Assembly: GCA_004524445.1 (NCBI GenBank)
Contig: SDNP01000040.1
Location: forward strand, 1 to 21,895
DNA: 21,895 nucleotides
DNA from: Candidatus Thorarchaeota archaeon
Lineage (GTDB): Archaea > Asgardarchaeota > Thorarchaeia > Thorarchaeales > Thorarchaeaceae
Direction: 5' to 3'
This document shows, piece by piece, positions 1 through 21,895 of this stretch. The number at the start of each line of letters is the position of its first letter. Position 1 is the first letter of the stretch. The translations under genes were made by a program, and so were the position numbers. The notes below the pieces were generated by a model. It was not told the origin of the DNA and did not search any database. It was given only the letters and a program-made list of their open reading frames with translations.

Positions 1-1
1 A

Positions 2-754
2 TCCATAGGATTTGATCAGGCCAATGCTTTGAATGAAACCGCTAAAGACTATCCGGATCAAGACTTTGCCATCGTCGATATGGTGGTAGACCAACCGAAT
101 ATAGCTAGTCTAGTATTCGATGAACACGAAGGTTCGGCTCTAGTCGGTGCTATTGCCGGCTTGATGACTGAAACAGACAAAATCGGATTCATTGGCGGTC
201 TTGATATTCCGCTCATCAACAAATTCGCGGCAGGCTATGTCTTTGGTGCTAATTATACGAATTTAGGCATCAACGCTACTGTAGCTTACACAGGCGATTG
301 GGTAGACACAACAGCTGGTCAGAATCTTGCAGACGGTATGTATGCCGGAGGAACCGACATCATTTTTGCAGCAGCTGGGCGGTCAGGGCTGGGAGTATTC
401 ACCAGCGCCAAAAACAACAATGACACCTACTCGTATCCACTTTGGGTCATTGGTGTTGATAGCCCACAGATGTATCTTGGCTGTGAAGATCCCGATAACC
501 CTGAGCCCCCAACAGTGGGTTTGACTTCCATGTTGAAGAGGGTAGACAATGCAGTCTATCAAACCATCAAGTCGAAGGTGGAAGGCACTTTCGAGGCGGG
601 AATTCAAGTATTCAACCTCGCTAATGGCGGTTTGGACTTCGAGATCAATGAAGACCTCCTTGAACTACCTGATGACGTAATCACTGCAGCTGAAGATTTG
701 CGTGATGATATCATCGCCGGCGACGTAGAAGTTCCCAGTGCGATCTACTGGTAA
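2..754 (+). CDS. BMP-family (PnrA/TmpC-like) nucleoside ABC transporter substrate-binding protein, 5'-truncated
   Basis: The frame is open from position 2 (SIGFDQANALNE...), so the real start lies outside the window. Motifs include F.EHEGSALVG, KIGFIGG.DIPLI..F.AGY, DIIFAAAG.SGLGV, WVIGVDS.Q and LTSMLKRVD.AVY. Cognate ATPase and permease genes follow. Confidence 0.93.
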   Translation, partial: SIGFDQANALNETAKDYPDQDFAIVDMVVDQPNIASLVFDEHEGSALVGAIAGLMTETDKIGFIGGLDIPLINKFAAGYVFGANYTNLGINATVAYTGDWVDTTAGQNLADGMYAGGTDIIFAAAGRSGLGVFTSAKNNNDTYSYPLWVIGVDSPQMYLGCEDPDNPEPPTVGLTSMLKRVDNAVYQTIKSKVEGTFEAGIQVFNLANGGLDFEINEDLLELPDDVITAAEDLRDDIIAGDVEVPSAIYW

Positions 755-770
755 GCGCAAACAGAATATC

Positions 771-807
771 AGAGAGGTTTTCCCCCTCTCTTTTCTTTTT
801 CTTTCTC
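771..807 (+). terminator. Hairpin plus T-rich tract after the binding-protein gene (terminator/attenuator or mRNA stabiliser)
   Basis: Stem AGAGAGG (771-777) pairs with CCTCTCT (785-791), followed by a long T/C tract. Confidence 0.65.
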
Positions 808-900
808 ATACCACAGTATTATATACGTGAGTGCAAAAATCCCTTCTCAAGTCCTAGACTGAAATAGCCCTCGAAGCTATGAAGCAAGGAGGCTAACTCA

Positions 901-2484
901 ATGTATGCGGTTGAACTTGAGCGTATCTCAAAGACGTTTCCCGGCGGTGTAGAGGCTAACAAGGACATTACCTTGAGAATAGAGGAAGGGGAGGTCCACG
1001 GTCTCTTGGGTGAGAACGGCGCAGGTAAGAGCACTCTTATGAACATTCTTTACGGGCTTATATCTAAGGACGAGGGCACTGTCAAAATTAAAGGCGAAAA
1101 GGTGGAACTCCATTCTCCACAGGATGCAATCATTCGAGGCGTAGGAATGGTTCATCAGCATTTCAAGCTTATTCCAACCCTTTCAGTTACTGAGAATGTA
1201 GTGTTGGGCCTAGAACCTGTCCTTACGAAATTCGAAACCGTTCACGAGCACAGCAGGCTTCCGATTACACAATTGATGCCTACTGACATTAATGGCGCGG
1301 CTAAGAGGATCAAAGAGATAGGTGAGGAAAATGGGATGGGAGTTGACCCAATGGCCAAAATCCAAGATATCTCAGTCGGGCAACAACAGAGAATAGAAAT
1401 CATCAAGACCTTATACAGAGAGGCAGATATCCTAATACTTGATGAGCCCACTTCCGTACTCACGCCTCAAGAAGTTGATGAGCTATTTGTTACTCTTGAG
1501 AGATTTCGAAAGGCAGGTAGGACCATTATTTTGATCACACACAAGCTGAGAGAGCCCTTGGCATTGTGTGATCGGATTACTGTTTTGCGAAATGGCGAAC
1601 TGGTTGGTACAGTACAGACCGAAGATACATCTCGAGAGGAGTTGGCAAGGATGATGGTTGGCAGAACAGTTGTCTTTGAAACCGAGAAGGGTCCCTGCAA
1701 CCCCGGTGATGTTGCATTAGAATTGAGAAACCTCCAAGTTAAAGATAGTCGAGGCCTACTGGCAGTCAACGGAATCAGCCTAGAGATTAGATCAGGAGAG
1801 ATTTTTGGTATTGCAGGAGTAGAAGGTAATGGTCAAACTGAACTTGTCGAGGCAATAGCGGGAATAATAGAGCCCACCTCGGGAAGAATACTCGTGGATG
1901 GAAATGACCTTACCGGAAACTCTGCTAGGAACATCAGAGATGCAGGCGTAAGTCATATTCCTGAAGACCGACAAAAACGTGGTTTAGTACTTGGCTTCTC
2001 GGTGAAAGAGAATCTTGCATTAGGTAGACATCATCTATCACCTTATGCTACAGGTCCCATGCAGTCACTTCTCAATTTTCAGATAATGTCGCAGGCATCA
2101 GAAGAACTGGTAGAAACGTACTCAATCATGCTATCAGATATTGATGAACCAGCGAGCACATTATCAGGAGGAAACCAGCAAAAAGTTGTCGCAGCAAGAG
2201 AGCTATCTTCCATGCCAAAGGTGATTCTAGCAGCACAACCCACTAGAGGTCTTGATGTTGGTGCTACGGAATATATCCGCAATGTTCTCGTAAGAATGAG
2301 AGATGAAGGAGTTGCGATTTTATTGGTATCCGCTGAGTTGGATGAGATAATGAATCTAGCAGATAGGATTGGAGTGATTTACAAGGGCAGATTGGTCGCT
2401 GAGCGTAAACCAGAAGAAACGAGTAATGAAGAACTGGGACTATTGATGGCTGGAGAAAAGTCAAATCTGACAAGGGAGGAATGA
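901..2484 (+). CDS. Nucleoside/sugar (CUT2-type, NupA/YufO-like) ABC transporter ATP-binding protein with two NBDs
   Basis: Walker A GENGAGKST, MVHQHF, Walker B ILILDEPT and ITHKL in the first NBD. The second NBD has GVEGNGQT, IPEDR, LSGGNQQK and AQPTRGLDVG. GGAGG lies 8 nt before the ATG. Confidence 0.95.
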   Translation: MYAVELERISKTFPGGVEANKDITLRIEEGEVHGLLGENGAGKSTLMNILYGLISKDEGTVKIKGEKVELHSPQDAIIRGVGMVHQHFKLIPTLSVTENVVLGLEPVLTKFETVHEHSRLPITQLMPTDINGAAKRIKEIGEENGMGVDPMAKIQDISVGQQQRIEIIKTLYREADILILDEPTSVLTPQEVDELFVTLERFRKAGRTIILITHKLREPLALCDRITVLRNGELVGTVQTEDTSREELARMMVGRTVVFETEKGPCNPGDVALELRNLQVKDSRGLLAVNGISLEIRSGEIFGIAGVEGNGQTELVEAIAGIIEPTSGRILVDGNDLTGNSARNIRDAGVSHIPEDRQKRGLVLGFSVKENLALGRHHLSPYATGPMQSLLNFQIMSQASEELVETYSIMLSDIDEPASTLSGGNQQKVVAARELSSMPKVILAAQPTRGLDVGATEYIRNVLVRMRDEGVAILLVSAELDEIMNLADRIGVIYKGRLVAERKPEETSNEELGLLMAGEKSNLTREE

Positions 2485-2487
2485 ATT

Positions 2488-3990
2488 ATGGAAGATTCAG
2501 GAATCGGTAAGAAACAAACAAAACAGGACAACCCCAGCATATTCACTCCGGAGTGGTTCCAAGCAACCGTACTTGACCCATTTTTCAGCAAAGTCAAAGA
2601 CACCGCATTCCAAAAGCAAGTGGCTGCATCGTTGGGATCAGTCGTTCTTGCAATGCTCATTGCGACGGTTGTAATGCTAATGTCAGGTTATAATGCAGGT
2701 CTGGCCTTCATCGCCCTAATTAGAGGTGCAATCCTTTCATGGGACAGAGTCCTCTTTAGGGCCACACCATTAATATTCACTGGCTTATCTGTTGCTTTAG
2801 CTTTCAAATCTGGGCTCTTCAATATAGGGCCCGAAGGTCAGGTCTTTATTGGTGCTATGGCGGCAACCGTTGTTGGATATATGATAGCCCTGCCAATTTT
2901 TATTCATCCTATAGTTGCTCTATTTGTAGCAGGTCTGATGGGTGGAATTTGGGGCTTCGTTCCTGGGCTTCTAAAAGCATATCGTGGTGCTCATGAAGTT
3001 GTAACGACAATGATGCTTAGTTACACTGCAATACTACTGACGCACTATCTTGTTGCAGGTCCATTCTTGGAGCCAGGGAATGAATATATCCTGCAAACTC
3101 CGCCGATATTTGGCTCTGCGGAATTACCAAAGCTCACAGGCTCATTTCTAAGCTGGGCTTTCTTGGTAGGAATACTCGCGGTTATTGTCGTTGATTTTTT
3201 GATTAATCGAACTGTTCTTGGTTACGAGATGAGAGCAGTCGGATTGAATAAGGATGCGGCAGAATATGCGGGAATTAATTCAAAACGAACCATGGCACTC
3301 TCATTAGGTCTCGCAGGAGCTCTAGCAGGAATGGGCGGTGCGGGCGAGATTTTAGGATATCATCATCGGTTTATTGATAACTGGAGTTCAGGTCTTGGAT
3401 GGGATGGAATCACGGTTGCTGTACTTGGAGGAAATAATCCTTGGGGTGTTCTTGTTGGTGCAATATTCTTTGGAGCTCTTAAGACTGGAGGAAATAGCAT
3501 GCAACGAATTGCCGGTGTTCCTTCTGAGATGGTCAGCGTTATTCAGGGGCTGATTGTCGTCTTTGTAGCTGCGCCCCGGATAATCAATTGGATCTCCAAG
3601 CAAAGCCGAGAAGAATTTGACTGGCTAAGACGCTTTCCGAGAGAAGGCGGTCCTCACTTCATAACGCTTGGAGTCACACTAGTAGCATCGATTCTAGGCT
3701 TCAGCCTGATGGGCTCTGTTTCAACTACTAGCATGATGGCGGGTACAGTAATTTTCGTCGCCAGCCTGATCGGGATAGTTGCGTTTGTGTACATGTTTTC
3801 AAGGGAGCTGAGAGGTCTGCAGCTTGCTGTTCTATCGGGAATTTGCTGGTTTGTAGCAACGGCTATAGGATTCATGGTTGGTAACATTGCATTGCTGCTA
3901 TCCAGTCTCATACTTGGAGCCATAATGACAGTGTTTGGGTTGGTTACAATGATTGGATACAAGAGGCTATTGGAGGAGGATGATGCCTGA
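2488..3990 (+). CDS. Nucleoside ABC transporter permease (BPD_transp_2) with an extra C-terminal TM extension
   Basis: Motifs ATPLIFTGLSVA, GLFNIG.EGQ, HEVVTTMML, GYEMRAVG.N..AA.YAGI and GWDGITVAVLG.NNP. GGAGG lies 8 nt before the ATG. Confidence 0.93.
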   Translation: MEDSGIGKKQTKQDNPSIFTPEWFQATVLDPFFSKVKDTAFQKQVAASLGSVVLAMLIATVVMLMSGYNAGLAFIALIRGAILSWDRVLFRATPLIFTGLSVALAFKSGLFNIGPEGQVFIGAMAATVVGYMIALPIFIHPIVALFVAGLMGGIWGFVPGLLKAYRGAHEVVTTMMLSYTAILLTHYLVAGPFLEPGNEYILQTPPIFGSAELPKLTGSFLSWAFLVGILAVIVVDFLINRTVLGYEMRAVGLNKDAAEYAGINSKRTMALSLGLAGALAGMGGAGEILGYHHRFIDNWSSGLGWDGITVAVLGGNNPWGVLVGAIFFGALKTGGNSMQRIAGVPSEMVSVIQGLIVVFVAAPRIINWISKQSREEFDWLRRFPREGGPHFITLGVTLVASILGFSLMGSVSTTSMMAGTVIFVASLIGIVAFVYMFSRELRGLQLAVLSGICWFVATAIGFMVGNIALLLSSLILGAIMTVFGLVTMIGYKRLLEEDDA

Positions 3991-4949
3991 TGCAGGGAGC
4001 GGATGCAATCACATTTGCCCTTATTGGATGGTTGATACGGGCTACGTTGCAGATGGCAACGCCACTCGTTCTAGCTGCTCTTGGGGGTATGTTCAGTGAG
4101 CGTTCGGGTGTCGTAAACATAGGCCTAGAGGGAATGATGTTGGTTGGAGCATTTTCAGCTGTTGCCGTAACGTACTTCACAGATAATCCATGGTTTGGTT
4201 TTGCTATTGCAATTCTTGCTGGCGGTGCATTGGCGGCCGTTCATGCCATAGTTTGTGTTAAATTCAAGGGCAACCATATTGTGAGCGGTACAGGTATAAT
4301 CCTCTTGGGCGCAGGAATAACGACTTTAGGACTGGAATTAGTTTGGGGCATCAAGGGCAGGTCAGATGAGGTCTTTGGTTTACCCAATGTCGTAATCCCC
4401 CAAATCCAAGGAATTCCAATAATTGGCACAGCATTTGGGTCTCTTTCGCCAGTGATCTACTTGATGTTTATTATGACTGTAGTTTGCTGGTACGTCCTGT
4501 ATCGAACACCATTTGGGTTGCGCTTGCGAGCTGCTGGTGAGGATCCAAGTACCCTTGATACTGCTGGTGTGAATGTAGAGTGGTATCGCGCAATTGGAGT
4601 CATTCTCAGCGGATGCCTTGCAGGAATGGGTGGCGCATACCTATCAATTGGTTTTGAGAATGCATTTGCAAAAGGCATGACCGCTGGAAGGGGCTTCATT
4701 GCCTTGGCTGCCTTAATATTCGGAAACTGGACACCGATTGGTTGCCTTTTGGCAGGGATATTCTTTGGATTCTTATATGGACTCGATTACGCTCTCCAAC
4801 TAACATTGGGCATTGAAGTCGTTGGAGATTACATTAGTTTCATTCAGATGGTACCCTATCTGCTCGTCATCGTCGCACTAGCAGGCATCAGAAGATCAAT
4901 TCCACCGAAGGCGGTGGGCGTTCCTTATGAAAAAGAAAAGCGTGCATAG
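3990..4949 (+). CDS. Nucleoside ABC transporter permease, second subunit
   Basis: Motifs ATPLVLAALGG.FSERSGVVNIGLEG, FGLRLRAAGE.P...DTAGVNV, GRGFIALAALIFG.W.P, PY and P.A.G.PY. TGATG overlap with the upstream gene. Confidence 0.94.
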   Translation: MQGADAITFALIGWLIRATLQMATPLVLAALGGMFSERSGVVNIGLEGMMLVGAFSAVAVTYFTDNPWFGFAIAILAGGALAAVHAIVCVKFKGNHIVSGTGIILLGAGITTLGLELVWGIKGRSDEVFGLPNVVIPQIQGIPIIGTAFGSLSPVIYLMFIMTVVCWYVLYRTPFGLRLRAAGEDPSTLDTAGVNVEWYRAIGVILSGCLAGMGGAYLSIGFENAFAKGMTAGRGFIALAALIFGNWTPIGCLLAGIFFGFLYGLDYALQLTLGIEVVGDYISFIQMVPYLLVIVALAGIRRSIPPKAVGVPYEKEKRA

Positions 4950-5020
4950 CAAATTCACCAATAAATTATTGACATCCACAAGGTATTCTTAAAAGAGAAA
5001 ATTCTGCGGAGGATGCTACA

Positions 5021-5464
5021 GTGAAGGTCATTCATAACCGCAACCCAATGCTTCTATGCCTTCTTGGGGGCATATTGATGATAGCATCAGGTATAGGCGG
5101 CTCCATGGGGTACTTGGTAGAGCTCGAAGGACCTCTTCAGAATGGAGTAGATTCAGCTCTTTCAATGACTCTTGACCTCATTATGGCCATTCTTACCGTA
5201 CTAACAGCATTGGCCGGACTGGGCCTTATCATTGCTGGATTCATCCTGACAACAAAGTACGTAGAGCCTGCTAGGTACGCAATAATTGTAACTGTTGGGA
5301 CTGGTGTGCTTAGCCTTACCATGAGCCTAGTGCAGCTTGCTATGGCTGGCGTGCTGCGGATGGACCTCACAGTTCAGTTAGTACAATCATTGGGCTGGAT
5401 TGGTGCCATGTTTGGCGTAATAGCCCGAGTCGTTTCAAAGCAGCAGTCAATTGTTTCCAACTAG
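5021..5464 (+). CDS. Small membrane protein (about 4 TM), unknown function
   Basis: GGAGG lies 8 nt before the GTG. The 147-aa product has four Gly-rich hydrophobic segments. Confidence 0.75.
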   Translation: MKVIHNRNPMLLCLLGGILMIASGIGGSMGYLVELEGPLQNGVDSALSMTLDLIMAILTVLTALAGLGLIIAGFILTTKYVEPARYAIIVTVGTGVLSLTMSLVQLAMAGVLRMDLTVQLVQSLGWIGAMFGVIARVVSKQQSIVSN

Positions 5465-5471
5465 GCTTCTT

Positions 5472-5867
5472 TTAGACGTCATATATTGAAACAGAGGTTT
5501 CTAAATTCTTTGCTGCTTGTATGCATTCTCGGAGAATTCCGGACTTGTCAGCATCCATGGGTGCAAACGCAATAACAAACCAAATTCCTTTCCCGGTGGC
5601 CATAATGATACTTGTGGCACCAGATGGATTGATGGCAACTAGGCTTTTGTCGCTGTTGAGGACTGTGATAAACGGGATATTCTTTACCATGAATTGGCTT
5701 ACTTCTCCATTCCATGCTCGTACTAAAGTATAAAAATCATCTTTCTTTAGGTGAAGATTCTCGGTCATATATCCGGGGTTATTTTCGACACTAAATACAC
5801 ATGCGCCAGTTATTTCGGAGTAGTTGGACATCGCAATTTGTATGGTTCGCTTAATTCTTGCACTCAA
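5472..5867 (-). CDS. Profilin-like protein (Asgard type, divergent)
   Basis: 131 aa with TTG start. The pattern helix-YSEITGACVF-GYMTENL-LVRAW-(beta strands)-LVAINPSG-FVIAFAP-C-terminal helix recalls Thor/Loki profilins (ITGxxV, YxTxNW, AW, LVATNxxG). Recognised from memory, not aligned. Confidence 0.65.
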   Translation of the reverse strand: MSARIKRTIQIAMSNYSEITGACVFSVENNPGYMTENLHLKKDDFYTLVRAWNGEVSQFMVKNIPFITVLNSDKSLVAINPSGATSIIMATGKGIWFVIAFAPMDADKSGILRECIQAAKNLETSVSIYDV

Positions 5868-5967
5868 TGTGGTAGCCCTGTTGAGTTAAGAGCTCTGCAA
5901 GAAATAGGTATTGCGTGCATGTAGCACAAACCATTAGAAATCTGAAATGAAGGAGAGAACAATTGTA

Positions 5968-6561
5968 TCAGGAGGCAATAGCGACTGCTTTTGCCATGAG
6001 AATACTTCTGCTATGCAATTCGTTGTTGCTGATCCAAGTTACAAGCTTGCCATCTTCAACAGACATGCCATGACGTAGTGCAATATTTCTCAAATCTGGA
6101 TGATTCAAGTATGGTGATTCTAATCTATAAACAAACCACTCGTCTGAACCCTGTTCCTTAATCCTGCATCTTATGTTGATCTCGTTGCCTTCACCCATGT
6201 CAACTCTGAATCGCTTTCCAAGAGAATGTGAAATCTTCGCTTTTGGTCCGAAAACTCCATTCAGAACCGCATTTGTATAGTTTGCTGCAGGAGTAGGTAA
6301 AAATGCCCATGTCCAGAAGGCATATCCAAATACCATGAGAGCAAAAGTCACAATGAAACCAACTGTGTTGAATGAGTAGACCACCTCGAAGCCCTGTGAC
6401 CAGCCGGGTGGGAACCATTCCTGTGGCAGAGATTCAATCTCATAGATATCAGGGCTATAGAATATGTAAAGGGCCGCAGAGAATACTACGAGTAGAGTTG
6501 CAAATGCAATCTTTTGTCTTTCTCGGTAAAGACTCTTGGCATTCTCGAGTAACCGGTCCAT
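5968..6561 (-). CDS. Membrane protein with 2 TM helices and a C-terminal soluble domain, unknown function
   Basis: GGAGG lies 8 nt before the ATG, which directly abuts the upstream TAG. TMs are IAFATLLVVFSAALYIFY and VGFIVTFALMVFGYAFWTWAFL. Confidence 0.78.
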   Translation of the reverse strand: MDRLLENAKSLYRERQKIAFATLLVVFSAALYIFYSPDIYEIESLPQEWFPPGWSQGFEVVYSFNTVGFIVTFALMVFGYAFWTWAFLPTPAANYTNAVLNGVFGPKAKISHSLGKRFRVDMGEGNEINIRCRIKEQGSDEWFVYRLESPYLNHPDLRNIALRHGMSVEDGKLVTWISNNELHSRSILMAKAVAIAS

Positions 6562-6915
6562 CTAATGTTCCTCCAGGGTCTTTTCATATACCTTGCGTGT
6601 TTCCTTTCCGTAGGTTCTGCACAATGCGACGAGGACAGAGAGCAGCGGATGTTCGTTGTTGATTCGTATTGCATAGAGCTTTGGCGTTAGCTCATCGATG
6701 AGTATCAACTCGTTTTCCTGCAAATGCGATAGGACTCCTCTATAGAGGCTCCTTGATTTGCCACTGTAACCGATTAGTCGGCTGAGCTGTACTCCGCTGA
6801 CACTACGTGGGTAAATATGAGCTAATGCCAATAGAATTGCACGCCGAGTGCTATTAAGCGATGCGAACAACTGGATGAGCTCATATACTGAATGCAGTGT
6901 TTCGTCGTCTTCCAT
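6562..6915 (-). CDS. Winged-helix (ArsR-like) DNA-binding protein
   Basis: LFASLNSTRRAILLAL...VSGVQLSRLIGY...LY..VLSHLQENELI followed by a beta wing. ATG 6915 (MEDDE) is preferred over 6960. Confidence 0.72.
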   Translation of the reverse strand: MEDDETLHSVYELIQLFASLNSTRRAILLALAHIYPRSVSGVQLSRLIGYSGKSRSLYRGVLSHLQENELILIDELTPKLYAIRINNEHPLLSVLVALCRTYGKETRKVYEKTLEEH

Positions 6916-7099
6916 ATTTCTCAACACACTATAGACCTTTATGTGCGCCAGAATACACATTGCGAATTCATAATGCTAGCAAGAATTTTATCGGTTTGTT
7001 CTTTGCTCTCCCAGCTTCTCTAATGGAGAATCCAACTATTTCATTCTTGTGTATTATAGCTGCTCGTCCATGCATTGAGTAGTATTGAACCGCATAGAG

Positions 7100-7107
7100 T
7101 TAATAAA
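7100..7107 (+). promoter_or_regulatory. Putative TATA box for the 7161/7732 operon
   Basis: TTAATAAA lies about 40 nt upstream of the GGAGGT SD at 7148-7153. Confidence 0.4.
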
Positions 7108-7160
7108 CTTCGTTTGTGAGATATGATATATCTCTACTCACATTAACGGAGGTTTCAAAA

Positions 7161-7727
7161 ATCGGATCATTTGGAAGTAAATTCCTTGGATGGCTAGTAG
7201 CTGTCGCGATCGTACTTATCGCGGGATGGTTCCTGCTGCCTTCAGGGTATAACACGTTAGTCTTGTGGCTTGCGCCACAACTCGGAAATTACATTCGTCC
7301 GACTCTTGTTCTTGTCAACGCACTGCTAGTAGACCCACTCAATAACCTGCAGATGGTGGCCATTTGGGGTGCTGCGGGATTCATTGCTGGAGTGCTTGCT
7401 GGAACGAAGAAAGGGGCGTTTGCTGTGGGCCTGCTGGCCTGGCTCACGATGGTATTAATGCTTGTATTTCTGGTCTTTCAGCTATTTACAACTGGTGTAG
7501 AACTTGGTACAATTCCCCCCATTCCGCCAGGTTCATCAATAGCGGATGTTTTAGGGATTCCACTTGTTCAATCAGTAATAGATGAGCTGTTGCCACTTAT
7601 TGCCGGCAGTGGTGGAAGTCCAGATATTGGCTCGCTTCTGCAGCCATTGATAATTTGGTTCTTGACACCCCTAATTGTTGTAATTGTCACAGGAATCATT
7701 GGCGCTGTAGTGCGCCCAAAGGAGTGA
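7161..7727 (+). CDS. Multi-pass membrane protein, unknown function; probable ATC start (ORF track gives GTG 7116)
   Basis: There are 4-5 hydrophobic segments and a Pro-rich loop (TIPPIPPGSS). GGAGG at 7148-7152 sits 8 nt before an in-frame ATC. Confidence 0.75.
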   Translation: MGSFGSKFLGWLVAVAIVLIAGWFLLPSGYNTLVLWLAPQLGNYIRPTLVLVNALLVDPLNNLQMVAIWGAAGFIAGVLAGTKKGAFAVGLLAWLTMVLMLVFLVFQLFTTGVELGTIPPIPPGSSIADVLGIPLVQSVIDELLPLIAGSGGSPDIGSLLQPLIIWFLTPLIVVIVTGIIGAVVRPKE

Positions 7728-7731
7728 GAGA

Positions 7732-9372
7732 ATGATGAAAGTTAAGCATGCATTTACAATTTTATTCGTAGCGTTCATGGTATCTGCGCCATTGACTGCA
7801 GCAGCAATGCAGGACAGCTTTACTGTTGCGCAAGAGGAGGAATTCAATCCTGAAGAACTCATCGGAAGACTCCTTGAAGAAGGAGCTGAGGTGCTACTTA
7901 CCAACATTGACGATGATGGAGTACCAGGTGTGATTTATGGACAACTCGGTATTCCTTCGGATGATCTAGGACTCGAGGAAGATTTCTATGACGGTTGCCT
8001 CGCTATGGCAATGATATCGACTCATGGAGAATTTTTGGATATTGTCTTTGATCTAATAGGCGGAAATCCATTTTCCGGAGATTCTTCCGGGGGTGAATTT
8101 ACCACAGCACAAGATGGTGGCATAGGTGGTCCTGAAGAAATTTTGGATATCTTGGGAACCGAATTTAATTTGCTGATAACAGTCTATGCCAACATGCCAG
8201 AAGCAGAGTCTCAGCAGAAAATGTCAAATGTTGTCACACACATGACGAATACTTTCGGTTTCAGTTTGGCACAATTACTCACACTCAGAATCGATGAGAA
8301 TTTGTTTCCACCAGAAGCCGAAATTGAACTGCCTTTTGACTCGCTAGACCTGTTCATCTATCAGGAGTTGAGCACATTTGATATTGTGTCAAACGCGATG
8401 TTGAGTCAAATGGATGACTCTGGAATCCTTGGAGCGATGGATACATCCTTCTTTACTGAAGCAAGAGCATCAGCTGCAGGAATGCTTGCTATCCCTGATT
8501 TAGCTGAGCTGGTCAATTTCATCAACTCAACCTTTGAAGGTGCTGGAACAGTTCCTCCATCCTCTGGCTTTGCTCTAGCTCAATTCCCAGGGAATCTAGA
8601 AGGCCCACTTGCAATAGCCGCAGTAGGCTATCTTGGTGAACAAGTCCTGACATCAGAAAGCACGGAGTTGAACGTAGGCTCATTGGTTGGAGCAACAGGA
8701 ACAATTTCTCCATTAGATTCCGGACAGTCGCTTATTCTTACCAACCTGCCTGAGAATGTAAATATCACATCTGTCACTCCGTTCGTTGAGAATCAAACCT
8801 TTTACGAAGCGAATGGTAGCACCGTCTTATGGAATTCGACTGCACTTGGAGACCAACCGGAGTATCTAGTTTCATTTGATGGTGGAGAATTTCCGCCGCC
8901 AATCACCATTGAGCGAACCTTCTCTCCCGAAACTGTCACAGCCGGAGGTTCTGTTGAGGTGACCGTAACGGTAACCAACGAAGGAACTGAAGCGATATCC
9001 AATGTGCATCTAAATGACACAGGCATATTGAGCTACTACAGCTCCATTACGGTGACAGGTACAACAAGTGATACATTTGCAACACTTGCTGGTGGCGAAA
9101 GCGAATCAATCACCTATCAAGTCACATTCGAAAACGAGGGTAGGTACGGATTCCCCAAGGCTACTGTGATGTATACATATGAAGGGGACAGCTATACAAA
9201 GACTACACCTCGCGATGGCTATACTGTAGAGCCAAATCCTGGCAATCTTGCAGCCCAGGCCATAGCTGATGGATGGCCCTATTCTGGCATAGCCATAGGC
9301 GTAGTAGCTCTCGTTGGAATCTACTCGATTGCGGGACTTGCTCGCGGCCGGGGCGACACGTATCAAGTATAA
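7732..9372 (+). CDS. Secreted, C-terminally membrane-anchored acidic surface glycoprotein with a DUF11/BatD/CARDB-like Ig domain
   Basis: N-terminal signal peptide and a very acidic body with several N-x-S/T sequons. The segment ITIERTFSP..V..G..VEVTVTVTNEG.....NV.L.D....L..GES..ITY is Ig-like, and a C-terminal TM is followed by RGRG. Confidence 0.8.
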   Translation: MMKVKHAFTILFVAFMVSAPLTAAAMQDSFTVAQEEEFNPEELIGRLLEEGAEVLLTNIDDDGVPGVIYGQLGIPSDDLGLEEDFYDGCLAMAMISTHGEFLDIVFDLIGGNPFSGDSSGGEFTTAQDGGIGGPEEILDILGTEFNLLITVYANMPEAESQQKMSNVVTHMTNTFGFSLAQLLTLRIDENLFPPEAEIELPFDSLDLFIYQELSTFDIVSNAMLSQMDDSGILGAMDTSFFTEARASAAGMLAIPDLAELVNFINSTFEGAGTVPPSSGFALAQFPGNLEGPLAIAAVGYLGEQVLTSESTELNVGSLVGATGTISPLDSGQSLILTNLPENVNITSVTPFVENQTFYEANGSTVLWNSTALGDQPEYLVSFDGGEFPPPITIERTFSPETVTAGGSVEVTVTVTNEGTEAISNVHLNDTGILSYYSSITVTGTTSDTFATLAGGESESITYQVTFENEGRYGFPKATVMYTYEGDSYTKTTPRDGYTVEPNPGNLAAQAIADGWPYSGIAIGVVALVGIYSIAGLARGRGDTYQV

Positions 9373-9382
9373 CCTGCTGATT

Positions 9383-9418
9383 TCCCGGACTCTGTCCGGG
9401 AGTCAACTCTTTCTTTTC
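9383..9418 (+). terminator. GC-rich hairpin plus T-rich tract, likely terminator
   Basis: TCCCGGAC-TCT-GTCCGGGA (9383-9401) is a perfect 8-bp stem, followed by CTCTTTCTTTTC. Confidence 0.7.
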
Positions 9419-9484
9419 TATGTTATCAAAGCTCGTAGCCGATAATTTATCTTGCAGTCAGTGGTTGAAACAACTAGACCTGAC

Positions 9485-10426
9485 ATGACATTGAGAGAGA
9501 AGTTAGATGGCTACTTGAGGCTCGAACGTTCGTTTTTTGGCATCCCTGAAGAAGAAGATAAAGAGCCAGATATCGGAATATTAGGTGTTCCCTATGATCT
9601 CACATCCAGCCACACTCCAGGAAGCCGATTCGGACCCGATGCCATAAGGAAAGCAACAGATAATGAAAGGTCGCATGGATATCCATTGTTGATTGGCAAG
9701 GGACCCATTGATAGCCATAAACCCCTGTCAGAAATCATCACTCTCGAAGACATCGGAGACCTAGAGGTTGGCGTTCAACTACCTGAATCAGTTGAAGTTC
9801 ATATTTCTGAAGTAGCCAAGATCCTAGCTGCTTCTAATTCATCACTCATATTTCTTGGAGGTGATCACTTCATAACTTACCCTATCATGAAGGGTCTAAA
9901 GAGGGCTTCACAAGGAAAATGGGGCCTTTTCTATTTGGATTCTCATGCAGATTTCTATAAAGACTACGGGGGCGCTGACCTCTCACACGCCTCCACAGTT
10001 CGTAGGATTGCTGAGCAAGACATTGTCGATTTGCAGGATATTGTTGTGTATGACATGAGGTGTGCACCTCCAGACCAGCGAGTGGAATTACAGCCACTGA
10101 TTTCAGAAGATTTGATAACTATCGAAGATGTAGCAGTACGTTTCAGGAATGTATCTTCAGCGGTCGAACGCGTCCACCTCTCCATCGACCTGGACATTCT
10201 TGACCCCATATATGCTCCGGGTGTTTCTCATCCTGAATCAGGTGGTGTCTCAGTTGAGCAGCTTGTAACTCTCATTCGTTTAGCCTTTGCTACAGGAAAA
10301 ATATACTCTGTAGATATTGTTGAATTCAACCCGCTGCTAGATGAGAATGGTCTGACTGCAATTGCTGCTAGAGATGTCCTCAAGGAAGTGCTCTGGGGAT
10401 TCACCATTGCGAAACAAAAGGTATAA
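9485..10426 (+). CDS. Agmatinase/arginase-family ureohydrolase
   Basis: Motifs GVPYD.T.S..PGSRFGP.AIR, DIGD, LGGDH, DSHAD, SHAS, SIDLDILDP..APGV..PE.GG and DIVEFNP. The Mn ligands are intact. The start is uncertain (ATG 9485 or TTG 9452). Confidence 0.88.
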   Translation: MTLREKLDGYLRLERSFFGIPEEEDKEPDIGILGVPYDLTSSHTPGSRFGPDAIRKATDNERSHGYPLLIGKGPIDSHKPLSEIITLEDIGDLEVGVQLPESVEVHISEVAKILAASNSSLIFLGGDHFITYPIMKGLKRASQGKWGLFYLDSHADFYKDYGGADLSHASTVRRIAEQDIVDLQDIVVYDMRCAPPDQRVELQPLISEDLITIEDVAVRFRNVSSAVERVHLSIDLDILDPIYAPGVSHPESGGVSVEQLVTLIRLAFATGKIYSVDIVEFNPLLDENGLTAIAARDVLKEVLWGFTIAKQKV

Positions 10427-10427
10427 G
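10416..10427 (+). promoter_or_regulatory. Putative BRE-TATA promoter of the trmB-ggr unit (short-leader transcript)
   Basis: AAAAGG-TATAAG lies 30 nt upstream of ATG 10458, which lacks an SD. Confidence 0.5.
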
Positions 10428-10457
10428 TAGCAATTACACATAAATACCTCGTTCAAG

Positions 10458-11201
10458 ATGGCGACAAGTGGGTCAAAGGAAGTTGGAACTATAAGAAATC
10501 GAGTGGTGGACTTACTTCGCGAACTAGGATTTGGTGCGCACGAGTCGGCCGTGATTGTCGCTCTGAATCAGCAAACCTCAAGCACGGTTGCAGAGCTTTC
10601 ATCGATGACTGGCATCCATCATGCAAATCTCTATTCTGTTCTTGAAGGACTATCTGCGCGTGGACTGGTAGTTCCAACAGAAGGGAGACCACGAGTCTAC
10701 GCTTTCGCTCCTTTGTCAATATTTGAGGAATTATTCTCGACCAAAGTGAAACAAGTGGCGAAGGGATTGGAGCGGCTAAGGGAAGAGCGGAAACAAGCGG
10801 GGACTGTCCCTTCTTTGGTCTACACCATTAGAGGAAAAACCGACGTACATGCAAAGTTGTCTGGGATGTTATCCAAGGCCAAGCAACGAATCATCCTGGT
10901 TTGCCCTGATATCGATATGCTTGGATCAGAGATAATTGATTCTTTGAAGGATGCCTCTGGTAGGGGTGTGAAGATTAGGGCCATATATGGTAATTCACCG
11001 AAGGAGCTCGGTTTTGATATAGACGAGCGAATAAAGGAAGACACCATGGCCATAGACCTCGTCATAGATGGCAAAGAAGCATTGATTTCCATGCCAGATA
11101 TGTCTGTTTGTGGATGGGCCGACAATGTGTTGATTTCGGGTCAACTCGAAAACTTTCTTGAGCAAACGTGGAACTTAGTAAGGAGAAATGATGATGACTG
11201 A
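10458..11201 (+). CDS. TrmB-family transcriptional regulator
   Basis: N-terminal LRELGF...ES.V..AL.......AELS...GI....LYSVL..L..RGLV...EGRPRVY. The C-terminal effector-binding domain shows AKQRIIL, RGVKIRAI and VIDGKEALI. Confidence 0.9.
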   Translation: MATSGSKEVGTIRNRVVDLLRELGFGAHESAVIVALNQQTSSTVAELSSMTGIHHANLYSVLEGLSARGLVVPTEGRPRVYAFAPLSIFEELFSTKVKQVAKGLERLREERKQAGTVPSLVYTIRGKTDVHAKLSGMLSKAKQRIILVCPDIDMLGSEIIDSLKDASGRGVKIRAIYGNSPKELGFDIDERIKEDTMAIDLVIDGKEALISMPDMSVCGWADNVLISGQLENFLEQTWNLVRRNDDD

Positions 11202-12564
11202 TTATGACGTAGTTGTAGCAGGAGCTGGAACAGGCGGCGCAACAACAGCATACACCATTGCCAAAAATGGGAAATCTGTGTTGTTGATTGATAGGAAAGA
11301 GCGAAACAAGATTGGTGACAAGACATGTGGTGATGCATTAGGAAGTCATCATATACAAGAGCTCAGAAACCTGGTTGGGCTTCCAGAAGTACCTCAGGAC
11401 ATAGTGGAACATGAGGTGAACGGTATCGACCTCATCGCACCCGACAGAGAACACAGGTTGAGGATGCAGGGTTCAACAACAACAGGAATGTCTTTCAACC
11501 GGTTGAAAATGGGGCAGTGGTTTATTTCTTTGGCAGAAAAGGCCGGAGCCGAACTAATGCCATCTACCCGCGCTAAGCGGCCCATAATACAGAATGGAAC
11601 AGTCGCTGGAATCAAAGTTTTGGATTCTGATGGGCATGAACAAGACATCACAGCCAGCATCGTTGTGGACGCCACCGGTGCGACAGGAATGCTCCGTCGG
11701 CAGCTTCCGCAGTCAACTCCTATTGAGAGAACACTCAATAAGGAAGACAAGATGGTGGCTTGGAGAGATATATACGAGACCCCCAATTACACCTTTGAAA
11801 CGCCTGATATCTTAGAGATTTTCTGGAATCAAGAAGAGACCCTTGGTGGGTATACTTGGGTATTTCCACAGGGAGAACACAGAGTGAATGTCGGAGCAGG
11901 CGTGATGACTATTGAAGGTCATAGAAACCCACAGAACATCATGAAGGAGTTTGTCAAACCAAACTGGGACTTCATGCAGACAGACTATGAGGTAATAGAC
12001 AGTCGTGGTGGAGTTGCGCCAATAAGACGACCAATAGATACGATGGTAGATGACAACTTTATGCTGGTCGGGGATGCGGCATGCCAGGTTAATCCAATCC
12101 ATGGTGGAGGTATTGGGTCTTCATTGCTTGGAGGAGCGCTGGCAGGTCTAACTGCGGTTAAAGCCTTGGAATCTCGGGATACCTCTATCTCGGGTTTATG
12201 GGAATACAATCCGCGATATATGGAGATGTATGGGTCAAAACAGGCGTCATTGGATGTCTTTAGGTGGTTTCTCCTGAATGTTACCAATGAGGAAATTAAC
12301 TTCGCCTTTGAGAGGAAGATCATCAAAGCCAGTGACCTATTGGACACCTCAATGACAGGTGATATGAAAATCGGAATGGGCGAGAAATTCAGAAGGCTTG
12401 TATCTGGAATAGGCAAACTTCCATTATTGTTACGAGTTTCTAAAATCGCAAATTTGATGCAGGAAATTCGCGAAGTGTATTCGGAATACCCCCGGGACCC
12501 ATCAGGATTAGATAAGTGGAAAATGAGACTTGGTCCAATCTACAAACAGGCCAAAGCTGTTTAG
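11194..12564 (+). CDS. Geranylgeranyl reductase (digeranylgeranylglycerophospholipid reductase-like, Sulfolobus-type)
   Basis: Motifs YDVVVAGAGTGG, IGDKTCGDA, VDATG, GGYTWVFP, VNVGAG, VGDAACQVNPIHGGGIG and YGSKQASLDVFR. It overlaps the trmB stop. The start is one of three tandem ATGs (11188-11194). Confidence 0.88.
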   Translation: MTDYDVVVAGAGTGGATTAYTIAKNGKSVLLIDRKERNKIGDKTCGDALGSHHIQELRNLVGLPEVPQDIVEHEVNGIDLIAPDREHRLRMQGSTTTGMSFNRLKMGQWFISLAEKAGAELMPSTRAKRPIIQNGTVAGIKVLDSDGHEQDITASIVVDATGATGMLRRQLPQSTPIERTLNKEDKMVAWRDIYETPNYTFETPDILEIFWNQEETLGGYTWVFPQGEHRVNVGAGVMTIEGHRNPQNIMKEFVKPNWDFMQTDYEVIDSRGGVAPIRRPIDTMVDDNFMLVGDAACQVNPIHGGGIGSSLLGGALAGLTAVKALESRDTSISGLWEYNPRYMEMYGSKQASLDVFRWFLLNVTNEEINFAFERKIIKASDLLDTSMTGDMKIGMGEKFRRLVSGIGKLPLLLRVSKIANLMQEIREVYSEYPRDPSGLDKWKMRLGPIYKQAKAV

Positions 12565-12624
12565 ATCCATTCGGAATGATTGAGATACCGAACCGAGAAA
12601 GTTGCATATTAGGAGACCTTGGCT

Positions 12625-13572
12625 GTGAGAGAAATATGCAGAGCTGCGGATGTTAGCTTCTTTGCCCCTGAGTCAGCATACTTCTCATTCAGTAATAGCC
12701 CCTATATTGGACACAGAAACGCAACAGCAGTCGACATTTATCCGATTGAGGGAGAATGGGGTTGTAGTATTCCATCGCCTGTTGACGGAGAAGTGGTTGA
12801 TGTTAGAAAGATTCGAATGGGACAAAAGCGAGAATTCCTAACAGCCGATTTTGATTACGCTATTGGAATAAGACCATCATCTAACGCAGATTATGTAGTT
12901 CGTATTCTACATTGTAAGCCGGATGTGAAAATTGGCGATACTGTCAACCGGCTGGGACACTTGGGTGCGGCTATCCGGTCGCGCTATTTTAATTTCTGGA
13001 CAGGACCTCATTACCATGCGGAAGTGATGCTTGGTGATGATTTTGCTAGATCTTCTCAGTCGATTCCCCTCAATATACCTCCTACTGAGATCTCAAGCTC
13101 AGAATCTGATATCGGTGAGGCGCACGTAAATGTCATCGAAGTCACTGAAGACCGGATTCTGGCAACAGGTGGATTCGGACATGCGATATCAAGTAACGGC
13201 CTCTTCGGACACTTGCTTCATACTAACCAAAACCCGTCATATGGGCTATTAGACGGAGGCATTCCCCATTATGAATTAGCAGGTTGTTTGTGTTCACCCG
13301 ATGCCAGTCTGCCCAAGTTATACAAGTGGTCGAGATTTGTTGTAGGAAGAACAGCATCTAGCATTGATAATCCAACACGCTTCATGACAAGTAACAATCT
13401 CAACTTTAAAATAGGAGAGCATAGGATCAGAGGTCTCTCATTTTACATATTTACTGAATACAACTTGATACGTGGAAAAGTTCCACTGATTCTGATTCCC
13501 AATGAATATGGTGGATTTGTTGACAAGTTTCAAGCGGGAGACACTCCTGAGATTCATGCAAGCATTAGCTGA
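12625..13572 (+). CDS. Conserved archaeal protein with M23/LytM-like Zn-binding motifs, cytoplasmic
   Basis: FSFSNSPY.GH....AVDIYP, SPVDGEV, RILH.KP.VK.GD.V and GPHYHAEV resemble the M23 H..D / H / HxH signature. No signal peptide. GGAGA lies 8 nt before GTG 12625 (alternative TTG 12619). Confidence 0.6.
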   Translation: MREICRAADVSFFAPESAYFSFSNSPYIGHRNATAVDIYPIEGEWGCSIPSPVDGEVVDVRKIRMGQKREFLTADFDYAIGIRPSSNADYVVRILHCKPDVKIGDTVNRLGHLGAAIRSRYFNFWTGPHYHAEVMLGDDFARSSQSIPLNIPPTEISSSESDIGEAHVNVIEVTEDRILATGGFGHAISSNGLFGHLLHTNQNPSYGLLDGGIPHYELAGCLCSPDASLPKLYKWSRFVVGRTASSIDNPTRFMTSNNLNFKIGEHRIRGLSFYIFTEYNLIRGKVPLILIPNEYGGFVDKFQAGDTPEIHASIS

Positions 13573-13689
13573 AATTGCATCTAGTGAAAACATGAGGTAA
13601 GCTGATTTCTACCCTTCTCCCGGAATTCCTTTTGTTCAACAGCGCTCAATGCATACACTAAAGAAAATATCACTCTATGTTGTATTGCC

Positions 13690-14673
13690 ATGGTTGACTG
13701 CGTTCGTGTATCATTGGGCACCGCAATTGCATTAGGACTAGAACAAGGACCGAACTTGAGCCACTTTACAACACTATTCATAATGACTCACTCAGAAACT
13801 GGGTGTACCGCAAATTGTGCCTTTTGCCCTCAAGCTATTGATAGCGACACGCAGCCAGGTATGCTCTCTCGAATTGGATGGCCTAAGTTTGACTCACATA
13901 CATTCATGGACGCAGCTAATTCCAATCTCGACAAGTTTCAGAGAATATGCATTCAATGTCTCAATTACCCTGAAGTTGTTCATGACTGCCTCGATATTAT
14001 TAGTATGCTAGAAGGTCCGAAGCCCCCCATTTCTGTATGTATCCATCCCGTTTCAAAGCAGGACATGGTTAGACTGCATGATGCGGGTGTGGAGCGAATA
14101 GGTATCGCAATGGATGCATGTACGCCTGAGCTTTTTGAAAAAATCAAGGGCAATCAACGGACACCCAAATACAGCTGGACTGCACACATGAAAGCTCTAC
14201 GAAATGCAGTAGATATTTGGGGGTCGCAGAGTGTGACAACTCACCTAATTGTGGGTTTGGGTGAAACTGAGAAAGAAGCATCAGATTTTTTATTTCAAGC
14301 CAAAGATATGGGGATCACAGTTGGACTATTTGCGTTCACAAGCATACAGGGCACCGCTCTCGAAAACTTGCCACAGCCAGATATCGGAAAATACCGTCGA
14401 ATACAGATTCTACGTCATCTGATTTCGTTAGGAGAGATCGAGCAGAAGGATATATCCTTCACAGAGGAGCGGTTGAATTTTGATATCCCCAACGGTAGAT
14501 TGGTCGAGCTTATTTCAAATGGAAGTCCATTCAGGGTGAGTGGTTGTCCAGGTTGTAATAGGCCATACTACAATGAACGACCGAGTGGGCCTCTCTACAA
14601 CTATCCCCGTCCTTTGGATAGAAAAGAAGTTATAGGCGCCTTAAAACAAGCAGGCCTGGTGAACCACAATTAA
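13690..14673 (+). CDS. lipS2: Radical SAM protein, LipS2 subunit type of the archaeal LipS1/S2 lipoyl synthase
   Basis: CTANCAFC (CxxxCxxC), LSRIGWP, RICIQ and THLIVGLGETE. C-terminal SGCPGCNRPYYNERP matches the TxGCPxC(N/D)RP motif described for T. kodakarensis LipS2. Adjacent to lplAB. Confidence 0.82.
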   Translation: MVDCVRVSLGTAIALGLEQGPNLSHFTTLFIMTHSETGCTANCAFCPQAIDSDTQPGMLSRIGWPKFDSHTFMDAANSNLDKFQRICIQCLNYPEVVHDCLDIISMLEGPKPPISVCIHPVSKQDMVRLHDAGVERIGIAMDACTPELFEKIKGNQRTPKYSWTAHMKALRNAVDIWGSQSVTTHLIVGLGETEKEASDFLFQAKDMGITVGLFAFTSIQGTALENLPQPDIGKYRRIQILRHLISLGEIEQKDISFTEERLNFDIPNGRLVELISNGSPFRVSGCPGCNRPYYNERPSGPLYNYPRPLDRKEVIGALKQAGLVNHN

Positions 14674-15436
14674 TTCATTCCGATTCCTTGGCTTGGAGGA
14701 AAATGATGCCTATACAAATATGGCAATCGACGAATCAATCGTGACAGCAATCCATAAAGGAGATGCCACACCAACTCTAAGGTTCTACCGCTGGAAACCG
14801 TCTGCAGTATCCATTGGGACATTCCAGGGAATGAAGGAAGAAGTTGATATCGAATATTGCAAGCAGCAAGGAATCGACCCAGTCCGGAGAATAACTGGTG
14901 GCGGTGCAGTGTATCATGATTATAATGGAGAAATCACCTATAGCATCATTATTCCCCAAAGCCACAATCTGGTGCCACATGACATTCTAGAGTCCTATTC
15001 CATAATTTGTGATGGCATAATTCGCGGGTTGAAGAATCTCAATATAGAAGCACAATTTGTACCAATAAACGATATAGCTGTAGGAGGGAAAAAAGTTTCA
15101 GGAAATGCACAAACGCGACGACAGGGGTGTCTTCTCCAGCATGGTACAATTCTACTAGACCTTGATGTAAGAGAAATGTTCAGGATATTGAAAGTTCCTC
15201 AGGAAAAAATTTCCGACAAGATGATTAAGGACGTGACCCAGCGAGTGACGTCACTGAAACATATTCTAGGAAGAAAAATAGAATTCGAAGAGGTTAGCAA
15301 AGCTTTGCAGAGAGGCTTCTCTGATGCGTTAGCTATTGAACTGATATCCGGTTCTCTATCAGGCGAAGAAATGAAAATAGCAAGAAAGCTTGCTAAGGAA
15401 AAGTACTCGACGGACGAATGGAATTTCTCTAGGTGA
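14669..15436 (+). CDS. lplA: Lipoate/octanoate-protein ligase catalytic subunit (LplA N-domain); probable ATT start (ORF track gives TTG 14693)
   Basis: Motifs NMAIDE, PTLRFYRW.P.AVSIG.FQ, VRRITGGGAVYHD, NDI.V.GKKVSGNAQ, LQHGTIL and W.F.R. In-frame FRFLG lies upstream of the annotated start. Confidence 0.92.
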   Translation: MNSFRFLGLEENDAYTNMAIDESIVTAIHKGDATPTLRFYRWKPSAVSIGTFQGMKEEVDIEYCKQQGIDPVRRITGGGAVYHDYNGEITYSIIIPQSHNLVPHDILESYSIICDGIIRGLKNLNIEAQFVPINDIAVGGKKVSGNAQTRRQGCLLQHGTILLDLDVREMFRILKVPQEKISDKMIKDVTQRVTSLKHILGRKIEFEEVSKALQRGFSDALAIELISGSLSGEEMKIARKLAKEKYSTDEWNFSR

Positions 15437-15441
15437 CATTG

Positions 15442-15717
15442 ATGAAAAAGAGTACTCTCAAGGTTCCGGGGGGAAAACTGATTAGAATAGCACTCAGCAG
15501 AGAGAATAGCAGGATTTCCACAATCAAAATCACGGGCGATTTTTTTCTCCATCCAGAAAGAACCCTTGAGGAGATTGAGAAAAAGCTCGTTGGTACCATA
15601 CTAGTTGCCTCAGAACTGCAGAAAGAAATCGCTTCTGTAGTCGCCAAAAATAGTGCAGTTCTAATTGGGGCCACAGCTAGCGACATCACACGAGCGATCA
15701 TGCTGGCGGTTGATTGA
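15442..15717 (+). CDS. lplB: Lipoate-protein ligase accessory C-terminal domain (LplB)
   Basis: KVPGGKLIR...I..IKITGDFFLHPE..LEEIE..L.G. GGTGA SD precedes ATG 15442. Confidence 0.88.
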   Translation: MKKSTLKVPGGKLIRIALSRENSRISTIKITGDFFLHPERTLEEIEKKLVGTILVASELQKEIASVVAKNSAVLIGATASDITRAIMLAVD

Positions 15718-15734
15718 ATTCAAATATCTCTTAA

Positions 15735-15756
15735 AAGGAAACAGCATGTTTTCCTT
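15735..15756. terminator. Imperfect inverted repeat after lplB (terminator or operator)
   Basis: AAGGAAA-CAGCATGT-TTTCCTT, followed by CTCTT. Confidence 0.4.
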
Positions 15757-15802
15757 CTCTTGACATTTTATAAAGCACAATAGCTTTAAATCAGAGCGTA
15801 GG

Positions 15803-15850
15803 CTCCCCTCAGAGGTCAACGGATATCAAATATGCTCAACCTCAGGGGAG
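15803..15850 (+). promoter_or_regulatory. 5'-UTR hairpin covering the SD of the histidine kinase gene
   Basis: CTCCCCT-ca-GAGGT (15803-15816) pairs with ACCTC-AGGGGAG (15839-15850), giving 12 bp with a 2-nt bulge. Confidence 0.45.
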
Positions 15851-15858
15851 GCTTTCTT

Positions 15859-17289
15859 TTGAGCCATCAAACCAGTAATAGAATATCTTCGTTAAGAAAT
15901 GTTGTTCCGTTTGCTTTGGCCTCTTTTATGGTCATTCTCATTCTTTCACTCACAATCAACTATAGCTATCTCCTTTTTCATTCGTTGGTGGAGATATACT
16001 CGATTATTATTGCTTTCAGCCTATTCATTATCATTTGGAACACGCAGAATCTTTCGGAGAATAACATATTTCAGCTCCTAGGCATTGCGTACTTCTTCGT
16101 TGCAGTAGTGGACTTACTACACACTCTATCTTACTCAGGCATGGGCGTATTTCCAGGATTTGGAGCTGATTTGCCTACTCAACTTTGGGTTATTGGAAGA
16201 TATCTTGAATCATTCTCACTCCTGACAATTCCTCTTTTGGCAAAGCGAGGTATTTCTCGAAATAGATACTTTTTGACCTATAGTTCAATTACTGCCCTCT
16301 TGCTGGTTTCGGTCTTCGCAGGCTTATTTCCACCTGCGTATGTAGAGGGTTCTGGATTGACGCTCTTCAAAATACTCAGCGAATTCGTTATAATCTTCAT
16401 TCTTGCCCTAGCCTCGTACGTTTACTCACGGGCAAATCATGCATTGCCAAAAGATGCAAAGATCTACCTCATTGCCGCGATATTTGTCACCATTGCGGCG
16501 GAAGCAGCATTCACACTTTATGTGGATGTGTATGGATTTGCAAATATGATCGGTCATTATCTCAAGCTATTGTCATTCTACCTAGTCTATGAAGGAACTG
16601 TAAGCTATGCTTTGACCAAGCCTGTATCCGCGCTTTTCAGTGACCTTAAGAATAGTGAGAGAAATCTCATAGAATCAAACGCGGCACTGAAATTCGCACT
16701 AGACGTACTTCAGCATGATGTAAGAAATTCCCTCCACATTGCAAGGAGCTATCTCGATCTGCGGGATGAAGAGTCGCTTGATGGTCAATTAGTTGAAGTT
16801 AGGAATTCCATTGAATATGCAATCAATACCATTGCTGACGCAAGTGAAATTGAGGAATTAGCACACTCAAGCAATATTAGGAACCCTATAGTTCTGTCGA
16901 AGATATTTGACTATCTACCGTTCAAGAGCAGACTGAATATGGAAGGTGATTGTTGTGCATATGCTGGTGCTGGGCTAGTTTCCGTGCTCTCAAATCTCAT
17001 TGACAATGCCATAAAACATGGTTCTGCTAACGAAATAACCCTTCAAGCTAAAGCGACCCCTGAAAAGTGTATAATCACAATTAAAGACAATGGCTCAGGA
17101 ATCCCAAAGAAATATCATGATAGAATATTTGAGGAGGGGTTCGCCGGTCCGGGTTCTCCCGGACGCGGACAGGGATTGTATATTGCCCGAGAGATTATCC
17201 AGCAGTATAGAGGAAGGATTGAACTTGTCGAGTCTGACAGTACCGGAACTACTTTCAGGATAGAGCTAGATAAAGCTGAAGGAGAGTGA
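15859..17289 (+). CDS. MASE3-domain membrane sensor histidine kinase
   Basis: MASE3 motifs YLLFHSLVE, D.LHTLSY.GMGVF and TQLW...RY.E. H-box QHDVRN, N-box NLIDNAIKHG, G1 DNGSGIP, F-box IFEEGF, G2 G.GQGLYIA. GGAGG lies 7 nt before TTG 15859 (alternative ATG 15832). Confidence 0.92.
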   Translation: MSHQTSNRISSLRNVVPFALASFMVILILSLTINYSYLLFHSLVEIYSIIIAFSLFIIIWNTQNLSENNIFQLLGIAYFFVAVVDLLHTLSYSGMGVFPGFGADLPTQLWVIGRYLESFSLLTIPLLAKRGISRNRYFLTYSSITALLLVSVFAGLFPPAYVEGSGLTLFKILSEFVIIFILALASYVYSRANHALPKDAKIYLIAAIFVTIAAEAAFTLYVDVYGFANMIGHYLKLLSFYLVYEGTVSYALTKPVSALFSDLKNSERNLIESNAALKFALDVLQHDVRNSLHIARSYLDLRDEESLDGQLVEVRNSIEYAINTIADASEIEELAHSSNIRNPIVLSKIFDYLPFKSRLNMEGDCCAYAGAGLVSVLSNLIDNAIKHGSANEITLQAKATPEKCIITIKDNGSGIPKKYHDRIFEEGFAGPGSPGRGQGLYIAREIIQQYRGRIELVESDSTGTTFRIELDKAEGE

Positions 17290-18278
17290 AGACAAGGATG
17301 AATGCATACTTTGTAATTGTTCTCTTAGGAGTAATTCTATTTTTCGTGGTCTGGATTCTGGGTTGGGTTTTGGAAAGGCTATCCCATATTACACTTGACA
17401 CGGCACGTGCTCCTGGCTCAAGAGCTTGGTATATGTTAGTTGGTCCAGGCGTCGCGTTACATGAGTCTGCTCATGCCCTTGGTTGTCTTTTCACTGGAAC
17501 GGAGATTGTTGAATTCAAACCGCTCCATGTCAAAACAGTTGGTGATGAGGTGGTCCTGGGATTTGTGAAATACAGAAATCCGTCAAGCGTTCTCAAAAGA
17601 ACAGTCATTAACCTCGCTCCCGTTGCCCTCTCTTTGGCCCTTTTGATACTCTTCGCTCTCGGAGTTACCTACCTCGTACCTGCAGCTACAGGAATTGGCG
17701 GTCAGGCGTTGCAGCTACTTGAAGATTTGATTTATTTGAAGAGCAATTCAGCAATTTTGAACGATCCAATATATCCAATTGTAGAGATCTCTGGGTTTGT
17801 GTATTCATTCTTCTATACTTTTGCAGGGCTAACTGTAATCCACCCCCTATTCTGGATGGTTGCGTTTTTGGCCATGACAATTATGTTTAGCAACGCTCCA
17901 TCGGATGTCGATGTCTCAAATGCATTACCAGGATTACGATTAATCTTGGTTTTTGATGCATTATGGTTGATTATTGCTTATATATATCCACAAGCTGGGT
18001 GGGTTTTATTCGGCTTGTTTGAGCTTCTAGCAGTCATGTACGCACTTGCTATCGCCCTCTCTATACTAGCATATGGGTTCTTCATCATGATTACTGGTAT
18101 GGCCAAACTAAAAACGCCCTTCAATCTTATTCCATTCATAGTTACTATTGTCAGCGGTTTTCTGCTGAATATCTCTGAAATCGGCACTCCTGCACTTCAA
18201 ACAGTGATTTCAGTAGGTATCTTTGTTCTGGTGTTAATTCCTCTTCTCTTCGTTAAAGAAATACGTGCGGTCCGGTAA
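17286..18278 (+). CDS. Integral-membrane HExxH metalloprotease-like protein (M50B/DUF3267-like)
   Basis: PGVALHESAHALGC, G.VKY, INLAP and APS..D motifs with many TMs. GTGA overlap with the kinase gene (alternative ATG 17298). Confidence 0.72.
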   Translation: MKTRMNAYFVIVLLGVILFFVVWILGWVLERLSHITLDTARAPGSRAWYMLVGPGVALHESAHALGCLFTGTEIVEFKPLHVKTVGDEVVLGFVKYRNPSSVLKRTVINLAPVALSLALLILFALGVTYLVPAATGIGGQALQLLEDLIYLKSNSAILNDPIYPIVEISGFVYSFFYTFAGLTVIHPLFWMVAFLAMTIMFSNAPSDVDVSNALPGLRLILVFDALWLIIAYIYPQAGWVLFGLFELLAVMYALAIALSILAYGFFIMITGMAKLKTPFNLIPFIVTIVSGFLLNISEIGTPALQTVISVGIFVLVLIPLLFVKEIRAVR

Positions 18279-18326
18279 TACTGAATCTCAAATAAGCATC
18301 TGTACTACGATACTCGGGTATAGATT

Positions 18327-18674
18327 ATGGTGAAGATAGATATGGTGAGACGGCCTTCTTTGATTAGCCCCCGTCATCTACTCAGGCACGTCTTTTTCAC
18401 AGAAATGCAGGTAGAACAGGCTGCGAAAATACTTAATGAGATCATGAAATCTAACGGGGTGGTTCCTGATTCTGAGTGGAAAAGGTTTGTTCTTTCTAGC
18501 AGAGGACTCTATGTCAAAGTCATCAGAAAACTAAGAGACGTGGGAATCGTTGAAAAACGGTTAGGGGAATACCACCTAGCACGTGATTTCTCTACAGCCT
18601 TGGATAAAATTGGTGACTACTGGACAGATATTCTTGAATCATATAGAAATGGCGATCGAACAATCAGTTTCTGA
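18327..18674 (+). CDS. Small winged-helix protein, unknown function
   Basis: SRGLYVKVIRKLRDVGIVEKRLGEYHL reads as a recognition helix plus wing, followed by a helix FSTALDKIGDYW. Alternative start ATG 18342. Confidence 0.68.
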   Translation: MVKIDMVRRPSLISPRHLLRHVFFTEMQVEQAAKILNEIMKSNGVVPDSEWKRFVLSSRGLYVKVIRKLRDVGIVEKRLGEYHLARDFSTALDKIGDYWTDILESYRNGDRTISF

Positions 18675-18684
18675 AGTTGGGACC

Positions 18685-20265
18685 TCAGTCTAGGTCAACT
18701 TCGCCTTCCTTGATTTCAGTCTTCTTGAGGGTGCTGATAGCCTTCTCCTCGGTAGTCTTGAGAACTCCAAGCTTTTCAAGCTCTCGGGCATGTTTGGCAG
18801 CCAATCCAGCAGGGATTCCAAGTGATTTTCCGAGTTCTTTGAAGGTGATTGTTCCAACTTCATCGACAAGAAGGAGTACCTTGGTATTCGCTTCTAGATT
18901 CAGCACCTTGATGTAGCGCGATGCACGCTCTCTGGCCAAATCTCGTTCTTCTAGTGCCATATCTCGCTCCTTCTCAAGAAGACGAGTCGCTTTTTCAAAG
19001 CCTTTCTTCTGCATCTCGAGAGATGTTGTCAGTTCTTTTTCTTCTTGTAGTTCGTTCTCAAGGTCATAGATTTTCTGTTCAAGATTCTTCACTTCATCTA
19101 TTCGATCCTGTACAGACTCAAGTTCTTCTAATCGCTTTGCTGCTAGTTCCTCTGCAGCGTCTTTCTCCTTGATAGCTTCATCAGCAGTTCGCTTCAGTTT
19201 CTTCAATTCAGAAGTTTTCTCATCCAAGTTCTTTCGCTTTTCATCCAACGCGTTCTCTAGAAGCTTAATTTTTGACTCTAATGATTGTATTTCAGCTTCA
19301 GAGGCCGCTGATGGCTCAACAGCTTTTTCGCTTGCCTCTCGGTATACATCAAGCTGAGTCTTAGTTTCTGCAATCTTAATATTGAGCTCCTCAATCACGT
19401 CCCGAGCTTCATCACGTTCCGCAATTAGATTCTCAATCCGTTCATCTTTCTGAAAAATCTGGCTCCTTAAATTAGAAATTTCATTCTCAAGTTCTGCTAT
19501 TCTTCGATTGAGTTCTTCAGTTTGTGCGTCAACTTTGCTTGCTGAATCCACCTGCTTTTCTAGAGACCTAACCTTCTTCTCCAACTTCGATAATTCTCTG
19601 TCTTTCTCGGCTAGTATTTCCTGTTGAGCAGTTGCTTCTTCCTCCAAACTCTCCATGAACGACCGGACAATATCCTGCTGTTCAACAATGGTACTCCGCA
19701 GGTCTATTTCTGACTCTCTGACTTTGGAGGCGAATTCTTTGAATCGTGACTGGGTTTGTTCCACAATTTTGTCCACTAATTCTTTTTCAAGAGCCGCAAA
19801 TTCACTATCTACAATCTCAACAAAAGTTGACTCAATAAAGCTCTTGAAAAATTGCATGCGCAACTTTTCTACCATCTCAGTTGATATACGGGACTTAAGT
19901 TCCACAACCTTGCCTCTGAATGACAGAAGCTGAGCTGCAAATACACCCACAACTCCACGCTGGAGAGACTGAATATCGCCTCGCAGCGTTTCAAGCTTAT
20001 TCAGAAGAGCATCAAAGCCTGCTACTGCACCTTCATCAGGCATTGTGTCTGCTCCAGTTACACCAGAGTCCAGTCCCTCAACAAAGTCAAGTGCATCGGC
20101 CGCTGCGCTAACCATCTCGTGCTCTGAGTCAACTGATACATCAGGCATACCCGGCTCGCTTTCGCCTAAGACCATCTTTCTAATCTCCGCGTCAGAGATA
20201 GATGCTTGTTTCAGGGCTTCTTGCAGACTTGCCTTTTCATCTTCGTTCAATTTCTCTTCAGACAT
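18685..20265 (-). CDS. Long coiled-coil protein with an acidic N-terminus and a C-terminal winged-helix domain
   Basis: 526 aa, E/K/L-rich heptads over roughly aa 200-455. The C-terminus KVLLLVDEVGTITFKELGKSLGIPAGLAAKHARELEKLGVL is HTH-like. No Walker motifs. Confidence 0.85.
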   Translation of the reverse strand: MSEEKLNEDEKASLQEALKQASISDAEIRKMVLGESEPGMPDVSVDSEHEMVSAAADALDFVEGLDSGVTGADTMPDEGAVAGFDALLNKLETLRGDIQSLQRGVVGVFAAQLLSFRGKVVELKSRISTEMVEKLRMQFFKSFIESTFVEIVDSEFAALEKELVDKIVEQTQSRFKEFASKVRESEIDLRSTIVEQQDIVRSFMESLEEEATAQQEILAEKDRELSKLEKKVRSLEKQVDSASKVDAQTEELNRRIAELENEISNLRSQIFQKDERIENLIAERDEARDVIEELNIKIAETKTQLDVYREASEKAVEPSAASEAEIQSLESKIKLLENALDEKRKNLDEKTSELKKLKRTADEAIKEKDAAEELAAKRLEELESVQDRIDEVKNLEQKIYDLENELQEEKELTTSLEMQKKGFEKATRLLEKERDMALEERDLARERASRYIKVLNLEANTKVLLLVDEVGTITFKELGKSLGIPAGLAAKHARELEKLGVLKTTEEKAISTLKKTEIKEGEVDLD

Positions 20266-20310
20266 TGAATTCCCTCAGGAGCAAACTAGAAAATACATTC
20301 GTCGCATTGG

Positions 20311-20324
20311 TATAAAGGTTTGCG
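20311..20324 (-). promoter_or_regulatory. Putative BRE-TATA promoter of the coiled-coil gene
   Basis: Minus strand reads CGCAAACC-TTTATA, about 45 nt upstream of ATG 20265. Confidence 0.5.
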
Positions 20325-20448
20325 AGATATAATATGTTTCAAATAAGACGAATAAGCTCGACCTACTTGAAACTTCTGTGTTCAACTACTCATGCAAAAT
20401 AGATTATACTGAGCTCCAGTGTTCAAGTATGAGGATTCGGGTTTCAAC

Positions 20449-20781
20449 CTAAAATTTTACCTCGAACAATTTGGCTTCACCGCTCCGAGTGATTAGATAG
20501 TGCTCTTCATTTGGCTCCAAGACAGCGAAATCCCCGGGCTGCAATTCAATTGTACTCACTCTATTAGTTAGCATTGCCTCGCCTGATATCAAATACATCA
20601 CTTGTCGCTCAGGATGTGCATGTACTCGTTCTGGAACCTCACTATTGGGGGCCACAACTCTAATGCCTATTGTTGGCGAATGACTAATGACATCAAATGC
20701 ATCTACATATCCAGTTAAACCACGAACCACCTTACCCTTGATATCTTTCTCATTTATCCTTCTCAGAACAATCATCTCCAT
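20449..20781 (-). CDS. Cupin_2 domain protein
   Basis: PERVHAHPERQVMYLISG and L.PGD..V..PNEEH cupin motifs. Confidence 0.88.
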   Translation of the reverse strand: MEMIVLRRINEKDIKGKVVRGLTGYVDAFDVISHSPTIGIRVVAPNSEVPERVHAHPERQVMYLISGEAMLTNRVSTIELQPGDFAVLEPNEEHYLITRSGEAKLFEVKF

Positions 20782-20847
20782 AAGGCTATGACAATGGAAG
20801 CTGCAGAACTCCTTAAGAGTAATTGTATTGGTTCTTCTTTACTGAAA

Positions 20848-21895
20848 ATGAAAGGGAAGAAAGCATTGAACAGGAAGAATGTGGGAGTCATCGGATTCAA
20901 TGCCCGACCAATAGCTTGTTCTTGTGCGAAAGCTGGTGCAGAAGTCTATGTTTCTGACTATTGGGGTGATTCTGATCTCAGCACCTGCTGTTCTGAATGG
21001 GTCTCGATACTCGCCTCAATCCCGGGCAAAAGGCAAAGAGAAGCCAGGAAAATTCAAGCTGATGAAAATTTGGTCAGCAACTTCTGTACTGCATTTCCTG
21101 ATATTGCTTTTGACCATATTTTGGTTGGTAGTGGATTTGATGGAAGGGCTCATGAATTACAGCCGATACTAAAGAAATGGGAGATATCGGGAAATTCCAT
21201 TGAGAGGATGCAACTCGCCAGGAATCTTTCAGTCATAGAAGAAATCCTAGAAGGCACGAACATTAGAGTGCCTCGATATGAGGTTGTAAATTCCTATACT
21301 GAATTTACCTCCGCAGTCTTAGAGGTGGGTTTACCTTGCGTTTTGAAGCCAGTGGCTTCAGGGGGCGGGTCAGGAATTCGTTTAATCCGAAGTGAAGCAG
21401 ATCTTATTGCGCATGAAGGTCGATTGAAGTCAACCCAGATGGAGGGTAAATTGGTTCAGGAATACGTGGCAGGATTCGATTCAAGTGTCAGTCTGATGTC
21501 TACGGGAGACCGTGCTGTCACGCTTTCAATTAACGGACAGCTCATAGGCATGCCCTCCACTGGTCGGAATTGTGATTTTGTCTACTGCGGGAATTACATT
21601 CCGTTCAAAACACCACATCATATGAGCAAAAGTATCAGAGAGGGTTCTGAAAAAATATGCAACGAGCTTGGATTGAGAGGGTCGAATGGGATTGATTATG
21701 TAGTTGATGAATCTGGCAATATCTGGTTGATGGAAATCAATCCCCGAATTCAAGGCACTCTGGAAATGTTGGAAGCAAGCTCGACAATTTCAGTTTCATC
21801 AATGCATCTGAAAGCTCTTGCTGGGCGCTTACCAGAAAAAATTCCGTCATTTCCCCCCACAGTGAAGATGATAGTTTATGCCCAAAGAAATGGAG
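20848..21895 (+). CDS. ATP-grasp ligase (COG2232/MJ0776-like), 3'-truncated; absent from the ORF track
   Basis: Translated by hand from ATG 20848: MKGKKALNRKNVGVIGFNARPIACS...VSDYWGDSDL...GSGFD...GNS...VLKPVASGGGSGI...VQEYVAG...YCGN...LGLRGSNGIDYV...MEINPRIQGT. The frame is open to the window end. Confidence 0.9.
   Translation, partial: MKGKKALNRKNVGVIGFNARPIACSCAKAGAEVYVSDYWGDSDLSTCCSEWVSILASIPGKRQREARKIQADENLVSNFCTAFPDIAFDHILVGSGFDGRAHELQPILKKWEISGNSIERMQLARNLSVIEEILEGTNIRVPRYEVVNSYTEFTSAVLEVGLPCVLKPVASGGGSGIRLIRSEADLIAHEGRLKSTQMEGKLVQEYVAGFDSSVSLMSTGDRAVTLSINGQLIGMPSTGRNCDFVYCGNYIPFKTPHHMSKSIREGSEKICNELGLRGSNGIDYVVDESGNIWLMEINPRIQGTLEMLEASSTISVSSMHLKALAGRLPEKIPSFPPTVKMIVYAQRNG

Follow-up and report, generated by a model that had tools for sequence, protein, structure and literature searches.

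A divergent profilin-fold paralogue of Thorarchaeota: lineage specificity and a shift in functional constraint

Gene C of a Candidatus Thorarchaeota archaeon (assembly GCA_004524445.1) encodes a real, divergent and lineage-specific profilin-fold paralogue in which functional constraint has shifted in comparison with the canonical profilins of the same lineage. Profilin is a flagship eukaryotic signature protein of Asgard archaea. The gene was studied within a stretch of 21,895 nt of contig SDNP01000040.1 (hereafter, the window), and the features discussed below are collected in Table 1.

Table 1. Gene C, its upstream element and the neighbouring genes in the window
Feature	Coordinates	Strand	Length	Remarks
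Gene C (CDS)	5472..5867	minus	131 aa	divergent profilin-fold protein; TTG start; stop codon at 5472-5474
Promoter-like element of C	5901..5926	minus		TATA-like stretch and CTACA-type box; conserved upstream
TATA-like stretch	5901-5908	minus		CTATTTCT; 33 nt ahead of the start codon of C
CTACA-type box	5909-5926	minus		precedes the TATA-like stretch
Gene B	5968..6561	minus	197 aa	N-terminal helix, two long TM helices, C-terminal domain of ~100 aa
Gene A	6562..6915	minus	117 aa	winged-helix-like (family alignment); abuts gene B
Genes divergent from A-B-C	7116-9372	plus	about 160-200 aa; 546 aa	polytopic membrane protein; second protein of 546 aa

Gene C and its family

The sequence strings by which a profilin-like protein had been recognized from the DNA alone (ITGACVF, YMTENL, RAW, LVAINPSG and PFITVL..S) were all located in the open reading frame of gene C, together with the string TS, which follows G83-A84. 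A sequence search retrieved 69 homologues sharing 52-100% identity, nearly all of which are 128-131 aa long, labelled hypothetical and derived from Thorarchaeota-type MAGs. In an alignment of 37 members of the family, 28 columns are invariant and the final 40 residues are almost unvarying; gene C is judged to be far more than a chance ORF. Residues R4, R7, T8 and I11, situated upstream of an internal ATG, are each conserved in at least 90% of sequences, and the 12 residues before this ATG make up most of the predicted N-terminal helix. Since the N-terminal residues are conserved and a promoter-like element is placed 33 nt upstream, the long form starting with TTG can be taken as real, and the recorded 119-aa form (P0002 and P0005) is a truncated gene call. 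The protein gave zero matches in the Pfam and NCBIfam libraries, and the Pfam Profilin model PF00235 (gathering threshold of 25 bits) did not match it even at E<=10.

The upstream regions of C at 15 loci have in common the sequence ACTACAnTCAGGAAAnCTATTT(C/T)T, located 30-35 nt before the start codon, and the flanks of this element do not align. From its position and composition we infer a BRE/TATA promoter. A search with the upstream box in five genomes recovered essentially only the element of C itself, and essentially no further genes that could form a regulon.

Fold and homology

The AF2 model of C (pLDDT 92.5, pTM 0.87) has the topology H-E-E-H-E-E-E-E-E-H, and thereby bears out the profilin-like strand/helix pattern (H-E-E-H-E5-H) that had been proposed from the sequence. 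When the model was used in a Foldseek search, the top 15 matches were all profilins, with OdinProfilin first (E=4e-9), followed by LokiProfilin-1 and -2 and then by eukaryotic profilins. A second, independent aligner (VIA) superimposed the model on the Odin profilin with a Z of 18.6 and an rmsd of 1.7 Å over 119/119 residues, and on Loki profilin-1 with a Z of 17.5. The Odin and Loki profilins (5ZZA, 5YEE and 5ZZB, crystallised with rabbit actin) are the best structural matches of C (TM 0.80-0.87, rmsd 1.6-2.1 Å), with a sequence identity of 13-18%. Actin binding has been demonstrated for these proteins.

Profile comparisons point to the same family. Among PDB sequences, the C-family profile matched a single solved structure, the profilin 7PBH (E=5e-7, positions 18-122), and hhalign aligned the C family with 32 canonical thorProfilins at 93.6% probability (E=2e-7, 129 columns). 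ThorProfilin (7PBH) and C are of similar length, have the same fold (Z 12.8) and both carry the AAK.L end of the C-terminal helix and an N-x-x-G turn, although they are only about 22% identical. The former has a disordered N-terminal extension that is missing from C, while C has an extra C-terminal tail; moreover, thorProfilin passes PF00235, which C does not, and the conserved part of the surface differs. C is a genuine profilin-fold protein homologous to the Asgard profilins, and the check by AlphaFold, Foldseek and structural alignment returned profilin, not roadblock, longin, GAF or an unrelated fold.

Paralogues, distribution and phylogeny

The genome that carries gene C also contains two canonical-type profilin genes, arranged in tandem on contig C41 (L001:1038-1947, minus strand). 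The first product, P0071, passes PF00235 with 27.9 bits and is identical to the 7PBH chain over 105 aligned residues. ThorProfilin TFG12995.1, whose NMR structure is 7PBH, originates from a Thorarchaeota MAG (bioRxiv 10.1101/2021.08.06.455371), and the identity of P0071 with this chain over the aligned residues indicates that the genome of the window is the source MAG. The second product, P0072 (123 aa), is 98.2% profilin-like by hhalign and fails Pfam; its motifs are WQTSNW, DYS and GEKGH. The sequence-only reading had presented C as a second profilin paralogue. A search of the genome for a canonical profilin confirmed that other profilins exist, so C is not the sole one, but with two canonical copies in tandem it is the third.

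In a survey of 400 Asgard species genomes, the strong matches to C (E<1e-50) were confined to the GTDB family of the window itself (f1), in which 61 of 85 genomes carry the gene, mostly in one copy. Weaker matches of the C profile outside this family turned out to be ordinary profilins, for which the canonical profile gives a much better fit. The better-scoring proteins of two other families (f15 and f16) were considered as the closest kin of C, which would place its origin outside Thor, and were rejected, since the canonical profile fits them far better. An exhaustive HMM search with the C family against 1.84 billion cluster representatives yielded 14 matches. Two are full-length C-family clusters (one matched over residues 1-101 only), four are fragments, three are artefacts of repeat proteins, and the other five are profilin-like but distant.

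Maximum-likelihood analysis recovers the C family as one clade (support 99/98), the attachment point of which is not settled by the tree, and the stem of this clade, with 2.49 substitutions per site, is the longest internal branch. C originated as a paralogue specific to the Thorarchaeota family of the window, alongside the two canonical tandem profilins; its divergence spans a very long branch, and it is now under strong purifying selection. In one genome (G348, contamination estimate 7%), two complete A-B-C clusters were found (G348:C166:10639-12313 and G348:C28:4742-6147), which may represent a strain mixture or a true duplication.

The presence of multiple profilin-like genes in an Asgard genome is known, e.g. 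three in 'Ca. L. ossiferum' (PMC9834061), and the lineage-specific expansion of the profilin, Roadblock and longin folds in Asgard archaea has been documented (PMC9834061, PMC10933270). Extra profilin sibling clusters have come from structure-based surveys (bioRxiv 10.64898/2026.10.28.762692). A published description of the Thor family of C was not found in the literature covered, which was incomplete (Ponlachantra et al. 2023 lay outside it).

Residue changes and redistribution of constraint

Canonical and C residues were compared column by column on the hhalign alignment. In the C family, canonical W34 is replaced by Y, W39 (the NW tryptophan) by M (89%) or L (11%), K65 (the lysine of KY) by variable residues (S/P/E), Y66 by an invariant Phe, R70 by L/M, R79 by an invariant I, K91 by an invariant T and K96 by an invariant W; Y9 and Y13 of thorProfilin are likewise replaced in C. 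The GxG(H) turn of the solved Asgard profilins has become G-A-(V/I/T), and the Odin/Loki motifs NW, G(V/I)KY and GxGH read NM/NL, xxxF and GA(V/T)S. When tested for the canonical Asgard profilin motifs (NW Trp, β4 Lys-Tyr/Phe and GxG(H) turn), the C family therefore fails, and two of the features that it has lost, the tryptophan of NW and the lysine of KY, are common to all solved Asgard profilins. The profilin motifs given in the sequence-only reading agree with the Odin and Loki sequences, and its observation that the KYS.LQ and GH hallmark positions are altered in C held: the NW Trp has turned into M/L, the KY Lys is variable and constraint has moved elsewhere.

The extent of this movement was expressed as column entropy normalised to the mean of each family. 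Three regions are less constrained in the C family than in the canonical one: the NW loop (1.16 vs 0.36), the β3-β4 strands (1.61 vs 1.01) and loop 72-74 (2.39 vs 1.12). The reverse applies to the β6-β7 hairpin (0.20 in the C family vs 1.67 in the canonical one) and the pre-helix loop (0.84 vs 1.78). The C-terminal helix is conserved in both families alike, and the C family carries an additional conserved C-terminal tail (SVS..D). This entropy shift means that the canonical actin-binding region has been partly freed from constraint and that a new patch has been fixed in C, and it is a more robust sign of remodelling than single residue losses.

The losses of individual residues can be related to human profilin, in which we take R74, R88 and K69 of PFN1 to be the counterparts of Thor R70, R79 and K65 (with K69 as an anchor). 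R74E and R88E of PFN1 are standard actin-binding-deficient mutants (PMC4118959, PMC9249392), while K69 is a PIP2 residue whose counterparts have been given as Loki K60 and Odin K58 (PMC8410842). The loss of R70 and R79 was rejected as proof of lost actin binding, because the Odin and Loki profilins have D/E and T at the same positions and yet form co-crystals with actin. The three-strand motif that makes contact with actin (β3-β5) includes the β3-β4 strands (PMC10933270).

A putative retargeted binding module

The best explanation of these data, to which we give about even chances, is that C may be a retargeted binding module for one conserved partner and not a canonical G-actin/PIP2/polyproline profilin. 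The protein has kept the profilin scaffold and lost the NW tryptophan and the KY-strand lysine, and constraint has relaxed on the β3-β4 part of the three-strand motif with which canonical profilins contact actin. Its new, near-invariant putative surface is composed of (i) the β5-β6 turn INPxG, (ii) the β6-β7 hairpin TGKGVWF, (iii) the loop ahead of the C-terminal helix and the opening turns of that helix (MDxDKxGILRECIQAAK), and (iv) the added C-terminal tail SVS..D. This surface would bind a single, highly conserved partner, the canonical functions having been dropped. A conserved promoter of its own, with a very short leader, appears to drive the transcription of C. That canonical function is gone, and that a new partner exists, is what we infer.

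A precedent for a profilin fold that has departed from actin is provided by the poxvirus homologues (monkeypox A42R, 4QWO, and ectromelia ECTV-PH). They match C with a Z of 14.5, retain few of the residues that contact actin, polyproline and PIP2, and bind tropomyosin and the ATI protein (PMC1964790). Unlike C, they are viral, derived from animal profilins and have known partners, and there is no evolutionary link between them and C.

A possible specialised actin-binding isoform

Thor actin is itself 92-94% conserved within the lineage. In canonical profilins, as established from profilin:actin structures, the pre-helix loop and the start of the C-terminal helix face actin. The near-invariant pre-helix loop and helix start of C would thus lie on the side that faces actin in the canonical pose, which speaks against retargeting: given this position and the conservation of Thor actin, the strong conservation of C could equally mean an altered actin interface. 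C might accordingly be a third, specialised isoform, and would then bind the single Thor actin, as monomer or filament, via a re-optimised interface; its affinity, nucleotide-state preference or regulation might not be the same as in the two canonical copies. We regard this as possible, though with a chance clearly short of even. It is consistent with the profilin fold and homology of C and with the fact that several profilin-like genes per genome are normal in Asgard archaea (PMC9834061). Moreover, all Asgard profilins biochemically tested to date act on actin (PMC9433394, PMC12993045), the Odin and Loki proteins among them without the Thor/human arginines. The most conserved stretch of C includes the loop and helix start in question, and the conservation of Thor actin would fit a near-invariant interface. 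Arguing in the other direction are the loss of the NW Trp and KY Lys, universal in solved Asgard profilins, the exposed β3-β4 positions, which are conserved canonically and among the most variable in the C family, the very long stem branch and the lack of any score with the Pfam Profilin model.

The sequence-only reading had named a different actin/Arp paralogue as a conceivable partner. No candidate for this role emerged, as the genome (90% complete) contains one actin-family gene only, even at E<=1.

Neighbouring genes and possible coupling

Gene A is single-copy and is spread over many Asgard families, whether or not they have C, but is present in none of the 135 genomes of family f22. Its mean column identity reaches 89% across genera in which other proteins are 45-60% identical, which is unusually strong for a small DNA-binding protein. 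It gave nothing significant against Pfam and PDB sequences, and language-model features offer, as a lead only, a MarR-like assignment. Gene B is confined to the Thor order and always abuts gene A. Its C-terminal domain is conserved and adopts a β4-α-β2-α arrangement (AF2 pLDDT 82), and an invariant W.WAFLP.PA motif marks the junction. A profile search of Pfam and PDB sequences with B returned nothing significant; Foldseek with its model gave no match at E<=0.001, and only a weak, non-significant likeness to type III secretion chaperones.

The order and orientation A-B-C, with B directly upstream of C, were kept in 14/14 loci with enough flanking sequence, and the order was found by coordinates in about 50 genomes. 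In the fetched loci the spacer between B and C is about 100-350 nt long, and by HMM match coordinates it goes down to ~57 nt in some genomes. In a sole genome (G337:C10:14235-17621) about 2 kb separate B from C, which suggests an insertion between the two genes.

Could C act together with these neighbours? It is quite unlikely, in our estimate, that C is a cytoplasmic adaptor or regulatory subunit of A and B in a membrane-linked transcription-control module, a reading that is a subset of the retargeted case. Apart from the constancy of the A-B-C arrangement, it draws on the conservation of A, which is as strong as that of the new surface of C, and on gene fusions in other archaea. Proteins that join a profilin fold to a TrmB winged helix occur in Lokiarchaeia (P0084, TrmB E=3e-10, and an Atlas cluster of 412 aa, 100% TrmB), and a wHTH-Roadblock fusion is present in Bathyarchaeota, so there is precedent for linking this superfold to a winged-helix regulator. 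Against coupling, A and B occur without C in two genera (g8 and g10) and in the sister family f2, where the locus is intact and other genes follow B; A is found in many Asgard families without C; and C has a conserved promoter-like element of its own and a spacer. In addition, collinearity across the order extends to the whole region (membrane protein, TRAP-beta-like, arginase, TrmB and GGR genes), so that the adjacency of A, B and C may reflect simple inheritance and lends little support to coupling.

On the opposite side of A, in the divergent orientation, the 546-aa protein carries a TRAP-beta/CARDB-like Ig domain near its C-terminus and is followed by an arginase-family gene; the arrangement of the membrane protein, the 546-aa protein and the arginase is kept across the family. 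Salt-lake metatranscriptomes (four runs from two studies) contain contigs 95-99% alike to window positions 5843-7062, which implies that a close relative of this Thorarchaeota lives in the sampled lakes. These contigs cover A, B and the B-C spacer and, of C, the first ~25 nt only (5843-5867); none of the records in the four runs validly bridges an A/B/C gene boundary.

The Lokiarchaeial fusions are about 410-445 aa long and consist of an N-terminal profilin domain, a TrmB wHTH (PF01978, E=3e-10) and a C-terminal domain. Their profilin-fold domain matches C with a TM of 0.82 (by query), and the linkage of a profilin to a winged helix resembles the position of C beside gene A. The fusions differ from C in that they have canonical-like motifs (DNW, IEY and GSV), are joined to TrmB and not to an A-like protein, and belong to another Asgard class. 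Besides P0084, such loci were found at G258:C58:6610-6864, G239:C54:265042-265293 and in about 8 further f22 genomes, and the Atlas cluster of this type has 51 members; it may be speculated that the fusion is an actin-state-sensing transcription factor. A different architecture was observed in the sister family of the Thor order (L031, G311:C34:7000-9500, plus strand), where a long ORF ends with a canonical-like profilin domain (motifs WQTPNW, NYRV and GKGH) preceded by a long charged region that is probably disordered or coiled. This ORF, a 447-aa open frame, has 357 aa in the locus and runs off its 5' end.

Other readings of gene C

It is improbable that C, through its Gly-rich TGKG hairpin and nearby invariant K/R residues, recognises the head group of a phospholipid or some other small ligand that bears phosphate, serving as a membrane or metabolite sensor that derives from the PIP2 binding of profilins. 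In canonical Asgard profilins, phosphoinositide regulation is expected to act via basic residues equivalent to human K69 and K90. What suggests such a role for C is that little or no variation occurs in hairpin T91-G92-K93-G94 (K93 in 97%), K108, K62 and R113, and that phospholipids regulate Asgard profilins (PMC9433394, PMC8410842). These residues nevertheless belong to a family with an overall acidic character (median pI 4.9, net charge -4) and in which K65, the equivalent of the human PIP2 residue K69 (PMC8410842), is not conserved; no match of C to a ligand-binding family was found.

That C is a Roadblock/LC7/MglB-type small-GTPase regulator wrongly assigned to profilin is hardly conceivable: Roadblock structures do appear among its fold matches (Z 10-12.7, with GAF domains at about Z 9 by VIA) and have an α/β core and terminal helices in common with profilins (PMC10933270), but profilins match C over its full length at far higher values (Z 14-18.6), leaving Roadblock 5-6 units below, the C model has a short α2 and a seven-stranded sheet with the profilin-specific three-strand insert that separates profilin from Roadblock, whereas Roadblock proteins have a five-stranded sheet without this insert and dimerise via a long central helix, and in sequence the profile of C matches profilin, not Roadblock, with no Robl_LC7 Pfam match.

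Significance

The C family is conserved, single-copy, lineage-specific, annotated as hypothetical and invisible to Pfam, and it constitutes a clean test case for the diversification of the profilin scaffold. The element of surprise is limited, as the expansion of profilin paralogues in Asgard archaea has already been documented. C is small and soluble, and a canonical sibling from the same genome has an NMR structure, which makes side-by-side biochemistry practical. C could be either a specialised actin regulator or the first archaeal profilin with a changed partner. Should this profilin-fold protein have left the actin system and become an adaptor for a non-cytoskeletal partner, such as A and B, which we consider unlikely, the profilin scaffold would already have been put to use in signalling or transcription control among the Asgard archaea, in parallel with the profilin-TrmB fusions of Lokiarchaeia.
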